A stretch of DNA of 64,000 nucleotides from Candidatus Shapirobacteria bacterium GW2011_GWF2_37_20 (GTDB lineage Bacteria; Patescibacteriota; Microgenomatia; UBA12405), in assembly GCA_000989305.1 (NCBI GenBank), contig LBTB01000004.1:12897-76896 (forward strand), written 5' to 3'. This document shows positions 1 through 64,000 of this stretch, piece after piece (positions within the stretch are counted from its first letter, which is position 1; each line of letters opens with the position of its first letter). Below the pieces are notes generated by a model. The model saw only the letters and a list, made by a program, of their open reading frames with translations, made no database searches and was not told the DNA's origin. The position numbers and the translations under genes were made by a program.

Positions 1-2166
1 ATGTTTAAGGGGCAAATGAAGAGATTGGCATATTCGTTTGACTGGGAAAGAGAAGTCAATACAAGTGATCCAAATTATTATAAATGGACACAGTGGATTT
101 TTATTCAATTGTTTAAGAAAGGTTTGGCATACAAAAAAGAAATGCCGATAAATTGGTGTCCCAGTTGTAAAACGGGTCTGGCCAACGAGGAAGTTGTAAA
201 TGGAAAATGTGAGAGATGCGGGGCGGAGGTGGAAAGAAGAACCATATCACAATGGGTGGTAAAAATTACAGAATACGCAGATAAACTGATTGAGGGGTTG
301 GAAAAAACGGAATTTATTGATAAGGTAAAAAGGGCACAAATAAATTGGATTGGAAAAAGTGAGGGAGCAAAGATCAGATTTCAGATATCTGATTCCCAAT
401 TGAAAATAAAGGAGTTGGAGGTTTTCACTACCAGGCCGGACACTTTGTATGGGGCGACTTTTATGGTGATAGCACCGGAACATGAATTGGCCTTGGAATT
501 AAGCAAGAGAGACGAAAAAATAAAAAATTATCTAAATGAGAGCAGAAAAAAGAGTGAAATGGAGAGGGCGGAGTTAAACAAAGAAAAAAATGGGGTCTTT
601 TCAGGGCTATATGCGATAAACCCAATAAATAATAAAGAGATTCCAGTTTGGATTTCTGATTTTGTGTTATCAAGTTATGGGACTGGGGCAATTATGTCAG
701 TTCCGGCTCACGATGAAAGGGATCATGCTTTTGCCAAGAAATATAAGTTGAGTATCATACCGGTAATAAGTAAGGAGAACTGGAATTTTGAAGAAAAGGC
801 ATGTTCGGAAGCAAATAGTGGAGTAATGATTAATTCTCCAAAATGGGAGGGATTAAAGCCGGAGGAGGCTATTAAAAAAGCAATTGGGTGGTTAACAGAA
901 AATAAAATAGGGGAAAAGTCTAATTCATACCACTTAAGAGACTGGATATTTAGTCGCCAACATTATTGGGGTGAGCCAATCCCCATGATTTACTGTCAAA
1001 AAGACGGGTGGCAGGCAGTACCAGAAGAAGATTTACCGATACAGTTGCCAGAGATTGAAGTCTATGAGCCAACTGAGGACGGGAAAAGTCCTTTATCCAA
1101 AATAGAGAACTTTGTTAGGTGTAAATGTCCCATTTGTGAAGGTGAGGCTAGGAGAGAAACTGATACAATGCCAAATTGGGCCGGGTCGGATTGGTATTAT
1201 TTGGCGTACTGTTTTGCAAAAAAATTAAAAAATGGGGGACAGGATAATTTTAATAGTGATTTAGATTCAAACAGGGTATTTGTTGATATATTTAGTAATA
1301 GTTCTAAAGAACTTAAAAAATGGTGTCCAGTTGATGTTTATGTTGGTGGTGATGAGCATAATACTCTTCATTTACTGTATTCCCGATTTATTTATCAGTT
1401 TTTGAGTGAAATTGGAGTGCTTCCGAATGAATTACCAGAACCATATTATAAAAGGATTTCCCATGGAGTAATTTTAGGTCCAGATAATCAGAGGATGAGT
1501 AAGTCGAAGGGAAATGTGATTGTACCGGAGACGGTGATTGATATATACGGGGTCGATGTGTTGAGGATGTATTTAATGTTTATGGGACCATTTGAGGGTG
1601 TAATGGCCTGGAATGAAAAGACGCTGATGGGAGTAAAGAGATTTTTAGACAGATTTAGTCTATTGATTGATAATCAAATTAAATTAGGACTTGATAGCAG
1701 TGAGAAATCAAAAGTGTTAATTAATAAAACAATACAGGGGATAAGCCGGGACTATGAGAGTTTTGGATTTAATACGGCGGTGGCAAAACTAATGGAAGCG
1801 GTAAATCGCCTTGATTTAATGGGGAAAGAGGAGTTAAAGGTTATGGTTCAGTTGCTGTCTCCCATGGCTCCGCATACGGCAGAAGAGTTGTGGCAGAGAC
1901 TGGGAGGTAAAGGATCGGTTCACCAAAGTAGTTGGCCGATACATGATAAGAAATATTTGAATAAAGATAAGATAAGCCTGCCGATTGCAATAAACGGGAA
2001 AGTAAGAGAAGTAATTGAACTGGATACAGAGAGGGTTAATGATAAAGAATATTTAATGTCAGCAATTGAGTCCAGCGAGAAATTAATGAAATGGTTAGAA
2101 GGAAAAGAAATTGTGAAGGAGATATTAGTCCCCGGAAAGATGCTGAACCTAGTAATAAAAGGATAA
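1..2166 (+). CDS. leuS: Leucyl-tRNA synthetase, C-terminal 721 aa (5' end lies outside the window)
   Basis: HYWGEPIP and KMSKS (MSKSKGN) class I aaRS motifs. A LeuS editing/anticodon-binding region is present. The ORF opens at the window edge. Confidence 0.95.
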   Translation: MFKGQMKRLAYSFDWEREVNTSDPNYYKWTQWIFIQLFKKGLAYKKEMPINWCPSCKTGLANEEVVNGKCERCGAEVERRTISQWVVKITEYADKLIEGLEKTEFIDKVKRAQINWIGKSEGAKIRFQISDSQLKIKELEVFTTRPDTLYGATFMVIAPEHELALELSKRDEKIKNYLNESRKKSEMERAELNKEKNGVFSGLYAINPINNKEIPVWISDFVLSSYGTGAIMSVPAHDERDHAFAKKYKLSIIPVISKENWNFEEKACSEANSGVMINSPKWEGLKPEEAIKKAIGWLTENKIGEKSNSYHLRDWIFSRQHYWGEPIPMIYCQKDGWQAVPEEDLPIQLPEIEVYEPTEDGKSPLSKIENFVRCKCPICEGEARRETDTMPNWAGSDWYYLAYCFAKKLKNGGQDNFNSDLDSNRVFVDIFSNSSKELKKWCPVDVYVGGDEHNTLHLLYSRFIYQFLSEIGVLPNELPEPYYKRISHGVILGPDNQRMSKSKGNVIVPETVIDIYGVDVLRMYLMFMGPFEGVMAWNEKTLMGVKRFLDRFSLLIDNQIKLGLDSSEKSKVLINKTIQGISRDYESFGFNTAVAKLMEAVNRLDLMGKEELKVMVQLLSPMAPHTAEELWQRLGGKGSVHQSSWPIHDKKYLNKDKISLPIAINGKVREVIELDTERVNDKEYLMSAIESSEKLMKWLEGKEIVKEILVPGKMLNLVIKG

Positions 2167-2634
2167 AAGAGCTTAATTAGCAGTGTTTTTACTTTAGTGC
2201 TATGGGTTTTAAAAACTATTTTTTAATGGCATTGTCGGACATCTTTTTAAGTGTAATAGTATTGATAGAATTGGTGTTTTAATCTGAAGAAAAATATAAT
2301 AATGGATGAAAAATGATTTTATTTGAGTTATTTAAATGGAGGATTTGACTAGAATTAATTATTCACTTAAGGAGGATTAAATAATTGTTATTTTTTAGTA
2401 AATATTTACTTAAATACATTACGTAATGCGGTAAATATGATATTGATAAGTGTTTAATGATATTAAAATATTATCGTTATGTTAACGATAAGTGCGGAGA
2501 TATATGTTTTGGTTAATTATACAAAACATACGGAGAAAAACGCGGAGAAAGGGAATTTTATGCGGATAATAATATATTTTTAGGATTATATGTTGCGGAG
2601 AAAGCTGAACTGGGTGTAATAATTGGACTGAATG

Positions 2635-2706
2635 TATCCCCAGGTGGAATCGAACCACCATTTCAGGTTTAGGAAACCCGCGTTCTATCCATTGAACTAT
2701 AGGGAC
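2635..2706 (-). tRNA. tRNA-Arg (anticodon CCT)
   Basis: Cloverleaf folded by hand on the reverse complement. Acceptor stem GTCCCTA/TGGGGAT, T-arm GGTGG-TTCGATT-CCACC, anticodon loop TTCCTAA. Confidence 0.8.
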
Positions 2707-2714
2707 AGATAATG

Positions 2715-2792
2715 TGGTCGGGGATGGGAGATTCGAACTCCCAACCTCGCGCACCCGATGCGCGCGCGCTAGCCAATTGCGCCAATCCCCGA
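2715..2792 (-). tRNA. tRNA-Pro (anticodon CGG), CCA encoded
   Basis: Reverse complement folds as a cloverleaf. Acceptor CGGGGAT/ATCCCCG, anticodon loop ATCGGGT with G37, T-loop TTCGAAT, 3' ACCA. Confidence 0.8.
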
Positions 2793-2978
2793 TTTTGTTC
2801 AGTTAAAGTCTAGTTATTTTAACACGCGAAGCTGGTGTTATATTTAGTTACCTTTTTTATGCTTTAGTAATACTTGTAAAGGATTTTAGTGGTCAGAAAT
2901 AGCAGTGAGAAGTTGTTGTTGCCAGCTAGTAGGGCGGGCATTAAAGGGTTGTGAGTATGGGGTTTATTTGATATATGA

Positions 2979-3362
2979 TTGACAAAATTCTCCAATATAT
3001 TTAGACTGATTGAAATGACAAATTTTGATAGAAACACTAGGACTTTGATTGTAAGTTTTTTGGTAGCAATTTTTGCATTAATCCCTTTACGCTTCATTGA
3101 GGCGGGAGAACAAAGAAGTTTTATTGGAGACGCTCAGGTTTTAGGAGAAAGTAGCAGTGTGCAGGTTTATGAAGACAACGGTAAGGCCGAAATTAAGTTT
3201 GAGGCTCCGTATGACAAATTGGAAACATGTGCTAGCAGGGAAAAAGTGACTGCAATGGAAAATGAAATTGTTGAAAAGCTGAATAATTCAGAGTTGAGTG
3301 AAGATCAAATAGATTTAATATTAGATGAGTTGAGAAAAGTAGAAACTAGTGTCTGCCAGTAG
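2979..3362 (+). CDS. Small hypothetical protein with one predicted TM helix
   Basis: ORF with hydrophobic segment LIVSFLVAIFALIPL. The start is uncertain; MTNFDR at 3015 is also possible. Confidence 0.4.
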   Translation: MTKFSNIFRLIEMTNFDRNTRTLIVSFLVAIFALIPLRFIEAGEQRSFIGDAQVLGESSSVQVYEDNGKAEIKFEAPYDKLETCASREKVTAMENEIVEKLNNSELSEDQIDLILDELRKVETSVCQ

Positions 3363-4574
3363 TTAACGGTCTTTTATGGTGACTGAAAAAAGGTTTTCTG
3401 GATTGTTCTTGGAAGTAGAGATGGAGATGATAAGACGATAACCATCCGGAGTGGGAAGAAGAATTTTTGGGGGAAGGTATTCAGTTGAGTAAACACTTTG
3501 GTAATTGGTGTGGTCGTATTCAACAACACCAATACTTTTGTCCTGAATGAAAACCAAATTATTAGAGTAGGGAATCCAGGATATTTGACTTATGGCGGTG
3601 TTACCAATAAGAAAGTTGGTATCATCTTTGAAATCATAAATGTAGTAGGAGTCTTTTTGAAGAGTGCGTTGTTGAGCTTGAGTGCTTTGGGTGGGAGGAG
3701 GAGTGATAAAGCGCTCAGAAAGCGTGGCACTTTCAGAGGCCTGGTACAAGATTTTGTCTTCGGAAGTGTTAAAAGCTAATACTGTTGAGTCAGTGGCAAT
3801 AACTGATTTAAGTTCGAGGGGGAGTTTTTCTAATTTGTTTTGAATAGTCTGTGATTGAATGTTTTGCCAATCTTTTTTTATTTGGGGTAGACGGGAGGAA
3901 ATATCAAACAGATTTTTTGAATCAAGAGTCTGGTCAAGAGAAATAAGATAGACATTGGGGTTGGTTTTCGAGGTGGCGAGAATTTGTTTGGAGTTGGGAG
4001 AGAATTCAAAGGAATATTTTGACCAATCAAGATAGGGGAGGTTGGGAGATAAAAATCTTTGAGTATTTTTACTCATAAGTAGAGGCAATTCAGTCAGTTC
4101 TAACAAATATAGCCCGTTTTCTTTGCTGGTGGCTGAAGTAGAAGCAACGGCATATATAATTTTTGTGGAATCAGGACTAACAACTGGATTGATAATTTTG
4201 CCTTGAGTAATTGGTTTTAAATCAAATGAGGAGCGAAATAGTTGAGCATCGGCCTGATAAACGAGTTCTGGCTTTATTTCGATATTTTTTTTCCAAGCAT
4301 AATAGCCATCTTTACTGATTTTTATTTGATAATTTCCAGGATTGAGGTTGAGGGTGTCGTCGGTGGCGGTGACTAATAGGTCGTCGACATATACACTGGC
4401 AGATTTTGGTTTAGAGGTAGCCGAGAGTAGGCCGGTAACCTTGAGCTTGAAACCATTGTTTGGGTCCAGGCGGTAACCTCTGGCAAAAATTGAAATAAAG
4501 AGGGTGGCACTGATGACAATGGAGGCCACCGAAAGAATTATTAGGAGACTTTTTCGGTTAGAATTTGAATGCAT
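3363..4574 (-). CDS. Membrane-anchored PEGA-domain / TolB-like beta-propeller protein
   Basis: N-terminal TM helix. PEGA-like segment YQIKISKDGYYAWKKNIEIKP. Repeated SPDS/SPNS propeller-like motifs. Confidence 0.6.
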   Translation of the reverse strand: MHSNSNRKSLLIILSVASIVISATLFISIFARGYRLDPNNGFKLKVTGLLSATSKPKSASVYVDDLLVTATDDTLNLNPGNYQIKISKDGYYAWKKNIEIKPELVYQADAQLFRSSFDLKPITQGKIINPVVSPDSTKIIYAVASTSATSKENGLYLLELTELPLLMSKNTQRFLSPNLPYLDWSKYSFEFSPNSKQILATSKTNPNVYLISLDQTLDSKNLFDISSRLPQIKKDWQNIQSQTIQNKLEKLPLELKSVIATDSTVLAFNTSEDKILYQASESATLSERFITPPPTQSTQAQQRTLQKDSYYIYDFKDDTNFLIGNTAISQISWIPYSNNLVFIQDKSIGVVEYDHTNYQSVYSTEYLPPKILLPTPDGYRLIISISTSKNNPENLFSVTIKDR

Positions 4575-4593
4575 TAGTGTATTATATAGAATT

Positions 4594-5595
4594 ATGAGCT
4601 GGATAAGAAAGTTGGCAATAGATTTGGGGACTTCAAATTGTACTATTTGGGGCGAAAATGAAGGAATATTGTTAACTGAACCATCGGTAGTGGCAATTGA
4701 GGCTGAGGGTGGAAAGGTGCTGGCGGCCGGGAGTGAGGCGAAAAAAATGGAAGGAAAAACACCTGATTATATTGAGATTATTAAACCGATAGAATTTGGA
4801 GCGGTAGTGAACTATGAAGCGGCGGTGGGGATGCTAAGGTGGTTTTTAAGAGAAGTGATGGGTTCGGCGTGGTTGTTGGGGCCGGAAGTAATGGTGACGG
4901 TGGCGTCGGGATTGACCCAAGTTGAACAAAGAGCGGTGTTAGATGCGGTGTTGGAGGCTGGCGCAAGAAAAGTCTATTTAATTGATAGTCCGTTGGCGGC
5001 GGCAATTGGGGCAAAAATACCGATTTCAGAGCCATTTGGAAATATGGTGGTGAATATGGGGGGGGGAATAATTGAGGCGGCCGTGGTGGCTTCAGGAGGG
5101 GTGGTGGCTAGTAAATGTTTTCGTAGTGGAGGAAGTAGGTTAGATGAGTCACTTGAGGAATATTTAAAAAGAAAATATAGTTTAGCGGTGGGTGATCAGA
5201 CTGTAGAGCTGGTTAAGATTAAGCTGGGAACCGCAGTAAAGTTAAAAAAAACAGAAACGCTATCTATTAGTGGTCGGGATCTGGTTTATGGTTTACCAAA
5301 GAGCCTAGAATTAAACTCTGATGAAATATTTGAGGTAATCAGACCAATGCTTGACGAGGTGATACTGGTGGTGAGAGAGACACTGCAAGTGACACCTCCT
5401 GAATTAGTGGCGGATATTGCCGACAGGGGGATTGTATTAGTGGGGGCTGCATCAAAATTAAGAAACCTAGCATTGTTGTTAACGAGGGAAATTGGTGTAT
5501 CAGTACATCTGTCAATTGACTCGGAAACTTGTGTTATTAAGGGAGCAGGAATGGCAATGGAGAATTTGGAAACGTATCGTAAATCGGTAAGGTGA
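4594..5595 (+). CDS. mreB: Rod-shape determining actin homologue MreB
   Basis: IDLGTSNC phosphate-1 motif followed by EPSVVA. Full-length actin-fold ATPase. Start trimmed to the Met immediately before IDLGT. Confidence 0.85.
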   Translation: MSWIRKLAIDLGTSNCTIWGENEGILLTEPSVVAIEAEGGKVLAAGSEAKKMEGKTPDYIEIIKPIEFGAVVNYEAAVGMLRWFLREVMGSAWLLGPEVMVTVASGLTQVEQRAVLDAVLEAGARKVYLIDSPLAAAIGAKIPISEPFGNMVVNMGGGIIEAAVVASGGVVASKCFRSGGSRLDESLEEYLKRKYSLAVGDQTVELVKIKLGTAVKLKKTETLSISGRDLVYGLPKSLELNSDEIFEVIRPMLDEVILVVRETLQVTPPELVADIADRGIVLVGAASKLRNLALLLTREIGVSVHLSIDSETCVIKGAGMAMENLETYRKSVR

Positions 5596-5959
5596 TATAG
5601 ATAATATTTACATCTTATATAAATATTATTGATATGATAAGGACGATTGATATAGTTAGAAATTAATTCCTATAATATATATAATCGAAAAAAATATATA
5701 TTTTTTAATAAAATTTAAGTTAAAGACTAAAGATGGGGAATATTGATGAGTAATAAATTTGTTCGATATGGCAAAAAATACCAGTTTGTATTTATTAAAA
5801 AAAAGTTCTTATAGTATATATAGTAGGAAAGAGTGATATAGTTAAGACCATCCTAAATATGTTATCTTTTATAGGATACGTAATGTAAGTATTTAATGTG
5901 TAAAAGACGAGAGAGGCCTAGTTTTTTAGACGAAAGTCATTTATTATAAGTTAAGAATA

Positions 5960-6799
5960 ATGAAAAAAATGCAATCTGGAGATCAAAAAAAAGACCCGAA
6001 AAGTGGTAGAAATGCCATAAAGTACTGGAAAATGTTTGATATACGCTTTTTTGGCAGTAGTACTGATAAACTGCTAAGGATGTTGTTGGGAAGAATTGAG
6101 GCTGGTAAAGGTAAAATATGGCTAACCACGGTTAATACGGAGTTTGTGATGGCCGCAAGAAGAGACAAGTATTTTGCGGATATTATCAATAAAAGTGATG
6201 TAAAGGTGGTTGACGGAATTGGTTTACTTTGGGCAAAAGAGGTATTAAAAAGCCCGAAAGGAATAAGGAGATGGGTAAAAGGACTTGGAGTAGGAATAGA
6301 AATTCTTCAAGGGAAGAGACGTGAATGCTTGATATCCGGGTCGGATTTAATTTTAAATTTAAGTGAAATGGCAACAAAAGAAAAACAAAAAATTTTTCTA
6401 TTAGGTGGTTGGGAAAATAGGGCAGAGAGGAGTGGTAAATTTTTGGCAAAAAAATTTCCGGGTCTAAATTATAGTTTTTGCCAGGGAGAGCCGGAGCAAA
6501 AAAATGACGAAGTAATAAGTCGAATAAACAAATTTGAGCCAGACTATTTACTGGTGGCTTACGGTATGAAAAGACAAGAAGAATGGATTAAAAATAATTT
6601 GGCTAAGCTAAAGGTCAGGGTGGCGGTGGGGGTGGGGAGAAGCTTTGATTATTACAGTGGAGCTTTAAAGAGGGCTCCACCATGGATGAGAAAGATGGGC
6701 TTGGAGTGGTTATATAGCCTGATTAAAGAACCAAAGAGGTGGAAAAGACAATTGGTGTTGCCAAGGTTTATTTGGATGGTGTTAACTGAAATTACCTAA
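5960..6799 (+). CDS. WecG/TagA/CpsF family (GT26) glycosyltransferase
   Basis: GLEWLYSLIKEPKRWKR C-terminal signature of the WecB/TagA/CpsF family. The start may be the internal Met near 6032. Confidence 0.7.
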   Translation: MKKMQSGDQKKDPKSGRNAIKYWKMFDIRFFGSSTDKLLRMLLGRIEAGKGKIWLTTVNTEFVMAARRDKYFADIINKSDVKVVDGIGLLWAKEVLKSPKGIRRWVKGLGVGIEILQGKRRECLISGSDLILNLSEMATKEKQKIFLLGGWENRAERSGKFLAKKFPGLNYSFCQGEPEQKNDEVISRINKFEPDYLLVAYGMKRQEEWIKNNLAKLKVRVAVGVGRSFDYYSGALKRAPPWMRKMGLEWLYSLIKEPKRWKRQLVLPRFIWMVLTEIT

Positions 6800-7660
6800 G
6801 AATTTAATTTCTGGTTCTAAGGTGATATTTAGTTTAGATTTGGCTTCGGATTGAATTTTTTTAACGACTGCGTAATAATCAGCGGCAGTAGCATGGCCGA
6901 GGTTGAGAATAAAGTTGCCGTGAAGAGGGCTAATTTGAGCATCTCCTATTTGGAATCCTTTTAAATTAAGCTCTTGATCGATGATGCGGCCAGCAAAGTC
7001 GGCTGGATGCCCAGTTCTGGCTGGTAAATTTTTAAAGACAGAACCGAGAGAATTCATAGACTGAGTTTGGAGTTTTTTGGTGATAATATCAATTACCTTT
7101 TGTCTTGAGGTGTCAGCATCGCCCGGAGTTAGTTGAAAGATGGCGGAGAGGATGATTAGGTTTGGTTTGGTAGCAAATTCTGAGGTGTCGTAAGACCATT
7201 TCAAGATGTTGGATTTTAGGGAATAGGTTTTAGATTGTTCTAAATCGAAGACTTGAATTTCTGTAAGAAATCTATCAAAGTTGTTCTTGTTGATTCCGTG
7301 AATATTGCCAAAAATGGCACCACCGATAGATGAGGGAATATAGGCAAACTCTTCAAGGCCGGAGAGGGAATGATTGATAGTGTCGGTAATTAATAAGGGG
7401 AGATTGACACCTGAATCAACCTTAACCTGGTTGTTGGGTAAATATTCAATAGAATTTGACATGTTTTTAATGACTGTCCCACGGATACCGGAATCGGAGA
7501 TTAAAACATTAGAGCCGTTGCCGAGGATGGTAACATTTTGATATTTTTTTAAAGCCTCAATAAATTCGGCTGTAGTGTTGGTAATAATGAAAGTGTCAGC
7601 GGGACCGCCTATTTTGACGGTAGTATAAGGGGCTAGGGGATGATTTAGGTAAGTTTCCAT
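6782..7660 (-). CDS. murB: UDP-N-acetylenolpyruvoylglucosamine reductase MurB
   Basis: APYTTVKIGGPAD and GNGSNVL FAD-binding motifs. Length 292 aa. Confidence 0.85.
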   Translation of the reverse strand: METYLNHPLAPYTTVKIGGPADTFIITNTTAEFIEALKKYQNVTILGNGSNVLISDSGIRGTVIKNMSNSIEYLPNNQVKVDSGVNLPLLITDTINHSLSGLEEFAYIPSSIGGAIFGNIHGINKNNFDRFLTEIQVFDLEQSKTYSLKSNILKWSYDTSEFATKPNLIILSAIFQLTPGDADTSRQKVIDIITKKLQTQSMNSLGSVFKNLPARTGHPADFAGRIIDQELNLKGFQIGDAQISPLHGNFILNLGHATAADYYAVVKKIQSEAKSKLNITLEPEIKFLGNFS

Positions 7661-7788
7661 GCCTAATTATATATTAAATATATTATTTATAATAAAAAGG
7701 CTTATATATATAATATATATTGTTATTTTGTGGATAAGTGGGTAAATTGTTTTGTGGCTTATAATATTTAATAGGGTAAAATGAACTA

Positions 7789-8604
7789 ATGAGGAATTGG
7801 AAAAGAGCTTGGCTAGTAACAACGCTAATTGTTTTTAGTGCTGGAATTGCTTGGATGTTTGAGGGAAATCAAAAACAAGTTAATATTGGTGGTGTTGTGT
7901 TACCAAAGCCAACTATTATTGAAAATAAATTAAAAATTGCAGTGATGGCGGATATTCACAACGACGAAGAGGAATTAAGAATAATGCTGAAGAAAGCCAA
8001 GGGCAACGGAGTTGAAATGGTGGTGCTGGCTGGTGATTTAACTAATAATGGGAAAACAAGTGAGCTGATTAAGATAAAGGAGGTTTTGGATGAATCAGGG
8101 GTGAAATATGCGGCTGTGCCTGGAAATCATGAGTATTATATTGACGAATTTGTAAAAATATTTGGAAAAAATTACCAGAGTATAAGATTGGGAGAAGTGA
8201 AGTTAATTTTGGTGGATAATAGCTACTGGAAAGGCTTGGATGAGGTGCATAAAAAATGGTTAGAGGGTGAGGTGGGTGAGTGTAGGGTGCTGATTTGTGT
8301 CGCAGTGATGCATAAGCCCTTAAATAATTTGTTTTCGAGCCATGTAATGGGTGAGAATAATGATAAGGCAACGGCAGAAGCATTATGGATGAGAGAATTA
8401 TTAATAACTTTCGGAGTCAGGCAAATTGAAGCGGGACATTTACATTATGCGAGCTCGTATGAGCTCGAAGGAATAAGAACGGATATAGTGGGGGCGGTTT
8501 CCAGGGAGAGAAATAATCAAAGTCCCAGGTATACTGAATTAATGATCGGTAGAGATTTAATAGAGAGAGTTGTGGTGGAGGAAACAGATGGTATTGGGAA
8601 TTGA
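7789..8604 (+). CDS. Calcineurin-like metallophosphoesterase with N-terminal TM helix
   Basis: DIHNDEE, GDLTNNG and GNHEY metallophosphatase motifs. Confidence 0.8.
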   Translation: MRNWKRAWLVTTLIVFSAGIAWMFEGNQKQVNIGGVVLPKPTIIENKLKIAVMADIHNDEEELRIMLKKAKGNGVEMVVLAGDLTNNGKTSELIKIKEVLDESGVKYAAVPGNHEYYIDEFVKIFGKNYQSIRLGEVKLILVDNSYWKGLDEVHKKWLEGEVGECRVLICVAVMHKPLNNLFSSHVMGENNDKATAEALWMRELLITFGVRQIEAGHLHYASSYELEGIRTDIVGAVSRERNNQSPRYTELMIGRDLIERVVVEETDGIGN

Positions 8605-9021
8605 TCCAGGGTTGGAAAATACAGGGTGGGGGGTAGTGGAGAATAATAAGTTGGTGGAATGTGGAGTAATTTTAACTACTAATAAGGATAAAAGTGAAGA
8701 TAGGTTGGAAAAAATTTTTGAAGAAATACAGAAAATTATTAAAAAATATAAAGTGGATGAGGTGGCAATGGAAAGTTTATTTTTTGCCAAAAATGTCAGA
8801 AGTGCGATGACGGTGGCGGAGGCGATAGGGGTGATAAACCAATTTTTGAATACACACCGCTACAGATAAAAATGGCTTTGGTTGGGTATGGGCGGGCGGA
8901 GAAAGAACAGGTGGAGTTGATGGTGAGGGATTGTTTGGGTCTTGAAGAACCAATAACACCCGGCCACGCCTCGGATGCGGTGGCAGCAGCTTTGACGCAT
9001 GAGTTTACAATGAGGCTATAA
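8588..9021 (+). CDS. ruvC: Holliday junction resolvase RuvC, interrupted by a -1 frame discontinuity near 8843-8850 (pseudogene, frameshift or indel)
   Basis: N-terminal part [17 protein letters not shown] reads in one frame up to 8869. The C-terminal part [22 protein letters not shown]...[11 protein letters not shown] continues in another frame up to 9021. The junction lies at a T5 run; a sixth T would restore one ORF. Confidence 0.7.
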
Positions 9022-9065
9022 CCAGTTGATTTGTAATATATATTATGGGTGAGATATAATTTGTT

Positions 9066-10061
9066 ATGGCAGCCTATGAAAAGGAAAAATTGTATAAGGA
9101 ATATCAGAAAAGAAAGGAATCACTTGAAAAATTAAAGGAATCGGTGGTTACCGATATCAGTAGTCTATTAAAGAGTAGGGGTATTGTGGTGAATACCGTG
9201 AAAGGAAGGGTTAAGGATTTTGAAAGTTTTTATCAGAAGATCGAGAGATTAGCGGAATCTGGAGCCTTGTTCGATTCTCCTTGTGATGAAATTCAGGACC
9301 TCGTTGGAGTTCGAATTGTATTATTGTTTGTTAGTGATTTGGATAAGGTTGAATCAATGTTGGGGTCTGTTTTTAAGGTAAAATCAAAAAAAAGATTTAG
9401 TGAAAATATGCCAGATAATCAGTTTGGATATCAGTCGGATCACTATGTTTTAATGTATGGAAACAAGGTAAGGGGGCCTCAATATGGTGAGGTAAAAGAT
9501 ATTAATTTTGAATTACAGGTTCGAACTGTATTGATGGATGCTTGGGACTCTGTTTCTCATGAATTAGACTATAAGAACGATATTCCGATACCATCAAACA
9601 TGAGAAGGGTTTTTTATGGATTAAGTGGTCTTTTTGTGGTTGCTGATCAACAATTTCAACAAATGAACGAATTAATAATAAAGAATAGAAAAGGTAAAAA
9701 GGTGATTGGAAGACCGATTGATTTATTGGAAAGAGAGATTAATTTAGATACTTTAATGGCATATGGTGAATATAAGTTTCAAGATCGGTTTGTAAAGAAG
9801 GATAAAATAAAAAGTGGAGTTGATAAATACTATTTTGAGTTAGCGAAAGAAATTGAACAGCTAAGAAAATACAATTCGATAGCTGATATTGATGAAATTG
9901 TTGATAAGCGTATCTCCGAGGTTTATGCAAAAGAAAAAAAAGAACATGGAGGGGGAACGGTCTTTTTTACGGTAATAGGATTGATTAGGGTGGCTTTGAC
10001 CATGGAGGATCCTGATTATGCATTACTTTTGAAAAATAAGGCTGTGCACACTAAAGAATAG
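9066..10061 (+). CDS. RelA/SpoT-domain small alarmone synthetase-like protein with an extra C-terminal domain of about 95 aa
   Basis: Alignable by eye to RelQ/RelP. Motifs: GRVKDFESF, DLVGVRIV, GYQSDHYV, ELQVRTVLMDAWDSVSHELDYK. Total length 331 aa versus about 210-230 aa for typical SAS proteins. Confidence 0.75.
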   Translation: MAAYEKEKLYKEYQKRKESLEKLKESVVTDISSLLKSRGIVVNTVKGRVKDFESFYQKIERLAESGALFDSPCDEIQDLVGVRIVLLFVSDLDKVESMLGSVFKVKSKKRFSENMPDNQFGYQSDHYVLMYGNKVRGPQYGEVKDINFELQVRTVLMDAWDSVSHELDYKNDIPIPSNMRRVFYGLSGLFVVADQQFQQMNELIIKNRKGKKVIGRPIDLLEREINLDTLMAYGEYKFQDRFVKKDKIKSGVDKYYFELAKEIEQLRKYNSIADIDEIVDKRISEVYAKEKKEHGGGTVFFTVIGLIRVALTMEDPDYALLLKNKAVHTKE

Positions 10062-10104
10062 TGTTCGGCTTTTGTTCGGTCGGGGAAAATGTTATGATGA
10101 GTTT

Positions 10105-10671
10105 ATGATTTCGAGTTTAAAGGGGATGGTTGATCGAGTATGGGGAAATTATATCGAGGTAGAAGTAGGTGGTGTGGGATATTTGGTATGGGTGGGGAGA
10201 AGAAATTATACTGAGGGACAAGAGGTAAAGATTTTTACTTATATGGCAGTATCAGAAAATGATATGGCTTTGTATGGTTTTGAAAATTTTGAAGATTTGG
10301 ATTTATTTAAAATGCTAATTACAGTGTCGGGGGTGGGGCCAAAATCAGCAGCTCAGATTTTAGAGCAGTGTAAGGGAGTGGAAATAATTAAAGCAATTGG
10401 AGATGCCGATACAAGTTTTTTTGAAAAAATAAAGGGAGTGGGAAAAAAGACGGCTCAAAGAATTATTGTGGATTTAAAATCAAAAATCGGGGGCTTAGGA
10501 GAATTAAATTTAAGAGACGAGTCTCCACTGCTCGAAGATGATGTGGTGTTGAGTTTGAGACAGTTGGGATTTGAGAGAAAAGAAATCGAAAATGTAATTA
10601 ATAAAATGCCCATTGAACTAGAGATTCTTGAAGATAAAGTTAGTTGGTGTTTGCAAAACCTAGGACGATAA
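10105..10671 (+). CDS. ruvA: Holliday junction DNA helicase RuvA
   Basis: GVGYLV, LYGF and GVGPKSA motifs plus a C-terminal domain. An upstream alternative start exists at 10072. Confidence 0.85.
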   Translation: MISSLKGMVDRVWGNYIEVEVGGVGYLVWVGRRNYTEGQEVKIFTYMAVSENDMALYGFENFEDLDLFKMLITVSGVGPKSAAQILEQCKGVEIIKAIGDADTSFFEKIKGVGKKTAQRIIVDLKSKIGGLGELNLRDESPLLEDDVVLSLRQLGFERKEIENVINKMPIELEILEDKVSWCLQNLGR

Positions 10672-11631
10672 ATGACGGATAAGAATTTGGATCCAAAATT
10701 AAAAAGTGAGGACAAGGAAATTGAACTGTCACTCCGCCCCAGAAAACTGGCAGAGTTTATTGGACAAAAGAAGTTAAAAGATCAGTTGGGAGTGTTTATT
10801 AAGGCAGCTAAGGAAAGAGAAGAGGCCTTAGATCATATTTTGTTTTATGGTCCTCCAGGGTTGGGAAAAACAACTTTAGCAATGTTGTTAGCTCTGGAAA
10901 TGGAATCGAATATAAAAATTACTTCTGGGCCTGCTTTGACTAGGGCTGGAGATTTGGCTTCGATTCTGACTTCATTGAAAAAAGGAGATGTTTTGTTTAT
11001 AGATGAGATTCACCGGTTGAATAAAATCGTTGAGGAAACGCTTTATAGCGCCATGGAGGATTATGTTTTGGACATAGTGTTAGGGAAAGGACCGTCAGCC
11101 AGATCTGTGAGACTGAAATTACAGAAATTTACAATTGTCGGAGCGACGACCCGAATTGGATTAATTTCTGGGCCAATGAGAGATCGTTTCGGAATTGTCC
11201 AGCAAATTGATTTTTATGAAGATATTAATTTGGCAGAAATTGTGATGAGGACAGCGAAATTTTTGAAAGTGAGAATTGACAGGGAGGCGGCAGAGGAAAT
11301 TGCCAGGAGGTCTAGAGGGACACCAAGAATTGCCAATAGGCTTTTGAAGAGAGTCAGGGATTACGCTCAGGTGGGTGGTGATTCTTTAATCACTGTCGGG
11401 GAAGCAAAGATGGCATTGGAGAAATTGGGAGTAGATGAGCTAGGTTTATCTGATGCGGATAGGAAGTATTTGGATGTGGTCAAAAAACAATATGGTGGGG
11501 GGCCGGTGGGAGTGGAAAATATTGCAGCAGCATTGACTGAGGATGTGGAGACTATTACGGATGTTTATGAACCGTTTTTGATGAAGAAGGGATTAGTGAA
11601 GAGGACACCGAGGGGAAGGGTAAGTGGGTGA
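10672..11631 (+). CDS. ruvB: Holliday junction DNA helicase RuvB
   Basis: [11 protein letters not shown] Walker A and an AAA+ fold. Signature motifs along 319 aa. Confidence 0.95.
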
Positions 11632-11636
11632 TATAA

Positions 11637-11954
11637 TTGGGCATGCCTGGAAAAATTACCACAGTTGAGGGGATAAGTGTTAGTGTTGACCTTTCAAAAA
11701 TTTGTGAAAATTGTGGTGCTTATAGAGGTGAACTGGAAATAGTGGCAAGAAGGTTGTTTCCGAATAATCATATGGGAAGTGGGGTGGCTGTAATAGAGTG
11801 TTTACCTGGTGGAGACGAAGAAGGTAGAACACGGAGATTAAATATCAAAGGATCCATTGATGGAAAATATTTTGAATCAATGAATGATTTAAAAGATTGG
11901 AGTGTGAGGCTGGTTCATTGTGGTCAGAAACCAAAAAAGGCAGCTAGAAGTTAA
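11637..11954 (+). CDS. Hypothetical protein
   Basis: ORF only. Cys pairs CENCG...HCG. No recognisable family. Confidence 0.4.
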   Translation: MGMPGKITTVEGISVSVDLSKICENCGAYRGELEIVARRLFPNNHMGSGVAVIECLPGGDEEGRTRRLNIKGSIDGKYFESMNDLKDWSVRLVHCGQKPKKAARS

Positions 11955-11988
11955 TCTAACCGCCTTTAAGGCAAAGTAGGAGGGAATA

Positions 11989-12246
11989 TTATTCCGCTTG
12001 GATACCAAGTAGCCAGAGAACAGCTTCCTTGCGGTAGCGACGATCACCGCGAGCATTGATGCGGATGGCGGGAAGTTTACCCCGTTTACCCCAACGCTTT
12101 ATCGTGAGTTTAGAAACACGTAGCAAATCGGCGACTTCGGCAACCGTTAAAAGGTCGGGAAGATTGTCGATACTGATACCATTAACTTTTTTTGGGGGGG
12201 ATTTTTGATTCACAAGCTTATCTTGTGTTAGGTTTTGATCATCCAT
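11989..12246 (-). CDS. Excisionase-family helix-turn-helix DNA-binding protein
   Basis: LLTVAEVADLLRVSKLTIKRW...G.LPAIRI..RGDRRY matches the excisionase/MerR-type HTH pattern. Local GC is clearly above the flanking genes. Confidence 0.7.
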   Translation of the reverse strand: MDDQNLTQDKLVNQKSPPKKVNGISIDNLPDLLTVAEVADLLRVSKLTIKRWGKRGKLPAIRINARGDRRYRKEAVLWLLGIQAE

Positions 12247-12362
12247 TTTGTGGCTCCTCGTGTATCAAAAGAACATTTAACTATAATCATTAAAACACAA
12301 AGCATATAAGTAGGTCAAGATATCAAAAAAAGAAAAATGAAAAAATGTTGTAAAATAAATAA

Positions 12363-13358
12363 ATGATCGACAACAAAATTGCCTTTTTTGGGGTGAAAAG
12401 TTGGGAGAGACCAATTATTGAAAGGGAAATAATTAATTTAGACGTTTTCGGGGTGGGAATTTTCGAAGAAGAGTTGCAGGATAATTTAGAATTAGCGAAA
12501 CAGTACGATATTGTTTCGATTTTTATCTATTCGAAAGCAGATAAAGAGGTTTTAGACAAGTTACCGAATTTGAAGATGATTGCAACCCGATCAACTGGTG
12601 TTGATCATATAGATATTGATGAGTGTAAGAAAAGAAAAGTTGTAGTCGCAAATGTGCCGGTATATGGATCTAACACAGTGGCGGAATATGCTTTTGCCTT
12701 AATTCTGGCGGTAGCAAAGAAGGTAGTGGAAGCACATCAAGCAGTAGAGGAAGATGAGTTTAGTCCGGAGGGATTGACAGGAATTGATCTTTTCGGAAAA
12801 ACATTGGGAATTGTGGGATTGGGAAAAATCGGGGCTAATGTGGCTAAGATGGCCAGAGGTTTTGGAATGAAAGTTGTGGCGGTGGAGAAAAATCCGGATT
12901 TAAAAATAGTTAAAAAATATAAAGTGAAGCTGGTTGACCTGGAAACCCTATTGAAGGAGTCGGATGTGGTGACGCTTCATGTTCCAGCCTCAAAGGAGAC
13001 TTATCATTTAATTAATCGAAGTAATATCAAGCTGTTGAAGGAGGGAAGTATTTTAGTAAACACCTCCCGGGGAGCAGTGGTGGAAAGTGAATCGATGATT
13101 TGGGCTTTAAATAAGGGAATATTAAGGGGAGTTGGGTTGGATGTAGTAGAAGAAGAGGATAAGGTTGAAAGCATGTCCTTGGTGATGAGCCAAAGACCAA
13201 CCAAGGAAGATTTGCAAAATGTATTGAGTTATCACATGTTGAGGGATAGGGAAGACGTAGTGTTTACGCCACACAATGCTTTTAACACAGAAGAAGCAAT
13301 TGAAAGAATAATAAAAACAACGATTGAGAATATAAAAGAATTTTGTAAAAAAAATTAG
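12363..13358 (+). CDS. D-isomer-specific 2-hydroxyacid dehydrogenase (NAD-binding)
   Basis: GLGKIGANVAKMARGFGMKV Rossmann motif, plus catalytic-domain and NAD-domain architecture. Confidence 0.8.
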   Translation: MIDNKIAFFGVKSWERPIIEREIINLDVFGVGIFEEELQDNLELAKQYDIVSIFIYSKADKEVLDKLPNLKMIATRSTGVDHIDIDECKKRKVVVANVPVYGSNTVAEYAFALILAVAKKVVEAHQAVEEDEFSPEGLTGIDLFGKTLGIVGLGKIGANVAKMARGFGMKVVAVEKNPDLKIVKKYKVKLVDLETLLKESDVVTLHVPASKETYHLINRSNIKLLKEGSILVNTSRGAVVESESMIWALNKGILRGVGLDVVEEEDKVESMSLVMSQRPTKEDLQNVLSYHMLRDREDVVFTPHNAFNTEEAIERIIKTTIENIKEFCKKN

Positions 13359-13370
13359 TTATAATCTGTT

Positions 13371-14423
13371 ATGAAAGCAGTAATAATATGCGGTGGGGTG
13401 GGTAGTAAAATGTGGCCGGAAAGCCGCGCCAGTTCACCAAAACAGTTTTTACCACTCATCGGCGAGAAATCACTATTCCAATTGAACTGGGAGGCGCTAA
13501 GACTGAAATTTTCCCCGGAAGAAATATTTTTGCAGACAAATGCGGTTCAGGCAGAAATTGCTAAGAAGCAAGTTTCGGAAATTTTGCCCGACAATGTTTT
13601 TATTGAACCGGAAATGAGAAATCAAGGGCCGGCGACCGGATTTGCAGCAGCATCTCTGATGAAAAAAGGTTTTGGAGATGAGGCGTTTATGCTGGTACAA
13701 GCAGATGTGATGAGAAAACCGGAAGAAAAATTTATAGAAATGTTGGAAGTGATGGGGACTTTAGCAGAATCAACAGAAAATTACATAACGGGTGGGATTG
13801 CTCCGGAAAATATTGTTAGAGGGGTTGATTATTTAGTAAAAGGAGAGTTGGTAAAAGAGGAAAAAGGAGTTAAGGTGTATCGGGTGGCGGATTATATTGA
13901 CAGAGCAGAGGAAGAGAAAATTAAACAGTATTTAGGTTCAGATAAGCTGTTAATTCACGCTAATCACACGACAATGACACCAAATAATTTAATGGAAATG
14001 TATAAAAAATACAGGATGGATTGGTATGAACCCCTGATGAGTATTGTTAATGGAGGAGATGTTCCAACTGAATATGCCAAGATGCCAAAGGCGGGAATCG
14101 AAGAGGTAACAAAACAAGTTTATACAAAAGGGGAGGCGCTGGTGGCCGAATTACCTTTTGAGTGGATTGATTTTGGGACTTGGGAGAGCCTGTCGAAGTA
14201 TCTGGTATCTAAAAATTTGTATTCTTCTGATAGTAAAACAATAGAGTTAGATAGTACTAATAATTTTGTGAGGGCAAACAAGACGGTGGCATTAATTGGA
14301 GTCAATGATTTGATAGTTATTGATAAAAACGATGCTCTTTTGATTTGTAAAAAGGAGATGACGGGGAAGGTGGGAGAGGTGGTAGATAAATTGAAAGCGG
14401 AAAATAAAGTGGAATTGTTGTAA
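13371..14423 (+). CDS. Sugar-phosphate nucleotidyltransferase (mannose-1-phosphate guanylyltransferase-like)
   Basis: N-terminal MKAVIICGGVGSKMWP nucleotidyltransferase motif. Length 350 aa. Confidence 0.7.
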   Translation: MKAVIICGGVGSKMWPESRASSPKQFLPLIGEKSLFQLNWEALRLKFSPEEIFLQTNAVQAEIAKKQVSEILPDNVFIEPEMRNQGPATGFAAASLMKKGFGDEAFMLVQADVMRKPEEKFIEMLEVMGTLAESTENYITGGIAPENIVRGVDYLVKGELVKEEKGVKVYRVADYIDRAEEEKIKQYLGSDKLLIHANHTTMTPNNLMEMYKKYRMDWYEPLMSIVNGGDVPTEYAKMPKAGIEEVTKQVYTKGEALVAELPFEWIDFGTWESLSKYLVSKNLYSSDSKTIELDSTNNFVRANKTVALIGVNDLIVIDKNDALLICKKEMTGKVGEVVDKLKAENKVELL

Positions 14424-14427
14424 AAAT

Positions 14428-14850
14428 ATGACAGACGAGAAGCTGGTAAAATTTAATCGTACTGGTGAGAATATTCCGGTAACTTTTATTGAAACAGCCG
14501 AAGTAACAAAGGGTGTCAGATGTGATGTTTATCGGTTTCTAGAGGATGAGACAAGAGATTTGGGAGTAATTTATGTTGAGCCAGGATGTAAAACGCCGTT
14601 GCAAAAAGTATTGGAAGGTGAAAAAACAATTGAGGGTTTTTATATGGGTAGAGGTATTTTGACGATTATAAAAATTAATGGAGAAAAAGAGACTTACGAA
14701 GTTGATGACAAATCGGGAAAAGACTTTTTTCAAGAAGTAAGGGTTGGGGAGACAATGCAGTGGGAGGCGACACCAGACTCAATTCTGATTGCCTATGAGG
14801 TGTGTTATCCACCATATAAGCCCGGAAGATATGAGGATTTAGTTGAATAG
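14428..14850 (+). CDS. Cupin-like small protein (possibly the separate PMI-type cupin partner of the upstream nucleotidyltransferase)
   Basis: Size and position fit; the family is bifunctional in other organisms. Weak motif support. Confidence 0.4.
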   Translation: MTDEKLVKFNRTGENIPVTFIETAEVTKGVRCDVYRFLEDETRDLGVIYVEPGCKTPLQKVLEGEKTIEGFYMGRGILTIIKINGEKETYEVDDKSGKDFFQEVRVGETMQWEATPDSILIAYEVCYPPYKPGRYEDLVE

Positions 14851-14900
14851 CCTAGATTATAAGTGCAAAATTTGATCGATTTTGTATCAATAAATACTAA

Positions 14901-14930
14901 TTGACAGACATTGAGAGGGGCGAGTACAAT
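14901..14930 (+). promoter_or_regulatory. Sigma70-like promoter TTGACA-18-TACAAT
   Basis: Perfect -35 hexamer and a near-consensus -10. Same extended motif TTGACAGACA as the promoter at 23453. Confidence 0.5.
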
Positions 14931-15055
14931 CGGGGCGATTATAAATTATCAGTCAAATCATATAACTGCTAAAATCTGCTCAGCAAGCAATATGAAATTA
15001 TTATAAATTATTATTCTGTCCACATGGATATTTTCAAAGCAGGTGGAACACAATT

Positions 15056-15385
15056 ATGTCAAATTGGTCTGAATTTAAAACGTATACAGATTTAAGTCTT
15101 ATTTTTATCTTAAATAGTATTGTAGGGGTATATCTGATTACATCAGGAGGAAAAGTTATTTATGTTGGAAAAGCCGATTACAGTCTCAAAAATAGATTGT
15201 CAGATCATTTAAAATTTTCAACAGAAAGTAATAAGGTGCTTGTTAATTATCTTATGGCTGGTGGGTGTAGATTTTCCTTATTAGAGGTTCCGCAAAAGAT
15301 TGATAGAGATAGAATCGAAAAGGAATTAATACAATTATATAGTCCTGTTTGCAATAAACAGAATAATCCATTTCCAGTTCGATAA
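15056..15385 (+). CDS. GIY-YIG nuclease-domain protein (single domain, 109 aa)
   Basis: GVYLITSGGKVIYVGKA ... RLSDHL matches the GIY-(10/11)-YIG...R...H pattern. Confidence 0.7.
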   Translation: MSNWSEFKTYTDLSLIFILNSIVGVYLITSGGKVIYVGKADYSLKNRLSDHLKFSTESNKVLVNYLMAGGCRFSLLEVPQKIDRDRIEKELIQLYSPVCNKQNNPFPVR

Positions 15386-15386
15386 C

Positions 15387-15415
15387 AAAAACCCCCTCGG
15401 AAGAGGGGGTTTAAA
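15387..15415. terminator. Bidirectional intrinsic terminator
   Basis: Hairpin CCCCCTC-GGAA-GAGGGGG flanked by A-run and T-run. Sits between the convergent GIY-YIG gene and rplL. Confidence 0.75.
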
Positions 15416-15431
15416 GTTTAAAATAAAAGAA

Positions 15432-15784
15432 TTATTTTAATTCAACGGTTGCACCAGCGGCTTCGAGTTTAGTCTTAGCTTCGGCAGCAGCGTCTTTTTT
15501 CATAGTGCTTTAGCTTCTTTCAAACCCAATTCTGGTTTGAATTCACGGACAGCTTTGATGACGGCGATTTTATTGGTGCCGGCGTTGGTAACGATGACAT
15601 CAAATTCGCTTTTTTCTTCAACAGCAGCAGCGGCAGGAGCACCGGCGGCAGCAGCGGCAGGAGCGGCGGACATGGCAACAGCTTTAACATCGAACTTTTC
15701 TTCTAGAGCTTTGACCAATTCGGAGAGTTCAAGCACCGAAAGTTGAGAGATTTGGTCGAGGATGGTTTCTAATTTTTTATCCAT
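15432..15784 (-). CDS. rplL: Ribosomal protein L7/L12, C-terminus interrupted by a frame discontinuity
   Basis: Main ORF 15500-15784 encodes NTD, Ala/Pro hinge and CTD up to GLKEAKAL, then hits TGA. The conserved end [22 protein letters not shown] is in another frame (15432-15503). About 13 aa of the CTD appear absent. Confidence 0.8.
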
Positions 15785-15822
15785 TTTTTTATTTAAATTT
15801 GTAAAAATTTATATATAAACTA

Positions 15823-16341
15823 TTAATTGGTCGCTTGTTTATCAGCCAGAGCTTTTAGGGTTAAAACTAATTGCTGTTGATTGAAACGCATGGCGTAAAC
15901 CAAACGTTGCAGAGGATTTTTAAGTCCCCCAATAAATTGAGCGATAAGAGTAGATTTGGAAGGCAGAGATAAAAACTTCTTTAATTCATCCAAAGAAAGT
16001 AGCTTTTTGTCATAAATTCCGAACTTAAAACTGGTTTTTTCCTTGTCTTTATTGACAGTGTCAATTTCTTTTAAGGGGGCGATTTCATCGGTATCACAAT
16101 AAACAACGGCGGTGGGGCCGGTTAGAGTTTCGGGCAAGTCGAGTTCCATTTTATTAAGGGCACGGGTGATGAGGGTATTTTTGATAACCTCAATAGAGCC
16201 ACCAGCATCTTTGACTTTGGCACGGAGAGTACCAGCATCACCAGCAGTGAGACCCTGGTATTGAATAAAAGCAGCAGATTTGGCTTCAGAGAGTCTTTTA
16301 ACGACTTCGTCAACTTTTTCAATTTTTTGTATTTTTGCCAT
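15823..16341 (-). CDS. rplJ: Ribosomal protein L10
   Basis: MAKIQKIEKVDEVV...GLTAGDAGTLR typical of L10. Start trimmed from the track ORF to the MAKIQ Met. Confidence 0.85.
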   Translation of the reverse strand: MAKIQKIEKVDEVVKRLSEAKSAAFIQYQGLTAGDAGTLRAKVKDAGGSIEVIKNTLITRALNKMELDLPETLTGPTAVVYCDTDEIAPLKEIDTVNKDKEKTSFKFGIYDKKLLSLDELKKFLSLPSKSTLIAQFIGGLKNPLQRLVYAMRFNQQQLVLTLKALADKQATN

Positions 16342-16450
16342 ATTTTTTGAATAAAAAATGCCTCGAAGACGAGGCACAATTAGAAAATCTAGCTGTTTCC
16401 TCGGCGGGACTTATTTGAGTGCCGGCTGTCTTCGGGATTACAGAGAGGAT
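16342..16450 (-). promoter_or_regulatory. Putative rplJ leader with a hairpin directly abutting the start codon
   Basis: GCCTCG-TCTT-CGAGGC hairpin followed by TTTTTTATT, 12 nt before the ATG. Resembles an L10(L12)4 autoregulatory leader or attenuator. Confidence 0.35.
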
Positions 16451-16585
16451 TATACACTAATTTAAGTGGTTGGCAAAGAGGGGAATGAGGGTTACACTTT
16501 GGGCATTGTATATTAAAGGTTATTTATATTTCTAATTACAGAAAAATTTCTGAAATGGGAAATATCGGTAACAAAAGGAGGAAAT

Positions 16586-16903
16586 ATGGCTAGGGAAGAG
16601 GTGGTTAGAGTTATCAAAGGTTTTTCTGGTAGTGTTGGCGAAAATGGTAAATGGAGAGGTAGTGGATTGGTGGCACCTTTAATTACCCGAGTGTATCTTG
16701 GGGCACCCGCTATTTTACTGAATTTAGATGAAGAAGAGTGTAAAAAAATGATTATTAGAGGAATAAGGCAGCTAACGGGGGTAGTTATACCAGAGAAGTA
16801 TGATCCGATTTTTTGGAATTCAGAAAAGGGAAAGGTGGTGGCGGAAAAATTAAATAGGAGATTGCCACAATTGCCCGAGGGAAGAAAAGTTGATCGGGCC
16901 TGA
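16586..16903 (+). CDS. Hypothetical protein
   Basis: ORF only. Confidence 0.4.
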   Translation: MAREEVVRVIKGFSGSVGENGKWRGSGLVAPLITRVYLGAPAILLNLDEEECKKMIIRGIRQLTGVVIPEKYDPIFWNSEKGKVVAEKLNRRLPQLPEGRKVDRA

Positions 16904-17039
16904 CAGGACTAAGAATGAGAAAATATTGGTGGGTACTTATATATTGCCGTTATTTGAGGTAGGATGGCTGTTTTGGTGATATAATCCTATGTCCTAAAAC
17001 CTTTTAGCGTTGACTGTAGAGGTTTAGGTAATATAAAAG

Positions 17040-17885
17040 TTGAGAAAACAACAAATGGTTACAAAAACATTGAAAAAGGCTGTTGAGGGCAGAGATGTAT
17101 TGGGTTTACGCTACGATAATAGTAAATATTGGAAGAAATATTATTCGGCAAAAGCTAATAATAGAGATTTTACTCGCGAGCACGAGTATGCGGTATTTTT
17201 GCAAGGGCTAATTAGTAAAAAAGCAAAGGTGCTTGATGTGGCGACCGGATATGGTTTTTTGCCAGTGGAAATGGCGAAACTGGGATTTAGTGTTGATTGT
17301 GTTGATAAGTATAAGGAAATGATTGAAGTGGCCAATAAATATATCTTGAAAAATAAGTTACAGCTCAAAATTTATAAGGCAGATGCGACTAAACTACCAA
17401 TGAGTGACAGGTCATATGATTTGGTAATGGCTCAATCAATTCTCGAGCATTTTTGTTTTGAGGAAATGACAAATAAACTGATTCCAGAGATCAAAAGGGT
17501 TACGAAGAATAAAGGTTTAATTTTAGTTCATGTTCCAATTAAGAGTGGGGTATGTGTGTTAAAAAAGTATTTCCGAAAATTCATTAAGAATGATTTGCCT
17601 AAGTGGGCAATCGATGATGACGGAGACGTTACACATAAAGTTTGGATGAGTGCGCCTGAATATATTAGTGAGCTTTCGAAGCAGGACGTAAACGTGGAAT
17701 TCATAAGATTTAATTTTATTAGAAGCAATGAAACTATTTCGTGGATGAGGGTTTTAAACAGAATATTCGTAATGTTTGGTATGAATAAATTTCACAAAAA
17801 AGAGAGTGTCTCTAGTTTTAAACTAAAGATATTGTCTTTTTTGGGGACGTCTGTTGTTTTGGTTTGTCGAAATAATAGTATATAA
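17040..17885 (+). CDS. Class I SAM-dependent methyltransferase
   Basis: VLDVATGYGF motif I and DLVMAQSILEHF post-II motif. Confidence 0.75.
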   Translation: MRKQQMVTKTLKKAVEGRDVLGLRYDNSKYWKKYYSAKANNRDFTREHEYAVFLQGLISKKAKVLDVATGYGFLPVEMAKLGFSVDCVDKYKEMIEVANKYILKNKLQLKIYKADATKLPMSDRSYDLVMAQSILEHFCFEEMTNKLIPEIKRVTKNKGLILVHVPIKSGVCVLKKYFRKFIKNDLPKWAIDDDGDVTHKVWMSAPEYISELSKQDVNVEFIRFNFIRSNETISWMRVLNRIFVMFGMNKFHKKESVSSFKLKILSFLGTSVVLVCRNNSI

Positions 17886-17892
17886 TCCGAGC

Positions 17893-18468
17893 ATGAAAGT
17901 TTTTTTTGTTGCATCTCCAAGGTCGGCAAACAAAGAACCGGGTTTATTTATAAAAATAAATAGTCTTTTGGGTAAAGAAGCAACACTTTTGGGAGATATG
18001 GTGCCGACATGGACTAAGGGAAATGTTTCAAATTTTTATAATGGGACCCACAAGGAAAGGGTGGATCATTTTAAAAAAACGGTGGAATATGTGAAAAAAG
18101 CCGATGCTGTTTTTGTTGAGTTATCGGAACACAGCATGTCGATGGGTTACATCGTGAATAAGGCTTTGGAAAACAGTAAGCCGGTGGTGGCCTTGTATAA
18201 AAAAGGTTTTGAACCATATTTTTTTAGTGGAATTGAAGATTCGAGGTTGTTGATTGTTGAATATACTGAAGAAAATATTGAAGAGACAATTCGGGAAGCT
18301 TTGAATAAAATAAAAGATTACAGTGACGTACGGTTTAATTTTTTTGTGTCACCAAAAATATTGAATTATTTAGATTGGATAGCCCAAAAGAGAATGATTC
18401 CCCGAAGTGTATTTTTGAGAAATTTAATTGAGAGAGAAATAAAAAAGGACAAAGAGTTTAAGGAGTAA
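17893..18468 (+). CDS. Hypothetical protein (Rossmann-like, possible C-terminal ribbon-helix-helix)
   Basis: ORF. Start trimmed to MKVFFVASPR. No confident family. Confidence 0.4.
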   Translation: MKVFFVASPRSANKEPGLFIKINSLLGKEATLLGDMVPTWTKGNVSNFYNGTHKERVDHFKKTVEYVKKADAVFVELSEHSMSMGYIVNKALENSKPVVALYKKGFEPYFFSGIEDSRLLIVEYTEENIEETIREALNKIKDYSDVRFNFFVSPKILNYLDWIAQKRMIPRSVFLRNLIEREIKKDKEFKE

Positions 18469-19663
18469 GGAGGTGTTGGTGTTCGGAGTGGAATTTGGTT
18501 TTAAGTTTTAGCCAGTAGGGTGATTGGCGACAAAGTTTTTTTGAATGGAGAGGGTTTTTGAGAAGCACCTTGATCAATTCTTCGAGAAAAATGGTATTTT
18601 GAGAACCCTTGATTAGGATGGTGGCGTTTTGAGGAAGATTATTTTTTAAGTAGTCGGCGGCTTGCCACCAATACATAAATTTTTTTGCTTTAGAACCAAA
18701 ATAACGACTGGTTTCAGGACCAACGCCAATAATTTGGTCGGCACTGTTGAGAGCAGTTTTATAGAGATTTTGATGAGACAGCTCTGAAGCGGCACCAAGT
18801 TCACGCATGTCACCCAAGACAACGATTCTGGGAGATTTAAAAGAGGCAAGAAAATTTAACATTTCAGTAGTGGCTAGGGGCGAAGAGTTGTAAGAACTAT
18901 CGATAATGCTTGAGTCATTGATGCCTTTTAAGATTGAAGAACGTCCCGGGGGAAGGTGGAAGTTGTTTTTTAGATTATTAATGGCGGTAGACGAGTCTAG
19001 CTTGAGAAGTTTGGCGACGGCAAGAGAAGCACCCAGTGAAATATCATAGATACCAGGGAGGAAGAAATTGGGAATGTCGATTTTAGTTGGTTTAATAGAG
19101 ACGATTTTTTTGTTTTTAGTGTACTTCTTAACAAAAAGATCAGAAGAATTGATGATGGCAGTGGTGGCAGAATTGGCCAGCTTAGCCTTTTCTTGAGCGA
19201 TCTCGTCAAGTGAAGAAAAATTTTCTAAATGGACTGGAGTGACATTGAGGAATATTCCGATATCTGGCTTGACGATAGATAATAGATAGGACATGTTTTT
19301 GGGGGATTTAGAGCTATCGATTCCCATTTCTAGGAGATAAATGTCGTAGGTTTTCCAGTTGGTGAGGAGTTTGAAGGGGGTAAGGAGGGCGATTGTTAGC
19401 CAAGATAAAAGAGAAAAATCCGGGTTCTTAAAACCAAGAATGTTGAGAGGAATACCGGATTCGGAATTGCTACCGTAATTGGTTTTAACTTTGAAATTTG
19501 GTTTTAGGGCGGCTTCGGTGGCCAAAAGAGTTGAGGTTTTGCCGGCGGAGCCGGTGATGCCGACGATAATTAGTTTTGGATTAAGTAATTTTACTTTGGC
19601 GAGCTGGAGACGAGCAAAGAAGCGAAGATAGTAGAGAAAAAGGAGGCTAAAATTTTTTTTCAC
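18458..19663 (-). CDS. Mur ligase family protein (MurF-like)
   Basis: IVGITGSAGKTST P-loop of Mur ligases. Divergent from ddl. Confidence 0.75.
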   Translation of the reverse strand: MKKNFSLLFLYYLRFFARLQLAKVKLLNPKLIIVGITGSAGKTSTLLATEAALKPNFKVKTNYGSNSESGIPLNILGFKNPDFSLLSWLTIALLTPFKLLTNWKTYDIYLLEMGIDSSKSPKNMSYLLSIVKPDIGIFLNVTPVHLENFSSLDEIAQEKAKLANSATTAIINSSDLFVKKYTKNKKIVSIKPTKIDIPNFFLPGIYDISLGASLAVAKLLKLDSSTAINNLKNNFHLPPGRSSILKGINDSSIIDSSYNSSPLATTEMLNFLASFKSPRIVVLGDMRELGAASELSHQNLYKTALNSADQIIGVGPETSRYFGSKAKKFMYWWQAADYLKNNLPQNATILIKGSQNTIFLEELIKVLLKNPLHSKKLCRQSPYWLKLKTKFHSEHQHLLTP

Positions 19664-19686
19664 TTAGCTATTATATAATGTAACTA

Positions 19687-20553
19687 ATGGCAAAGCTAAG
19701 AGTGGGAGTGTTGATGGGAGGGGAAAGTAGCGAAAGGGAAGTGTCGCTGATGACGGGGCTAGAGATGATGAAAAATTTGGATAGGGGAAAATATGAAATT
19801 GAGGCGATTGAATTGCCAAAAGATTTAAGAAAGATTGATGGGAAAATAGACGTGGCTTTAATAGCATTGCACGGTAAGGGCGGAGAGGATGGAGTGATTC
19901 AGGGATATTTGGAAAGTTTTGGAATTAAATATACCGGCTGTGGGGTGTTGGCGTCAGCCGTGGGAATGGATAAAAAAATATTTAGGGAAGTAATGATGGC
20001 CAACAAATTACCAATACCGAGATTGGTAACACGGGCTCCTTGTGTGGTAAAGCCCAGTAATGGCGGCTCGAGTGTGGGAGTGTCGATTGTGAAAAAGGAT
20101 GGTGAAATGGAAAACGCTATAGCTAAGGCTAGAAAATATGATGATGAAATAATAATTGAAGAATATTTGAAAGGGACAGAAGTGTCGTGTGGGATTTTGG
20201 GGAATGAAGTTTTGCCGGTAATTGAAATAGTGCCAAAAAATGAGTTTTTTGATTATGAATCAAAATATACTGAAAGCGGAGCAGAGGAGATTTGTCCGGC
20301 GCGGATTAGTAAAAAACTTAGTGACAGAGTACAAAAACTGTCAACAAAAGTTTTTAAGGTAATAAAAGGGAGGGGCTATGCCAGGATTGACTTTATTATA
20401 AAAAATAATAAGCCATATATTTTAGAAATAAATACCTTACCAGGAATGACAGCGGTGTCGTTGTTACCAAAAGAGGCGTTGGTAGTGGGAATAAGTTATT
20501 CCCAGCTTTTGGATAAAATAATTGAGTTGGCACTAAAAAAGCCCCTAGAATAG
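19687..20553 (+). CDS. ddl: D-alanine--D-alanine ligase
   Basis: N-terminal VGVLMGGESSEREVSL, followed by an ATP-grasp domain. Confidence 0.9.
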   Translation: MAKLRVGVLMGGESSEREVSLMTGLEMMKNLDRGKYEIEAIELPKDLRKIDGKIDVALIALHGKGGEDGVIQGYLESFGIKYTGCGVLASAVGMDKKIFREVMMANKLPIPRLVTRAPCVVKPSNGGSSVGVSIVKKDGEMENAIAKARKYDDEIIIEEYLKGTEVSCGILGNEVLPVIEIVPKNEFFDYESKYTESGAEEICPARISKKLSDRVQKLSTKVFKVIKGRGYARIDFIIKNNKPYILEINTLPGMTAVSLLPKEALVVGISYSQLLDKIIELALKKPLE

Positions 20554-20577
20554 GGGCTTTTTGAAATTATATCAGAA

Positions 20578-21339
20578 TTATTTCTCAACAAGAACTTTGA
20601 TACAAGGACCCATGGTGGCACAAAGAGCCAATTTTTTAATTTTTGGAACTTTGATAACCTTAATGAGTTGTTCAATGTTGGCTTGTAACTCTTTTTCGGG
20701 TTGAGAAACTTTGCCGACAACGAGGTGGACAACGGGAGCTTTTTTCTCAGTTTTGATCATAGTTTTGGCGACAGAAAGGCGTTTGACGGCTTCTTCTGGT
20801 TTGTCGGTTAAGGTGCCAGATTTGGGATTGGGCATTAAACCCTTGGGACCTAAAACACGGGCGAAGGGAAGGAGTTTTGGCATGGTGGTAGGAGTAGCAA
20901 TCAGAATATCGAAATTTACTTTTCCAGCTTTAATTTCGGCTAAAATAGCATCATTTAGTACGACAATTCTTTTAGTGCTAGTTTCTAAATGAGGAAAAAC
21001 GATTTCGCCGAGATTGCCGATGTCAATTACTGTCAGATGGGCTTCGACTTTACCGTCGAATTTGGAAATAGAAGTTTCCTTGACAAGTTTAATGGCGTCT
21101 TTAAGAGAATAAAGCTTAAGGATGTCAATTTTTTTCTTGACGGCTTTATATTTTTTGCCACGGACGCGGGCAGCTTTTTTAACGGTGGAAGTTTCCTCAA
21201 CGGGAGTTTGGGCAACTTTTTCAGTTTCCTTGACTTCAGTTTCGGCCTTGCGAGATTCAGTCTCAGTGACTACTTTCTCTTCCACAGCAAGTTCTTTTTT
21301 GGCCTTTTTAGCCTTGAGTTCTTGAGAGGTTTTGCTCAT
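20578..21339 (-). CDS. rplA: Ribosomal protein L1 with a K/E-rich N-terminal extension of about 55 aa
   Basis: Canonical L1 begins at RGKKYKAVKKK. The preceding 55 aa are a low-complexity KAKKAKKELAVEEK... segment. The true start is uncertain. Confidence 0.8.
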   Translation of the reverse strand: MSKTSQELKAKKAKKELAVEEKVVTETESRKAETEVKETEKVAQTPVEETSTVKKAARVRGKKYKAVKKKIDILKLYSLKDAIKLVKETSISKFDGKVEAHLTVIDIGNLGEIVFPHLETSTKRIVVLNDAILAEIKAGKVNFDILIATPTTMPKLLPFARVLGPKGLMPNPKSGTLTDKPEEAVKRLSVAKTMIKTEKKAPVVHLVVGKVSQPEKELQANIEQLIKVIKVPKIKKLALCATMGPCIKVLVEK

Positions 21340-21369
21340 TTATGAAAATTAAAATTATAAAAAAACTTT

Positions 21370-21795
21370 TTAGTCGACGATTTCAAAGCCCATGGATTTA
21401 GCAGTGCCGGCAACCATGTGTTTGGCGGCTTCCAAATCCTTGGTATTTAGATCTACCATTTTGTCAGCGGCAATTTTTTCGATTTGGGCTTGGGTGATTT
21501 TACCGATTTTTTCACGACCGGTAGTGGCACTACCTTTAGTAATTCCGGTGATTTTTTTGATCATGTCAGAAACTGGGGGTTTTTTGATGATGAAGTCGAA
21601 GGAACGATCCTCATAAATGGTGATAACGGAAGGGATGAGAGAACCTTTCATATCTTTAGTTCTTTCATTGAATTCGTTACAGAAATCCATGATTTTGATA
21701 CCCTGAGGGCCAAGAGCGGTACCAACTGGAGGAGCTGGGTTGGCGGCGCCGGCCTGGATAGCTAATTTGACGACAACTTTGATTTTTTTAGGCAT
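21370..21795 (-). CDS. rplK: Ribosomal protein L11
   Basis: KLAIQAGAANPAPPVGTALGPQGI motif. Confidence 0.95.
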   Translation of the reverse strand: MPKKIKVVVKLAIQAGAANPAPPVGTALGPQGIKIMDFCNEFNERTKDMKGSLIPSVITIYEDRSFDFIIKKPPVSDMIKKITGITKGSATTGREKIGKITQAQIEKIAADKMVDLNTKDLEAAKHMVAGTAKSMGFEIVD

Positions 21796-21801
21796 ATTTT
21801 T

Positions 21802-22398
21802 TTATAACTCTTTGGAAACTTGTAAAAAATCGAGTTCAACTGGAGTTTCACGTTCAAAAAAGGAAACAAGAACGCGAAGTTTACCCTTTTCTTGGTCGAT
21901 TGAATCAATGGTGCCAATGAAATCAGCAAAAGGACCATTGGTGATCTTGATGACATCGCCGATGGAATAGGGGGTTTGAAATTTAGGTTTATCTTCTTTA
22001 GTGGTTTTAACAATGTTGTCGACTTCAGCTTGAGAAATGGGAGTGGGTTTAGAGCCGATACCGACGAAACCGGTAACACCCTGAGTAGTGCGGACTGTGA
22101 CCCAGGAATCATCATTAACAACCATTTGGATTAAGACATAGCCAGGGAAAGTTTTTTCTTGGGTTTTGACTTTGGTGCCGCGACGAATAATCATTTTGGA
22201 CTGAATGGGAACTATGGCTTGAAAGATTTGATCTTCGAGGCCCATGGTTTTGATACGGATTTTTAGGGCGTCAATAACCTTGTATTCGTGGCCAGAGTAA
22301 GTGTTGATAACATACCAGGCCGCATCAATGGGTGGGGTGTTTGTAGAAAGAGTAAATTGAAACTCCTTTTGATTGGTTTTGGTGGAATTATTTGGCAT
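21802..22398 (-). CDS. nusG: Transcription antiterminator NusG
   Basis: WYVINTYSGHE NGN domain and a C-terminal KOW GDVIKITNGPF. Confidence 0.9.
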   Translation of the reverse strand: MPNNSTKTNQKEFQFTLSTNTPPIDAAWYVINTYSGHEYKVIDALKIRIKTMGLEDQIFQAIVPIQSKMIIRRGTKVKTQEKTFPGYVLIQMVVNDDSWVTVRTTQGVTGFVGIGSKPTPISQAEVDNIVKTTKEDKPKFQTPYSIGDVIKITNGPFADFIGTIDSIDQEKGKLRVLVSFFERETPVELDFLQVSKEL

Positions 22399-22399
22399 A

Positions 22400-22669
22400 T
22401 TATTTTTTAATTGTAGGTTGAGCTAAATTGATTGTTGGTAGGTTTGGGGCTGTGGTTGGAAGAATGTTTTCAACCTTGGTTACAGGTTTTGATCCAATTA
22501 AGCCAATAGCTTGAGTAAAAATAAAATCAAATCCCCCTAAAATCAGGGAAACAATGATAGATATGGATATTACCACAATTGTGGACTGAATTATAGATTC
22601 ACGTTTTGGCCAGGAGATATGCTTGAATTCTGCCCTGACTTCCTTGAAAAAGTTAATAATTTTTTTCAT
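22400..22669 (-). CDS. secE: Preprotein translocase SecE with C-terminal extension
   Basis: KEVRAEFKHISWP followed by a TM helix. Located directly upstream of nusG. Confidence 0.8.
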   Translation of the reverse strand: MKKIINFFKEVRAEFKHISWPKRESIIQSTIVVISISIIVSLILGGFDFIFTQAIGLIGSKPVTKVENILPTTAPNLPTINLAQPTIKK

Positions 22670-22704
22670 CAGGGTATTATAGCAATATTTTGGTATATTG
22701 ACTT

Positions 22705-23427
22705 ATGAGCTTTTTTGACAGAATTGGTTCATTGGTACAACCTAGTAAGGATACAAAAGGTGCAATTGGTCGTGATAAGAATGGGGTGGAGATTTGGAAT
22801 AGGAATGGTGATAATGCACTGAGAAAGATTTTTCCCGAGTCATCAAGTTTGAAAAATCGTCAAAAAAACTGGACATATTATTTTTATCCGGCAGAAACTA
22901 GGTTTGAAGATAATTATGTTGAGGATAAGTTGTACAAAACAAAGGTGATTGAGGAAAAAGGGGGGATTTTTACGTCTGATGATTTTTTTTCAACAGGAGT
23001 GACGATTTTAGAATTAGGCTGTGGTGGAGGGCAAACGGCGATTGATTTGGCGAGAAAATACCGAGGTAGAGGAATCAACTATTTGGCAGTAGATCATGAG
23101 ATGGGTGAGGAAATTCCGGTACCGGTTCATTTTTTACCAAATTTGAACTTTATCAATGCAGACTGGAAAAATTTAGATTTAAAAGATGAAAGTGTGGATC
23201 GGATAATGTCTCTTCAGGGGGTGGCCAGATATGGGGGAGAAGAGGCGGCCAAAGAAGTGACCAGGGTGGCCAAGGAGGGGGCGATTTTTAGGGGTGATGA
23301 AGATAGAGGGGTATATGGCCGAAGAAATTTTTCTGATCACTTATATGAAATGGGTTGGAATGTATGGAAATTGAAGGACACTACTTTGATAGTGGCACAG
23401 AAAGTAAAGACCCAAACACAAATTTGA
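22705..23427 (+). CDS. Methyltransferase-like protein
   Basis: ILELGCGGGQTAIDLA SAM-binding motif I. Confidence 0.55.
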   Translation: MSFFDRIGSLVQPSKDTKGAIGRDKNGVEIWNRNGDNALRKIFPESSSLKNRQKNWTYYFYPAETRFEDNYVEDKLYKTKVIEEKGGIFTSDDFFSTGVTILELGCGGGQTAIDLARKYRGRGINYLAVDHEMGEEIPVPVHFLPNLNFINADWKNLDLKDESVDRIMSLQGVARYGGEEAAKEVTRVAKEGAIFRGDEDRGVYGRRNFSDHLYEMGWNVWKLKDTTLIVAQKVKTQTQI

Positions 23428-23452
23428 ATGGTTATGTATCAGTAAAATCTAG

Positions 23453-23482
23453 TTGACAGACACTAAGGGTGGTGGGTATGAT
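23453..23482 (+). promoter_or_regulatory. Sigma70-like promoter TTGACA-18-TATGAT upstream of nrdR
   Basis: Shares agTTGACAGACAct with the 14901 promoter. G-rich spacer. Confidence 0.5.
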
Positions 23483-23531
23483 GTGACACAGACGCTATGA
23501 ATAGTGTTAATAAAAAATAGCGCAAAAATAC

Positions 23532-24005
23532 ATGCTTTGTCCATATTGCGGTTTCGATGAATCAAATGTTTTAGAGTCTCGGGATGCTTTGGAGGGAAAG
23601 GCAACCAGACGAAGACGGGAATGTGTCAAGTGTCAAAAGCGATTTACGACTTATGAGAGAGTGGAAAACATTGAATTGAAGGTAGTAAAAAAAGATGGTC
23701 GGGTTGAGGATTATAACCGGGAAAAACTTGACAAATGTTTTGAAAAAGCATGTTGGAAGTTGGGTTCAGAGCAGAGGTCAAAAGTGATTGATGAGATAGA
23801 AATGAGACTACTGAATTGGGAAAGTGTAGAGATTCCGTCAAGAGAAATTGGCAAAATGGTGATGGGAAAATTGAAGGATATTGATCCGGTAGCATATATT
23901 CGTTTTGCAACCATATATCGGGATATAAAAAATGTGAATGAATTTAGAGTTTTGGTGGACGAACTATCAAAGAATAAAATAAAAGTTTCCAAAAAGGTAA
24001 AATAA
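23532..24005 (+). CDS. nrdR: Transcriptional repressor NrdR
   Basis: MLCPYCG zinc ribbon plus an ATP-cone. Confidence 0.9.
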   Translation: MLCPYCGFDESNVLESRDALEGKATRRRRECVKCQKRFTTYERVENIELKVVKKDGRVEDYNREKLDKCFEKACWKLGSEQRSKVIDEIEMRLLNWESVEIPSREIGKMVMGKLKDIDPVAYIRFATIYRDIKNVNEFRVLVDELSKNKIKVSKKVK

Positions 24006-26497
24006 TGGACGAGATTAATCAAAGGGTAAAAAATATTAAAGATGGATTAAGAGAGCCGGAAGTGTCGGAGAACGCTAAATATATTGCAGAAACCAGATAC
24101 GCTCAGAAAGACGAGAGCGGAAAGAGTACTGAAAAAGTAAAAGATATTTTCTTTAGAGTGGCAGAAAATATTGCCAAAGGAGATGCAAAATTTGGAAAAG
24201 GAGCAGGAGAAATAGAGGAACAAAGCAAGGTGTTTTATGATTTGTTGGCACAACAGAAGTTTTTTCCCAATACTCCCTGCCTGGTAAATGCAGGAAAAGC
24301 AAAACAACAATTGTCGGCTTGTTTTGTGTTGCCGATTGAAGATTCAATGGATTCGATTTTGGAAACAATGTCGAATATGGCCAAGATTCATAAGAGTGGA
24401 GGAGGAACCGGGTTTTCATTTTCCAGGCTTAGACCTAGTGGGGACTATATAAAGACCAGCGGAGGAACGACGGTGGGTCCGGTATCTTTTATGCAGGCCT
24501 ATAACGACGTAACCTCACAGGTAAAACAGGGCGGAGTGCGACGGGGAGCAAACATGGGAATGCTGGGGATTGATCACCCGGATGTACTTCGCTTTGCGGT
24601 AGTAAAACTGGATGAATATTCTCTAACGAATTTTAATATCTCGTTGGCGGTAACCAATGCCTTTATGGAACGTCTGGAGACTGACAAGGCTTTTGTAAAA
24701 GACGATTCGATACCCGAGGAAGTAGTGGAAAAAATTAGAATTGCTGAGGGAAACAGAGATGTAGACCTGAGGCTGAGAGAAATTGAAGAACAAATCAAAA
24801 AACTTTATGAATGGGCAAAGGCGACTAATGAAGCTGAGGGATACGAGTTGATTAATCCCAGAAACAATCAGGTGACAATGAAGCTAAACGCCTACAAAGT
24901 GTTTAATTTAGTGACCAGACTGGCTTGGCAATATGGAGATCCGGGTTTGGTATTTATTGACCGGATGAACGAGCCCAGTTCTAATCCGGTACCGAAATTG
25001 GGAAGAATTGAAGCTACAAATCCCTGTGGGGAACAACCACTACTGCCTTATGATGCCTGTAATTTGGGAAGCGTAAATTTAAGTAAATTTGTAAAAGAAA
25101 AAGACTTGGATTGGGATGAACTAGGTAGAGTAACAAAAGAAGGGGTACATTTTTTGGATAACATTGTGGAATTAAATGAATTTCCGGTTGATAAGATAAG
25201 GGAAATGGTGACAAAAACCAGAAGAATAGGTTTGGGAATAATGGGTTTTGCAGACATGTTGTTTAAGCTAGGAGTTAGTTATGATTCGGAAGAGGGTTTA
25301 GGGTGGGCAGAAAAAGTCATGAAATTTGTAACGGAAAAGGCCAAAGAGGCAACCCAGGAACTGGGAAAAGAAAGAGGGGTTTTCCCTGAGTGGGAGAATA
25401 GTGTGTTTGCGGGAACTGATTATCGACCAAGAAACATGGCATTGACGACAATAGCGCCGACAGGAACTATCTCGATGATTGCTGATGCATCTTCGGGGAT
25501 TGAACCATTATTTTCCTTGGGATATCAAAAAAATACAGTAGAGGGAAAAACTTTGTATATGATGAACCCGATTTTTGTAGAAGAATTGAAAAAAAGAAAT
25601 ATATATAGCGAAGAATTGATGGGTAAAATAGTAAAAAATGGAGGAAAACTTGAGGGCTTAGAAGAAATCCCGGCTGATTTAGAAAAGATATTTAGAACGG
25701 CTTTAGAGATAAGTCCGGAGTGGCATATAAAGATTCAAGGTGCTTTTCAAAAATATACAGACAATGCAGTGAGTAAAACGATTAATTTTCCAAGATCAGC
25801 TACAGTAGAGGAGGTACAAAAGGCATATATATTGGCGTACTCCCTGGGAACAAAAGGAATAACGATTTATCGAAGCGGCAGTAGGGAGAAGGAAGTAATT
25901 CAGACAGTAAAGGATGATAAAGGGGAGGAAGTAAAGATTGTAGCAAAAGCGACTAAAAAGAAAACACCGGAGGCGGCGAGAGGAATTAGGTTACGAAAAG
26001 CCTGTGATGTGGGCCGGGTGTACACCTCAGTATTTTTTGAAGAAGGGGATGGGCCAGTGGAAGTATTTGTAAATTTGGGGAAATCTGGTGGTTATATGGC
26101 CGGGTCGGCCGAGGTGACAGGGAGATTGGCCTCTTTGGCTTTGAAATATGGAGCGACTTTGGAAGAGGTGGCCGATGAATTAGTGGGAATTTCCTGTGGA
26201 CAACGGGTGGGTTTTGGTAATGGAACTGTTTTGTCTATGTTTGATGCAGTTGGGAAATCTTTACTGGAAATTTCCCAGGGTGAACAATTGGATTTATTTG
26301 AAGGAGAAAAGACTAAAATTGAAATGCCAAAAGTTAAGAATGGGGAGCAGAAAAATTTATTAGCAGAGATTAGAAGCAAGCAAGCAAGTGAAGAAAGTGC
26401 TTTTACCAGTTGTCCGGAGTGTGGTAGTCCACTTCAGGCTGAAGAGGGTTGTTTTAAATGTTCAAATGCATTTTGTGGCTACAGTAAATGTAGCTAA
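24005..26497 (+). CDS. nrdJ: Class II (adenosylcobalamin-dependent) ribonucleotide reductase
   Basis: Motifs PCLVNAG, SACFVLP, NPCGEQPL. Length 830 aa. C-terminal Cys cluster. Confidence 0.9.
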   Translation: MDEINQRVKNIKDGLREPEVSENAKYIAETRYAQKDESGKSTEKVKDIFFRVAENIAKGDAKFGKGAGEIEEQSKVFYDLLAQQKFFPNTPCLVNAGKAKQQLSACFVLPIEDSMDSILETMSNMAKIHKSGGGTGFSFSRLRPSGDYIKTSGGTTVGPVSFMQAYNDVTSQVKQGGVRRGANMGMLGIDHPDVLRFAVVKLDEYSLTNFNISLAVTNAFMERLETDKAFVKDDSIPEEVVEKIRIAEGNRDVDLRLREIEEQIKKLYEWAKATNEAEGYELINPRNNQVTMKLNAYKVFNLVTRLAWQYGDPGLVFIDRMNEPSSNPVPKLGRIEATNPCGEQPLLPYDACNLGSVNLSKFVKEKDLDWDELGRVTKEGVHFLDNIVELNEFPVDKIREMVTKTRRIGLGIMGFADMLFKLGVSYDSEEGLGWAEKVMKFVTEKAKEATQELGKERGVFPEWENSVFAGTDYRPRNMALTTIAPTGTISMIADASSGIEPLFSLGYQKNTVEGKTLYMMNPIFVEELKKRNIYSEELMGKIVKNGGKLEGLEEIPADLEKIFRTALEISPEWHIKIQGAFQKYTDNAVSKTINFPRSATVEEVQKAYILAYSLGTKGITIYRSGSREKEVIQTVKDDKGEEVKIVAKATKKKTPEAARGIRLRKACDVGRVYTSVFFEEGDGPVEVFVNLGKSGGYMAGSAEVTGRLASLALKYGATLEEVADELVGISCGQRVGFGNGTVLSMFDAVGKSLLEISQGEQLDLFEGEKTKIEMPKVKNGEQKNLLAEIRSKQASEESAFTSCPECGSPLQAEEGCFKCSNAFCGYSKCS

Positions 26498-26500
26498 ACC

Positions 26501-26917
26501 ATGTCAATTACAACAAAAAATGGAGATGGTGGAGTAAGTGAGTACTTTGGAAAAAAGGTAAACAAAGGAGGAAAAATTTTAGAGGCGGTAGGAACTTTGG
26601 ACGAATTACAAGCAGTTTTGGGGTTGGTGGGATTAGAGAAGTTACAGGAAGATATTTACGAGATTATGGCCAGGAAAGAGATGAGGCAAAGAATTGAGAA
26701 GCTGGAGAGATTAATGGGGAGACTGGAAAAAGAGATTGAGGTTCCCCGAAATTTCATAATTTTTAAAGACCAAAGGGCAATAGAGTTGAATTGGGTGAGA
26801 ACAATTGTGAGAAGAGCGGAACGAAGGAGTATGGTTTTTAAGAATAAGGATATTTTAATCTATTTGAATAGATTGTCTGATTTTATATATTTATTGGCGT
26901 TAAAAGAAGAAGTGTAA
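26501..26917 (+). CDS. PduO-type ATP:cob(I)alamin adenosyltransferase (short)
   Basis: ITTKNGDGGVSEYFGKKVNKGGKILEAVGTLDELQAVLGL matches the PduO N-terminal signature TKTGDKG..S...V.K....EAYG.VDEL. Confidence 0.7.
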   Translation: MSITTKNGDGGVSEYFGKKVNKGGKILEAVGTLDELQAVLGLVGLEKLQEDIYEIMARKEMRQRIEKLERLMGRLEKEIEVPRNFIIFKDQRAIELNWVRTIVRRAERRSMVFKNKDILIYLNRLSDFIYLLALKEEV

Positions 26918-26999
26918 AATAGAGATTGAAGTAGGGTGTAATTCCCTCACAGTGCCGCTACGGTGATAGTCCGGGCCTTAAAACTTACGAGCAATAAGT

Positions 27000-27893
27000 A
27001 TGAAACAAGAAAGACTAAATTTTGACCCAGTAAAGGAAGTAAATTATTTAAGGAAATTTTTAGGGGAATCAAGAAAACACCAACTGGAGAGAGAGGTGTC
27101 AACTTCTTTGGCGGAATTATTGTTAAGTGAGTATAGTCATGATTATCTCTGGGATGGAGAAAAAATAATTGACAAAGAGACAGGAATAAAGGCTGGGGAT
27201 TTGTCAGAAAATTGTGAATTTGAAAGCCAAAGATTAAAAAATATTGAAGGGGAATTAAAAAAAGGAAAAGAGTTGGTTGTATGCGTCAGTCCAAAAAATG
27301 CAGAATTAGATTATCCTGATGATATGGTAGATTTTTGGAAGAAAGGTGAAGGAGAAAAGTTGACTTTAATGAGGTTTAAAACAAAGATGAGCGAGTGGGA
27401 ACTGAAAGATTTCGAGTTGATGAACAAAGATGGATATAAATTGGCTGATTTGATTGGAATGTTGAGTTTGGCGAAAGAAAACAGAGGAACTTCGATGAAT
27501 TTAATTGAGCAAGTAGCCAGGAATTTAACAACGGAATTTGAGATGGAGTTTGGAGAAAAAGTTTATTTAGACGGTGAAATGATGACTAGACTTTATATAG
27601 CGATTAGACTGGAGGTGGAAAGAAAGAGTAGGGAAATAGGGATTGAGTCAAGAAATTATGTCATGTTGCCACTGGAGATAAAGAATTATTTATATGGGGA
27701 GTTGAAGGTAAAAAGAACGAGTGGAGGTGGTTGTGGGGGAAGTAGTTTAAGTGGACAATTTGGAAGTGAGGGGATAATTATTATTAACACTTCAGACGGA
27801 ATTAGTTTTAGAAAAGGAAGTACGGAGGGGCTGAATTATTGTTCGAAGTGCGGGTGTTGGTATTCCGGTGACAAATGTCCAATTTGTAAATAA
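27000..27893 (+). CDS. Hypothetical protein with C-terminal zinc ribbon
   Basis: C-terminal YCSKCGCWYSGDKCPICK. A Gly/Ser-rich linker precedes it. Confidence 0.5.
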   Translation: MKQERLNFDPVKEVNYLRKFLGESRKHQLEREVSTSLAELLLSEYSHDYLWDGEKIIDKETGIKAGDLSENCEFESQRLKNIEGELKKGKELVVCVSPKNAELDYPDDMVDFWKKGEGEKLTLMRFKTKMSEWELKDFELMNKDGYKLADLIGMLSLAKENRGTSMNLIEQVARNLTTEFEMEFGEKVYLDGEMMTRLYIAIRLEVERKSREIGIESRNYVMLPLEIKNYLYGELKVKRTSGGGCGGSSLSGQFGSEGIIIINTSDGISFRKGSTEGLNYCSKCGCWYSGDKCPICK

Positions 27894-27919
27894 TGTTTTC
27901 TATTGTATATAATTAATTC

Positions 27920-28639
27920 ATGAAGAAAATAATTGGAATTGTAGTATTGGTATTAATTTTGGTTTGGGTAGTACCTTGGAATAAGGTAAATTGGGGAAGG
28001 GTGACCTGGCAACCAGCAGAGGTGGTAACAGTAAATGGTGAAGCGAAAAGTCAAGAAAAGAACCAAATTGCATCTTATACGGCCGGAGTTGAGGCTGTAA
28101 ATGACAAAAAAGAAGAAGCTGTTAACGAGGTAAATACTAAAATCGAAGCTTTGGTGGGGGCTTTGAAAGAATTTGGAATCAAAGATGCCGATATTAAAAC
28201 TCAAAACATGTCAATTTATCAAGATGAACAAAGTTATTACGACAACGGAATTCAAAAATCACGAAAAGGCCAGTGGAGGGTAAATACTTCTGTGGAAATA
28301 AAGCTGAGGGAAATCGATAAAGCAAGTGCTTTGGCTGATTTGGTGACTAAGAGTGGGGCTAATAATGTGTGGGGTCCCAATTTTAGTATGGACGATACTA
28401 ATGAAATAGAAAAAGGTTTGTATGATATGGCAATAAAAGATGCCAGAGAAAAAGCCGAGAGTATTGCCAAGGCATCAGGAAGAACTTTAGGAAAGGTGTT
28501 AAGTGTTAATGATGGCGGTAGTACGAGTGGTGTCTATCCGATGTATGCCATGAAAGATGGGGCGGGCGGTGGAGCAATAACTGAACCGGGAAGTACAACT
28601 GTTTATAAAAATTTAACCGTAGTTTTTGAATTAAAGTAA
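27920..28639 (+). CDS. SIMPL/DUF541 family periplasmic protein
   Basis: N-terminal TM helix. Overall DUF541 pattern (..DI.TQN.SIY...; LGKVLSVN). Confidence 0.6.
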   Translation: MKKIIGIVVLVLILVWVVPWNKVNWGRVTWQPAEVVTVNGEAKSQEKNQIASYTAGVEAVNDKKEEAVNEVNTKIEALVGALKEFGIKDADIKTQNMSIYQDEQSYYDNGIQKSRKGQWRVNTSVEIKLREIDKASALADLVTKSGANNVWGPNFSMDDTNEIEKGLYDMAIKDAREKAESIAKASGRTLGKVLSVNDGGSTSGVYPMYAMKDGAGGGAITEPGSTTVYKNLTVVFELK

Positions 28640-28703
28640 GTAAAAAATATTTGACCTGGATTGATGTAGTTTACAAGAAGGTATTTAGGGGTCAAAATCG
28701 GGT

Positions 28704-29666
28704 ATGGGTGGATTACGCTTAATAGCAGGTAGTGCCAGTCAAAAATTGGCGGCAAAAATTTCTACGTTAATCAAAATTCCATTGACTCCGATTGAAGATA
28801 AACGTTTTGCCAACGGTGAGATATATATTCGGGTCAAAAGTAAGGTGAGAGGGGATGATGTGTATATTATTCAGAGTCTGGCAGGGCCAGTGAATGATAA
28901 TTTTATGGAGTTGCTGATTTTAATTGATGCTTTAAAAAGAGCTTCGGTGGGAAGGATTAATTTAATTTGTCCAATTTTGTGTTATTCAAGACAGGATAGA
29001 AAGATAGAGTCGAGAGAACCGATTACAGCAAAATTGGTAGCAGATTTATTATCGGTGGCTGGAGCAAATCGATTGGTAACAGTGGATTTACATGCGGATC
29101 AAATCCAGGGTTTTTATAATATTCCGGTGGACCATTTTGTGGGTTACCCACTTTTTGCCAAATATTTAAAAAAACATTATCCAAAAAAGGATCTACTGAT
29201 TGTATCTCCTGATATTGGCGGAGTAAAACGAGCCAATAAACTGGCAGATTTGTTGGGTTTGAAAATTGCCATTATCGATAAGGTAAGAAAGGAGCATAAT
29301 AAGTCAGAAGTAATGCATATTGTGGGTGAGGTTGAGGGGAAGGTGGCGGTAATAATTGATGACATGATTGATACGGGTGGATCGATATGTAAGGCGGCGG
29401 ATGCGGTAAAAGCGAATGGAGCCAAGGAAGTAATAATTTGCGGAACACATGCTCTTTTGTCGGGTGAGGCGTTAAAAAATTTAAAAGACTGTTGTGCTTC
29501 CAAAATTATTCTGACTGATACAGTTGAAATTCCGGAAAAATCCAGATTACCCAACATGGTGATACTGTCGGTGGCACCACTTTTGGCAAAAATTATTAAA
29601 AGAATTCATTTAGACAGATCTTTGGGAGAGCTGTTTAAATGGGAAGACAAGAGAAGAACCCTGTAA
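28704..29666 (+). CDS. prs: Ribose-phosphate pyrophosphokinase
   Basis: LRLIAGSAS...FANGEIYIRV and the PRPP-binding loop DDMIDTGGS. Confidence 0.9.
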   Translation: MGGLRLIAGSASQKLAAKISTLIKIPLTPIEDKRFANGEIYIRVKSKVRGDDVYIIQSLAGPVNDNFMELLILIDALKRASVGRINLICPILCYSRQDRKIESREPITAKLVADLLSVAGANRLVTVDLHADQIQGFYNIPVDHFVGYPLFAKYLKKHYPKKDLLIVSPDIGGVKRANKLADLLGLKIAIIDKVRKEHNKSEVMHIVGEVEGKVAVIIDDMIDTGGSICKAADAVKANGAKEVIICGTHALLSGEALKNLKDCCASKIILTDTVEIPEKSRLPNMVILSVAPLLAKIIKRIHLDRSLGELFKWEDKRRTL

Positions 29667-29735
29667 AATCACCGCAACAAAAAAATTTGATATATAAGAG
29701 CTGATTGAAGAGAAGTCGGAATTGGATTATAAAGT

Positions 29736-30443
29736 TTGAAGATGAAAGTAAAGTTGTTATCGTATACTAAAGACCCGGAACAGGTAGTAGTGGCGGCGAT
29801 CAGACAATGTTATGCGGCAGTTGGAGCCAAGGAATTAAAGAAAAAAATTGATAAAGAGACGAGACAAAGATTAATAAAACAAGTTTTGGCTTCTGGTCAC
29901 ACTTCAACCCTTGAACATGCGAGTTTTACCTTTGGGATAGAAGGTATTTCAAGAGTCAGTGAAATACAGTTAATTAGACACCGGGTGGGTTGCTCCTATT
30001 CGATTCAGTCAGGACGATATGTGAAAAGGGGAGAGGCTAAATTTGCAATTCCGGTATCGATTCAAAATGATAAAGAAATATTGCCAAAATATAAAAAGAT
30101 TTTGAAAGAGGTACAGGGTTTGTATAACGAAATGACTGACAAGGGTATCAAGGCGGAGGACGCCAGATATTTACAGCCACAATCGTTACAGACAAAAATT
30201 GTGGTGACGATGAATGCCAGGGCTTTGTTGCATTTTTTAGAATTAAGATGTTGCAAAAGGGCGCAGTGGGAAATTCAGCAGCTAGCTAATTTAATGTTGA
30301 GGGAGGTGCGGAAGGTGGCACCAATTATTTTTGAAAAAGCAGGAGCGAGTTGTGTGACAACCGGAATTTGTTGGGAGGGGGAGAAGATGTCATGCGGACT
30401 TTATAAAGATATTAAAGGGGCTGAAGTGAGGACAAGAATATGA
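29736..30443 (+). CDS. thyX: Flavin-dependent thymidylate synthase ThyX
   Basis: ThyX motif RHRVGCSYSIQSGRY. Confidence 0.9.
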   Translation: MKMKVKLLSYTKDPEQVVVAAIRQCYAAVGAKELKKKIDKETRQRLIKQVLASGHTSTLEHASFTFGIEGISRVSEIQLIRHRVGCSYSIQSGRYVKRGEAKFAIPVSIQNDKEILPKYKKILKEVQGLYNEMTDKGIKAEDARYLQPQSLQTKIVVTMNARALLHFLELRCCKRAQWEIQQLANLMLREVRKVAPIIFEKAGASCVTTGICWEGEKMSCGLYKDIKGAEVRTRI

Positions 30444-31111
30444 CAGAGAGGGCGGAGGGTGCAGCAGTAATGATTAATGTAACTGCGGCACCAAATTCAG
30501 GCAAAACAGCTTTGACGGAATATTTATACAGTTATTATTTAAATAGAGGTTTACAGGTAGCGAGAGTAAAATATCCGGTTTATCGTCCGGAAGATTTTGG
30601 GGCAATTGATTATGAGGACACAGGAAAGCGGATAAATGCCTACATCAGAGAGGGTAACCCTGAAAATTGGGATGTAAGAACAGCGCAACAATTTTATGCT
30701 AAAAATAGAATATATTTTGACAAGACGATCGGAATCTGGAGAAGGGAAAAGGACGTAATAATCTCTGAGGACGGAAAATATACGAGTATTATATGGGGAC
30801 CAATTATGGATTCAAATTTGAAAAAAAAAGAAATCGAGGAATGGAATAAAGACATTATTGAACCGGATATACATTTTACTTTACGTGGTCCAAGATTGGG
30901 GGGAATTGAAGTGGTCCATAAGTTTGAAAATTCTGGAGAGTGGGAGAGGTGCAGGCAAGCTCATTTATCTATAGCAACGGATTTAGGGTGGAGAATTGTT
31001 GATTTCAATAAGGTTGATGGGGAGGAGGAGATTAAAAAAGAGACAGCTAGAGTTGCCATGGAAATTATTAATGCATCAGAACCATTATTTGAGAGGAGAA
31101 AGATAATTTAA
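30440..31111 (+). CDS. P-loop kinase, possibly a (d)NMP or thymidylate kinase
   Basis: AAPNSGKTAL P-loop. Placement after thyX. Confidence 0.45.
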   Translation: MTERAEGAAVMINVTAAPNSGKTALTEYLYSYYLNRGLQVARVKYPVYRPEDFGAIDYEDTGKRINAYIREGNPENWDVRTAQQFYAKNRIYFDKTIGIWRREKDVIISEDGKYTSIIWGPIMDSNLKKKEIEEWNKDIIEPDIHFTLRGPRLGGIEVVHKFENSGEWERCRQAHLSIATDLGWRIVDFNKVDGEEEIKKETARVAMEIINASEPLFERRKII

Positions 31112-31302
31112 TGGCAGTAAATATTCAAGAAATTCCCAGGATTCATTGTTTTGAGGGGCCAAGAGTTGATTTAAATGATGTTTGTGGTAAATCAGATGAG
31201 TGTAAGGTGACTGAATGTTTGTGGCACAGGAAGAAGGAAAAGATATCGTCAATGTTGGGGGCGGATAATAACAGAACTGAAGCAATGCCAAAAATAAGAT
31301 AA
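31111..31302 (+). CDS. Small Cys-rich hypothetical protein
   Basis: HCFEGP...CGKSDECKVTECLWH. ORF only. Confidence 0.35.
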   Translation: MAVNIQEIPRIHCFEGPRVDLNDVCGKSDECKVTECLWHRKKEKISSMLGADNNRTEAMPKIR

Positions 31303-31310
31303 AATAGGCC

Positions 31311-32459
31311 ATGGACAAAATAATGGATTTGATTGCACAAGAAGAAAAATATCAAAATGAAACAATTAGGTTGATTCCAAGTGAAAATTTTACTTCGGAA
31401 AATGTTAAAAAAGCCTTGGCTTCGGATTTAACAAATAAATATGCAGAAGGATATCCCGGGAAAAGGTATTATCAGGGAAATAAAATTGTGGATGAAATTG
31501 AAAATTTAGCAATTGAAAGAGGTAAAAAATTACTGGGAGTAGAACATTTGAATGTACAAGCATATTCGGGAAGTCCGGCTAATAGTGCGGTACTGATGGC
31601 ACTGGTAGAGCCGGGAGAAAAGATTTGCGGCATGAAATTAAATGCGGGTGGACATTTGACTCACGGTCATCCAAAAATTACATTTTCCGGAAAATTTTTT
31701 AATTCAGTGCAATATGACGTGGACGTGGAAGGGAGGATTGATTATGAAAAGTTGAGAGAACTTGTTGTGGCCGAAAAACCAAAATTGATTTTTGCAGGAA
31801 CAACGGCTTACCCATGGATTCTTGATTGGGAAAAATTTGCGAAGGTTGCTGATGAGGTGGGGGCATGGTTAGTGGCTGATATTTCTCATATCGCGGGCTT
31901 AATTGTGGGGGGGGTACATCCAAGTCCGGTACCTTATGTTCATATTGTGACTTCAACAACTCACAAGAGTCTAAGGGGGCCACGAGGGGCCATAATCGGA
32001 GTGACAAAAAAGGGCTTAGATAGAGATATAGATTTGGCTAAGAAAATTGATAGAGCGGTGTTTCCCGGTTTACAGGGCGGACCACATATTAATAGTATTG
32101 CGGCAATGGCAGTGGCTTTTGAAGAGGCAAGTGGTGAAGATTTTAAAAAATATGCTGAGCAAATAGTGAAGAATGCTAAGGTTTTGGCTGATACATTAAG
32201 AGAAGGTGGTTTGAAAGTTTTCGGAACGGAGAATCATTTGATGGTGGTGGACGTTGGTTTGGAGAGGGGGAAAGAAGTAGCGGTGGAATTAGAGGAAGCG
32301 GGAATTATTGTCAATGCCAATACAATTCCCCACGACATGGGTAGTCCGTTTAAACCATCAGGAATCAGAATGGGAACACCGGCGATGACGACTAAGGGTT
32401 ACGTGGAGGCTGATTTTGTGGCTTTAGGAGTAAAAATAGCGGATATAGTAAAAAGATAA
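31311..32459 (+). CDS. glyA: Serine hydroxymethyltransferase
   Basis: LIPSENFTS, YAEGYPGKRYY and the PLP-lysine motif TSTTHKSLRGPRG. Confidence 0.9.
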   Translation: MDKIMDLIAQEEKYQNETIRLIPSENFTSENVKKALASDLTNKYAEGYPGKRYYQGNKIVDEIENLAIERGKKLLGVEHLNVQAYSGSPANSAVLMALVEPGEKICGMKLNAGGHLTHGHPKITFSGKFFNSVQYDVDVEGRIDYEKLRELVVAEKPKLIFAGTTAYPWILDWEKFAKVADEVGAWLVADISHIAGLIVGGVHPSPVPYVHIVTSTTHKSLRGPRGAIIGVTKKGLDRDIDLAKKIDRAVFPGLQGGPHINSIAAMAVAFEEASGEDFKKYAEQIVKNAKVLADTLREGGLKVFGTENHLMVVDVGLERGKEVAVELEEAGIIVNANTIPHDMGSPFKPSGIRMGTPAMTTKGYVEADFVALGVKIADIVKR

Positions 32460-35034
32460 AACCAAAGAACTCTAAAAGTTGAGGCCAAAAAAGAATATAG
32501 ATGTTATCGTTTTGGATATTTTCAAGGTTCCAGCCATTGGCCCAATTGTTGACTTGATAGTGGTCCAAGATATTAATCTTATAGTGGTTGAAATTAACAG
32601 CAATCCAGCTTGAGTCGTAGCTTTGAGGGAGTATTAGTGAAGAAGCAGGTGAGGTTGGGTATGCTTTGTAATAGAAAATATTAGAAATTGGATAAAGATA
32701 TTGTCGGGAAAGAGGGGGGTAGGAATCCTTTTGATTTAAAGGAAAAGGATATAGGGTGATTTGGTCAATGTAATTTAGGTTTGAGGTTGAGAATGAGGTG
32801 TTATCAAAAATAAAATTTAAACCGTAATCAAAGTTGTCTGATTGGCGAGCGGGAATAAAAAACCAACTGGTGGCGGGGTTGGGGAAAATAGGTAACAAGG
32901 TTTGAAAATATTTATTTTGAGAGTTTTCAGAAACAGCACTTATCTTTAAAGGAAGGCCGGAATAATGTCGGGAAGTTATTTTGACTAGGTAATTTTGAGA
33001 AAGACTGGCGTTGGGAAAGTTGTAGGCGAAAGTCGGTTGACTGATATCGGAATGAGTAGAATTTTTATTGGCAGGATCATTGTTTATTAAAGAAAAGGAA
33101 GAGGGGGAAAAGGGTAGCTCAGATTGAAGACGGTTGGTAAAAAGATTTTGGAAAGTGGAGGGATAATTTTTATCAGTAACATAGTCACCAAGAAGCTGAT
33201 AGTTTTGGTCAATCAGAGCAAAATTAAATTTGGAGGCGGAAGGTAAATCGGAGGTTAGATATATCCTGGTGGGGGAGGATGTCTGATAGACAAAAATGTT
33301 TTTGGTTTTCTTAATTAATTTAAGAGAGGGTATGGAATCAAGCAGTTCTTTGGTGGGACGGGAAAGTTTGGCATAAATTTTGTCATCGGGGTAATAAATA
33401 TTGTTATCAAAAATGATGTATTGAATAGAATATTTGGAAAAGATATTCTCTAAAAGAATCGGATTTTTGCTTTGGATGGCGTGACTTAACTCCCAATAGT
33501 ATTGTTCATTTTCTAGATTCCAAGCATCAAAGGCCCGATCGAGAATGGGATTTTGTAGGGCATACCAAAGGAAACCAGAGCCACTGACACCCCACTTATA
33601 GTTAGTCCAACCCCAAAAGGAGCCCTGAGGCAGATTGGCGATGCGACCGGTGTGGTTTTGGGTATTAAAAAAGTTAAAAATTTCAAAATATTCGGAGGGG
33701 ATTTTTTGACGGATATCGGGAGAAAAATAATTGCCTTTAAAAGCCGGAAAGGAAAAGAAAAAGAGGGAGAGAAAAACTAAGAAACTGGATAAATTGGAAG
33801 TAATTAGGGAATATTTTATTTGACGAAGAAAGTTGATTAAAGAACGGAGACCGAAAGCCAATAAGAGAGAAAAGGTAAAAGAGGCGGGAACTAAAAATTT
33901 GGTCCACGGCGAACGAAAGATCTGATTAATTAAAGGAAGGGTGCGAAGGAGAGAATTAAATTCTTTAAATGGGCCGAGATTAGAGAGAAGGGCAACGCAA
34001 GAAAGGAGAAAAAAGAGGAGAAGTGAAGTGGAAAATAAATTAAGTTTTTTTGGACGGGAAAGAAGATAAATTAGACCAAGAATAATAAAAAAAGAGATAA
34101 AGTAGCCACAGATTAGAAGATATTGGTTAGAAAAATGAGTTGTCCAGGGGGCCATAAGCCGTTGCCCGTTACTGGAAAAATCGTAATAATAACCCCGAAG
34201 AAGAAGAAAGTCAGAAAGATTGCCACGGGATTGATTGCGGGCAAAAGTTTCATCGTTACTCATGAAATTACCGATGCCGGCTGTTGGGTTTTGAAGATTA
34301 TTTTTTAAGAAATAGAGCTGGGGAAAAAGCCAAAAAGAATTGATTAAAAAAAGTAAAAATAAAAAGAGGGAATAAGATTTTAGGGAAGATGTTTTTCGAT
34401 GAACGACAAAATGAGAGACAAAAATTAGAAAAACACAAATTAAATAAACAACAAAAATAGTTTGAACATAGAAGGAGGGAATGGCCAAAAGATTAATAAG
34501 AATTAGTTTTTTTAGATTGGGTGAAATGGGGGAGTGGAGATATTTAAAAAGGTAAAAGATTAGCCAAGGGAAAAAGCCCCAGAAGGTAGAAAAGGGTTCA
34601 AAAGCAACCCAAAAATATTGGACGGAACCAAAGTTGAGAAGATAAAACAGGGCAGAGACAAAAGAGATTAAGGAAGAGAATTTATTTTTTATAAGTAAAT
34701 GAAAGATGCCAAAAGTACCTAAAAATAGCATGGCAAAATGCCAGAGATAGCGGATAAGGCTCGTCGGGAGAAATAGGGTAAAGGGCAGAATTATTAATTG
34801 ACGAATCAGGTCGGTAGCATGAGCCATGCCACCAACAAGACCAAGACCCTGGTATTGTTGCCAGACGGCAAAGAGAGAGCGTTTAAGGTTTAGCCAGATG
34901 TTTAATTCCGGCATTAAATTGTCCCAGCCGGTGAGAAAGGTACCTGGGGTGTAATTGTTAAGACAAAGGAGACAAAGAATTATGACCAAAAAAGATTCAA
35001 AGAGGTGACGTTTAATCCACAAAAAAGGGGCCAT
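32392..35034 (-). CDS. Large polytopic membrane protein (GT-C-like glycosyltransferase) with C-terminal soluble domain
   Basis: About 14 predicted TM helices in the N-terminal 500 aa, then a soluble region. Architecture resembles AftD/DUF3367-type GT-C enzymes. Confidence 0.55.
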   Translation of the reverse strand: MAPFLWIKRHLFESFLVIILCLLCLNNYTPGTFLTGWDNLMPELNIWLNLKRSLFAVWQQYQGLGLVGGMAHATDLIRQLIILPFTLFLPTSLIRYLWHFAMLFLGTFGIFHLLIKNKFSSLISFVSALFYLLNFGSVQYFWVAFEPFSTFWGFFPWLIFYLFKYLHSPISPNLKKLILINLLAIPSFYVQTIFVVYLICVFLIFVSHFVVHRKTSSLKSYSLFLFLLFLINSFWLFPQLYFLKNNLQNPTAGIGNFMSNDETFARNQSRGNLSDFLLLRGYYYDFSSNGQRLMAPWTTHFSNQYLLICGYFISFFIILGLIYLLSRPKKLNLFSTSLLLFFLLSCVALLSNLGPFKEFNSLLRTLPLINQIFRSPWTKFLVPASFTFSLLLAFGLRSLINFLRQIKYSLITSNLSSFLVFLSLFFFSFPAFKGNYFSPDIRQKIPSEYFEIFNFFNTQNHTGRIANLPQGSFWGWTNYKWGVSGSGFLWYALQNPILDRAFDAWNLENEQYYWELSHAIQSKNPILLENIFSKYSIQYIIFDNNIYYPDDKIYAKLSRPTKELLDSIPSLKLIKKTKNIFVYQTSSPTRIYLTSDLPSASKFNFALIDQNYQLLGDYVTDKNYPSTFQNLFTNRLQSELPFSPSSFSLINNDPANKNSTHSDISQPTFAYNFPNASLSQNYLVKITSRHYSGLPLKISAVSENSQNKYFQTLLPIFPNPATSWFFIPARQSDNFDYGLNFIFDNTSFSTSNLNYIDQITLYPFPLNQKDSYPPLSRQYLYPISNIFYYKAYPTSPASSLILPQSYDSSWIAVNFNHYKINILDHYQVNNWANGWNLENIQNDNIYILFWPQLLEFFGFIFLLYPLFLLLKPQNQPPRNP

Positions 35035-35041
35035 TGATTAA

Positions 35042-35947
35042 TTATACTTGGCTTCCGACAAAAGTGCCGATTTGGGATGCGGATTGATTTTTAGTAATTC
35101 CACGGATGAAATACCAAAGGTTATAGATAAGAGAAGAGGGAAGTATGGAAATAACGATAATTTCAGCCAGGTTGATAATAATGGCTTTGAGTGAGGGTTG
35201 AAAACCATTTTTTATGGCATTAAGACGTGACTGAAGAGTTAAATAGAAAGTTTTTTTAGGGTTCAGGTGAGAGAGAGAGCTTTTAATTTGACGATAAAAA
35301 TAGAGATAGTCTTTTAAATTAGCAAAGAGACCATATTGTGACAGTCTAAAATATAAGTCAACCTCCTCAGCACTGGTTTTGGAAGCAGAATACCAAGTAA
35401 AAGATTTAGGTAAAAGAGATCGATTAATCATCATATATCCTTGCTGAACAGGAATGGCCCAGAAAAGCATATCGTTGATGCCGGTTGAAGAAATCGGGAA
35501 AGATTTAAAACCAATGATCTGATCATTTTGATCAATAATGGTGCATTGAGCGCCAACAATGACGGTTTTAGGGTTTGATTTTAAATATTTTAATTGTTTT
35601 TCAAGTCTGTCTGATGTGGAAATATCGTCGGCGTCCATACGGGCAAGATATTTGCAGCGGGCGAAGGAAATGGCAATGTTGGAAGTGGTGGAAACGCCTA
35701 AATTAAGGCGGTTACGACAGGCACGAATACGCGGATCGCGACGGGCGAAGGATTTAATTATTTTCCAGGAAGAGTCGGTAGAGGCGTCATCAATAATGAT
35801 AAATTCAAAATTTTTTAAAGTTTGATTGAGGATGGACTCGATTGACTGAACAAGATAAGGAGCGGCATTAAAAACCGGCATGTATATACTCAAAACCGGT
35901 TTTTTAATTTTATAGTTGGTCATAGCATTTCGTCCTTTCGGACTCAT
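35042..35947 (-). CDS. GT2 family glycosyltransferase
   Basis: LSIYMPVFNAAPYL...IIIDDASTD and the DxD signature (RMDADDIS). Confidence 0.85.
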   Translation of the reverse strand: MSPKGRNAMTNYKIKKPVLSIYMPVFNAAPYLVQSIESILNQTLKNFEFIIIDDASTDSSWKIIKSFARRDPRIRACRNRLNLGVSTTSNIAISFARCKYLARMDADDISTSDRLEKQLKYLKSNPKTVIVGAQCTIIDQNDQIIGFKSFPISSTGINDMLFWAIPVQQGYMMINRSLLPKSFTWYSASKTSAEEVDLYFRLSQYGLFANLKDYLYFYRQIKSSLSHLNPKKTFYLTLQSRLNAIKNGFQPSLKAIIINLAEIIVISILPSSLIYNLWYFIRGITKNQSASQIGTFVGSQV

Positions 35948-36002
35948 CAGTATCGATACACATCGATAAATGCTAATCTCTTTCTTCTTTCTTTCCTTGG
36001 CT

Positions 36003-36046
36003 CCCGTGGGAACTGTTCGCCTTTGGGGCTACTGGGTTCCCACGGG
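36003..36046. repeat. 11-bp perfect inverted repeat (CCCGTGGGAAC / GTTCCCACGGG) with 22-nt loop
   Basis: Seen directly. Lies 3' of the GC-rich gene 36070-37029 on the minus strand. Possible terminator or recombination site. Confidence 0.6.
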
Positions 36047-36069
36047 GGATTAGAGGTTTGGGGTGGCCG

Positions 36070-37029
36070 TTACGGCAGAATCACGATTCGGATGTCAGGT
36101 CTGGTTGCTAAGTAATCAGCGACCACTTTGACGTCCTTCAGACGATCGGCAACAGCCAGAGCCAAAGGGCCATGAATGTCGAAATTGCCGACTTTGATTT
36201 GATCGATAATTCGACCAAGGTCTTTGTCGCGATGCGGTATATCGTACCAGAGTACGACTTCGCCGTTGCGAATCCGAATTTGCTGTTCACCCTTGAGGTT
36301 GAAAAGGACGCCACCATTAAATATGGTATTGTTCATTTCGAACCCGTGGGAGAAAACAACAGCTTCAGTGTCGCAAGCGTTAAATCGGACGTCCAACCAG
36401 GTGTTTTCAACTGTCTGCAGTTCCAAATCGGACAACTCTTCGTTGTAGGCTTTGTTAGGAACTAACACAGAACGGTTGGTGAATGTCACCCTTTTGCCGA
36501 TATCGTAGACCGATTCGGTTTCAAGTGACAGACCAGCGTTTTCCCAAGTGACTCCATTGTCTTTAGAAACCTCGATGGTTTCGCAGGCAACGATGGGTGT
36601 TTCAACAACGGGTGCTTCGGTGGCAACAACAGGTACTTCTGTAGTGACGACTTCCGTAGCCTTAGGGGCTTCGGTAGCAACTACGATGGGCACTTCAGTT
36701 GAGCTAACAACTGGAGTTTCTGTGGCTGTGGGTGCAGTGGGAACAGTCCAGGGATGCCATAATAGCATTCCAAGAATAAACAGTCCCAGTAAAACCCACG
36801 GTAACCAACCCAAATTCCGTGAGGAATTGGTTTTTTGCTCTTTTGCGCGGTTTTCTGCGGCGATGCGATTTGCACGTCGTGTTTCTGCGCCTTTTATTCC
36901 TGCATCGTGCCGTTTCTTTTTTTGCTCAGCTTCTGTAGCCATTGTAAATCTCCTTTGATTCTTGAATAAAAACTTTTTTCTCTGATTTTCATCGGGTTCT
37001 TTGCCTGAACGGCCTCCATGACACGGCAT
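36070..37029 (-). CDS. GC-rich type II membrane protein with T/E/V/P-rich repeat linker
   Basis: Basic cytoplasmic N-terminus, TM helix, TEVPIVVATEAP-type repeats, and an about 170-aa C-terminal domain. Gene GC is visibly higher than its neighbours. An alternative start at 36945 gives MATEAEQ. Confidence 0.6.
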   Translation of the reverse strand: MPCHGGRSGKEPDENQRKKFLFKNQRRFTMATEAEQKKKRHDAGIKGAETRRANRIAAENRAKEQKTNSSRNLGWLPWVLLGLFILGMLLWHPWTVPTAPTATETPVVSSTEVPIVVATEAPKATEVVTTEVPVVATEAPVVETPIVACETIEVSKDNGVTWENAGLSLETESVYDIGKRVTFTNRSVLVPNKAYNEELSDLELQTVENTWLDVRFNACDTEAVVFSHGFEMNNTIFNGGVLFNLKGEQQIRIRNGEVVLWYDIPHRDKDLGRIIDQIKVGNFDIHGPLALAVADRLKDVKVVADYLATRPDIRIVILP

Positions 37030-37495
37030 GGGTTCTTGAGTTCTTGGAAGACTTACCTCCTTGTAGGTGTCTTATAAATTCAAGTACTCGCGCTGGGCAT
37101 AAATAAATTATACCCAAGGTGAGTACCTGAATTTTGGAAAGATTGAAGAAAGAGATTGTTAAAGAACTCTGCTTTAGCTAATCTCAGACGCGGTGTTTGA
37201 GGTAACTGCGGCAGTATTTTGATGAAAGTTTCTAATCATCAAGGGAGAAACGGAGTAAGCATGACGAGGAGCCACCCTACCCCGAGAATCTCTCCCCTGA
37301 TGATTAATCGGGGGAAGCATTAAGCTTCTATTTGTTAAAGATTAATTAAAAGTTGACTATAACAATCAACAATTAATTGTAAGGAAGTGTATCAAGAATA
37401 TGCAATAATGTCAAGTTATAGGCTACTATTGGGGATAAGTTAGAGATAGGGTTAACTACAAAATCCGAGAATATTACGTATAAAATATTACGAAA

Positions 37496-38389
37496 TTATT
37501 TTAGATTATTTAGAAAATCTTTTAGGTCGGGAGCGATAGCTTCGTCGTTTAGGGTGACAGCAATATTGGCCTTAAGCCAGCGGAGAGGATCGCCGGTGGT
37601 CATCCAATCAGATTCTAAATCGGTGGCTTCGGTCAAGACAACATCGTTTGCGGCTAAAGTATTGACGGCATCGGCAAACCAAAGCTCATTATTTTTACCG
37701 GTGGATTGGGTGGTTAAAACTGGCCAAAGTTTGGCACTGTCAACAACAAAACGACCACCTTGGGCAAAGAAGGAGGGGGCTTGGTCAGCCGGTAATTTTT
37801 CGTACATTCCTGAGATACGATTTGGGTATTTGGGATCTTCTAGATATTTAGCTGAACCGTAACGGATGATTTCAATAGGACCGACATCTTTGACAGAGGC
37901 AATAACTGAGGGAGAATATTGATCAAAGGTCGAAATCATCTTTCGAAGGTAACGGCCACAATCTTTTTCGACAGTTAAATCATCACCAAACATATAGACA
38001 AAAGGGTCGTTGCCGATAAATGATTTGGCGGAGAGAAGTGGAGAGGCATTGCCGTAAGGGAGGTTGGTATCCTGAGGAATAAATTCTAAAGTTTTAAGTT
38101 TAGTCCAGATACTTTTTAGTGAATCGAGGTATTCGGTTTTATTGACGCTTTCTAAATATTTTTCTAAGTCGGAGTCGGGAGTGAAATAACTTTTAATAGT
38201 AGTTTCGCCCTCACGGTGAACAATACATAGATCAGTAATGCCGGCGGCGATGGCTTCTTCAACTAGATATTGGATATTGGGTTTGTTGATGATAGGGACG
38301 AGTTCTTTGGCATAAGCCTTAACAGTGGGAAGGAAACGGGTACCGCGGCCAGCGGCGGCGATAACGGCTTTGGTGACTTTAGTTGACAT
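37496..38389 (-). CDS. galU: UTP--glucose-1-phosphate uridylyltransferase
   Basis: AVIAAAGRGTRFLP...AKELVPI signature. Confidence 0.85.
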   Translation of the reverse strand: MSTKVTKAVIAAAGRGTRFLPTVKAYAKELVPIINKPNIQYLVEEAIAAGITDLCIVHREGETTIKSYFTPDSDLEKYLESVNKTEYLDSLKSIWTKLKTLEFIPQDTNLPYGNASPLLSAKSFIGNDPFVYMFGDDLTVEKDCGRYLRKMISTFDQYSPSVIASVKDVGPIEIIRYGSAKYLEDPKYPNRISGMYEKLPADQAPSFFAQGGRFVVDSAKLWPVLTTQSTGKNNELWFADAVNTLAANDVVLTEATDLESDWMTTGDPLRWLKANIAVTLNDEAIAPDLKDFLNNLK

Positions 38390-38477
38390 ATTAGCTACAT
38401 GATAACAAATTAAAAAAATGATTCAAATTAAAAAAGGAGGAAATATTTGATAGAATAGCGGGTACAGTTTTGTAATG

Positions 38478-38550
38478 GGCCCATAGCGTAGTTGGTAGCG
38501 CGTTCCCATGGCATGGGAAAGGTCAGGGGTTCGAGTCCCCTTGGGTCCAC
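38478..38550 (+). tRNA. tRNA-Ala (anticodon GGC)
   Basis: GGGCCCA acceptor with G3:U70. Anticodon loop ATGGCAT. T-loop TTCGAGT. Confidence 0.8.
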
Positions 38551-38605
38551 AGCTGACACTAATCCGTCTAATAGGCGGATTTTTTGATAAAATCAACTGT
38601 ATCCA

Positions 38606-38680
38606 AGGCCCATAGTGAAACGGTTATCACCAAGGTCTCCAAAACCTTTATTTGAGGTTCAAATCCTCATGGGCCTGCCA
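38606..38680 (+). tRNA. tRNA-Trp (anticodon CCA), CCA encoded
   Basis: AGGCCCA/TGGGCCT acceptor. Anticodon loop CTCCAAA. T-loop TTCAAAT. Confidence 0.8.
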
Positions 38681-38683
38681 ATA

Positions 38684-39277
38684 ATGATAAAAAAAGTATT
38701 GATATTGACTGGTTTGAATCAAGAAACGACTTTGCCGATTTTAAAAATGGCTGAGGGGAAATTGAGCAAGGATTTAGGAATTGAGACAAAAATATTTAAT
38801 TCAGGATGGGAAAGTAGGAAAAACTTTGGGGAAGTGGAAGAAAGATTGTCTAAAAAAATTGATGCAGTTGACGGAGAAGTGATATTGATAGGGATAAGTG
38901 CTGGAATGGTGGTGGCATTGGTGGCAAAAAATAAATATGGAGACAAAATACCAAAAATGATCTCTCTTTGTGGGTGGAGCCGACCAAAGATTAAATTAAA
39001 CCACGAAGAGAAGGAAAAATATAAAGCTTTAGCAAAACTAAATAATGTTTTTGGGGAAGGAGTAGAGAGGTATACTAAAATATATAAAGAAATTTTACCC
39101 AAAGATTGGAAAAAAATTATGGTTTTTTGGGCGGAGAATGATGAATTAATCCCCAAAAGTTGTTGTGTACATAAGGGAATGAAGCCGGTGGAATTGAAGA
39201 TTTTGGAACATGTCTCGGGGATAGTGATAGGGTTGACCAGAACAAAAGAAATGAGGGAATTTATCGAAAAAAAGTAA
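38684..39277 (+). CDS. Alpha/beta-hydrolase-fold protein, paralogue 1 (GISAG nucleophile elbow)
   Basis: GxSxG = GISAG. Start trimmed from the track ORF, which began inside tRNA-Trp. Confidence 0.55.
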   Translation: MIKKVLILTGLNQETTLPILKMAEGKLSKDLGIETKIFNSGWESRKNFGEVEERLSKKIDAVDGEVILIGISAGMVVALVAKNKYGDKIPKMISLCGWSRPKIKLNHEEKEKYKALAKLNNVFGEGVERYTKIYKEILPKDWKKIMVFWAENDELIPKSCCVHKGMKPVELKILEHVSGIVIGLTRTKEMREFIEKK

Positions 39278-39296
39278 ATTGTGATATATTAGGCCG

Positions 39297-39929
39297 ATGG
39301 ACAAAGAAGTGTTGGTTTTGACTGGTTTATCTCCGGAGATATCAACTCGATCTTCGAATGCAGTAGTTGGGGAAAAATTAACAAAAGCTTTGGGAATGGA
39401 AACAACAATTGTTGATCTTCATTGGAAAAAGAGTAAATACTTGGCCGAATTAGAAAATGTTTTGAATAAGAAAATTGAAGAGGCGAACGGGCAAGTGGTT
39501 TTAATGGGTATTGATATCGGAATGAGTCAAGCATTAATAGCCAGACAGAAATATGGGCAAATGAAAGTATCGGAACTTATTTCTGTATGTGGCTGGAATT
39601 GGCCGGAGCTTGGTTTAAGGAGTTTTGAAATACAAAAGTTAAATGATTTGCGGCAGATAAGTCCGATTTTTGGAAAAACAATTAGAAAATATACGGATTT
39701 GTTTGTTGGTAAATTTAATAAGTTTAACAGGGTTGTCAGCAGATTTGAGCCTTTTCATTGGAATAAAATACTGACCTTTGTGGCAAAGAACGATGAAATA
39801 GTTCCCAGAAATTGCAATGTGATTGGACCGGTAATGGAGGTGGTGGAAGTTAGGGGTAATCACGCTGGAGGAATTTTGAACGCTTTGAAGGAGACGGAGA
39901 AAATGAAGGAGTTTATTGAGAGGAGATAG
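39297..39929 (+). CDS. Alpha/beta-hydrolase-fold protein, paralogue 2 (nucleophile Ser replaced: GIDIG)
   Basis: Collinear with paralogue 1 (LTGL...GxxxG...CGW...NDE.VP). The serine position carries Asp. Confidence 0.55.
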   Translation: MDKEVLVLTGLSPEISTRSSNAVVGEKLTKALGMETTIVDLHWKKSKYLAELENVLNKKIEEANGQVVLMGIDIGMSQALIARQKYGQMKVSELISVCGWNWPELGLRSFEIQKLNDLRQISPIFGKTIRKYTDLFVGKFNKFNRVVSRFEPFHWNKILTFVAKNDEIVPRNCNVIGPVMEVVEVRGNHAGGILNALKETEKMKEFIERR

Positions 39930-39931
39930 TA

Positions 39932-40453
39932 TTAGAGAAGGGAGCGGATCTTTTTTTCGATTGATTCAGGGGTCTTTTTGGTGACGAAGGCAATTTCAGC
40001 AGAGAGATGGTAAACGATTTTATCGACTATATCCTGATAATTTTGGGAAAATTTTTCGGCCGTAGTGACTTTGTTGGCACAAAGTTGTTTTAAAACGTAG
40101 ACAGTTTTGTTGGGATCATTGAGATAGAGGATTTCTTTGATGGTTTTAAAGTCAAAAATGACATTTGGATCAACGGGTTTTTTAAGATATTTATAAATTT
40201 CTTTGACTTCCTGAGAGTTAATTAAGTAACGGAGGCCGCTCTTTTGAATATTATCGACCGGAATAGAAAAAGAGGCTGATTTTTGATCGGTATCGATGGG
40301 GCGATAAAGAAAATATTCGCAATCAATTCCCCGATAATCTTTTTTAATTTTTTTATCAAAAATTTGATAAATGTTTTCAAAATCAGTTAGATAATCGCCA
40401 ATAGAAAAACGAGTTTTTGGGATAGATGGTGTGGAATTTATAGATGTATTATA
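39932..40453 (-). CDS. 173-codon ORF with no ATG/GTG/TTG start (hypothetical protein, possible pseudogene or non-canonical start)
   Basis: Hand translation of the minus strand gives a continuous protein-like frame YNTSINST...IEKKIRSLL* between the in-frame TGA at 40454-56 and TAA at 39932-34. The ORF track omits it because no canonical start exists. Confidence 0.45.
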   Translation of the reverse strand, partial: YNTSINSTPSIPKTRFSIGDYLTDFENIYQIFDKKIKKDYRGIDCEYFLYRPIDTDQKSASFSIPVDNIQKSGLRYLINSQEVKEIYKYLKKPVDPNVIFDFKTIKEILYLNDPNKTVYVLKQLCANKVTTAEKFSQNYQDIVDKIVYHLSAEIAFVTKKTPESIEKKIRSLL

Positions 40454-40512
40454 TCAGAATAAAGCTAAAAAAGTTTAGGGATGATATATTAATTAATATG
40501 AATGAAAAGCAG

Positions 40513-41067
40513 GTGATGCTGGGGATTACGGGGACAAACGGGGCGGGAAAGGGGACAATTGTGGAGTTTTTAGTAAAAGTAGAGGGATTTAAACATTTTA
40601 GTGCCAGTGGACTGATTAGCGAAGAAATTGTTAAACGCGGTATGTCTGTAGACAGAGATAACATGATTGTGGTGGCCAACGAATTGAGAGCACAATATGG
40701 ACCGGGGTATATTGCTGAAGAATTGTTGAGAAGAGCCGGAGAAAGTCAGGAAAATAGAATTATTGAAAGTATTAGGACTTTAGGGGAAGTTGAAAAACTA
40801 AGGGCAAAAGGGGGAATTTTGCTGGCGGTAGATGCCGATCAAAAAATAAGATATGAGAGGATTATCAAGAGAGGGAGTAATAAAGATCGGGTTAGTTTTG
40901 AAGAATTTGCAGAACAGGAGAAAAGGGAAATGGAATCGGAGGATCCGAATAAACAGAACTTATCAGCTTGCATAAAAGTAGCGGATTATGTGATTCAAAA
41001 TAATGGAACAATTGAAGAACTGAACAGAGAAATCGAAAAAATATTAATAATTATTAAAAATAAATAA
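40513..41067 (+). CDS. P-loop nucleotide kinase
   Basis: GITGTNGAGKGT Walker A. Kinase-sized. Start trimmed to MLGITG. Confidence 0.55.
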   Translation: MMLGITGTNGAGKGTIVEFLVKVEGFKHFSASGLISEEIVKRGMSVDRDNMIVVANELRAQYGPGYIAEELLRRAGESQENRIIESIRTLGEVEKLRAKGGILLAVDADQKIRYERIIKRGSNKDRVSFEEFAEQEKREMESEDPNKQNLSACIKVADYVIQNNGTIEELNREIEKILIIIKNK

Positions 41068-41577
41068 ATGAAAATATCAAAGAAATCCTTGGAAGTGAAG
41101 CATGTTCGACCAAGCTGGGACGAATATTTTTTAGAATTGGCAGATGCAGTGTCAAAAAGGGCTACCTGCGATCGGGGCAGAAGTGGTTGTGTGATAGTAA
41201 AAGACAAAAGAATATTAGTGACAGGTTATGTAGGTAGTCCGGCTGGCTTACCTCACTGTGACGAAGTCGGGCATGAGATTAAGAAAACTATTGATGGAGA
41301 CGGGTCAGTTTCAGATCATTGTGTGAGGACGGTGCATGCGGAACAAAATGCGATTTGTCAGGCGGCAAAGTTAGGAGTTTCAGTTGACAGGGCTACGGTT
41401 TATTGCCGAATGACACCATGCCGGACCTGTGCCATGCTTTTAATAAACTGTGGAATAAAGAAAGTGTATTGTGAAAGAAAATATCAGACAGGAAAAGAAT
41501 CTGAGGATATGTTTAAGAAGGTGGGAATTGAAATAGTCTATAAATTTAATGAAATTCAAAAGTATCCAAAGAAATAA
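41068..41577 (+). CDS. dCMP deaminase (cytidine/deoxycytidylate deaminase family)
   Basis: HAEQNAI and PCRTCAMLL zinc-binding motifs. Confidence 0.85.
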   Translation: MKISKKSLEVKHVRPSWDEYFLELADAVSKRATCDRGRSGCVIVKDKRILVTGYVGSPAGLPHCDEVGHEIKKTIDGDGSVSDHCVRTVHAEQNAICQAAKLGVSVDRATVYCRMTPCRTCAMLLINCGIKKVYCERKYQTGKESEDMFKKVGIEIVYKFNEIQKYPKK

Positions 41578-41968
41578 TTTTGGAAGTGGAATATTTTTTT
41601 AAGCGGGGGAAGATAATTAATTTGATACCGAGTTGTTGGCAAATTTGATACTTTTCTTTATATTTAGAATCATTTGAAGAAATAATTAGGAGGGCGGGAT
41701 TAATTTTTTGAAGTAGTTTGAGATAGTTGGCGTGATTGGGAATATAAATGACCTTATCAACACTTTTTAATTGTTCTAAGCAATATTTTCTTATTTTTTG
41801 GGTAAAGAGGGGGCGGGACGGACCCTTGTGTTTCTGTAAAAATTGATCACTTTCCAGACCAATAATTAGGGTGTCAGAATGCGATTTAGCAAATTTTAGG
41901 AATTTAAAATGACCATAATGGAGAAGATCGAAGCAACCGGTGACGAGAGCGACAGTTGGTTTTGGCAT
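41546..41968 (-). CDS. Cytidylyltransferase-like nucleotidyltransferase
   Basis: VTGCFDLLHYGH (HxGH) motif. Length 140 aa. Confidence 0.7.
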   Translation of the reverse strand: MPKPTVALVTGCFDLLHYGHFKFLKFAKSHSDTLIIGLESDQFLQKHKGPSRPLFTQKIRKYCLEQLKSVDKVIYIPNHANYLKLLQKINPALLIISSNDSKYKEKYQICQQLGIKLIIFPRLKKYSTSKIISLDTFEFH

Positions 41969-42646
41969 ATTGATGATAATATAACATTAATGATTGAAGC
42001 AATTTTTTTTGATCAAGATAATACTTTAGTAAATACCCGAGAAGTAGCTGGTGAATCTTACCGGGCGGCAATTAACTGGGTGGCAGCACAAAAAAAAATA
42101 GAAGCAGAAAAGTTGTGGATGGAGTGGCGGGCAGTTTTGGATACACTAAAGAAATCGATAAAACCAGAAGAAAGACAGTTTTCATATTCACTTTCGAAAG
42201 TAGTGACTGATGAGGATTTAGTTGAAGATGCGGTAGAAATTCAAAAAAAAGTATTGGGGGAAGTAATTAAATTAAATGCGGGAGTAGAGGAGTTTTTTGA
42301 GAAAAAGATAGAGGGAGTTAAATATATTTTGTTTACAGAAGACTTTGATGATCAGATAGAGATAAAGCTGGGAAAGTTTGAGTTGAAGGAAAAATTTGAC
42401 TTGATTGTGGGGAGTTCAATGGTTGGACTGATGAAACCGGATATCAAATTTTTACAAATAGCTTGGGATAAATTTAATTTGGACCCCAAGAATTGTTTGT
42501 ATATTGGTGATAATTTTGAAAAAGATTGCCAGATTGGCAAAGAAAATGGAGGAAAAGCAATAATTTTTGGAAGGAGTGACGAACGAGCAGACTATAGAAT
42601 GGATGATTTTACAGAGCTTCGAGGGATATTAAAGATCCTTGGCTGA
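41909..42646 (+). CDS. HAD-family hydrolase
   Basis: FDQDNTL motif I, plus later motifs (GDNFEKD). Confidence 0.7.
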   Translation: MTIMEKIEATGDESDSWFWHIDDNITLMIEAIFFDQDNTLVNTREVAGESYRAAINWVAAQKKIEAEKLWMEWRAVLDTLKKSIKPEERQFSYSLSKVVTDEDLVEDAVEIQKKVLGEVIKLNAGVEEFFEKKIEGVKYILFTEDFDDQIEIKLGKFELKEKFDLIVGSSMVGLMKPDIKFLQIAWDKFNLDPKNCLYIGDNFEKDCQIGKENGGKAIIFGRSDERADYRMDDFTELRGILKILG

Positions 42647-43727
42647 TATGACTGTCGGGAGCTAAAACCGAACCTGGGAGTGAGGTACAGTTGTCTTCGA
42701 TAATAGAGTTGTCGCCAATTAAGATGCCAAATGAGAGCATGCCGGTACTGACTGGCTTATTTTTAATGATGGTTTGGATGGGGGTATTGTCAGAATTATG
42801 GGTTTGAGTAATAAAGTTGGTACCTATTTGGCAGTTGTTGCCAATAATAGAATCAGAAATGACGCCAGATTTAATAATAGTGTTTTTGCCAATTAAAGAG
42901 TTGTTGAGAGTGACATTTTCCAATATGCAACCACTTTCGATATTAACGTTGGGGCCAATTTTACAATTTGGTCCGATTTTAACATCCGGGGCGATATAGA
43001 AGTTGCCCTTTTGAATATGTTTGTTAATACCAAAAAGGTCCCAGGCATATTTAAGGGTTAAACTGGTTTCTTCAACTTCAACGGCATAGACGGGATGATT
43101 TTGAAGATAGTTATCAAAGGCTTCAATGAGTTGAAATTCGGTGGGGGGAAGAGTATTCATGAAATTGACAAAGTCTTTGGTGAGGAGGTAGACGCCGACA
43201 TTGCGTTGATTGGAGAGTCCGGTTAGATCCGTTGGTTTTTCGATAATTTTGGTAACGCGCTGTCCCTCAAGAGCGAAAATACCATAACGGGAAGGGTTGG
43301 TGGTGGTTTTGGAAAACATAATCAAATTATCCGGTGAAGCTAATAAGTCTTGATGTTTGTCTAAGTTTTTTAAATGTTCATCGACATTTATTTGTTGTGG
43401 ATTGATAACTAAAAATCGATTTTCTAGGTTTGGGAGGGCCTGAATGACGGCGTTACCAGTGCCAATAGGTTCTTGTTGTGTATAAAATCTTACAGAAATA
43501 TGAGAAGGGGTATAGGAGGCAAAGGTATTTTGGAGGCTTTGATCATCTTGGGGAGACTGGATAACTTCAATTTTGGTGATTCCTACTCGGTCAAGGGCTT
43601 CGATAGTTCTGGAAATAATTGGTTTGCCGGCAATAATAAAATCACTTTTGTGCTGGCGACGGGTAAAGGGGAAAAAACGAGAGCATTCACCGGCGGCGAG
43701 GATGACTGCCTGATTGACTAATTTCAT
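42609..43727 (-). CDS. Sugar nucleotidyltransferase with C-terminal left-handed beta-helix
   Basis: N-terminal AVILAAGECSRF nucleotidyltransferase motif. C-terminal hexapeptide repeats. Confidence 0.7.
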   Translation of the reverse strand: MKLVNQAVILAAGECSRFFPFTRRQHKSDFIIAGKPIISRTIEALDRVGITKIEVIQSPQDDQSLQNTFASYTPSHISVRFYTQQEPIGTGNAVIQALPNLENRFLVINPQQINVDEHLKNLDKHQDLLASPDNLIMFSKTTTNPSRYGIFALEGQRVTKIIEKPTDLTGLSNQRNVGVYLLTKDFVNFMNTLPPTEFQLIEAFDNYLQNHPVYAVEVEETSLTLKYAWDLFGINKHIQKGNFYIAPDVKIGPNCKIGPNVNIESGCILENVTLNNSLIGKNTIIKSGVISDSIIGNNCQIGTNFITQTHNSDNTPIQTIIKNKPVSTGMLSFGILIGDNSIIEDNCTSLPGSVLAPDSHISQGSLISLEAL

Positions 43728-43762
43728 GGGTTAATTTTAGCAATTTTTGATATATTTAGCTT

Positions 43763-44239
43763 ATGGAAATAAAGAAAGGTTTGAGTGAAAAAAACATTGG
43801 ACAACTAATTGATTACGCCAATAATGACGAGGAGGTTAAAAGGTTTACTTCTGACGCTGGGAGGTTTAAGAATAGAGAGAGCTATGACGAGTGGCTTAAA
43901 AAAGGCAGAGCGATTTATGCCTTGGTTGATGAAGAAGACAATTTATTGGGGATAACTTGGTTTGGAAAAGAGGGAGAGGGTGGTTTTACGTTAGCAATTA
44001 GAACCTATGAAAGAGCCAGGCATAAGGGTTTTTCTTATAATTTCTTGAAAGAGACAATGAATGATTTTATGAAAGGGGACGAATATCAGGGGGCAGAGAA
44101 CAAGGAGTGGTGGTTGGAAACATCAAAAGATAATTCGGCGGCAACCATACTGTATGAAAAGCTGGGATTTAGGATAGATGGAGAAGGGAAAAGTTTTGAG
44201 AAAGTTATTTACCGCCGCCGCCCCGGTTTTGTGTCCTAA
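43763..44239 (+). CDS. GNAT family N-acetyltransferase
   Basis: Size and motif pattern (...RGKGFS...LGF). Confidence 0.55.
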   Translation: MEIKKGLSEKNIGQLIDYANNDEEVKRFTSDAGRFKNRESYDEWLKKGRAIYALVDEEDNLLGITWFGKEGEGGFTLAIRTYERARHKGFSYNFLKETMNDFMKGDEYQGAENKEWWLETSKDNSAATILYEKLGFRIDGEGKSFEKVIYRRRPGFVS

Positions 44240-44392
44240 AAGAGGTGACGACACGGGAATTGAATTTGGTTTGAGGTCCTTTTGGTGGAGCAAAGGGATT
44301 TTTAAAAGGTAGTCTTTGGTTAAAAGGTTTAGTACTCTGGGGAGTCAGAAGAGTGTTTTTAATATCTTTGGCCATAAACAATGATAGCAAAT

Positions 44393-44992
44393 TTATAATA
44401 TATTTTTATATTTTTTCATTTCTAAGAGATGCCTGTCGGCTTCCTGCAGTGTGGGCAAAAAACTTTGAGGTTTTGTGGGGTCTTCTTTGACGGTGGTGGC
44501 AAAACCAAAAGAGACATGAATGTTGTTTTTGGTAAGCCCTTCTTCCATGGCATCGTGGATACGGTAAACAAGGTGTTGAATACTGTCCATGTCGGTTATA
44601 TTGGGAAAGATGGCAACAAACTCATCTCCGCCGAAACGGGCGACGAGATCGGTGGCTTGGGTATTTTCATCTAGAATGCTGGCTAATTTTATTAAAACTT
44701 GATCTCCAAGGAAATGCCCTTTTTCTTTGCCGTGTATTTTGTCCAACTCATTGTTGAAATCTCCAAAATTGTCAACGTCAAACATAAGGGCGGTGATACC
44801 CTTGACGTTGCCGGATTGAGCAAGGTTTTCAAGTTGTTGATTAAGATAGCGGCGGTTATAAAGGCCGGTAAGTGAATCGATTAGGGCTTGATTTTTTAAG
44901 TCTTTGTTTTCTTGTTTTAGGCGTTTATTTTCATATTTTAAGCCGGCGGGGCTATTGGGACTGGGTCTGGCGGGGAGTTTATCGAAAAGCAT
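44393..44992 (-). CDS. GGDEF-domain diguanylate cyclase (short, coiled-coil N-terminus)
   Basis: RFGGDEFVAIF active-site motif. Preceded by DSLTGLYNRRY. Confidence 0.8.
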   Translation of the reverse strand: MLFDKLPARPSPNSPAGLKYENKRLKQENKDLKNQALIDSLTGLYNRRYLNQQLENLAQSGNVKGITALMFDVDNFGDFNNELDKIHGKEKGHFLGDQVLIKLASILDENTQATDLVARFGGDEFVAIFPNITDMDSIQHLVYRIHDAMEEGLTKNNIHVSFGFATTVKEDPTKPQSFLPTLQEADRHLLEMKKYKNIL

Positions 44993-44997
44993 TATAT

Positions 44998-45789
44998 TTA
45001 TTGATTAATCATTTTTAGTAACCTATCAATACCAAGGCCGATGCCTGATATGGTTTTTAGTTTAGCAGAATTGGTGGCAAAAGAGGTATCAATGGGGTGG
45101 AGTGGTAAAGAATTTTTAATCCGATATTCTTTTTCCCGATTAAAGGACTTTAGAATTGAATCTGGATCGGTGTTTTCAGTACAGCCATTAGCAATTTCAA
45201 TACCGTTAATATAAAGCTCAAAGCGTTGTCCCTTTTTTGCCAGAGGGCTGAGAAAAGCCGGATAGCCGGTAATAAAAACAGCTTTATCTTTAGGTAAATT
45301 AGGTTCGATTTTATTGAGAAAGTACTGATTGAAATCGGCTTCCTTGTCGGGTAGGTTTTGAGGGAGAACAAAGTTGGTGAACTCGATATCTAAATATTTT
45401 TTGATAAAATTTCGAGTGGAAAGCATTAAGTTTTGGTAATTTTTGTTGATTTCGTACCATTCCAACATTAAAAATTCCGGAGTATGGTTGGGACCTTCGT
45501 TTTCCAGATCGCGAAAACAATGGGAAATGGCAAAGCAGTTTTTTTGATTTTCAGATAGGAATTTTTTGAGGGCAAATTCCGGAGAGGTGGGGAGGTAATA
45601 GTTCACATTTTTATGAGTCCAGGTAGTTTTAAAGGAATAGAGATTTGCTTCGAGGGGGAGAGAGGGGTTGAGGTAAGGGATTTCAATCTCAGTAAAATCT
45701 AGGTTCCAGAGATATTGACGGATAGATTTTAGAAATTCAGATTGGGTCATAAGTTTTTTAACCCACAAAAATAATCTGGATCGGAACAA
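44998..45789 (-). CDS. Class II aminoacyl-tRNA-synthetase-like catalytic-core protein (EpmA/PoxA-like, no anticodon-binding domain)
   Basis: Motif 2 FRDLENEGPNHTPEFLMLEWY and motif 3 GIGLGIDRLLKM. Length 263 aa. Confidence 0.6.
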   Translation of the reverse strand: MFRSRLFLWVKKLMTQSEFLKSIRQYLWNLDFTEIEIPYLNPSLPLEANLYSFKTTWTHKNVNYYLPTSPEFALKKFLSENQKNCFAISHCFRDLENEGPNHTPEFLMLEWYEINKNYQNLMLSTRNFIKKYLDIEFTNFVLPQNLPDKEADFNQYFLNKIEPNLPKDKAVFITGYPAFLSPLAKKGQRFELYINGIEIANGCTENTDPDSILKSFNREKEYRIKNSLPLHPIDTSFATNSAKLKTISGIGLGIDRLLKMINQ

Positions 45790-46520
45790 AGAAGATTTTT
45801 TGAAGTGAGATCTAAAAAACGCTTGACAACTTTTTTGATTGGGTCGGAAATTGAAGCAATTGGCTTGACTGATTCACAACAGCCGTAAAATTTACCGTCT
45901 GATTGGAGGGAAAGCATGGAACAGCCAAAGTTTTTTGGTGGATAACATGGATAATTCTGACGAATATCTATAATTTGTTTTGAGGTTAGAGATCCAAGGC
46001 GGTCAGTAAGATAAGTTTTGGGAAGATTGTAAACCTGGAAAGAATCTTTATAAGGGTAAGAATCTTTGGTAATTAAGTAAAAAATTTCAACAGGAAAATT
46101 TAATTTTAAAGCGTGTTTTACAAATTTTTTAGATCTGGTAAAGTTGCCTGGTCCGCGATTAGCATCGTGGATATTTTGAGGTCCGTCAAAAGAGACAATC
46201 AATTGACAATTACGGGGATCCTTTATGTTTTTAAGTCTATCAATGGTGCCGTTGGTGATAATAGAGGTAAAAATACCCATTGAGTTTAGTTTGTTAATTA
46301 AAGAGGGAAAATTTTTGAGGGTAAAAACTTCACCGCCACAGAAGATTATAGATTTCAATTGACAGTTGCGAGTTGCGAGTTGTTGGTTGTATCTTCGAAC
46401 GAAGGAGAGAATCTGGGAATTGGAAAGGATATTTTTAGTTTTTTTGGTATAGCAATAGCGACAATTGAGATTACACAGTTCCAGTGGGGAGATATAGATG
46501 TTTTCGAGGGCGGAAATCAT
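45747..46520 (-). CDS. Radical SAM protein with C-terminal Cys-rich (SPASM/twitch-like) region
   Basis: CNLNCRYC at residues 16-23. C-terminal CGCCES and CSDPDYFCG. The 5' end overlaps the EpmA-like gene by 43 nt. Confidence 0.7.
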   Translation of the reverse strand: MISALENIYISPLELCNLNCRYCYTKKTKNILSNSQILSFVRRYNQQLATRNCQLKSIIFCGGEVFTLKNFPSLINKLNSMGIFTSIITNGTIDRLKNIKDPRNCQLIVSFDGPQNIHDANRGPGNFTRSKKFVKHALKLNFPVEIFYLITKDSYPYKDSFQVYNLPKTYLTDRLGSLTSKQIIDIRQNYPCYPPKNFGCSMLSLQSDGKFYGCCESVKPIASISDPIKKVVKRFLDLTSKNLLCSDPDYFCGLKNL

Positions 46521-46524
46521 GGCA

Positions 46525-46745
46525 GATTATAGCACTGTCTGATTATCGGTAGCTTTGGAGCGGATGGCGGGGGGTGATTGGTCTTCTTGGGAGATACTGT
46601 AGAGTTGCTCAGCAATGGTGGGTGAGGGGTGGCATGGACGACGAGGTTCAAAAGGGGGAATTAATCTGACGGGGGAAACGGTGTCAGCACAAAGGAGACA
46701 TTCCGTACTTCCGATTTGACACATAAATCAGTGTAGCATCAGAGA
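46525..46745 (+). ncRNA. GC-rich, G-run-rich island: candidate structured RNA of unknown family (strand uncertain). Alternative reading is a small Cys-containing minus-strand ORF.
   Basis: Local GC is far above the window background. G-runs GGCGGGGGG and GGTGGGTGAGGGGTGG. The overlapping track ORF 46527-46724(-) encodes a Pro/Arg/Ser-rich product, typical of spurious translation of RNA genes. Confidence 0.35.
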
Positions 46746-46746
46746 A

Positions 46747-46926
46747 TTATTTTAGTTTTGTTGACTCTTTGTGTTCGGTATTCTTTTTGCACCAATGACA
46801 ATATTTGTTGAATTTAAGTTTATCAGGGGTGTTGGTTTTGTTCTTTTCGGATAGATAATTTTGGGCACCACAAACGGAGCAACAAAGGGCGATTAAAATT
46901 CGAGGTGTTTTTTTAGATTTGGCCAT
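46747..46926 (-). CDS. rpmG: Ribosomal protein L33
   Basis: Hand translation gives MAKSKKTPRILIALCCSVCGAQNYLSEKNKTNTPDKLKFNKYCHWCKKNTEHKESTKLK, the L33 zinc-ribbon pattern. Length 59 aa, below the track length cutoff. Confidence 0.85.
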   Translation of the reverse strand: MAKSKKTPRILIALCCSVCGAQNYLSEKNKTNTPDKLKFNKYCHWCKKNTEHKESTKLK

Positions 46927-46961
46927 GGAGCTATTTTAATCGATGTAGCGGGAATTAGCAA

Positions 46962-47789
46962 TTAATTGATAAGTTGATTATCTAAAATGCTTTTGGCGAC
47001 CGTGTCGCAGAATAACTCACTACCAAGAGGGGAGGGGTGGAGATGATCGGTAGAACTAATAAGAAGTTCTGAGCCATTTTGACCAAAAAGACTGGGGTGA
47101 AAAGTATCGGCGAGGGCAAAGTTATTTTTGTTAGCAAAATTGACTAGATTTTGCAGATAAAGTTTAATGGTGTTGGTTTTTTCAATTTTTTGAAAAGCAG
47201 AGAAATGAACGTCCTTAATCCCGTTGCCAAAAGTAACAGAGTTGGGAGCAATGGTAGAGGCAAGAAGTATTTTGGTGTGGGGCGATTCCTTTTTAATGGT
47301 GCTGGTCAGTTTCTGAAGAGCCTGACTTTGACGGTCGATGCCGGCCTGAGAGTTGCCAAAATTATTGTAGGCAAAGGATTCGATGAGAATTATGTCTGCA
47401 TTTTGAGATAAAATCGACGGGTTGTTTTGACCCAGGTAGGAGGTTGTTTCAGTTAAACGTTTGAGGGCAGATTCGATATTAGTGGAACCATAGCCATATT
47501 TTAAGATGTTAAATTTGGTAAAAGGGAAATATTTTTGAAAGGATTGTTGACAGATATCTTTGGAAAGTGTGTCAATCATTGAATCACCCAAGAGTACCAG
47601 ATCGATTATATTGCCATCACCGCCAATAGGAGGGATATAAGAGGGAACAATAGTTTTTAGACCAAGAACATTTGGTTTGGGGGTGGGGGTGGTTTCGTTG
47701 ACAGATATTATTGGAGTAGAGGGAGTGTAGCTACTGGGGTGATAGGCCTGAAGCAATTGATAATAGAGGGGGAAGAAAAATAGGGGCAT
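46962..47789 (-). CDS. SGNH/GDSL hydrolase, secreted
   Basis: LVLLGDSMIDTL GDS(L) motif near the N-terminus of the mature domain. A signal-like N-terminus is present. Confidence 0.6.
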   Translation of the reverse strand: MPLFFFPLYYQLLQAYHPSSYTPSTPIISVNETTPTPKPNVLGLKTIVPSYIPPIGGDGNIIDLVLLGDSMIDTLSKDICQQSFQKYFPFTKFNILKYGYGSTNIESALKRLTETTSYLGQNNPSILSQNADIILIESFAYNNFGNSQAGIDRQSQALQKLTSTIKKESPHTKILLASTIAPNSVTFGNGIKDVHFSAFQKIEKTNTIKLYLQNLVNFANKNNFALADTFHPSLFGQNGSELLISSTDHLHPSPLGSELFCDTVAKSILDNQLIN

Positions 47790-48082
47790 CAGAGGTCGCG
47801 GTATTTTTTAATTTGTCTTTCGAGTTGATCTTCTAAATCAATGAGGGCTGATTCAAGGAACTTGTGTGTAGTTTCGGAGAAGATTTTTTCTTTGCCTGGG
47901 AGATATATGTCAAAACGGAGATGAACGTTTTTTAATTTGTCGTATTCAATTCGAAGGGTGGCTGTTTTCATTTCCGGGGCGAAGGTGGTGAGGAATTTTT
48001 CTAATTTTTGGTTGATTTTCTCATCGACCAATTTTTTAACTGCATCTGTGAGTTCAAAGTTGTCGCCGGTGATTTGAATATT
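47789..48082 (-). CDS. hpf: Ribosome hibernation promoting factor (short HPF/RaiA)
   Basis: MNIQITGDNFELTDAVKKLVDEKI and the overall S30AE fold pattern. Confidence 0.85.
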   Translation of the reverse strand, partial: NIQITGDNFELTDAVKKLVDEKINQKLEKFLTTFAPEMKTATLRIEYDKLKNVHLRFDIYLPGKEKIFSETTHKFLESALIDLEDQLERQIKKYRDL

Positions 48083-48134
48083 CATAGTAATTAAGGATAA
48101 CATTTATAAATAATTGATATAATCAGTGTGTTTT

Positions 48135-48216
48135 GGAGGGTGGGCAGGACGGTAATGCGCTAGTTTTGAAAACTAGTGTCCGTAAGGACTAACAGGTTCA
48201 ACCCCTGTACCCTCCG
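48135..48216 (+). tRNA. tRNA-Ser (anticodon TGA), long variable arm
   Basis: GGAGGGT/ACCCTCC acceptor. 3-bp D stem. Anticodon loop TTTGAAA. Variable arm TGTCCGTAAGGACTA. G73 discriminator. Confidence 0.8.
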
Positions 48217-48245
48217 CTTTGGATTAAATATTTAAGAAAAATATT

Positions 48246-48449
48246 ATGCGAATTGAAACTTTGAAATGTCCGTTAAACACAAAAAATAATCACAGAGGTC
48301 CACTGATAAGTGAGGGAATATGTGGTTTTGGTTTGCATTACAGTGATGAAGCGCCCCATACAATAACAGCAGAGGATATAAGATTATTTGAAAAATTGGC
48401 ACCTTTACCAAAACCAGAAAGAAAAAGTAGAAAGGTAGAGAAAAAATGA
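48246..48449 (+). CDS. Hypothetical small protein between two tRNA genes
   Basis: ORF only. Confidence 0.3.
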   Translation: MRIETLKCPLNTKNNHRGPLISEGICGFGLHYSDEAPHTITAEDIRLFEKLAPLPKPERKSRKVEKK

Positions 48450-48521
48450 GCCCGGAATGAAATTCGAATTCATGACCTTCCCCTTACCAAGGGGATGCTC
48501 TACCAACTGAGCTATCCGGGC
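48449..48521 (-). tRNA. tRNA-Thr (anticodon GGT)
   Basis: GCCCGGA/TCCGGGC acceptor. Anticodon loop TTGGTAA. T-loop TTCGAAT. Confidence 0.8.
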
Positions 48522-48621
48522 GACGAGGTTATTTTACCAAATTACGGGTATTTTTGTCTTGAGAAATAAAATCAATCCTCCTCTTGTTTTTTGAGGATAC
48601 TCCTACTAAAATAGTGGGAGT

Positions 48622-49353
48622 ATGTTGCAAATAAAAAAAATAAGCGTTTCGGTGGAAGGAAAGCCAATTTTGGCAGATATTGGTTTAGAGTTAAATGCGG
48701 GAGAAGTGATGGCTTTAATGGGTCCAAACGGAAGTGGAAAATCGAGTTTGGCCTATGCTTTGGCTGGACATCCAAAATATGCCGTAGATAAGGGAAAAAT
48801 GTTTTTTGATAAAAAAGAAATTACAGAATTGACTCCAAATGAAAGAGCAATGATGGGTCTATTTTTAGCAAATCAAGCGCCAGTGGCAATTCCGGGCCTT
48901 GGGATAAAAAGTTTTTTATGGCAGATCTACAAGAAGTTTGAAAATGAAAAAAGAATGGATTTGGTTAAGTTTAGAAATTGGTTAGATGATGAGGCTGAAA
49001 AATTACAGTTGAAAAATGGGTTATTGGAGAGAGGTCTGAATGATGGATTTTCTGGTGGAGAAAGAAAAAAAATGGAGGTTTTACAAATGTTGGTGTCAAA
49101 GCCAAAATATATAATATTGGACGAAATTGATTCTGGTCTTGACGTGGACGCCTTAAAAATAATTGCCCTGAGGGTTAAAAAAATGGTCAAAGAGGATAAG
49201 GTTGGGGTGTTGATAATTACTCACTACAGTCGGATTTTAAATTATTTAAAAGCAGATAAAGTAGTGATAATTGAAAAAGGAAAAGTGAAAGAAATGGGCG
49301 GAATGGAACTGGTAAAGAAAATTGAAGATAAAGGTTTTGAAGAAAAAAAATAA
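48622..49353 (+). CDS. sufC: Fe-S cluster assembly ATPase SufC
   Basis: [11 protein letters not shown] Walker A, ABC signature FSGGERKK, and the SufC C-terminus. Confidence 0.9.
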
Positions 49354-50780
49354 TGAGTCGTTTTGCCCCAATAAAAGAGGAAAGTAAAAAGGAAAAATGG
49401 GAAAAAAGCCCATATGAGTATGGTTTCTCTAGTCCGGAAAAGCACATGTTTAAGGCCAAGAGAGGTTTAAACGAAGAAATTGTAAGGATGATTTCGACAA
49501 TGAAATCTGAGGAAGAAAAAATGCGGAATTTTAGACTGGAGTCTTACAAAATTTTTTTGGAAAAGAAAATGCCAACTTGGGGGGCAGACCTATCAACAAT
49601 AGATTTCAACAATATTTTTTATTATGTGAAAGCGACGAAAAGTGAAGGTAAAAAATGGGGAGATGTACCCAAAGAAATAAAAGACACATATGATAAATTG
49701 GGAATTCCTCAGGCAGAAAAGGAGTATTTGGGAGGAGTAAAAGCACAATATGAATCGGAAGTAATTTACGGCTCTTTACTTAAAAAATTACGTGATAAGG
49801 GCATAATTTTTTGTGGAATGGACGAGGCTTTGGTTAAATACCCAGATCTAGTGTGGTCACATTTTGGCAAAATTGTACCAAAAGGGGACAATAAATTTGC
49901 GGCTTTAAACAGCGCGGTGTGGTCGGGAGGATCTTTTATTTACGTGCCAAAGGGAGTAAAAGTTGATTTACCGTTACAGGCATATTTCAGAATAAACACC
50001 CAAAACATGGGACAATTTGAAAGGACTTTAATTATAGTTGATGAAGGGGCTTTTGTTCATTATGTGGAAGGCTGTACAGCGCCAATTTATACGACTGATT
50101 CATTGCATTCAGCTGTGGTGGAAATTTGGGTGGCTAAAAATGCCAGGTGTCGTTATACGACAATTCAAAACTGGTCAACTAATGTTTACAATCTGGTGAC
50201 AAAGAGGGCGTGGGTAGAGGAAAAGGGGATCATGGAATGGGTAGATGGAAATTTAGGAAGTAAGATAACCATGAAATATCCAAGTGTGATTTTGGCGGGA
50301 AAGGGGGCTCATGGAGAAATTTTATCGGTGGCAGTGGCGGGGAAAGGTCAACATCAAGACGCTGGAGGAAAATGTATTCATTTAGCTGAAAACACAACAA
50401 GTCGGATTATTTCCAAATCGATTAGTTTAAATGGAGGTAGAAGTAGCTATCGGGGTATGATTCAAATGAATAAGGGGGCAAAAAATGCTAGATCTAAGGT
50501 AGTTTGTGATGCTTTAATTTTAGATAATGAATCGAGGTCGGACACATATCCTGTTAATAAAATTATGGAATCAGAAGTGACTTTGGAACACGAGGCCACA
50601 GTTAGCAAAATTGGGGAGGAACAATTGTTTTATTTAATGTCGCGGGGTTTTGAAGAACACGAAGCGGAGGCAATGGTGGTTAATGGTTTCATTGAACCAA
50701 TTGTTAAAGAGTTGCCAATGGAATATAGTGTGGAACTAAATCGACTAATTAGTTTACAAATGGAGGGAAGTGTTGGATGA
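49353..50780 (+). CDS. sufB: Fe-S cluster assembly protein SufB
   Basis: Length 475 aa and conserved SufB core motifs. Confidence 0.85.
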
Positions 50781-51205
50781 GATATTTTGATGTATTAGAT
50801 AGGATGGGACAATCTAAAGATATTAAGAAATTTTTGGTGGTTAAAAGTGGTGAAAGTATTGATATTGAAACTGTTATGCAATTTAAAGCTCCAAAAACAC
50901 GAGGCAATACTTTAATTAAAGCGGTAGTAATGCCGGGGGGAAAGTTAAATTTAAAAGGAGTCATAAAAATTGATAAAGGAGCAGAACTGGTCGAGGCATT
51001 TTTACGTCAGTCGGTGTTATTAATTGGAGAAAATTCGATGGCCACGGCAATTCCTGAATTAGAAATAGAATCAAATGAAGTTAGGGCCTCACATGCGGCG
51101 GCAATTGGGAGAGTTGACGAGGAACAATTGTTTTATTTAATGTCGCGTGGTTTAAGTCAGGATGAGGCAGTAAAATCAATTATAAAAGCCTTTTTAAATG
51201 AATAA
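50777..51205 (+). CDS. SufD-like protein (short, C-terminal beta-helix region only)
   Basis: Ends with [17 protein letters not shown], shared with the SufB/SufD C-terminus. Confidence 0.6.
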
Positions 51206-52427
51206 ATATAAAAAATATTTTCCAATTTTTAAAAATAGTCCGGATTTGGTCTATTTGGATAGTGCGGCGACAAGCTTAAAACCAAAAAGGGTGCTAGATA
51301 AAATGATGGAATATTACACTAAATATAGTGCCAATATTCATCGGGGTTTATATCCATTGTCGGAAAAGGCGAGTGAAGAATATGAGGGAGTGAGAGAGCT
51401 AGTAGCTAATTTTATTGGAGCAAAAAATAGAGAAGAAATTATTTTTACCAGTGGAACAACGGCAGGGATTAATTTGGTATCCAGGTCATGGGGGGAAGAA
51501 AACATATTTAAGGGTGATGAGATAGTGGCAACAGAAATGGAACATCATTCAAATTTAGTGCCTTGGCAGGAATTAGCCAAAAGAAGAAAGGCAAAATTAA
51601 GGCTGATAGAAGTGGGTGATGATTTTAAATTAAAAATAGATAATTTGGAAAAAATTATTGGAAGAAAAACAAAAATATTAGCTTTGACGGAGATGAGTAA
51701 TGTCTTAGGGACTATTAATCCAGTCAAAGAAATTATTAAAAAGGCAAAAGAAATAAACCCCAAAATAGTAATTTTAGTAGACGGGGCTCAAGCGGTGGCC
51801 CGTATGTCGGTAAAGGTAGCTGATTTGGGAGCTGACTTTTATGTTTTTTCAGGACACAAGATTTATGGACCAAGCGGAGTGGGGGTATTGTGGGTTAAAA
51901 AAGGAAGATTTTCCGAAATGAAAGCTTCTATTTTTGGAGGGGGGATGATAAGGGAAGTGTCTTTTGAGGAAAGTAGTTATCAAGGAGGTTTTGAGGCTTA
52001 TGAGGCAGGAACACCAGCGATTGGGGAAGTAATTGGGTTGGGAGAGGCAATAAAATTTGTGGAAAAAATAGGCTGGAAGGAGATGAGATGGCATGAAAGT
52101 GAACTATGTGAGTACGCATGGAGTAAATTGTCGGAGATACCTGAAGTAAAAATTATCGGACCAAAGAGAGAGAGGGGGGGAGTTATTTCCATAATTTTGT
52201 CAGGAAAAGGAATGCCGGCGTCACATGATTTGGGGGATATTTTGGGAAGGAAGTATAATGTTTGTCTGAGAACTGGATATCATTGTGCGATGCCTTTGCA
52301 TAAAAAATTTGGTTTAAATTCGGGAACAAGCCGAATTAGTTTGGGGATATATAATGACAAAGGAGATATTGATATTTTAGTCAAAGGTATCAAGGGAGCC
52401 ATAGAAATTTTTAACAAAAATGGATGA
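51198..52427 (+). CDS. sufS: Cysteine desulfurase SufS
   Basis: PLP-lysine motif FSGHKIYGPSGVG and active-site Cys region RTGYHCA. Confidence 0.9.
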   Translation: MNKYKKYFPIFKNSPDLVYLDSAATSLKPKRVLDKMMEYYTKYSANIHRGLYPLSEKASEEYEGVRELVANFIGAKNREEIIFTSGTTAGINLVSRSWGEENIFKGDEIVATEMEHHSNLVPWQELAKRRKAKLRLIEVGDDFKLKIDNLEKIIGRKTKILALTEMSNVLGTINPVKEIIKKAKEINPKIVILVDGAQAVARMSVKVADLGADFYVFSGHKIYGPSGVGVLWVKKGRFSEMKASIFGGGMIREVSFEESSYQGGFEAYEAGTPAIGEVIGLGEAIKFVEKIGWKEMRWHESELCEYAWSKLSEIPEVKIIGPKRERGGVISIILSGKGMPASHDLGDILGRKYNVCLRTGYHCAMPLHKKFGLNSGTSRISLGIYNDKGDIDILVKGIKGAIEIFNKNG

Positions 52428-52773
52428 TTTATATCGGGAAATAATTTTGGATCATTATAAAAATCCTGAAAATATGGGTAAGCTTGATAGTGGAATTGAG
52501 GTGGAGGAAATAAATCTTTTATGTGGTGACAAAATTAAAATAGGAGTAAGGATTAAAAAAGGAGTGATAAGTGAAGCAAAATTTACTGGTGGAGGCTGTG
52601 CCATATCAATGGCGGCAGTAGATATTTTATTGTCAATGGTTAAGGGAAAGAAACTGAGTGAGGTTAAAAAGATGAGTGGAAAAGAAATAGAAAAGAAAAT
52701 GGGGGTAAAATTAACTCCCAATAGAAAAAAATGTGCCTATTTAGGGCTTGAGGTGTTAAAAAAGATAAAATAG
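52420..52773 (+). CDS. sufU: SufU/IscU-like Fe-S scaffold
   Basis: LYREIILDHYKNP...GGCAISMAA pattern. Confidence 0.8.
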   Translation: MDDLYREIILDHYKNPENMGKLDSGIEVEEINLLCGDKIKIGVRIKKGVISEAKFTGGGCAISMAAVDILLSMVKGKKLSEVKKMSGKEIEKKMGVKLTPNRKKCAYLGLEVLKKIK

Positions 52774-52789
52774 GGGTTAGAAGAGTGGT

Positions 52790-53053
52790 GTGGAAGATAA
52801 GGGCTCGAACATAAATGATATTTTGATAGAATTGGCTATGGGTTATGAGGTAGACATAAATAATTTTCAACGATTGGGAAAATTTATAGATGTCGACGGG
52901 AAAGAATATGTAATTTTGATTGAGAATGATATTCCTAAGGAGAGAGTAACAGAAATTAGTCAGCAGTATCTTAACCAAAAAATCAATATTAGGGGGCATG
53001 TTTACGTTCCTAAAAGAGAAGTAGTCGAAAAACTAAAGATGGAGTTGGAATAA
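52790..53053 (+). CDS. Hypothetical protein
   Basis: ORF only. Confidence 0.35.
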   Translation: MEDKGSNINDILIELAMGYEVDINNFQRLGKFIDVDGKEYVILIENDIPKERVTEISQQYLNQKINIRGHVYVPKREVVEKLKMELE

Positions 53054-53068
53054 AGATATTATTGAATG

Positions 53069-53141
53069 AGCCTGAAGTCAGATTCGGACTGACGACCTGC
53101 TGTTTACAAAACAGCTGCTCTACCAACTGAGCTATTCAGGC
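53069..53141 (-). tRNA. tRNA-Thr (anticodon TGT)
   Basis: GCCTGAA/TTCAGGC acceptor. Anticodon loop TTTGTAA. T-loop TCCGAAT. Confidence 0.8.
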
Positions 53142-53166
53142 ATGATGGAGTATTATAGAATAGAAC

Positions 53167-54290
53167 ATGGTAAAAAAGAAAATCTTGGTGATGACAGATC
53201 ACATGCCCTGGGGTCATCGGTCAATCGCCAGAGCTATCTATGGTTTTTTAAAAACTAAAGAGAAAGAAGAAAATTTTGAAGTTTATTACGCTGAAGTGAA
53301 GTCCGAGATGGGAATTTCAAATGATATATATCAATTCAGTTATCGATATTTACCTTTGTCGAGCCGGATTGGAAGATGGATGTCTTATTTGCCTCAAATC
53401 AGAAAAGTAATCGAAGAGTTATCGTTTACTAATTTGTCGGCACCTAAAAAAGTGGTTCAAAAAATAAAGCCAGACTTGGTGATTTCAACCTATTGGTTTC
53501 ATTCCCATTCTTTGGCCGGGTGGAAGGACAGGGGAGATGTAAATTTCAAATTATGGACGGTGGTGGCAGATCCGTGGACGGTGTTGCCGGTGTCATATAA
53601 TTCAAAAATCGATATGCATCTGGTTTATGATCAGATGGGGGTTGATGTTGGGATGAAAGAATGTGGTATCCCAAAAAATAAAATATTAGAAACAGGCTGG
53701 TGGACAAGGCCGGAGATGTTTGGAAAGTTTGATAGAAAAGAAGCCAGAAAAAAACTAGGTTTTAGTGATGACAGACAGGTGGTATTTGTTGGGGGCGGGA
53801 GTTTGGGAACGAATTCTTTAACGAAACTTTTACCAGCTCTAATGTTAATTAAGGGTAAGGTTGGCTTTATTTTTAATACCGGGACGGATAAATTGGCCTA
53901 CAATCTAGTCGAGCAATATACAAGATTGTATAAAAAATTAAACAAGCAGGGAAATGTAATCATTAAAAACCTGGGTTGGATTGAGAACATGGGAGAAGTA
54001 TTAGCCGGGGTAGATATTGTTTTTGGAAAAGCAGGTCCAAATTTTTTGTTTGATGGGCAATTACCCATATTGGAGGGCAAGAAGACGGAAACATAGACTT
54101 GATTAAAAAGAAGGGTTTAGGTTGGGTTAAAGAAAAGGGAACAGAGGCGGCTGATTTTTTATTAGCTTATCTTGAGGACCCAAAAAGATATCAGGATAAA
54201 TTTAAGAAAAATATTGAGACTGAAGCAAGAAAAAACGAAAAGAGTATGGGGATAATACTTGGGGAAATAAAGAGAGAAATGAGAATTTGA
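53167..54290 (+). CDS. GT28/MGDG-synthase (UgtP)-like glycosyltransferase, copy A; two frames joined by a -1 junction near 54064-54069
   Basis: Frame 1 (53167-54096) ends ...FGKAGPNFLFDGQLPI-LEGKKTET*. The conserved continuation GGQEDGNIDLIKKKGLGWVKEK... is in the -1 frame (track ORF 54099-54290). GQE(E/D)GN is the expected next motif of this family. Confidence 0.7.
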
Positions 54291-54307
54291 GTATTATAGA
54301 ATAGGGT

Positions 54308-55428
54308 GTGACTAAAAAGAAAATCTTGGTAATGACAGATCATATGCCCTGGGGTCACCGGTCAATAGCTAGAGCGATTTATGGGTTTTTAAAAACCAAA
54401 GAGAAAGAAGAAAATTTTGAAGTTTATTACGCGGAAGTAAGAGCAAAATTAGGATTAATTCATGAGATGTATATGCTTAGTTATCGGTATTTACCAGTAT
54501 CCAATAAGTTATCCAGATGGATATCGTACTCGCCGGGTTTGAGAAAATTAATTGAAAAAATGTCTCAGGGGAATGTGGTGGCGCCAAGGAAAATAGTTGA
54601 AAAAATTAAACCCGATTTGGTGATTTCAGCCTATTGGTTTCATTCCCATTCTTTGGCCAGGTGGCGTGATAAAGAAAAACAGAAATTTAAATTATGGACG
54701 GCTGTTAGTGACCCGTGGACTATTTTACCGATAGCATATAACTCTAAAATTGATTTGCATTTGGTTTATGACCGGAAAGGGGTGTATTTAGGAATGAAAG
54801 AATGTGGTTTAAAAAGGAATCAGATTTTAATAACAGGCTGGTGGACAAGACAGGAGATGTTTGGAAAGTTTGATAGAAAAGAAGCCAGAAAAAAACTAGG
54901 TTTTAACGATGGTAGGCCGGTGGTATTTTTTGGCGGAGGAAGTATGGGAACTTATTCGTTGGTAAGGTTGTTGCCGGCCTTGATGTTAATTAAAGACAAG
55001 GTAGGTCTAGTATTTAATACTGGGAAAGATAAAAAATCATATGACTTGGTGGAGCGGTACGTAAAGTCATATAAACGATTAAATAAAAAAGGAAACTTAA
55101 TCATTAAAAACCTGGGTTGGATTGAGAACATGGGAGAAGTATTAGCCGGGGTAGATATTGTTTTTGGAAAAGCAGGTCCAAATTTTTTGTTTGATGGGCA
55201 ATTACCCATAATGGGGGACAGGAGGATGGTAATATCAGATTGATAAAGAAGAAGGGTTTGGGATGGGTGAAGGAAAAAAGGGGAGAAGCGGTGAAATTTT
55301 TGCGGGACTATTTAAAAAGACCCAAACGGTATCAGAAAAAGTTTGAAAAAAGTATTGAGAATGAGGCGAAAAGAAACGAGAAAAGTATGGAGATAATCTC
55401 AAAAAGGGTAAAAGAAGAATTGAAGTAA
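54308..55428 (+). CDS. GT28/MGDG-synthase (UgtP)-like glycosyltransferase, copy B; same -1 junction near 55205-55210
   Basis: Tandem paralogue of copy A. Frame 1 ends ...GQLPI-MGDRRMVISD*. The -1 frame continues GGQEDGNIRLIKKKGLGWVKEK... (track ORF 55240-55428). Confidence 0.7.
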
Positions 55429-55606
55429 AAACAAAAAAGCCTGCCAAAAGTGAGGACTTCGATAGTGGCTTTTCCACGCCAAGATACGTGGGGAGAACTA
55501 GTCAATAAAAGCAAAGCTGATGTTGACAAACATCCTCCTTTTTTTTAGGTTAGCTAGAAAAAACACCTTCTCAAAGATCGCTTTTAGCAGGTTGTATAAT
55601 TGTAGC

Positions 55607-55996
55607 ATGATAACAGTATCTAAAAAAGTTGAATACAGCATAGTGTTTATATTGTTTTTGGCGCATAGTAAGGGTAAAAATATGTCGCTGACTGAGGCGG
55701 CGAAAAAACTTAAATTGCCTTACAGATTTCTGGGACAAGTAGCAACAAACTTAAAAACTGGAGGTATTGTTGAATCGCGGGAGGGAAAGAATGGTGGTTA
55801 CCAGCTGATAAAAGATTGGGACAAGAAAAACCTCTACGATTTACTTGAAGCATTGGGGGAGAATAGGGCGATGGTGACATGTTTGGGAGATAAGGGCTGT
55901 GCTAGGGTAAAGGGCTGTGGATTGAAAAGAGTTTGGGAAAAAATGGAGAAAAGTTGGTATTTAGAATTAAAAAAGGTAAAATTGAGCGAAATATGA
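55607..55996 (+). CDS. Rrf2-family transcriptional regulator (IscR/NsrR-like)
   Basis: MITVSKKVEYSIVFILFLA...GGYQL wHTH pattern plus a Cys cluster CLGDKGCARVKGC. TGTATAAT lies 7 nt upstream of the ATG. Confidence 0.75.
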   Translation: MITVSKKVEYSIVFILFLAHSKGKNMSLTEAAKKLKLPYRFLGQVATNLKTGGIVESREGKNGGYQLIKDWDKKNLYDLLEALGENRAMVTCLGDKGCARVKGCGLKRVWEKMEKSWYLELKKVKLSEI

Positions 55997-56232
55997 AACA
56001 AAAAATAACTAAAAATATTTTAATTCTGGAAATTGCGGAGAGATATCCGAGGTTAGCGGATATTTTAGTAGAAAAATATGGTTTTCATTGTTTGGGTTGC
56101 AGTATGTCAGCAGTGGAAACTCTAGCTGAAGGAGCAATGGGTCACGGGATGAGTAAAAAAGAAGTGGAGGAAATGGTGACCGAATTAAATGATTTGGTTA
56201 ATAAAGAAGACGGAGACCGAAAGAAAAAATAG
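55993..56232 (+). CDS. DUF1858-like small redox protein
   Basis: LAERYPRLADILVEKYGFHCLGC...TLAEGAMGHG pattern. Start trimmed to MKQKITK. Confidence 0.55.
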   Translation: MKQKITKNILILEIAERYPRLADILVEKYGFHCLGCSMSAVETLAEGAMGHGMSKKEVEEMVTELNDLVNKEDGDRKKK

Positions 56233-56746
56233 GGTTAAGAAGGCTAGTAAGAAGCCCGGAGACAATTAGTAAGGCGATTAGAATAAAACCATAGTGTTCA
56301 AAGGCGGATTCGATCTTGATGGCGGTGTCGAGGGGTAAAAGATTAAGAAGGACCTTAGACCCATCAAGAGGGGGAATGGGAAAAAGATTGAAGATACCCA
56401 AATAGAGGTTGGTATAAGTCAAGATATAGGTAAGAGTGCCGGGAATACGAGAAAAGATGAAGGCTAAAAGAAAATTGCTGAGAGGGCCGGCCAGAGCAAC
56501 AATAATTTCGTCACGTCGAGGGTGGCGAAAATTATAAGGGTCAATAGGAACTGGTTTTCCCCAACCAAAACGAGCGACTAGGAGGATGAGAGTGCCTAAG
56601 GGGTCAAGGTGGGCCAGGGGATTTAAAGTTAAACGGCCGTAGGCTCTGGGGGTGGGATCACCCAGTTTGTCGGCGGCTAGAGCGTGACAAAATTCATGAA
56701 TAGTTATAGCGACTAGGAGTGAAATAAGAACGATGATATTTTCCAT
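56198..56746 (-). CDS. M50 (site-2 protease-like) zinc metalloprotease
   Basis: HEFCHALAA HExxH motif within a TM helix. Start trimmed to MENIIVL to avoid an antisense overlap with rpmB. Confidence 0.7.
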   Translation of the reverse strand: MENIIVLISLLVAITIHEFCHALAADKLGDPTPRAYGRLTLNPLAHLDPLGTLILLVARFGWGKPVPIDPYNFRHPRRDEIIVALAGPLSNFLLAFIFSRIPGTLTYILTYTNLYLGIFNLFPIPPLDGSKVLLNLLPLDTAIKIESAFEHYGFILIALLIVSGLLTSLLNPIFSFGLRLLY

Positions 56747-56783
56747 GTTTAATTTGAGGGGCGATTTTGATATAGTATACCCT

Positions 56784-56984
56784 ATGAGAAATTGTAGTCT
56801 ATGTGGTAAGGGAACTTCGGTTGGCCGCAACCGTTCCCATGCTCAAAATCGAACTTCCAGAACTTTTAAGGCAAATGTTCAAAAAGTAACTTTGACAGTA
56901 GGTGAAGAAAAAATCAGCGGGGTTTATTGTAGTAAATGCATAAAGAAGATGAAGGGTGAGATTAAAAAAACGGCACTTAAATAA
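56784..56984 (+). CDS. rpmB: Ribosomal protein L28
   Basis: MRNCSLCGKGTSVGRNRSHAQNRTSRTFKANVQKV matches the L28 pattern. The track ORF carries a spurious N-terminal extension. Confidence 0.85.
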   Translation: MRNCSLCGKGTSVGRNRSHAQNRTSRTFKANVQKVTLTVGEEKISGVYCSKCIKKMKGEIKKTALK

Positions 56985-57012
56985 GCACCGTTTCTTTAAT
57001 TGAAAAGAAAAA

Positions 57013-57132
57013 CTATTTTTTAGCTTTTTTTTTGACTTTCTTAGCTACTTTTTTCTTAACAACTTTTTTGGCTTTCTTAGCTACTTTTTTCTTAACAACT
57101 TTTTTGGCTTTTTTTGCTTTTTTTACGGGCAT
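57013..57132 (-). CDS. 39-aa lysine-rich peptide with exact 12-aa tandem repeat (KKAKKVVKKKVA x2)
   Basis: Hand translation gives MPVKKAKKAKKVVKKKVAKKAKKVVKKKVAKKVKKKAKK*. Strong RBS AAAGGAGGAACCAAC-ATG. Encoded by a 36-bp exact tandem duplication (57036-57071 and 57072-57107). Confidence 0.55.
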   Translation of the reverse strand: MPVKKAKKAKKVVKKKVAKKAKKVVKKKVAKKVKKKAKK

Positions 57133-57305
57133 GTTGGTTCCTCCTTTAATAAAATTAAAGAGGATTTGAAATTTTTTGTCAAACAAAAAACATCCTGATT
57201 TTCCGGTAAATAATTGATGTTTAAGATTAAAATATCATCAATTTTTGTAATTTTTTTTGAAAAATGTCAGTTAAATTATTCCTGTCTATCGGCAAAAAAT
57301 CAATA

Positions 57306-58181
57306 TCATTTTTTTGTGATTATTGAATAATATTTTTTTATTTCTGTCCACTCGGTTTTGTTTTTTCCCTCAACTTGGACCATAACTGGCACCAGTTTTG
57401 ATTTATTTTGATCCAAAATTCCCGAAAATATTTTCATTTTTAGAATTTGATGGTTGAGATTTTCCACAAAGGTCCAGGCAATCGGTGAGGGATTGAGAGC
57501 GCGGATAAAACGTTCAATTTTTTGAATATCCCAAGTCCAATTTATTTTTGCCCCATCTTTAGTTATTTTTGGAAAGTAACTTTTTTGAGTATGGTTTTGA
57601 ATCTTGAGAACGGTAGGATTTTGAATATATGTTTTTAAAACGCTTTCTAAATTATCGGAAGCTAGTTGAAATGCTTTTTGATAAAAGGAGTCAGCCGTTT
57701 CACTTTGGATGATGTCAAAAGGGACTTGAGTGATGATGGGACCGTGGTCGGGAAGGGGATCAATTTGAAAAAAAGTGACGCTACTTTTTGTTTCGCCATT
57801 AATAATTTGCCAAGGACCGGGGGTGGCACCGCGGTATTTGGGTAAGGTTGAGGGATGAATGTTAATTATTTTTTTGGGAAAGATGTTAATTGTTTCTTCA
57901 TCAAAAAAAGGAGGTCCAAAAGCCAAGCAAAGAGCCAAGTCAGCTTTTAGGTCGCGAAGTTTGTTTTTGACTTCCGGAGTAAATTCTTCAATTTGAAGAA
58001 GTGGGAGATTGTTGTCCTGGCAATATTTTGCGACATGATTGGGGGTGATTTTTTGATCACGACCAAAGGCTTTATCTATTTTGGTGACAACGGAAATTAA
58101 TTCGAAATCAGAAATTTTTGAAAGTTTTTTTAAAACCGGTAAAGAATAAATTGAAGCGCCAAAGAAAACAATTTTGGTCAT
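57306..58181 (-). CDS. fmt: Methionyl-tRNA formyltransferase
   Basis: IVFFG...N-terminal formyltransferase domain, HPSLLPKYRGA-like motif (IHPSTLPKYRGATP), and a C-terminal domain. Confidence 0.85.
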   Translation of the reverse strand: MTKIVFFGASIYSLPVLKKLSKISDFELISVVTKIDKAFGRDQKITPNHVAKYCQDNNLPLLQIEEFTPEVKNKLRDLKADLALCLAFGPPFFDEETINIFPKKIINIHPSTLPKYRGATPGPWQIINGETKSSVTFFQIDPLPDHGPIITQVPFDIIQSETADSFYQKAFQLASDNLESVLKTYIQNPTVLKIQNHTQKSYFPKITKDGAKINWTWDIQKIERFIRALNPSPIAWTFVENLNHQILKMKIFSGILDQNKSKLVPVMVQVEGKNKTEWTEIKKYYSIITKK

Positions 58182-58189
58182 GAATATAA

Positions 58190-59068
58190 TTATAGACTAG
58201 GAAATTTGGTAGTAAAAAGAAAGCGTTGGGTGGCATTATTGTCTGCATTTGGGTCGATGTAGATGGGCATTTTGGCGTTTACATCGGTGCGAGGAACAAA
58301 ATAAGTGATATTGGGCGTGGTAATAGTTTCTTTAGCTAGACCAAATTTTCTGATAACGATGTCTGCCAGGTTGGCGAGTTTTATCCCCAATCTGTAATCA
58401 GGATTTATCAGATGTTGGAGACGATTAGGATTCTCGGGCTGGTCAATAAAACTTTCAATAGAGTTGAGGAGGTCGGGTAAATAAATTGGAAAACGACCTC
58501 CATTAATTTTGATTCCGGCGTATTGGTAGTCGTTGATTAATTTTACAAAACCCAGATCGGGGTGGAGGACGAGATCGGTTCTGATAGTGAGATGTTTACC
58601 AGAAGATTGTGAAAGAATATTTTCAGCTCCAACTTTTGTTTGCCCATAAACAGAATCAGCTTTTGGATTGGTGGGGGTATCTTCATCACATTTCCCGCCA
58701 TCGGTATAAGCTGAAAAGACGGCAATTGAGCTGGGATAGAAATAGGGAATATTGTTGTCAAGAGCAAGGCGAAAAGTATTTTCAGTTCCACCGACATTGG
58801 TGCGGTGGGCTTTTTCGGGATTGTTATTACATAGTCCCTGTTGAGCCATCCCGGCAAAATTTAAAATATAATCGGGCTTTGATTTACCAACGACTCTTCT
58901 GATACTTTCTGGGTTGCAAATGTCACAGTGGAGGAGGTCGGGCTGGTCATGGTTGAAAAAGGTGCCGGTGAGATTATATTTATTATCACGGTTTAGATTT
59001 TTGAAGACTGCATTACCGACGCCACCCGAAGCTCCTAAAATAAGAATGTTTGGTTTCTCTTGACTCAT
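58190..59068 (-). CDS. NAD-dependent epimerase/dehydratase (SDR family)
   Basis: ILILGASGGVGNAV Rossmann motif. YxxxK-like region. Confidence 0.7.
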   Translation of the reverse strand: MSQEKPNILILGASGGVGNAVFKNLNRDNKYNLTGTFFNHDQPDLLHCDICNPESIRRVVGKSKPDYILNFAGMAQQGLCNNNPEKAHRTNVGGTENTFRLALDNNIPYFYPSSIAVFSAYTDGGKCDEDTPTNPKADSVYGQTKVGAENILSQSSGKHLTIRTDLVLHPDLGFVKLINDYQYAGIKINGGRFPIYLPDLLNSIESFIDQPENPNRLQHLINPDYRLGIKLANLADIVIRKFGLAKETITTPNITYFVPRTDVNAKMPIYIDPNADNNATQRFLFTTKFPSL

Positions 59069-59083
59069 TGAGCGGATTCTATC

Positions 59084-59680
59084 ATGTTTTTTAGCAAAAT
59101 GATAAAATTAGCCATGAGATCAGAAATAGTGATGTTTCCTAATAAGATTCTTCGAGCTAAGACAAAGAGGATAGAAAGGGTTGATGAAAAATTACTTGAA
59201 GAAATTAGAAAACTGAAAAAAATTTTGGAGGAATCAGAGAATGGGGCTGGTTTGGCGGCGACGCAAATTGGAATCTCCAAAAGTTTTTTGGGGATTAAAG
59301 ATAAAGGCGAAGTGAAAATTTTGATTAATCCAATAATGGAAGCAAGTTTTGGGGAAAAAGTATATCCAAAAATTATAAGTGAAGGAGGGGGTGAGAGTGA
59401 TTTTTTAGAGGGATGTCTGTCTTTTCCTGACCTATATGGAACGGTGAAAAGGTTTTTGAAAATAAAAGTTAGCTGGGAAGAGATAAGAAATAAGAAACTA
59501 GAAACTAGACACGAGACATTGGAGGGGTTTGAGGCGATTGTGTGGCAACATGAAGAAGATCATTTGAGAGGAGTTTTGTTTGTGGATCATATAAAAGAAG
59601 AAGGTGGTAAGTTTTATTATTGGAAAGATAAGGAAAAAATAAAGGTAGATGTTAACGAGATTTTGGTAAAAGAGAAGTAA
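59084..59680 (+). CDS. def: Peptide deformylase
   Basis: GLAATQIG, EGCLSFP and QHEEDHLRG (HExxH) motifs. Confidence 0.9.
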   Translation: MFFSKMIKLAMRSEIVMFPNKILRAKTKRIERVDEKLLEEIRKLKKILEESENGAGLAATQIGISKSFLGIKDKGEVKILINPIMEASFGEKVYPKIISEGGGESDFLEGCLSFPDLYGTVKRFLKIKVSWEEIRNKKLETRHETLEGFEAIVWQHEEDHLRGVLFVDHIKEEGGKFYYWKDKEKIKVDVNEILVKEK

Positions 59681-61586
59681 TTTTGTCAAGATAATTTTGA
59701 GCGTCGAGATTGGTGGGAGCGTAAATTAAGGTAGTTTCAAAATATTTTTTGGCTTCAGAGTAGTTTTTTTGACTAAAATAGATTTCACCTAAAGCAAAGA
59801 GAGTGTGATCGTAATTTGATTTTAAGAACAGAGCTTGTTGATAGTTTTTAATAGCCAGATCCTGTTTGTCGGCGGCCTCGTAGAATTTTCCTAACAGAAA
59901 ATAAGTTTTGGCATCAGTTGGAGCCAGACGGGTACATTTTTCCAGTGCGTCGATGGCGTAGTTAAAATATTTAGGATCGACAAGAGAGAGAAAAGAAAAA
60001 ACTTGAGCTCTTTCTTTCCAGAGATTGGTTGAAGCCGGAGAGAGTGAAATAGCCAAATTTGATTGACTAAGAGCTAATTCAGGTTGATTTAATTTGGCGG
60101 CAATCAAAGAAGCTTGACTTCGGTAGACTGCTTCCTGGGGACGAAGATAGAGGGCAACATTAATAAAGTCTTGAGCGGTGATGTTTTGTTGGCGGTTAAG
60201 CGAGTTAAGGGACTGATTGTAGGCAAGATCAGCAGTAAAAAAAGAGGAAAGTTTTATAAAGGCAAAAAGAAAGAGGGTGACTATCGGCAAATATAGTAAT
60301 TTATTTTTTGGTTTTTGGTCTGTTTTTACAGGAAGCACAGTTAAGGCAAAGGCTGGGAGAAGAAAAAAGAAAAGTGAAGTGATAACGACAGAAAAACCAG
60401 CGAAATTGGTGATTAATATAGAGACAAAGGAGACAAAGACAACAGGATTAATGAAAGTAATAGTGAGGATAGTAATAATTAAGAAGAGATAACTTAGAAA
60501 GCCGAAGCTACCGGTGGTGGCCAGATAATTTAAATATTCGTTGTGAGCTTTGTTGTAGAGAAAATCCCATTCGGAAGTGAGGTTGTGAGAGGCGGGACGG
60601 GTCCAATAATAAGAGTAGGCAAAGGTTTCGGGACCGGTGCCAAAGAGGGGAAAGCGCTTCCACAAATCGAGAGAGCCGGTCCAAACAATTTTGCGGAGGT
60701 CTTCACTGGGAGTAATGTTAAGTGTGGTATTTTGATCTATTGATGAAGAAATTTTTTGAGGAAAAAGATAGTCTTTGATAGGGTTATTTATAGATAGGGA
60801 AAGAATAACAAAAATAAAAATTATCAGTGAAACTCCCCGACCCTCCCTTGTGAAAAGGAGACTATTTTTATTCTTGAAGTTATTTATGAAATACAAAATA
60901 AAATATATAACAATGGTGATTATGGCGGCGATGATACCTGATTTAGATTTGGTAAAAAGAAGGCAGAGATAGAGGTTGGAGACGAGAAATAGAAAGAGGA
61001 AAGATTTTAGAGAAAAGATTTTAGATTTTAGAAATTTATCAAGTGCAAAAGGAAGAAGAATACAGAGGTAGGCGGCAAGCCAATTTGGTTGGCCCAGAGT
61101 GGAAAATACTCTGGATTGGACATCCTGAACCCACATGTTTTTGTCAACTCCGAAGTGTTCTAAAATCCCGAAAGTAGAAACTAGAAAACCAGAAATGAGA
61201 AAAATGTTTATTGTTTTGTCGCGAAACTTTTGAGTTAGATACAGAGGAAGTATTAGGAAAAGCAGAGAATAAGAACCAAAGGAGAGAAGGCCGCCATTAA
61301 GCCGGGAATAGTAACCAAAAATGGAGGTGTGGGGATCGACTGAAAAGAAAGTAGAGATTAGTTGACTAGAGAAGAAGATAAGAAGAGGAATAGATAGTTT
61401 GTTTTTAGAAAATAAAGGAGTTTCACCCCTGATCCAATTAAGAAAATGAAAAAGGACGATGAAGATAGTTGTGAAATAGACAAAATACATTTTTGGAACT
61501 TCAAAAAGCTCCGAGGTGAGCGAAGTGAAGATTAGTGGGGTGAAAAAAAATAGGGAGAGATATAAAAATTGAATGATTGAGGTCAC
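59652..61586 (-). CDS. O-antigen ligase (Wzy_C)-like polytopic membrane protein with C-terminal TPR repeats
   Basis: About 12 TM helices, then TPR-like repeats (YFLLGKFYEAADKQDLAIKNYQQALFLKSNY...). Confidence 0.65.
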   Translation of the reverse strand: MTSIIQFLYLSLFFFTPLIFTSLTSELFEVPKMYFVYFTTIFIVLFHFLNWIRGETPLFSKNKLSIPLLIFFSSQLISTFFSVDPHTSIFGYYSRLNGGLLSFGSYSLLFLILPLYLTQKFRDKTINIFLISGFLVSTFGILEHFGVDKNMWVQDVQSRVFSTLGQPNWLAAYLCILLPFALDKFLKSKIFSLKSFLFLFLVSNLYLCLLFTKSKSGIIAAIITIVIYFILYFINNFKNKNSLLFTREGRGVSLIIFIFVILSLSINNPIKDYLFPQKISSSIDQNTTLNITPSEDLRKIVWTGSLDLWKRFPLFGTGPETFAYSYYWTRPASHNLTSEWDFLYNKAHNEYLNYLATTGSFGFLSYLFLIITILTITFINPVVFVSFVSILITNFAGFSVVITSLFFFLLPAFALTVLPVKTDQKPKNKLLYLPIVTLFLFAFIKLSSFFTADLAYNQSLNSLNRQQNITAQDFINVALYLRPQEAVYRSQASLIAAKLNQPELALSQSNLAISLSPASTNLWKERAQVFSFLSLVDPKYFNYAIDALEKCTRLAPTDAKTYFLLGKFYEAADKQDLAIKNYQQALFLKSNYDHTLFALGEIYFSQKNYSEAKKYFETTLIYAPTNLDAQNYLDKITSLLPKSR

Positions 61587-61621
61587 GTGTTTATTTTAAC
61601 AGCAATTGCTATACTGATGGA

Positions 61622-62656
61622 GTGAAATGGTGGACAAAATTTATAGCTAATTTTTATTGGGAGGTGGGGGTTGATTTGGGAAGCAGTAGTGTGAAAATTT
61701 ATGTAAAAGGTAAGGGAATAATCGTTGATGAGCCTTCAATGGTGGCCAGATTAAAAAAGAAAAAGAACGGAATCCATAAATTGTTAATTTATGGGCAAAG
61801 AGCTAAGGAAATGGTTAACAGAGAACCAAAACAGATTGAAGTGGTGGCACCGATTAACCATGGAGTGATAGCTGATTTGATAACGGCTGAGGCTCTGGTG
61901 GCATATTTTATGAAACTGACAAATGAAATACCCAGTACTTATCCAAAATTTCTCAAGCCACGGGTGATTGTTGGAGTGCCAGGGACAATTAGTAATGTTC
62001 AAAAAAGGGCATTTAGAGCCATATTTTCTCAAGTGGGAGTGTCAAAGATTGTATTAGTGGAAAGTGGAGTGTTGGGAGTTTTGGGTAGTGGTTTTAAGCT
62101 AGACGAAAGCGGAGGGGTGTTGTTTTTAGATATTGGAGGAGGAAAAACTGAGGCGAGCTTAGTGTCAATGGGAGGAATAGTAATTAGTCGGGGTTTGGAA
62201 ATGGGAGGAAATGATTTTGATGAATCGATAATCAATTACGTAAAAATGAAATATGGCCTATTGATTGGAAATAATACAGCAGAAAAAGTTAAAATTGATA
62301 TGGGGGGGGTAATAAGGGGGCGTGATTTAGAAAGCAACTTACCTAAAAGCATAAGATTAAGAAATGAAGAAATTAGGGAAGCAACGGCTCTGAATGTTAA
62401 AAGAATTGTTAATTTAGTTAAGGTGGTTTTGGACGAAATGCCAACTGAGATGACAGACGATGTATTGAAGAGAGGGGTGATAATGTCTGGAGGAGGAGCA
62501 CAATTTTTGGGAATTGATAAACTGATTGAAGAGGAAATAAAAATAAATGCAGTAATAGTGTCAAATCCGACTTACGGGGTAGTAAAAGGGGAGGGGGAAT
62601 TATTGGAAAATGATGATTGGTTTCAAAAAATTAAATTAATTTCAAGCATGAACTAA
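61622..62656 (+). CDS. MreB/Mbl-family actin homologue (second copy)
   Basis: VGVDLGSSSVKIYV, EPSMVA and DIGGGKTE motifs. Start uncertain: TTG at 61577 or GTG at 61622. Confidence 0.75.
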   Translation: MKWWTKFIANFYWEVGVDLGSSSVKIYVKGKGIIVDEPSMVARLKKKKNGIHKLLIYGQRAKEMVNREPKQIEVVAPINHGVIADLITAEALVAYFMKLTNEIPSTYPKFLKPRVIVGVPGTISNVQKRAFRAIFSQVGVSKIVLVESGVLGVLGSGFKLDESGGVLFLDIGGGKTEASLVSMGGIVISRGLEMGGNDFDESIINYVKMKYGLLIGNNTAEKVKIDMGGVIRGRDLESNLPKSIRLRNEEIREATALNVKRIVNLVKVVLDEMPTEMTDDVLKRGVIMSGGGAQFLGIDKLIEEEIKINAVIVSNPTYGVVKGEGELLENDDWFQKIKLISSMN

Positions 62657-62657
62657 G

Positions 62658-64000
62658 ATGAAATATTGGTGGTTGCAGGCGGCACTGGTTTTAAGTTTTG
62701 GAATTTTATTGGTGACAGTAATTAAATTAAATTTAATTAAAGGACAATATTATCGTGAAATGTCGCTGAATAATCGGGTAACAAAGATGGTAATCCCGGC
62801 GCCAAGGGGAGTGATATTGGATAGAAAAGGGAGAACGGTGGCAGATAATATTGATTTTGACGGAACAATAAAACGCTTTTATCCTTATGGAGCGGCTACG
62901 GCAAACATTACTGGATACCTGGGGAGTGTAAATCAAGAAGAATTAAAAAATGGTAAATGTGGTCGTAATTTACAAAACCAAAGCGTGGTGGGAAGGTCGG
63001 GAATTGAGAGTGTACTAGACTGTGATCTGATTGGGGTTGATGGTTATAAATTGGTAGAAGTGGACGCGAAGGGGAAAAATAATAGAGACTTGGGACAGCT
63101 CGAGCCGGAAAAGGGAAGAGATGTCACTTTGAGTATTGATGCCTATTGGCAGGACAAGATTTATAAAATGCTTGATGGGAAAAAGGCAGTGGTAATAATA
63201 AGCGAACCCAACACTGGGAAAATATTAGTTTTGGTGTCTTCGCCGAGCTATGATGCCAATAATTTTAATTATAGTTATGACAAAGAGACGATTAGGTCAT
63301 ATTTAGAGGATACTCAAAATTTACCAATGATGAATCGGACAATTGGAGCTAAATATCATCCTGGAAGTGTGTTTAAACCGATTGAGGCGCTAGGAGCATT
63401 GGAGGATGGGATAATTGACGAAAATACTTTATTTGAGGACACTGGAGTGATTAAAATTGGAGATTATTCTTTTAATAATTGGTTGTGGACCAAGAGTCAT
63501 ACCACTGATGGTATGGTAAATGTGGTAAAAGCTCTAAAGAGGTCAAATGACATTTTTTTCTATAAGTTGGGAGAGGCAATGGGGGTAGATAAAATTGGAT
63601 ATTGGGCAAAAAAATTTGGCTTGGGAACAGCAACGGGAATAGAATTACCAGGGGAGTTATCCGGCTTGGTCCCAGACGATAAGTGGAAGAGAGAAAACAT
63701 GGGAGAGAGATGGTATTTGGGAGATACCTATCATTTGGCCATCGGACAGGGTAATTTAACAGTGACTCCGTTACAGATTAACCAAATGACAAATATCTTG
63801 GCGAGTAGAGGGCAAAAATGTGAGATGAGTATTTTAAAGGACGGGACAAGTAAGTGTAGTGAAATAAATGCGAAAGAGAAGAATTGGAACTTGGTGATCG
63901 AGGGAATGAAAGAAGCGTGCAAGAGTGGAGGGACGGCTTGGCCGCTTTTCAATTTTAAAACTGAGATTGCCTGTAAAACGGGAACAGCGGAATTAGGTGA
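62658..64000 (+). CDS. mrdA: Penicillin-binding protein 2 (elongasome transpeptidase), N-terminal 447 aa; 3' end outside the window
   Basis: N-terminal TM helix, SVFK (SxxK), SND and KTGTAE motifs. Open to the window edge, so absent from the track. Confidence 0.85.
   Translation, partial: MKYWWLQAALVLSFGILLVTVIKLNLIKGQYYREMSLNNRVTKMVIPAPRGVILDRKGRTVADNIDFDGTIKRFYPYGAATANITGYLGSVNQEELKNGKCGRNLQNQSVVGRSGIESVLDCDLIGVDGYKLVEVDAKGKNNRDLGQLEPEKGRDVTLSIDAYWQDKIYKMLDGKKAVVIISEPNTGKILVLVSSPSYDANNFNYSYDKETIRSYLEDTQNLPMMNRTIGAKYHPGSVFKPIEALGALEDGIIDENTLFEDTGVIKIGDYSFNNWLWTKSHTTDGMVNVVKALKRSNDIFFYKLGEAMGVDKIGYWAKKFGLGTATGIELPGELSGLVPDDKWKRENMGERWYLGDTYHLAIGQGNLTVTPLQINQMTNILASRGQKCEMSILKDGTSKCSEINAKEKNWNLVIEGMKEACKSGGTAWPLFNFKTEIACKTGTAELG

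What the first reader, a model, noticed from the sequence alone, without database searches (positions are those of the whole stretch)
46521..46746. GC-rich, G-run-rich island between rpmG and a radical-SAM gene: unidentified structured RNA or RiPP-like precursor
This stretch has markedly higher GC than the surrounding AT-rich genes. It contains G-runs (GGCGGGGGG, GGTGGGTGAGGGGTGG) that could form G-quadruplexes or GU-rich helices. A 6-bp helix could close the 5' and 3' ends (CTGATT ... AATCAG). Structural RNAs are the usual cause of GC islands in AT-rich genomes. The minus-strand ORF called here (MCQIGSTECLLCADTVSP...) has the P/R/S-rich look of spurious translation. However, that ORF has 4 Cys, ends 6 nt before a radical-SAM/SPASM-type gene on the same strand, and starts 22 nt after rpmG. 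That layout would fit a RiPP precursor-maturase pair. I could not match the sequence by eye to SRP, tmRNA or a cobalamin riboswitch.
Basis: partly seen in the sequence, partly recalled or inferred. Interest (0 to 1): 0.62.

Follow-up and report, generated by a model that had tools for sequence, protein, structure and literature searches.

The report
Small cysteine protein gene, not RNA
The GC-rich stretch between the L33 ribosomal protein gene and a radical-SAM gene is a real gene for a 65-residue, four-cysteine protein found in only a few Candidatus Shapirobacteria lineages; it is not a structured RNA, and its function is unknown.

Summary
GC is 0.50 against a window mean of 0.38, and the G-runs, the 6-nt inverted repeat and the ORF coordinates are as described.

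The structured-RNA reading fails every test:
- no Rfam match;
- no folding energy beyond shuffles on either strand;
- no conserved or covarying structure across five lineages;
- no GC enrichment in two of the homologues.

The minus-strand ORF (46527-46724) is a real gene:
- It stays open in the same slot in five diverged lineages, with only in-frame indels.
- Residues 1-43 have dN/dS of 0.13-0.57 with near-saturated synonymous sites.
- Invariant alignment columns by codon position are 16/21/7.
- Invariant residues include four Cys, PPF and TI(A/T)(E/Q)QLY.

The G-runs are the complement of CCC proline codons. The ORF has the genome's usual leaderless start signal, a -10-like box 5 nt before the ATG.

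HMMER over 1.84 billion representative proteins finds only this protein and one relative, so it is an orphan family.

A RiPP precursor/maturase pair is unlikely. The rpmG-rSAM-epmA-like trio occurs in more than 100 loci, and only five lineages carry the ORF. The enzyme has no room for a recognition domain.

Most likely it is a dispensable, possibly metal-binding mini-protein. Interest is modest.

The parts
46527..46724 (-). Small protein gene (65 codons plus TAA): MCQIGSTECLLCADTVSPVRLIPPFEPRRPCHPSPTIAEQLYSISQEDQSPPAIRSKATDNQTVL
   Evidence: The ORF is listed. Homologous open frames sit in the same slot in L001/L006, L043, L052 and L087. dN/dS and codon periodicity support coding. GenBank annotates it as hypothetical protein DD455_01675, Candidatus Shapirobacteria.
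46596..46724 (-). Conserved N-terminal module, residues 1-43. It holds the invariant Cys2 (46719-46721), Cys9 (46698-46700), Cys12 (46689-46691) and Cys31 (46632-46634), PPF (46650-46658) and TIAEQLY (46599-46619).
   Evidence: Invariant columns come from alignment A5. dN/dS is 0.13-0.57 here, and PPF and TIAEQLY are kept through synonymous changes. AlphaFold predicts only a helix at residues 37-47, with mean pLDDT 60.
46530..46595 (-). Variable P/S/T/K-rich tail, residues 44-65. It contains the GGCGGGGGG run, which is the complement of the Pro51-Pro52-Ala53 codons.
   Evidence: Tail dN/dS is 0.4-1.2, and its length and sequence differ between lineages. Mapping of the G-runs onto codons is read.
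46730..46738 (-). TGCTACACT, an extended -10-like box 5 nt upstream of the small ORF's ATG. It marks a putative leaderless promoter inside the 22-nt spacer after rpmG.
   Evidence: GTG(C/T)TACACTGAT is invariant in all five lineages and also present in L112. It is the only copy in the window. The genome-wide leaderless signature is shown.
46526..46534 (-). TGCTATAAT, an extended -10 consensus box 5 nt upstream of the rSAM ATG. It overlaps the last two codons and the stop of the small ORF (GTG CTA TAA).
   Evidence: Read. It is conserved in L001 and L043. One search lists a box 5 nt before the rSAM start.
45747..46520 (-). Radical-SAM gene (257 aa; CxxxCxxC at residues 16-23; Cys-rich C-terminus). 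This is context, not part of the island.
   Evidence: Pfam gives Radical_SAM at 9.7e-16. There are only weak core-only hits to peptide maturases in NCBIfam and to SkfB in the PDB. It is conserved in more than 100 loci.
46747..46926 (-). rpmG (ribosomal protein L33), the upstream neighbour.
   Evidence: Pfam Ribosomal_L33 at 9e-17 and TIGR01023.
44998..45789 (-). EpmA/GenX-like class II lysyl-tRNA-synthetase paralogue. It overlaps the rSAM 3' end.
   Evidence: TIGR00462 genX scores 191.9 bits, below its cut-off of 286.9. Pfam tRNA-synt_2 also matches.

Best explanation
The island is the coding sequence of a small, lineage-restricted protein. It has 65 aa here and 56-81 aa in relatives.

Shown:
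- The frame is conserved and under purifying selection over residues 1-43. These carry four invariant cysteines (C2, C9, C12, C31), an invariant PPF and a TI(A/T)(E/Q)QLY segment, followed by a freely evolving tail.
- The high GC and the plus-strand G-runs come from amino-acid composition. The Pro, Ser, Thr, Ala, Arg and Cys codons give GC of 0.56 and 0.52 at codon positions 1 and 2, and Pro is encoded as CCC.

Inferred from sequence signals:
- The gene is transcribed as a leaderless mRNA from a TGnTACACT box 5 nt before its ATG, as many genes in this genome appear to be.
- The downstream rSAM has its own TGnTATAAT box embedded in the small gene's last codons.

Inferred, weaker (about 0.4):
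- The four cysteines bind a metal (Zn or an Fe-S centre).
- The mini-protein is a dispensable accessory of the rpmG/rSAM/EpmA-like translation-factor or ribosome-modification module, for example a partner or electron/metal donor for the rSAM.
- It was probably present in an ancestor of these Shapirobacteria and lost repeatedly.

The confidence of 0.82 applies to the core claim: a functional protein-coding gene, not an RNA.
For: Open homologous frame:
- It is present in five diverged lineages, always between rpmG and the rSAM.
- Only in-frame indels occur.

Selection:
- dN/dS is 0.13-0.57 for residues 1-43 with dS near saturation. Window versus L001 differences by codon position are 20/13/28.
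- Invariant columns by codon position are 16/21/7 of 46.
- Mean amino-acid identity is 0.47 in frame versus 0.31 and 0.27 in the shifted frames.
- There are 0 stops in frame versus 9 and 15 in the shifted frames.
- 16 residues are invariant, including M1, C2, C9, C12, P23, P24, F25 and T36-Y42.

Composition:
- GC by codon position is 0.56/0.52/0.45.
- GC2 is high in all lineages (0.46-0.58), while GC3 follows each genome (0.12-0.45).

Start signals:
- The conserved TGYTACACT box lies 5 nt before the ATG.
- 29 of 70 long ORFs in the window carry TAnnnT 4-9 nt before the start, against 13% of all ATGs. SD-like sequences occur at only 7 of 70.

Independent occurrence:
- The L043-type protein (P0002) recurs unchanged on 13 contigs from several samples.
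Against: - There is no expression data.
- In the window alone, an open frame of this length is not significant (shuffle P = 0.38 for any of six frames).
- The protein has no homologue beyond its own small family and no Pfam, NCBIfam or PDB match.
- AlphaFold confidence is low (mean pLDDT 60), so the metal-binding fold is unproven.
- Only one CxxC pair is present in four of the five lineages.
- Close relatives with an identical L33 protein lack the gene (L003-L005), so it is dispensable.
- The codon alignment was built from the protein alignment, which slightly favours frame 0. The DNA-level MAFFT alignment agrees over the N-terminal part.
Confidence: 0.82

Rival explanations
1. RiPP-type pair. 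The small ORF is a ribosomally made precursor, and its cysteines are cross-linked (sacti- or ranthipeptide-like thioethers) by the adjacent radical-SAM enzyme.
For: - The ORF is on the same strand, 6 nt upstream of the rSAM.
- Four Cys are conserved across five lineages.
- In L087 the ORF stop overlaps the rSAM GTG start (GTGA).
- The best, though weak and core-only, matches of the rSAM are sactipeptide-type maturases: GggB and StsB in NCBIfam and SkfB in the PDB.
- The rSAM C-terminus carries five invariant Cys, with a C-x8-G-x4-C stretch resembling the first SPASM/twitch motif (motif comparison from memory).
Against: - The rSAM sits next to rpmG (and, in most loci long enough to show it, an EpmA-like gene) in more than 100 loci. 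The ORF occurs in five lineages out of 96 distinct rSAM sequences, scattered through the tree.
- Relatives with an identical L33 protein lack the ORF.
- The rSAM is only 257 aa and its CxxxCxxC motif starts at residue 16. That leaves no room for an RRE/PqqD-like recognition domain, and none is encoded nearby.
- NCBIfam maturase scores are 40-53 bits against cut-offs of 400-650, and there is no Pfam SPASM hit.
- No known precursor family matches the ORF.
- Conservation lies in the N-terminal 43 residues, and the C-terminus is variable.
- There is no protease or exporter among the neighbours, which are hpf, a GDSL hydrolase, rpmG, an EpmA-like gene and a GGDEF gene.
Confidence: 0.1
2. Regulatory upstream ORF. 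Translation through the invariant Pro-Pro-Phe motif depends on EF-P. The small ORF would therefore report EF-P activity and tune expression of the downstream rSAM/EpmA-like (EF-P modification-type) genes by translational or transcription-translation coupling.
For: - PPF is invariant in all five lineages, kept through synonymous changes.
- The ORF sits immediately upstream of an EpmA/GenX-like gene cluster.
- Stop/start overlap or proximity to the rSAM start is seen in L087 and in the window.
- There is precedent that polyproline translation and EF-P control downstream transcription (PMC5021804).
Against: - The geometry is not conserved. The ORF stop is 6-7 nt before the rSAM start in three lineages, overlaps it by 4 nt in L087 (GTGA), and runs about 97 nt into the rSAM in L052.
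- In three lineages the rSAM has its own consensus -10 box inside the ORF's end, so it need not depend on ORF translation.
- No alternative or terminator structure is present.
- The invariant cysteines and 43 conserved residues are not explained by a stall sensor.
- Coupling would give positive rather than homeostatic feedback (inference).
- Whether PPF is a strong EF-P-dependent motif was not checked.
Confidence: 0.06
3. Structured non-coding RNA or G-quadruplex element, as in the first reader's main reading.
For: GC is 0.50 in a 0.38 genome, and several G-runs lie on the plus strand. An invariant ACAC/GTGT 4-5 bp hairpin surrounds the start codon.
Against: - No Rfam family matches at gathering score in the whole window apart from tRNAs. 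Only noise appears at E<=10 in 46300-47000. ARAGORN finds no tRNA or tmRNA here.
- MFE z-scores are +0.81 (minus strand) and +0.24 (plus strand).
- The consensus fold covers 12 and 4 pairs at the 5' end only, with a covariation term of +1.56 and 0.
- GC is at genome level in the L043 (0.35) and L087 (0.36) homologues.
- The substitution pattern has codon periodicity.
- There is no canonical G4 motif, and the G-runs are the complement of CCC Pro codons that relatives write as CCA or CCT.
Confidence: 0.02

Closest known systems
Radical-SAM RiPP precursor/maturase pairs (sactipeptides such as SkfA/SkfB or subtilosin/AlbA; SCIFF/ranthipeptides)
   Same: A small Cys-containing ORF lies directly upstream, on the same strand, of a radical-SAM gene with a Cys-rich C-terminal region. 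The weak best hits of the enzyme are to this class.
   Different: - The enzyme is 257 aa with no recognition (RRE) domain.
- Scores are far below family cut-offs.
- Enzyme and ORF do not co-occur in most genomes.
- The enzyme's conserved partners are rpmG and an EpmA-like ligase.
- The peptide's conserved part is N-terminal and its C-terminus is variable.
- No protease or exporter is present.
Small Cys4 zinc-ribbon/zinc-knuckle proteins (for example L33 itself, or Pfam Zn_ribbon_9)
   Same: It is about 60 aa with four invariant cysteines including a CxxC. The L087 homologue has two CxxC pairs. One member gives a marginal Zn_ribbon_9 hit at E = 0.049.
   Different: - There is no significant profile match to any zinc-ribbon family or to L33.
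- The spacing C-x6/7-C-x2-C-x17/18-C is not the classical two-knuckle pattern.
- AlphaFold does not give a confident fold.
Proline-containing leader ORFs and EF-P-dependent transcription-translation coupling (Elgamal, Artsimovitch and Ibba 2016, PMC5021804; Salmonella mgtP, from memory)
   Same: A short ORF with an invariant Pro-Pro motif lies upstream of genes related to EF-P modification.
   Different: The ORF is 56-81 aa with a conserved Cys module. Its distance to the downstream start is variable, no terminator or alternative structure is present, and the downstream gene has its own promoter-like box.
Leaderless bacterial genes with a -10 box just upstream of the start codon (well known in Actinobacteria and Deinococcus-Thermus; from established knowledge)
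   Same: TGnTACACT ends 5 nt before the ATG with no Shine-Dalgarno sequence. The same layout occurs at 29 of 70 long ORFs in this window.
   Different: Transcription starts were not mapped. The box here is TACACT rather than the TATAAT-like boxes of most other genes in the window, yet it is invariant across lineages.

Membership tests
Any described structured RNA family (Rfam 15) | Covariance-model match at or above the family's gathering score | tested here: not met
   Across the whole window only 7 tRNAs match. In 46300-47000 at E<=10 there are only two noise hits, at 15.7 and 10.2 bits against cut-offs of 90 and 279.
Structured non-coding RNA (generic) | Folding energy clearly below that of dinucleotide shuffles | tested here: not met
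   z = +0.81 on the minus strand and +0.24 on the plus strand.
Structured non-coding RNA (generic) | Secondary structure conserved among homologues, with compensatory changes | tested here: not met
   RNAalifold on five lineages, both strands, finds only a short 5' hairpin with invariant pairs. The covariation term is +1.56 and 0, and the body is unpaired.
G-quadruplex element | Four G3+ runs with short loops, conserved in homologues | tested here: not met
   There is no canonical motif, only long-loop or two-tetrad matches. The G-runs are absent in the L043 and L087 homologues.
Protein-coding gene | Homologous frame open in diverged relatives, with indels in multiples of three | tested here: met
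   Five lineages are open in frame, with 0 stops in frame against 9 and 15 in the shifted frames. A 6-nt indel separates the window from L001.
Protein-coding gene | Codon-position periodicity of substitutions and dN/dS below 1 | tested here: met
   Invariant columns by codon position are 16/21/7. dN/dS is 0.13-0.57 over residues 1-43.
Protein-coding gene | Start signal typical of the genome | tested here: met
   A -10-like box lies 5 nt before the ATG, as at 29 of 70 long ORFs against 13% of all ATGs. The box is invariant across lineages.
Protein-coding gene | Evidence of transcription and translation | not testable with these tools
   No RNA-seq, ribosome profiling or proteomics data were available.
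Radical-SAM RiPP precursor/maturase pair | Small precursor ORF adjacent to the maturase gene and on the same strand | tested here: met
   The ORF ends 6 nt before the rSAM ATG.
Radical-SAM RiPP precursor/maturase pair | Precursor and maturase co-occur across genomes | tested here: not met
   The ORF is in 5 lineages. The rSAM is in more than 100 loci (96 distinct sequences), mostly abutting rpmG directly.
Radical-SAM RiPP precursor/maturase pair | Peptide-recognition (RRE/PqqD-like) domain in the maturase or a neighbouring gene | tested here: not met
   Pfam finds only Radical_SAM and Fer4_12. CxxxCxxC starts at residue 16. No neighbour has such a domain.
Radical-SAM RiPP precursor/maturase pair | SPASM/twitch auxiliary-cluster domain in the enzyme | tested here: inconclusive
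   There is no Pfam SPASM hit at E<=0.1. Five C-terminal Cys are invariant, with a C-x8-G-x4-C stretch.
Radical-SAM RiPP precursor/maturase pair | Membership of the enzyme or peptide in a curated RiPP family | tested here: not met
   Enzyme hits are 40-53 bits against cut-offs of 400-650, and they cover the core only. The peptide matches no NCBIfam family, and its only Pfam match is the marginal Zn_ribbon_9 hit (E = 0.049) in one member.
Cys4 zinc-ribbon-type mini-protein | Four conserved metal-ligand cysteines | tested here: met
   C2, C9 and C12 are invariant. C31 is present in all five lineages (shifted by one position in L052), and L087 has an extra Cys.
Cys4 zinc-ribbon-type mini-protein | Significant profile match or confident predicted fold of that type | tested here: not met
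   The best result is Zn_ribbon_9 at E = 0.049 in one member. The PDB profile search gives only chance hits. AlphaFold mean pLDDT is 60.
Cys4 zinc-ribbon-type mini-protein | Metal actually bound | not testable with these tools
   This needs purified protein and metal analysis.
Regulatory leader ORF (stall or attenuation type) | Fixed geometry between the ORF, a regulatory RNA structure and the downstream start | tested here: not met
   The stop position relative to the rSAM start varies, from 6-7 nt before it to about 97 nt past it. No terminator or alternative fold is found.

The most novel reading that the evidence does not exclude
The mini-protein is a substrate of the adjacent minimal (257-aa, RRE-less) radical-SAM enzyme. 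That enzyme's main, ancestral client would be another small Cys4 protein encoded directly upstream in most genomes (L33), or EF-P. This would make the locus a CPR-specific protein and ribosomal-protein cross-linking or modification system that has picked up a second, RiPP-like client in a few lineages. The possible one-nucleotide frame relation between the small ORF and the rSAM in L052, at an A5 run, would then be a fusion hint.
Probability: 0.08. Interest if true: 0.7.

Novelty: new member of a known kind. Interest (0 to 1): 0.27.

Why it matters
The result corrects a plausible misreading. In this AT-rich Candidatus Shapirobacteria genome, a GC- and G-run-rich patch is not an RNA. It is a proline- and cysteine-rich small gene, one that gene callers left uncalled in at least one of the five lineages (L001).

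It adds a small orphan family with a clear Cys4 signature, attached to a widely conserved but uncharacterised rpmG / radical-SAM / EpmA-like module in Patescibacteria. That module, and the genome's leaderless start signals, are probably of more general interest than the island itself.

If the mini-protein proves to be a partner or substrate of the radical-SAM enzyme, it would give a handle on what the module does.

Tried and rejected
- **Rfam:** searched at gathering score over the whole window and at E<=10 locally. Nothing was found.
- **ARAGORN:** no tRNA or tmRNA in the island.
- **Single-sequence folds:** both strands show no excess stability.
- **Promoter/terminator scan:** no terminator in or next to the island.
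- **Island copies in the window:** none, so it is not a repeat or mobile element here.
- **Peptide-pattern scan of metagenome contigs:** 81 pattern matches, none confirmed.
- **Profile searches for homologues:** only P0001 and P0002 were found among 5.8 billion proteins (word-indexed) and 1.84 billion representatives (exhaustive HMMER).
- **Pfam, NCBIfam and PDB profile searches on the five peptides:** only chance-level hits.
- **Profile-profile comparison with L33, the rSAM, and the other slot ORFs of L112 and L043:** no relationship.
- **AlphaFold on the two-sequence alignment:** mean pLDDT 60. No fold search was run because matches would be meaningless.
- **Open-frame shuffle test on single sequences:** not significant alone (P = 0.08-0.38). 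The coding argument therefore rests on comparative evidence.
- **efp in the window:** looked for in order to judge the EF-P idea. None was found.
- **Literature:** a search for a known radical-SAM/EpmA pairing in Patescibacteria found nothing relevant. A search for leaderless starts in CPR found nothing directly usable.
Full report
**1. What is in the sequence**

The stretch 46521-46746 lies between rpmG and a radical-SAM (rSAM) gene.
- rpmG (46747-46926, minus strand) matches Pfam Ribosomal_L33 at 9e-17.
- The rSAM gene (45747-46520, minus strand, 257 aa) matches Pfam Radical_SAM at 9.7e-16.
- The rSAM overlaps an EpmA/GenX-like gene (44998-45789) and is followed by a GGDEF gene.

- GC is 0.50 against a window mean of 0.381 (sd 0.046 for 226-nt stretches). 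Only 1.25% of stretches are as high, though four other places are equally rich.
- A 6-nt complementary pair is expected several times by chance in 226 nt (my arithmetic). Neither predicted fold uses it.
- The 65-codon minus-strand ORF (46527-46724) starts 22 nt after rpmG and ends 6 nt before the rSAM, as stated.

**2. The RNA reading**

Every test of a structured RNA is negative.
- Rfam finds only seven tRNAs in the window at gathering score. Only noise appears in 46300-47000 at E<=10. ARAGORN finds nothing here.
- The folds are no more stable than dinucleotide shuffles: z = +0.81 on the gene strand and +0.24 on the G-rich strand.
- With homologues from four other lineages, RNAalifold predicts only a short invariant ACAC/GTGT hairpin around the start codon. 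Nothing is paired over the remaining ~200 nt, and there is no supporting covariation.
- GC enrichment is not a property of the element. The L043 and L087 homologues have GC of 0.35 and 0.36, equal to their genomes.
- There is no canonical G-quadruplex motif.

**3. Relatives and the indel**

The window is 99.8% identical to GCA_003508875.1 (DODT01000014.1), a Candidatus Shapirobacteria MAG, which annotates the ORF as hypothetical protein DD455_01675.

Contigs encoding the identical L33 protein fall into two kinds.
- L001 and L006 carry the island at about 77% nucleotide identity.
- L003, L004 and L005 lack it. There the rpmG stop is followed within 10-45 nt by the rSAM start.

Scans with the rSAM protein returned 32 species-representative genome loci and 80 metagenome loci.
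- Nearly all of the loci long enough to show it carry the order rpmG, rSAM, EpmA-like gene; four (L036, L038, L039, L041) lack rpmG upstream, and in three of them the EpmA-like gene lies upstream on the opposite strand.
- The rpmG-to-rSAM gap is usually 0-85 nt. In several the stop abuts or overlaps the start, for example TAATG in L070.

A homologue of the small ORF is present only in five lineages: the window lineage, L001/L006, L043 (equivalent to L123-L128), L052 and L087. It is always in this slot.

**4. The ORF is a gene**

In a single sequence the open frame proves nothing. The shuffle probability of an equally long open frame in any of six frames is 0.38 for the window. The comparative evidence is what counts.
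- The same frame is open in all five lineages.
- Indels are multiples of three, including a 6-nt indel between the window and L001.
- The two shifted frames carry 9 and 15 stops across the five sequences.
- Over residues 1-43, dN/dS is 0.13-0.57 while synonymous sites are near saturation.
- Invariant alignment columns by codon position are 16, 21 and 7 of 46.
- Mean amino-acid identity is 0.47 in frame, against 0.31 and 0.27 out of frame.
- PPF is written CCCCCTTTT, CCCCCCTTC, CCACCTTTT, CCACCATTT and CCACCCTTC in the five lineages. TIAEQLY is likewise kept through many synonymous changes.

The invariant residues are M1, C2, C9, L10, C12, P18, L21, P23, P24, F25, P30, T36, I37, Q40, L41 and Y42. 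A fourth Cys lies near position 31 in every lineage. After residue 43 the tail varies in length and sequence, with dN/dS of 0.4-1.2.

**5. Why it looks GC- and G-rich**

- GC by codon position is 0.56/0.52/0.45. The neighbouring genes have 0.24-0.45.
- GC at the second codon position is high in all five lineages (0.46-0.58), while third-position GC follows each genome (0.12-0.45). The enrichment therefore comes mainly from composition: 9 Pro, 7 Ser, 5 Thr and 4 Cys in 65 residues.
GGCGGGGGG corresponds to Pro51-Pro52-Ala53. GGTGGGTGAGGGGTGG corresponds to (Cys31)-His-Pro-Ser-Pro-Thr36 (read).
- Relatives write these prolines as CCA or CCT.

**6. Expression signals (inferred)**

- All five lineages have GTG(C/T)TACACTGAT(T/C)(T/C)ATG. 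This is an extended -10-like box ending 5 nt before the start codon, with no Shine-Dalgarno sequence. It is the only TGYTACACT in the window.
- This layout is the norm in the genome. 29 of 70 long ORFs have TAnnnT 4-9 nt before their start, against 13% of all ATGs. Only 7 have an SD-like sequence. It points to leaderless mRNAs.
- In the window, L001 and L043, the last codons of the small ORF (GTG CTA TAA) form a consensus TGnTATAAT box 5-6 nt before the rSAM ATG. This also explains why the terminal Val-Leu is conserved in those three.
- In L087 the ORF stop overlaps a GTG start of the rSAM. In L052 the ORF runs on into the rSAM in another frame.
- The link to the rSAM is therefore close, but its geometry is not fixed.

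**7. What the protein is**

It is an orphan.
- The word-indexed search of 5.8 billion proteins, with the single sequence and with the five-sequence profile, finds only P0001 (this protein) and P0002 (the L043 form).
- An exhaustive HMMER search of 1.84 billion representatives finds the same two.
- P0002 is seen unchanged on 13 contigs.
- Pfam, NCBIfam and the PDB give nothing beyond chance, apart from a marginal Zn_ribbon_9 hit at E = 0.049 in one member.
- It is unrelated to L33 or to the rSAM.
- AlphaFold gives mean pLDDT 60, with one helix at residues 37-47.

On an rSAM tree the ORF-bearing lineages are interleaved with ORF-less ones, and L087 sits in a distant clade. Peptide divergence roughly follows rSAM divergence: 58, 53, 40 and 36% identity against 74.5, 78, 67.5 and 60.6%. 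An old gene lost many times is the simplest history. Transfer between relatives by recombination in the conserved flanks cannot be excluded.

**8. Mechanism**

- Shown: a conserved, selected small protein with four invariant cysteines.
- Inferred from sequence signals: leaderless expression from its own promoter-like box.
- Inferred, weaker: the Cys module binds a metal, and the protein is a dispensable accessory to the neighbouring rSAM/EpmA-like module.

The RiPP reading has points in its favour: adjacency, conserved Cys, and weak similarity of the enzyme core to sactipeptide maturases such as SkfB. Several points count against it.
- Enzyme and ORF do not co-occur in most genomes.
- The enzyme has no recognition domain.
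- Its conserved partners are rpmG and an EpmA-like ligase.
- No known precursor family matches the ORF.
- No protease or exporter is nearby.

A Pro-Pro stall sensor upstream of EF-P-modification-type genes is an attractive idea with precedent for EF-P-dependent coupling (PMC5021804). It does not fit three observations: the variable geometry, the rSAM's own promoter box, and the lack of any RNA switch.

**9. Verdict**

- The RNA interpretation is rejected.
- The ORF is real, but probably not a RiPP precursor.
- The finding is a new small orphan family of a familiar kind, a short cysteine-containing protein, of modest interest.

The conserved rpmG/rSAM/EpmA-like module and the leaderless start signals, both noticed in passing, may deserve more attention than the island.

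Noticed in passing
window 44998-46926 (minus strand); loci L011-L122: The order rpmG, then a ~250-aa radical-SAM gene, then an EpmA/GenX-like ligase is conserved in more than 100 Patescibacteria/Shapirobacteria loci. The rpmG stop often abuts or overlaps the rSAM start, for example TAATG in L070. The rSAM shows no lysine-2,3-aminomutase (EpmB) signature. This could be a non-canonical EF-P or ribosomal-protein modification module.
   Followed up: partly
whole window, e.g. starts at 4574(-), 7789(+), 9066(+), 13371(+), 35034(-), 46520(-), 46926(-): The genome has a leaderless-type start signature. A TAnnnT box lies 4-9 nt (mostly 5-7) upstream of 29 of 70 long ORFs, against 13% of all ATGs. SD-like sequences occur at only 7 of 70.
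   Followed up: partly
L065 2199-2429; L112 2805-3011; L043 2526-2765; L054 2875-3000: The rpmG-rSAM slot holds other, unrelated fillers in other lineages:
- L065 has a 77-aa ORF with GC 0.53 in a 0.41 locus.
- L112 has a 68-aa GTG-start ORF behind the same GTGCTACACT box.
- L043 has an extra 79-aa four-Cys ORF.
- L054 has a 127-nt spacer of 8% GC.

The two that were compared, the L112 ORF and the extra L043 ORF, are not homologous to the island ORF by hhalign.
   Followed up: partly
L052 2849-3097: Here the small ORF has no stop before the rSAM and continues about 97 nt into it in another frame. An A5 run (CGAAAAATC) lies at the junction, so a one-base shift would fuse the two proteins. This could be real overlap, a frameshift or an assembly error.
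   Followed up: no
window 46722-46737 and homologues: An invariant small inverted repeat, ACAC-N8-GTGT, spans the -10-like box and the Met-Cys codons. It is conserved in all five lineages with no covariation. It may simply reflect the promoter plus coding constraint, or it may be an operator.
   Followed up: no
L011, L013, L015, L016, L019 and others: Many species-representative records carrying this Shapirobacteria-type locus are titled 'uncultured Gammaproteobacteria bacterium', and one is titled 'Candidatus Methanoperedens sp.'. These titles look like mislabelling or bin contamination.
   Followed up: no
window ~35950-36600, 4790-4900, 56450-56700, 15450-15680: These 226-nt stretches are as GC-rich as the island (0.51-0.53). 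Most seem to lie inside long ORFs. They were not examined.
   Followed up: no
window 48135-48217 (+) and 48448-48521 (-): tRNA-Ser(TGA) and tRNA-Thr(GGT) flank a short region just upstream of the hpf-GDSL-rpmG gene string.
   Followed up: no

What the first reader, a model, noticed from the sequence alone, without database searches (positions are those of the whole stretch)
53167..55428. Tandem GT28 paralogues share a conserved -1 frame junction; terminal segments are DNA-identical between copies
Each copy is a long ORF (309 and 311 aa) followed by a 62-63 aa ORF in the -1 frame. The second ORF carries the family's next motif (GGQEDGN). After the junction the two copies differ at the DNA level. 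The -1 frame is conserved (GGQEDGNI[D/R]LIKKKGLGWVKEK...), while the original frame diverges to unrelated tails (LEGKKTET* and MGDRRMVISD*). This is the signature of purifying selection on the shifted frame. The junction cannot be a private indel error in each copy. Separately, the first 130 bp and a 108-bp block ending at the junction (53962-54069 and 55103-55210) are identical between copies. The middle of the genes is only about 70% identical. This pattern indicates concerted evolution by gene conversion. The options are: programmed -1 ribosomal frameshifting, a conserved split into two polypeptides starting at TTG, or a single shared indel error inside the identical block.
Basis: partly seen in the sequence, partly recalled or inferred. 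Interest (0 to 1): 0.72.

Follow-up and report, generated by a model that had tools for sequence, protein, structure and literature searches.

The report
Assembly deletion splits two glycosyltransferase genes
The apparent conserved frameshift in two neighbouring glycosyltransferase genes comes from the same 25-base stretch missing from both copies in this one draft genome record, almost certainly an assembly error and not programmed frameshifting or a split gene.

Summary
The two-ORF layout is really in the window. After the junction, the -1 frame is the one under purifying selection. But the junction is a 25-nt deletion (TTGTGGCTTCTCAAAAACCATTTGT), missing at 54055|54056 and 55196|55197.

- **Other assemblies are intact.** Over 9,125 nt, an independent assembly of the same population differs from the window by 0 mismatches and only these two gaps. 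Assemblies from ENA, JGI and an NCBI third-party (TPA) record encode single ORFs of 369-382 aa reading FLFDVVASQKPFVAITH[I/N]GGQEDGN. The 120 best of 457 homologues are 368-405 aa.
- **Source.** The window's products match KKQ31541.1 and KKQ31542.1, from a Candidatus Shapirobacteria MAG (locus tags US46_C0004).
- **Sibling MAGs differ.** Two sibling MAGs carry different deletions (20, 33 and 126 nt) in or starting in the same block.
- **Other private deletions.** The window also has private deletions in ruvC (25 nt) and in the ribosomal protein gene rplL (31 nt).
- **No frameshift signals.** No slippery heptamer lies in the usable overlap and there is no downstream RNA structure. Any fused product would lack nine conserved core residues.

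The -1-frame conservation is inherited from intact genes. What is real but ordinary is a tandem GT28 (MGDG-synthase-like) pair with a gene-conversion tract, 138 bp when intact. The first 130 bp are 89% identical, not identical.

The parts
53167..54096 (+). GT28 / MGDG-synthase-like glycosyltransferase, tandem copy 1, truncated in this record (309 aa; intact orthologue 382 aa)
   Evidence: ORF. Pfam PF06925 scores 28.7 bits against a cut-off of 25. The intact form is P0128/P0001.
54055..54056 (+). Deletion junction, copy 1. 25 nt (TTGTGGCTTCTCAAAAACCATTTGT) present in other assemblies are missing between these two bases. They encode residues 289-297 (VVASQKPFV) of P0001.
   Evidence: Alignment A2; indel lists.
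54054..54290 (+). C-terminal remainder of copy 1, thrown into the -1 frame by the deletion (WAITHIGGQEDGNIDLIKKKGLGW...). This is the open frame from the -1-frame TGA stop (54051-54053) to the stop at 54288-54290.
   Evidence: Identical to the C-terminus of P0001/P0128.
54308..55243 (+). GT28 / MGDG-synthase-like glycosyltransferase, tandem copy 2, truncated in this record (311 aa; intact 381 aa)
   Evidence: The intact form is P0124/P0010. The 299-aa product starting at MPWGH is exactly KKQ31542.1.
55196..55197 (+). Deletion junction, copy 2. The same 25 nt are missing.
55195..55428 (+). C-terminal remainder of copy 2 in the -1 frame (WAITHNGGQEDGNIRLIKKKGLGW...)
   Evidence: matches the C-terminus of P0010/P0124.
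53957..54069 (+). Block 100% identical to 55098-55210. It is 113 nt here and 138 nt in intact assemblies. It is a gene-conversion tract between the paralogues, and the repeat in which the deletion sits.
   Evidence: The run of 45 identical codons has a chance probability of about 1e-10, given 59% same-codon use elsewhere in the genes.
55098..55210 (+). Copy-2 partner of the identical block
53712..53764 (+). Second identical run, 53 nt, shared with 54853-54905
53148..53163 (+). 16-nt motif GAGTATTATAGAATAG just upstream of the copy-1 start. It is repeated at 54289-54304 upstream of copy 2 and is probably a duplicated leader or promoter element (inference only).
   Evidence: Alignment A1 columns 29-44. 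The sigma-70 consensus scan found nothing on the + strand.

Best explanation
The junction is a local assembly error in this draft metagenome-assembled genome (MAG). In the real genome, each of the two tandem MGDG-synthase-like GT28 genes is one ORF of about 381 aa. The two genes share a 138-bp tract kept identical by gene conversion. In this record, 25 nt inside that tract are missing from both copies. This throws the last ~78 codons into the -1 frame.

The lesion is the same in both copies because it lies in a sequence that short reads cannot assign to one copy, so one erroneous path or consensus was used twice. The mechanism of the error is inferred; the absence of the lesion elsewhere is shown.

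The -1-frame conservation between copies is the ordinary conservation of the C-terminal part of intact paralogues. No recoding and no split protein is involved.
For: 1. **Independent assembly differs only by the two gaps.** An assembly of the same population (L001, ENA) aligns to the window over 9,125 nt with 0 mismatches and only two 25-nt gaps. Both fall inside the identical block.
2. **Other assemblies are intact.** Intact 138-bp blocks and single ORFs occur in L001 (ENA), L002 (JGI) and L006 (NCBI third-party record GCA_003508875.1). Seven contigs were read that carry the intact P0001.
3. **Homologues are single ORFs.** The 120 best of 457 homologues are 368-405 aa. The eight read in full carry FLF[D/E][V/T]VAxxKPFV[A/S]ITH[I/N]GGQEDGN.
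4. **The truncated products are on record only from this MAG.** They are KKQ31541.1 and KKQ31542.1, US46_C0004.
5. **Sibling MAGs carry different lesions in the same block.**
   - US85, copy 2: 33-nt deletion with the same left breakpoint.
   - US85, copy 1: 126-nt deletion.
   - US68, copy 1: 20-nt deletion.
   - All have 0-1 mismatches otherwise.
6. **The window record has further private deletions.** 25 nt are missing in ruvC at 8836 and 31 nt in rplL at about 15507. The four assemblies compared there are intact at both sites where they cover them: one sibling MAG and two ENA assemblies at both sites, and the other sibling MAG at the ruvC site only. US85 has its own deletions in murB, ruvC, ruvA and fmt. 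A 31-nt frameshifting deletion in an essential ribosomal protein gene is not plausible biology.
7. **Such errors are described for this kind of assembly.** Short local assembly and scaffolding errors are described for this aquifer's assemblies and for IDBA-UD assemblies generally (PMC5079060; PMC7111523).
8. **The deleted residues are conserved and structural.** The segment includes invariant A291 and nearly invariant P295, F296 and V297. It spans the end of helix 283-291, a loop, and the start of core strand 296-300 in the predicted GT-B C-domain (pLDDT 88).
Against: No reads were available, so lack of read support for the GATG|GGC junction is inferred and not shown. The exact step that made the error is not identified, and the breakpoints show no microhomology. 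I could not show that the independent assemblies come from the same sample as this MAG, so a rare real variant is not formally excluded.
Confidence: 0.9

Rival explanations
1. A real 25-nt deletion arose in one paralogue in a sub-population and was copied to the other by the same gene conversion that keeps the block identical. Both genes would then be recent pseudogenes.
For: Gene conversion in exactly this tract is well supported. Conversion could carry a deletion across, and both copies do carry an identical lesion.
Against: There are 0 SNPs over 9.1 kb relative to intact assemblies. No other assembly carries the deletion. The sibling MAGs each carry a different lesion in the same block. The same record has comparable private deletions in ruvC and in essential rplL, which gene conversion cannot explain.
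Confidence: 0.07
2. Programmed -1 ribosomal frameshifting joins the 309/311-aa ORF to the downstream frame to make a full-length enzyme.
For: The -1 frame downstream is clearly the conserved one. Two heptamers of slippery form, A_AAT_TTT and T_TTT_TTG, lie at 54039-54048 and 55180-55189.
Against: A shift at those heptamers runs into a -1-frame TGA at 54051-54053 before reaching the motif. No X_XXY_YYZ heptamer lies in the productive overlap, 54054-54093 and 55195-55240. The downstream fold is no better than shuffled sequence (z -0.9 and -0.6). Every homologue and every other assembly is a single ORF. A fused product would lack nine conserved core residues.
Confidence: 0.01
3. The gene is genuinely split into two polypeptides, with the second starting at TTG, and the two assemble into an active enzyme.
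For: TTG-started ORFs of 63 and 62 aa follow each long ORF.
Against: The TTG lies downstream of GGQEDGN, so the motif would be in neither product. The split is not conserved in any relative. Residues 289-297 are simply absent.
Confidence: 0.01

Closest known systems
Local assembly errors in short-read metagenome-assembled genomes (described for IDBA-UD assemblies; Chen et al. 2020, PMC7111523; curation methods in Anantharaman et al. 2016, PMC5079060)
   Same: A short stretch of consensus differs from every independent assembly. It lies in a repeated sequence. It produces incomplete or incorrect protein-coding genes. Several such lesions occur in one record, and sibling assemblies carry different ones.
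   Different: Read-level proof (no perfectly matching read across the junction) could not be obtained here. The identical lesion appears twice because the repeat exists in two copies.
MGDG synthase / processive diacylglycerol glucosyltransferase family (GT28; Pfam PF06925 + PF04101; Arabidopsis MGD1, PDB 4wyi; a processive diacylglycerol beta-glucosyltransferase, PDB 9wde)
   Same: The intact genes have an N-terminal MGDG_synth domain and a C-terminal Glyco_tran_28_C domain. They have a predicted two-domain GT-B-like layout and the GxGxxxE/D...GQExGN nucleotide-sugar motifs.
   Different: They are distant relatives: phmmer E-value 2e-9 to 4wyi, and NCBIfam equivalog scores far below the cut-offs (59.7 against 500). 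Substrate and product are therefore unknown. The family is expanded as a conserved tandem pair in Microgenomates-type Patescibacteria.
Bacterial programmed -1 frameshifting (for example dnaX, IS3-family transposases)
   Same: Only the superficial layout: a long ORF followed by a conserved overlapping -1 frame.
   Different: There is no slippery site in the productive overlap, no stimulatory structure and no conservation of the two-frame layout. The frame change is a 25-nt gap in one record.

Membership tests
Programmed -1 ribosomal frameshift site | Slippery heptamer X_XXY_YYZ inside the overlap between the 0-frame and the open -1 frame | tested here: not met
   the only heptamers near the junction (54039, 54042 and 55180, 55183) lie upstream of the -1-frame TGA at 54051-54053. 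None lies in the productive overlap.
Programmed -1 ribosomal frameshift site | Stimulatory RNA structure (hairpin or pseudoknot) a few nucleotides downstream | tested here: not met
   minimum free energy -12.7 and -10.7 kcal/mol, z-scores -0.91 and -0.58 against shuffles. The folds differ between the two copies. Pseudoknots were not searched.
Programmed -1 ribosomal frameshift site | The two-frame layout is conserved in homologues | tested here: not met
   homologues and the same genes in other assemblies are single ORFs.
Local assembly error in a MAG | The lesion is absent from independent assemblies of the same population that are otherwise identical | tested here: met
   0 mismatches over 9,125 nt apart from the two 25-nt gaps. 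ENA, JGI and NCBI-TPA assemblies are intact.
Local assembly error in a MAG | The same record has other private lesions, including in essential single-copy genes; sibling assemblies have different lesions | tested here: met
   ruvC (25 nt) and rplL (31 nt) in the window. US85 has lesions in murB, ruvC, ruvA, fmt and both GT28 copies. US68 has a 20-nt deletion in GT28 copy 1.
Local assembly error in a MAG | No read perfectly supports the consensus across the junction | not testable with these tools
   No read data were available.
GT28 / MGDG-synthase-like glycosyltransferase | N-terminal MGDG_synth domain (PF06925) above the Pfam gathering score | tested here: met
   28.7 and 26.5 bits against a cut-off of 25.
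GT28 / MGDG-synthase-like glycosyltransferase | C-terminal Glyco_tran_28_C domain (PF04101) with nucleotide-sugar motifs | tested here: inconclusive
   The window ORFs score 13.5 bits, below the cut-off of 22, because they are truncated. Intact orthologues carry a precomputed PF04101 hit, marked weak for P0001 and unmarked for copy 2. They align through GQExGN with PDB 4wyi and 9wde.
Gene-conversion tract between tandem paralogues | A run of identical codons, synonymous sites included, far longer than the background divergence allows | tested here: met
   45 identical codons, against 59% same-codon use elsewhere (P about 1e-10). Relatives have their own tracts: L014, 33 codons in the same region; L013, 20 codons elsewhere.

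The most novel reading that the evidence does not exclude
The 25-nt deletion is real in a minor strain and was spread to both tandem paralogues by gene conversion. That would be concerted pseudogenisation of a duplicated glycolipid or glycosyltransferase gene pair in a Patescibacterium, caught at zero background divergence.
Probability: 0.06. Interest if true: 0.25.

Novelty: not a real feature. Interest (0 to 1): 0.05.

Why it matters
As biology it does not matter: there is no recoding signal and no split enzyme here. It matters for data hygiene.

This public Candidatus Shapirobacteria MAG record and its siblings contain several short private deletions that truncate genes (GT28 twice, ruvC, rplL; in a sibling murB, ruvA, ruvC and fmt). 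The resulting truncated proteins are in public protein databases.

It also shows a trap for sequence-only reasoning. Conservation of a shifted frame between paralogues says nothing about the junction when the lesion lies inside a block that is identical in both copies.

Tried and rejected
- **Programmed -1 frameshifting.** Scanned for X_XXY_YYZ heptamers and folded 92 nt from each junction. The heptamers present are upstream of an in-frame -1 stop, and the folds are no better than shuffles.
- **Split gene with a TTG start.** Rejected because the motif lies upstream of the TTG and no relative is split.
- **TGA recoding.** Considered as a way to extend the -1 frame upstream and rejected. The -1 frame upstream of the TGA (GRYCFWKSRSKFFV) is unrelated to the family, and frame 0 carries the motif GKAGPNFLFD.
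- **Exact look-ups of the window's ORFs** found no gene record. The listing of cluster members did find the NCBI proteins.
- **Collection scans** for either form of the junction, with a 0-25 nt gap. Genome contigs gave nothing. Metagenome contigs gave one 2-kb contig, L003, with the intact 25-nt spacing; I did not examine it further.
- **Sigma-70 promoter scan** gave nothing on the + strand.
- **Microhomology at the breakpoints**, looked for by eye on the alignment, to explain a real slippage deletion. None was found: a 7-nt repeat TTGTGGC lies 21 nt apart and would predict an in-frame 21-nt deletion, not the observed 25 nt.

Full report
**What is in the window**

ORF listing confirms the layout. 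ORF 53167-54096 (309 aa) is followed by 54099-54290 (63 aa, TTG start). ORF 54308-55243 (311 aa, GTG start) is followed by 55240-55428 (62 aa, TTG start). Both long ORFs reach the Pfam gathering score for MGDG_synth (PF06925: 28.7 and 26.5 bits, cut-off 25). They only graze Glyco_tran_28_C, at 13.5 bits.

Over the first 50 codons after the junction, the -1 frame has 37/50 identical residues between the copies. 31 of the 50 nucleotide differences fall at its third codon position. Frame 0 has 15/50 identical residues and several stops.

Two details are not:
- The first 130 bp differ at 14 positions (89.2% identity), and 11 of these are at third codon positions. The protein is conserved there, not the DNA.
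- GGQEDGN lies upstream of the TTG starts, so it is in the open frame but not in the start-delimited small ORFs.

The identical block is 113 nt, at 53957-54069 and 55098-55210.

**What the homologues show**

A search with an artificially fused protein returned 457 hits. The best 120 are 368-405 aa. The top hit, P0001 (374 aa), and P0010 (369 aa) lie on the same contigs, up to 612 kb long.

The eight homologues I read in full carry GKAGPNFLF[D/E][V/T]VAxxKPFV[A/S]ITH[I/N]GGQEDGN. The window reads GKAGPNFLFD in frame 0 and then (W)AITHIGGQEDGN in the -1 frame. Nine residues, VVASQKPFV, are missing.

**DNA-level comparison**

I fetched the loci that encode P0001 and aligned them. The window lacks exactly TTGTGGCTTCTCAAAAACCATTTGT between GATG and GGC in both copies, at 54055|54056 and 55196|55197.

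Over 9,125 nt, the ENA contig L001 differs from the window by 0 mismatches and only these two 25-nt gaps. The frame change is therefore a 25-nt gap. It is not a 1-nt indel and not a recoding site.

In intact assemblies the inter-paralogue identical block is 138 bp, and the missing 25 nt lie inside it.

**Where the window comes from, and what sibling assemblies look like**

Exact look-up shows that the 299-aa form of copy 2 is NCBI KKQ31542.1 (US46_C0004G0080). The 301-aa form of copy 1 is KKQ31541.1. Both come from a Candidatus Shapirobacteria MAG contig of 84,531 bp.

The same 90% clusters hold the products of two sibling MAGs with similar locus tags, US85 (GCA_000992605.1) and US68 (GCA_000992285.1). 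They also hold products of a third-party (TPA) assembly, GCA_003508875.1.

Their DNA shows the following:

| Assembly | Copy 1 | Copy 2 |
|---|---|---|
| Window (US46) | 25-nt deletion | same 25-nt deletion |
| US85 | 126-nt deletion (GATGTT\|ATTAGC) | 33-nt deletion, same left breakpoint (GATG\|CCCATA) |
| US68 | 20-nt deletion earlier in the block | intact |
| TPA, ENA (L001) | intact | intact |
| JGI (L002) | intact | contig ends inside the block |

Each sibling MAG has 0-1 mismatches elsewhere. Three sibling assemblies with three different lesions in one repeated block, against intact versions everywhere else, is the pattern of assembly error and not of inheritance.

**Is this record error-prone elsewhere?**

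I fetched about 43 kb more of independent and sibling assemblies and listed every indel against the window. The window has two further private deletions:
- **ruvC:** 25 nt missing at 8836. This splits ruvC into ORFs of 99 and 49 aa. The intact protein is 152 aa.
- **rplL:** 31 nt missing at about 15507. This truncates ribosomal protein L7/L12 to 94 aa. The intact protein is 127 aa.

Four assemblies were compared there: two sibling MAGs and two ENA assemblies. All that cover each site are intact. US85 (L011) reaches only the ruvC site.

US85 has its own private deletions in murB, ruvC, ruvA and fmt. A frameshifting deletion in rplL cannot be the living state of the organism.

Published methods for this aquifer's genomes describe short assembly and scaffolding errors and an automated repair step (PMC5079060). 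A later methods paper states that local assembly errors, suspected to be especially prominent in IDBA-UD assemblies, propagate incomplete or incorrect genes into databases (PMC7111523). That this MAG belongs to the 2015 Rifle groundwater set is my own knowledge from its accession and locus-tag style. It is not a tool result.

**Frameshifting and split-gene tests**

Heptamers of slippery form exist at 54039/54042 and 55180/55183. A -1 shift there meets TGA at 54051-54053. No heptamer lies in the only productive overlap. Downstream folds are no better than shuffles (z -0.91 and -0.58) and differ between the copies.

The missing residues include invariant A291 and nearly invariant P295, F296 and V297 in a 50-sequence alignment. 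In an AlphaFold model of the intact protein (pLDDT 88, pTM 0.85) they form three elements:
- the end of helix 283-291;
- a loop;
- the start of core strand 296-300, directly before the GGQEDGN loop.

They align with AMIRGLPII of Arabidopsis MGD1 (PDB 4wyi). Any fused or two-piece product would lack these core elements.

**What is real**

The real feature is a tandem pair of MGDG-synthase-like GT28 genes. It sits downstream of a suf/nifU cluster and a tRNA-Thr gene, and the pair is conserved in related genomes.

The paralogues are 75% identical in DNA and 73% in protein. The 45-codon identical run cannot be explained by protein conservation alone: same-codon use elsewhere is 59%, giving P of about 1e-10. 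Relatives have their own tracts, 33 codons in the same region in L014 and 20 codons elsewhere in L013. Recurrent gene conversion is therefore supported, and it is ordinary.

The enzymes are only distant relatives of characterised diglucosyl-diacylglycerol synthases and of MurG. Their substrate is unknown.

**Verdict**

The conserved -1 frame junction is a record-specific 25-nt deletion inside a two-copy repeat, and almost certainly an assembly artefact (confidence 0.9). A real deletion spread by gene conversion remains possible at a few per cent. Frameshifting and a functional split gene are effectively excluded.

Noticed in passing
window 8570-9021 (junction at 8836): ruvC is split into ORFs of 99 and 49 aa by a 25-nt deletion (AAAGGTAGCGGCAAAGAATTTGGGA). 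The deletion is private to this record. Four other assemblies encode an intact 152-aa RuvC at this site.
   Followed up: yes
window 15500-15784 (-), junction at about 15507: Ribosomal protein L7/L12 (rplL) is truncated to 94 aa by a private 31-nt deletion. It is 127 aa in the three other assemblies that cover the site. This is strong evidence that the record contains assembly errors.
   Followed up: yes
L004 and L011 (GCA_000992605.1), matching window 7440-10203 and 57542: The sibling MAG has its own private deletions. They split murB (222 + 50 aa) and ruvC (44 + 92 aa), shorten ruvA (156 against 181 aa), and remove 10 nt from the formyltransferase gene (243 against 291 aa).
   Followed up: partly
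window 53148-53163 and 54289-54304: An identical 16-nt motif, GAGTATTATAGAATAG, lies just upstream of both GT28 start codons. It may be a duplicated promoter or leader. The consensus promoter scan did not flag it.
   Followed up: partly
window 53068-53141 (-): tRNA-Thr (tgt) lies 25 nt upstream of GT28 copy 1, on the opposite strand.
   Followed up: no
L013 (JGI Ga0401393_000004) and L014 (JGI Ga0182027_10000170): Related genomes keep the same tandem GT28 pair next to nifU and Rrf2 genes. They show their own inter-paralogue identical tracts, which suggests recurrent gene conversion in this lineage. L013 has an HNH-domain gene inserted upstream of the pair.
   Followed up: partly
L006 6973-6997 (GCA_003508875.1), matching window 57089: The third-party assembly has 25 extra nt ending in NN (TTCTTAACAACTTTTTTGGCTTTNN) in a locally repetitive stretch. 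This is a scaffolding gap artefact of that assembly and is unrelated to the GT28 lesion.
   Followed up: no

What the first reader, a model, noticed from the sequence alone, without database searches (positions are those of the whole stretch)
57013..57132. Unannotated 39-aa poly-lysine tandem-repeat peptide with a consensus Shine-Dalgarno
The minus strand encodes MPVKKAKKAKKVVKKKVAKKAKKVVKKKVAKKVKKKAKK behind AAAGGAGG. Two exact 36-bp repeats encode KKAKKVVKKKVA twice. The composition resembles histone H1/Hc1-like DNA-compacting tails or cationic peptides. Strong SD sequences are otherwise uncommon in this window. It falls below the track's length cutoff.
Basis: seen in the sequence. Interest (0 to 1): 0.5.

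Follow-up and report, generated by a model that had tools for sequence, protein, structure and literature searches.

The report
Conserved polylysine mini-protein gene in Shapirobacteria
A real, conserved gene in one group of ultra-small groundwater bacteria (Candidatus Shapirobacteria) encodes a 28-51-residue peptide that is over half lysine; it most likely acts as a histone-H1-tail-like coat on DNA or RNA, but nobody has tested this.

Summary
A 39-codon ORF lies on the minus strand at 57132-57013. It follows AAAGGAGG and contains two exact 36-bp tandem copies.

It is a gene, not a chance ORF. About 30 orthologous loci, with flanking fmt protein only 60-82% identical, all keep it between fmt and convergent rpmB. 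All share an invariant TTGACA-N17-TTTAAT promoter, the same Shine-Dalgarno, ATG-CCN, a KKK(A/S)K(K/R)-stop end and a strong intrinsic terminator. Thirteen peptide lengths occur (28-51 aa), all in frame, while the flanking spacers carry 1-nt indels. Sixty percent of substitutions fall at codon position 3. KKK is written AAG-AAA-AAA in 66 of 77 cases, the known signature of avoiding ribosome sliding. Non-lysine positions are almost only V/A/T/P, and no acidic residue occurs.

No Pfam, NCBIfam, PDB or Rfam family matches. The gene is already called "hypothetical" in GenBank.

The best reading is a highly expressed, disordered polycation that binds nucleic acid non-specifically, like the H1 C-terminal tail or chlamydial Hc2. 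That function is inferred, not shown. A ribosome-associated role is the main rival. The antimicrobial, leader-peptide and antisense-ORF readings are disfavoured.

This is a new small-protein family of a known kind, of moderate interest.

The parts
57177..57190 (-). T-tract followed by the -35 hexamer TTGACA (57182-57177)
   Evidence: Read. TTGACA is present in all 25 distinct orthologous loci, 49-51 nt before the ATG. The consensus scanner missed the promoter only because it requires A at position 2 of the -10 hexamer.
57154..57159 (-). -10 hexamer TTTAAT, 17 nt after the -35. The inferred transcription start is about 57148-57146, which gives a leader of roughly 15 nt.
   Evidence: TTTAATTTTA is conserved in all 15 loci that were found without using this motif (the metagenome loci were selected with it). 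The DNA further upstream diverges freely. The transcription start is inferred, not measured.
57140..57147 (-). Shine-Dalgarno AAAGGAGG, 7 nt before the ATG
   Evidence: AAAGGAGGA is invariant in all 15 loci found without it, with a 7-9 nt spacer to the ATG in all 25 loci. It is an outlier in a genome that rarely uses SD.
57013..57132 (-). CDS of the 39-aa polylysine peptide (stop TAG at 57015-57013)
   Evidence: Orthologues of 28-51 aa are all in frame, with MP(V/G/I)K at the N-terminus and mostly KKK(A/S)K(K/R) at the C-terminus. Codon position 3 carries 193 of 321 differences. Long A-runs are avoided.
57073..57108 (-). 36-bp tandem repeat, copy 1 (AKKVVKKKVAKK)
   Evidence: exactly identical to copy 2.
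57037..57072 (-). 36-bp tandem repeat, copy 2 (AKKVVKKKVAKK)
   Evidence: In L012/L013 both copies carry the same three synonymous differences from the window, so the copies evolve in concert or were duplicated independently.
56961..57000 (-). Intrinsic terminator: 18-bp stem and 4-nt loop, with a U7 tract at 56970-56964. Its 3' arm and U-tract lie inside the last codons of convergent rpmB, whose stop TAA (56982-56984) sits at the top of the stem where it meets the loop.
   Evidence: Free energy is -19.3 kcal/mol with z = -6.0 on the peptide strand. On the rpmB strand it is -10.9 kcal/mol with z = -2.2, because two G.U pairs form only on the peptide strand. The core ACGGTGC...GTGCCGT plus the T-run is conserved, with compensatory or wobble changes in L070 and L074.
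57306..58181 (-). Upstream neighbour fmt (methionyl-tRNA formyltransferase). This is context and the synteny anchor, not part of the transcription unit.
   Evidence: Pfam Formyl_trans_N and Formyl_trans_C. It is present upstream of the peptide gene in all 30 related loci.
56781..56984 (+). Convergent neighbour rpmB (ribosomal protein bL28). Its 3' end overlaps the peptide gene's terminator.
   Evidence: Pfam Ribosomal_L28, translation, synteny.

Best explanation
This is a genuine, independently transcribed, monocistronic small gene. It has a sigma-70-type promoter, a leader of about 15 nt that begins at a near-perfect Shine-Dalgarno, a 39-codon ORF and a strong intrinsic terminator. The predicted mRNA is about 185 nt. 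It is probably among the most strongly expressed genes in this Candidatus Shapirobacteria (Microgenomates, CPR) genome.

The product is 38 aa after likely Met removal, has a net charge of +23 and contains no acidic, aromatic or amide residues. It is an intrinsically disordered polycation built of (KK/KKK)+(two small residues V/A/T/P) units.

I infer that it binds polyanions electrostatically and without sequence specificity. The most likely target is chromosomal DNA, with the peptide neutralising charge and condensing the nucleoid as the histone H1 C-terminal tail, kinetoplastid H1-like proteins and chlamydial Hc2 do. RNA is a possible second target.

Length is set by slippage or unequal recombination of the 12-15-nt and 36-nt repeats. 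Selection keeps the frame, the two ends, the charge density and the absence of negative charge, but not an exact sequence.

Shown here: the gene is real, it is under selection, and it has expression signals and repeat dynamics. Inferred: the expression level, disorder, the binding partner and the cellular role.
For: Gene reality:
- About 30 loci from different species and metagenomes keep the order fmt, peptide gene, convergent rpmB, M50 peptidase. Their fmt protein is 60-82% identical to the window's.
- Eight of 8 GTDB species representatives found through fmt alone carry the ORF. Seventeen of 17 true hits found through the promoter/SD DNA pattern alone carry it intact.
- The promoter hexamers, SD, ATG-CCN, C-terminal codons, stop and terminator are essentially invariant, while DNA further upstream of the promoter diverges.
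- CDS lengths run from 87 to 156 nt in 12 classes (the 36-aa P0003 adds a thirteenth length). All read into the same C-terminal end and stop, which lies 20-26 nt before the hairpin. The 5' and 3' untranslated spacers carry 1-nt indels.
- Of 321 pairwise differences, 193 are at codon position 3. The sense frame never changes more amino acids than the antisense frame in any pair (96 against 136 in total).
- KKK is AAG-AAA-AAA in 66 of 77 cases and AAA-AAA-AAA in 2 of 77. The longest A-run is 7 or less in 22 of 24 CDS, against a mean of about 9 after shuffling the K codons (0 of 2000 shuffles as low). This is the bias reported for translated poly-Lys in E. coli, attributed to ribosome sliding on A-runs (PMC4363877).

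Selection on the product:
- The composition of 22 distinct peptides is K 56%, V 18%, A 16%, P 3%, T 2%. There are no D, E, N, Q, H, F, Y, W, C or L, although GAN and other codons are one mutation away from GTN and GCN.

Expression:
- The -35 is consensus, the spacer is 17 nt and the -10 matches 5 of 6.
- A 7-nt anti-SD match stands out in a genome where SD is rare.
- The terminator has z = -6.

Analogy:
- Hc2 is built of Lys/Arg-containing pentamers with A/V/T/P. It lacks acidic residues in its DNA-binding part, and it varies in length by in-frame gain and loss of repeats with conserved flanks (PMC2848022).
- H1-like proteins consisting only of the Lys-rich tail exist in kinetoplastids, dinoflagellates and Toxoplasma. 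Lys-rich DNA-binding proteins are known in eubacteria (PMC9769792).
Against: - No experiment or expression data exist for this lineage. DNA binding is inferred from composition alone.
- No H1, Hc1 or Hc2 profile matches, nor any other. Homology cannot be established for low-complexity sequence.
- Charge density (56-60% K) is higher, and the size (28-51 aa) far smaller, than any characterised bacterial H1-like protein. Behaviour may therefore differ, for example preferential RNA, ribosome or polyphosphate binding.
- The genomic neighbourhood is translation-related (def, fmt, rpmB). If it means anything, it points to the ribosome rather than the nucleoid.
- The family was found only in one Shapirobacteria subclade. 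A general DNA-packing role would need another solution in sister lineages.
- The ortholog sequences are phylogenetically related, so the pairwise and shuffle statistics overstate the number of independent observations.
Confidence: 0.5

Rival explanations
1. It is a ribosome- or rRNA-associated small basic protein. It could be a lineage-specific ribosomal or ribosome-biogenesis peptide, or an 'in trans' Ala/Lys-rich tail that stabilises the reduced CPR ribosome.
For: - The gene sits among translation genes (def, fmt, convergent rpmB) and shares its terminator with rpmB.
- Its expression signals resemble those of ribosomal protein genes.
- CPR ribosomes lack several proteins and rRNA segments. 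An Ala/Lys-rich C-terminal extension of about 25 aa on uS19 is described in Parcubacteria (PMC9297842).
- Toxoplasma H1-like protein also associates with ribosomal proteins.
Against: - Bona fide small ribosomal proteins have fixed length and non-repetitive sequence. This peptide ranges from 28 to 51 aa through repeat gain and loss, which does not suit a defined binding pocket.
- It matches no ribosomal-protein model in Pfam or NCBIfam.
- It has its own promoter and is not in an r-protein operon.
- The synteny was seen only within one fairly close clade, so the neighbourhood carries little weight.
Confidence: 0.2
2. It is a regulatory leader peptide. The Lys-codon-rich ORF would sense Lys-tRNA or translation capacity and control termination at the hairpin. 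That would in turn control read-through into the antisense of rpmB and into the downstream M50 peptidase gene.
For: - It has 23 Lys codons out of 39, followed 12 nt later by a terminator hairpin. Formally this resembles attenuator leaders.
- The next gene on the same strand, M50 peptidase, begins about 265 nt downstream.
- Length variation is tolerable for a leader.
Against: - No alternative antiterminator pairing exists for the terminator's 5' arm. The region upstream of the hairpin stays unpaired in the fold.
- M50 has its own promoter-like site at 56801-56774 and no link to lysine.
- Non-Lys positions are under compositional selection (only V/A/T/P, never acidic). The N- and C-termini are conserved at the amino-acid level through synonymous changes. 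A mere codon-counting leader would not need either.
- The SD is the strongest in the window.
Confidence: 0.06
3. It is a secreted cationic antimicrobial or host-interaction peptide.
For: It is a small cationic peptide. CPR bacteria are often episymbionts that interact with other cells. An M50 membrane protease gene lies nearby.
Against: - The hydrophobic moment at 100 degrees is 0.05-0.20, against 0.27-0.55 for magainin, LL-37 and cecropin. Hydrophobic periodicity is 4.0-4.2 residues, not 3.6.
- It is 59% Lys with mean hydrophobicity of -0.55.
- It has no signal peptide, leader or transmembrane segment. No ABC exporter, immunity or modification genes are adjacent.
Confidence: 0.04
4. The real gene is the antisense plus-strand ORF 57032-57169, a 45-aa Phe/Leu-rich peptide resembling a type-I-toxin-like membrane peptide. 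Alternatively, the region is non-coding and A-rich, and the ORF is incidental.
For: The antisense ORF is open. It shares its third codon positions with the Lys frame, so the excess of position-3 changes alone cannot separate the two frames.
Against: - The antisense frame is open automatically whenever the sense peptide lacks Tyr, His and Gln (derived directly from the codon geometry).
- It starts with TTG, has no SD, and runs through the conserved promoter and SD of the other strand.
- Every comparable pair shows as many or more amino-acid changes in the antisense frame as in the sense frame (136 against 96).
- The promoter, SD, ATG, stop and G.U-containing terminator are all oriented for the minus strand.
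- The placement of AAG codons breaks up A-runs, as expected for translated Lys codons.
- Rfam gives only a sub-threshold chance hit (L20_leader, 21.7 bits against a 58.7 gathering score).
Confidence: 0.03

Closest known systems
Chlamydial histone H1-like protein Hc2 (HctB) and the Hc2-like or BpH1-type proteins of Bordetella, Burkholderia and Herminiimonas
   Same: - A Lys-rich low-complexity sequence built of 4-5-residue units, with 2-3 basic residues plus A/V/T/P.
- No acidic residues in the repeat region.
- Larger repeat elements (36 aa in Hc2; 36 bp, or 12 aa, here) that are duplicated or deleted in frame while the flanks stay conserved (PMC2848022).
   Different: - Hc2 is 165-237 aa with a distinct N-terminus and C-terminal domain. 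This peptide is 28-51 aa and is nothing but repeats.
- Charge density is higher here (about 56-60% basic, against about 40%).
- No profile match to PF07382 or PF07432.
- The lineage is different (CPR Shapirobacteria), and there is no known developmental cycle.
- DNA binding is untested here.
C-terminal domain of eukaryotic linker histone H1, and tail-only H1-like proteins of kinetoplastids, dinoflagellates and Toxoplasma
   Same: - A disordered K/A-rich polycation prone to in-frame indels because of low-complexity DNA.
- Stand-alone tail-only versions exist (PMC9769792; abstract of PMC5400378).
   Different: - H1 tails are about 50-100 aa, Pro/Ser/Thr-rich, and carry S/TPKK phosphorylation motifs.
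- This peptide is Val-rich, has one or two Pro, and carries no such motif.
- There is no GH1 globular domain and no nucleosomes to bind.
- No detectable homology.
Pseudomonas AlgP (AlgR3), and the H1-like tails of actinobacterial HupB/Hlp and Streptomyces DdbA
   Same: These are bacterial Lys/Ala-rich repeat segments regarded as H1-like polyanion binders. AlgP localises to polyphosphate granules (PMC9239181, abstract). DdbA has an H1-like DNA-binding domain (PMC3643593, abstract).
   Different: - Those are tails fused to, or parts of, much larger proteins, with KPAA or PAKKA-type Pro-containing repeats (the repeat motifs are recalled from my own knowledge).
- This one is a free peptide with KKVV/KKKVA units.
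Sperm protamines and synthetic poly-L-lysine
   Same: They are very short, have very high charge density, have no folded domain, and would be expected to condense DNA purely electrostatically (own knowledge).
   Different: - Protamines are Arg-rich, eukaryotic, and often Cys-cross-linked.
- Bacterial epsilon-poly-L-lysine is made non-ribosomally.
- This peptide is ribosomally encoded alpha-linked Lys with V/A spacers.
Ala/Lys-rich C-terminal extension of ribosomal protein uS19 in Parcubacteria (CPR)
   Same: It is an A/K-rich low-complexity segment of about 25 aa in CPR translation machinery (PMC9297842).
   Different: That segment is fused to a ribosomal protein and occurs in a different CPR group. 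This peptide is a separate gene with its own promoter.

Membership tests
Linker histone H1/H5 (Pfam Linker_histone) | Globular winged-helix GH1 domain | tested here: not met
   The Pfam scan at E<=10 gave 0 families. A 39-aa pure repeat cannot hold the domain.
Linker histone H1/H5 (Pfam Linker_histone) | Lys-rich disordered tail that binds and condenses DNA | not testable with these tools
   The composition fits. Binding needs EMSA (gel-shift) or condensation assays.
Chlamydial Hc1 / Hc2 (Pfam PF07432 / PF07382) | Sequence match to the family profile | tested here: not met
   No Pfam or NCBIfam hit at E<=10.
Chlamydial Hc1 / Hc2 (Pfam PF07432 / PF07382) | Evenly spaced basic residues in 4-5-residue units with A/V/T/P, and no acidic residues | tested here: met
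   Hydrophobicity period is 4.0-4.24 residues. Composition is K 56%, V 18%, A 16%, P 3%, T 2%, with no D or E. Compared with the description in PMC2848022.
Chlamydial Hc1 / Hc2 (Pfam PF07432 / PF07382) | Length polymorphism through in-frame repeat duplication and deletion, with conserved flanks | tested here: met
   Thirteen length classes from 28 to 51 aa, with conserved N- and C-termini.
Bacterial small ribosomal proteins (bL34-bL36, bS21, bS22/bTHX) | Match to a ribosomal-protein profile, with fixed length and non-repetitive sequence | tested here: not met
   No Pfam or NCBIfam hit. Length is variable and the sequence is repetitive.
Bacterial small ribosomal proteins (bL34-bL36, bS21, bS22/bTHX) | Physical presence in the ribosome | not testable with these tools
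   This needs ribosome purification or cryo-EM from Shapirobacteria.
Transcription-attenuation leader peptides | A run of regulatory codons in a short ORF directly upstream of a terminator | tested here: met
   Twenty-three Lys codons. The hairpin begins 12 nt after the stop.
Transcription-attenuation leader peptides | A mutually exclusive antiterminator structure, and a downstream same-strand operon related to the sensed amino acid | tested here: not met
   No alternative pairing appears in the fold. Downstream lies the antisense of rpmB, then the M50 peptidase with its own promoter-like site.
Linear cationic antimicrobial peptides | Amphipathic helix (high hydrophobic moment at 100 degrees) with 30-50% hydrophobic residues | tested here: not met
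   The moment at 100 degrees is 0.05-0.20, against 0.27-0.55 for three reference peptides.
Linear cationic antimicrobial peptides | Secretion signal or leader, and adjacent export or immunity genes | tested here: not met
   There is no hydrophobic N-terminus. The neighbours are fmt, rpmB, M50, DUF1858, Rrf2, def and an epimerase.

The most novel reading that the evidence does not exclude
A ribosomally made, stand-alone polylysine peptide of 28-51 aa, a 'bacterial protamine', is the main DNA charge-neutralising and condensing agent in a clade of ultra-small CPR bacteria. Its length would be tuned by repeat slippage. This would make it the smallest dedicated nucleoid protein known. A related possibility is that it is an unrecognised lineage-specific component of the reduced CPR ribosome.
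Probability: 0.25. Interest if true: 0.65.

Novelty: new variant of a known kind. Interest (0 to 1): 0.4.

Why it matters
CPR (Patescibacteria) cells are among the smallest known, and how they pack DNA and balance charge is essentially unstudied. A conserved 4-kDa polylysine peptide with very strong expression signals is a concrete, easily synthesised candidate for that role.

It also shows two wider points.
- Length cut-offs and low-complexity filters hide real genes. HMMER, BLAST and profile searches all returned nothing or almost nothing here, while synteny and DNA-pattern searches recovered about 30 orthologues.
- Trypsin-based proteomics would be blind to the product.

The locus is a clean natural example of selection against ribosome sliding on A-runs, and of concerted repeat evolution inside a tiny gene.

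Tried and rejected
- Pfam and NCBIfam scans of the peptide at E<=10 found nothing.
- The 57-aa TTG-extended version found six relatives, mainly through the translated promoter/SD region.
- The exact sequence is not in the cluster table.
- phmmer of the peptide against 1.84 billion representatives gave 0 hits. The PDB sequence search gave 0 hits.
- A profile of 24 family members against 5.8 billion proteins returned only three already-known members, and the candidate list saturated at 8000 Lys-rich proteins. Sequence-similarity tools therefore cannot delimit this family, and its absence outside the clade is not established.
- Rfam gave only sub-threshold chance hits (L20_leader, 21.7 bits against 58.7).
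- The viral contig scan for SD plus the N-terminal codons gave 0 hits.
- The terminator and promoter consensus scanner missed both elements, because of the -10 second-position rule and the stem rules. They were established by reading the sequence, by folding and by conservation instead.
- I considered an SD-sequestering hairpin (TCCTCTTTAAT/ATTAAAGGAGGA). It is no more stable than shuffles (z = -0.9), its left arm is not conserved, and it would lie upstream of the inferred transcription start. I rejected it as a regulatory element.
- tblastn for HU and bS21 in the window found nothing significant. This is uninformative for the whole genome.
- I did not attempt structure prediction, because a 39-aa low-complexity polycation would give a meaningless model.
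- One locus (P0003) had no retrievable DNA.
Full report
**1. What is in the sequence**

On the minus strand, ATG at 57132 opens a 39-codon ORF that ends at TAG 57015-57013. The product is MPVKKAKKAKKVVKKKVAKKAKKVVKKKVAKKVKKKAKK. It has 23 Lys (59%), a mass of 4.4 kDa, pI 11.3 and no acidic residue.

AAAGGAGG lies at 57147-57140, 7 nt before the ATG. Upstream I read TTGACA (57182-57177), a 17-nt spacer, then TTTAAT (57159-57154). The consensus scanner missed this promoter only because it requires A at the second position of the -10 hexamer.

Twelve nucleotides after the stop an 18-bp stem-loop begins (57000-56961), followed by a U7 tract. Its free energy is -19.3 kcal/mol, with z = -6.0 against shuffles.

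TRF reports a period-36 array with 2.5 copies and 94% matches. Two copies, 57108-57073 and 57072-57037, are exactly identical and each encodes AKKVVKKKVAKK.

**2. Where it comes from, and whether it was known**

The identical peptide gene is called on 14 public contigs. These include GenBank LBUO01000002.1 of assembly GCA_000992605.1 and several Rifle groundwater metagenome assemblies. It is a called gene with no family assignment, so it is not strictly unannotated.

A scan of GTDB species representatives with an fmt alignment places the close relatives in Candidatus Shapirobacteria (Microgenomates, CPR/Patescibacteria).

The neighbours are as follows:
- peptide deformylase
- an NAD-dependent epimerase
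- fmt, 57306-58181, same strand, 174 nt upstream
- convergent rpmB (bL28)
- an M50 peptidase
- DUF1858
- Rrf2

**3. Is it a gene?**

Six protein-level relatives were recovered. They were found mainly because gene callers started them at an upstream TTG, so that the translated promoter and SD added score. All six lie in the same fmt / peptide gene / rpmB position.

Two samples were independent of the ORF itself.
- Eight of 8 species representatives with fmt 69-79% identical carry a Lys-rich ORF of 28-43 aa, about 180 nt after fmt. Thirty-five more distant fmt loci (35% identity or less over most of fmt; a few reach 36-43% over short fragments) have none within 2.5 kb.
- A metagenome scan used only the promoter/SD/ATGCC DNA pattern. 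It gave 20 hits, of which 17 are family members, all with an intact ORF of 29-51 aa. The other three are chance hits.

tblastn shows that all 30 loci keep the same order of fmt, rpmB and, wherever the contig extends far enough, M50. The fmt protein is 60-82% identical to the window's, and fmt DNA is 74-82% identical among the six genomes compared directly.

Against that background, several elements are essentially invariant while the DNA further upstream diverges freely:
- TTGACA, lying 49-51 nt before the ATG
- TTTAAT
- AAAGGAGGA
- ATG-CCN
- the C-terminal KKK(A/S)K(K/R) plus stop
- the hairpin core ACGGTGC...GTGCCGT plus the T-run

CDS lengths fall in 12 classes from 87 to 156 nt. All read into the same C-terminal end and the same stop, which lies 20-26 nt before the hairpin. 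The 36-aa P0003 adds a thirteenth length. The untranslated spacers on both sides carry 1-nt indels: 7, 8 or 9 nt on the 5' side and 20-26 nt on the 3' side.

Among equal-length pairs, 193 of 321 nucleotide differences are at codon position 3.

**4. Which strand and frame?**

The plus strand carries a 45-aa Phe/Leu-rich ORF at 57032-57169. Its third codon positions coincide with those of the Lys frame, so the excess of position-3 changes cannot separate the two.

That antisense frame is open automatically whenever the sense peptide lacks Tyr, His and Gln. This follows from the codon geometry. It has a TTG start, no SD, and runs through the other strand's promoter.

In every comparable pair the sense frame changes as many or fewer amino acids than the antisense frame, 96 against 136 in total.

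The terminator contains two G.U pairs that become A.C mismatches on the other strand. Its energy is -19.3 kcal/mol on the peptide strand and -10.9 kcal/mol on the rpmB strand. L070 and L074 show compensatory or wobble changes that preserve the peptide-strand hairpin.

The minus-strand Lys frame is therefore the coding frame.

**5. A translation-specific signature**

Lys codons are 76% AAA. Yet KKK is written AAG-AAA-AAA in 66 of 77 cases and AAA-AAA-AAA in only 2 of 77. The longest A-run is 7 or less in 22 of 24 distinct CDS. Shuffling AAA and AAG among the Lys codons gives a mean of about 9 per CDS, and none of 2000 shuffles is as low as the observed value.

Koutmou et al. showed that ribosomes slide on consecutive AAA codons. 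They also showed that in E. coli AAG-AAA-AAA is enriched 2-fold and AAA-AAA-AAA is depleted 50-fold (PMC4363877).

The same bias here argues that faithful translation of this ORF is under selection. One caveat applies: the sequences are related, so the counts are not fully independent. The window's own copy is one of the two exceptions, with an A9 run at GTC-AAA-AAA-AAA-GCT.

**6. Selection on the product**

Across 22 distinct peptides the composition is K 56%, V 18%, A 16%, P 3%, T 2%, with traces of R, S, G and I. There are no D, E, N, Q, H, F, Y, W, C or L, although many of these are one mutation away from GTN and GCN codons.

The alignment shows a core of MPVKK-AKK...KKVVKKKVA(KKA)KKVVKKKAAKK..AKKKAKK. 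Whole 4-5-residue or 12-residue units are gained or lost.

The two 36-bp copies are identical within the window and identical within L012/L013. Between these genomes, both copies differ at the same three synonymous sites. So the copies are either homogenised or were duplicated independently.

Selection therefore acts on the frame, the two ends, the charge density and the absence of negative charge, but not on an exact sequence.

**7. Expression context**

This genome rarely uses Shine-Dalgarno sequences. Of 53 ORFs of at least 150 aa, only 10 show a 5-nt or longer anti-SD match before any candidate start in the first 40 codons, and only 3 show 6 nt or more.

The minus strand has just 12 GGAGG in 64 kb, one of which is this SD.

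The gene combines a consensus -35 hexamer, a 17-nt spacer, a 5-of-6 match in the -10 hexamer, and a strong terminator. It looks built for high, autonomous expression as a monocistronic mRNA of about 185 nt. The transcription start and the expression level are inferred.

**8. What it most likely does**

The peptide has no hydrophobic segment and no signal sequence. Its helical hydrophobic moment is 0.05-0.20, against 0.27-0.55 for three reference antimicrobial peptides. Its hydrophobic periodicity is 4.0-4.2 residues rather than 3.6. A membrane-active amphipathic helix is therefore unlikely.

Several features match what is described for the DNA-binding repeat region of chlamydial Hc2 (PMC2848022), for the H1 C-terminal domain, and for the tail-only H1-like proteins of some protists (PMC9769792):
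- two or three basic residues followed by two small residues
- a total lack of acidic residues
- in-frame repeat polymorphism between conserved ends

I therefore favour a disordered polycation that binds nucleic acid electrostatically, with nucleoid DNA as the most likely partner. From memory, and not verified here, cryo-EM of ultra-small Rifle groundwater cells reported very densely packed DNA (Luef et al. 2015). This would make such a counter-ion plausible.

My estimates are as follows:

| Reading | Probability |
|---|---|
| Real translated gene | about 0.95 |
| Non-specific polyanion or nucleic-acid binder | about 0.6-0.7 |
| Nucleoid as the main site of action | about 0.35-0.4 |
| Ribosome or rRNA association (the main rival) | about 0.2 |

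The ribosome reading is favoured by the translation-gene neighbourhood and by Ala/Lys-rich ribosomal-protein extensions elsewhere in CPR (PMC9297842). It is disfavoured by the variable length.

A Lys-sensing leader peptide is formally suggested by 23 Lys codons next to a terminator. But there is no antiterminator alternative, and the downstream M50 gene has its own promoter-like site. The amino-acid-level constraints in section 6 also go beyond what a leader peptide needs.

**9. Comparison with known families**

No Pfam, NCBIfam, PDB or Rfam family matches. The peptide fails the defining tests for several classes:
- H1, because there is no globular domain
- Hc1 and Hc2, because there is no profile match
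- small ribosomal proteins, because there is no profile match and the length is not fixed
- attenuator leaders, because there is no alternative structure and no related operon
- cationic antimicrobial peptides, because there is no amphipathicity and no export apparatus

It meets the compositional and repeat-dynamics features of Hc2-type and H1-tail-type proteins. So it works like an H1 or Hc2 tail, by inference, but it is not demonstrably a member of any described family.

It is much smaller and more highly charged than any characterised bacterial H1-like protein, and it is a free-standing gene.

**10. Limits**

Similarity searches are nearly useless for this sequence. The apparent restriction to one Shapirobacteria subclade therefore reflects where synteny and the promoter motif are conserved, not proven absence elsewhere.

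No expression, proteomic or biochemical data were available.

**Verdict**

- This is a genuine, conserved, probably highly expressed polylysine mini-protein, and a new small-protein family of the H1-tail-like kind.
- Interest is moderate.

Noticed in passing
window 1-64000: GC skew is extreme and uniformly positive, +0.22 to +0.46 in every 4-kb bin. As a result GGAGG occurs 130 times on the plus strand and 12 times on the minus strand, even though genes lie on both strands. This is far above typical bacterial skew.
   Followed up: partly
window 16577-16903 (+): This is the only other ORF in the window with the same strong SD context (AAAAGGAGGAAAT-ATG). It is a 105-aa protein with no Pfam family and may be another highly expressed unknown.
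   Followed up: partly
window, all ORFs of at least 150 aa: Shine-Dalgarno use is rare in this genome. Only 10 of 53 long ORFs have a 5-nt or longer anti-SD match before any start in the first 40 codons, and 3 of 53 have 6 nt or more.
   Followed up: yes
window 56961-57000 and rpmB 3' end at 56961-56984: The peptide gene's terminator overlaps the convergent rpmB coding sequence. The 3' arm and U7 tract encode bL28's last residues (KKTAL), and the rpmB stop codon lies at the top of the stem where it meets the loop. The hairpin is much weaker on the rpmB strand, -10.9 against -19.3 kcal/mol. rpmB transcripts may therefore read into the antisense of the peptide gene.
   Followed up: partly
window 57037-57108; L012 and L013 around 4078-4149: The two 36-bp repeat copies are identical within each genome. 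Between genomes, both copies differ at the same three synonymous sites. This indicates concerted evolution or independent recent duplications.
   Followed up: partly
L019, L020, L024, L025 (genome contigs records): MAG records titled 'uncultured Gammaproteobacteria' and 'Candidatus Methanoperedens sp.' carry this Shapirobacteria-type locus, with fmt 69-79% identical to the window. Their taxonomic labels are probably wrong, or the contigs are contaminants.
   Followed up: no
window 57140-57166 (-): An inverted repeat, TCCTCTTTAAT / ATTAAAGGAGGA, spans the -10 hexamer and the SD. Its fold is no better than shuffles (z = -0.9), and the left arm varies among orthologues. It is probably not a regulatory hairpin.
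   Followed up: yes
window about 21130-21190 (-), inside ORF 20578-21339: A Lys/Arg-rich stretch (STVKKAARVRGKKYKAVKKK) lies near the N-terminus of a 253-aa ORF. I did not identify the protein. A CPR-specific N-terminal insertion is described for ribosomal protein uL1 in Microgenomates, and this might be the same feature.
   Followed up: no
window 57013-57024 (-): The window's copy is one of only two family members with an uninterrupted AAA-AAA-AAA (an A9 run, in GTC AAAAAAAAA GCT). All other orthologues break this run with AAG.
   Followed up: yes
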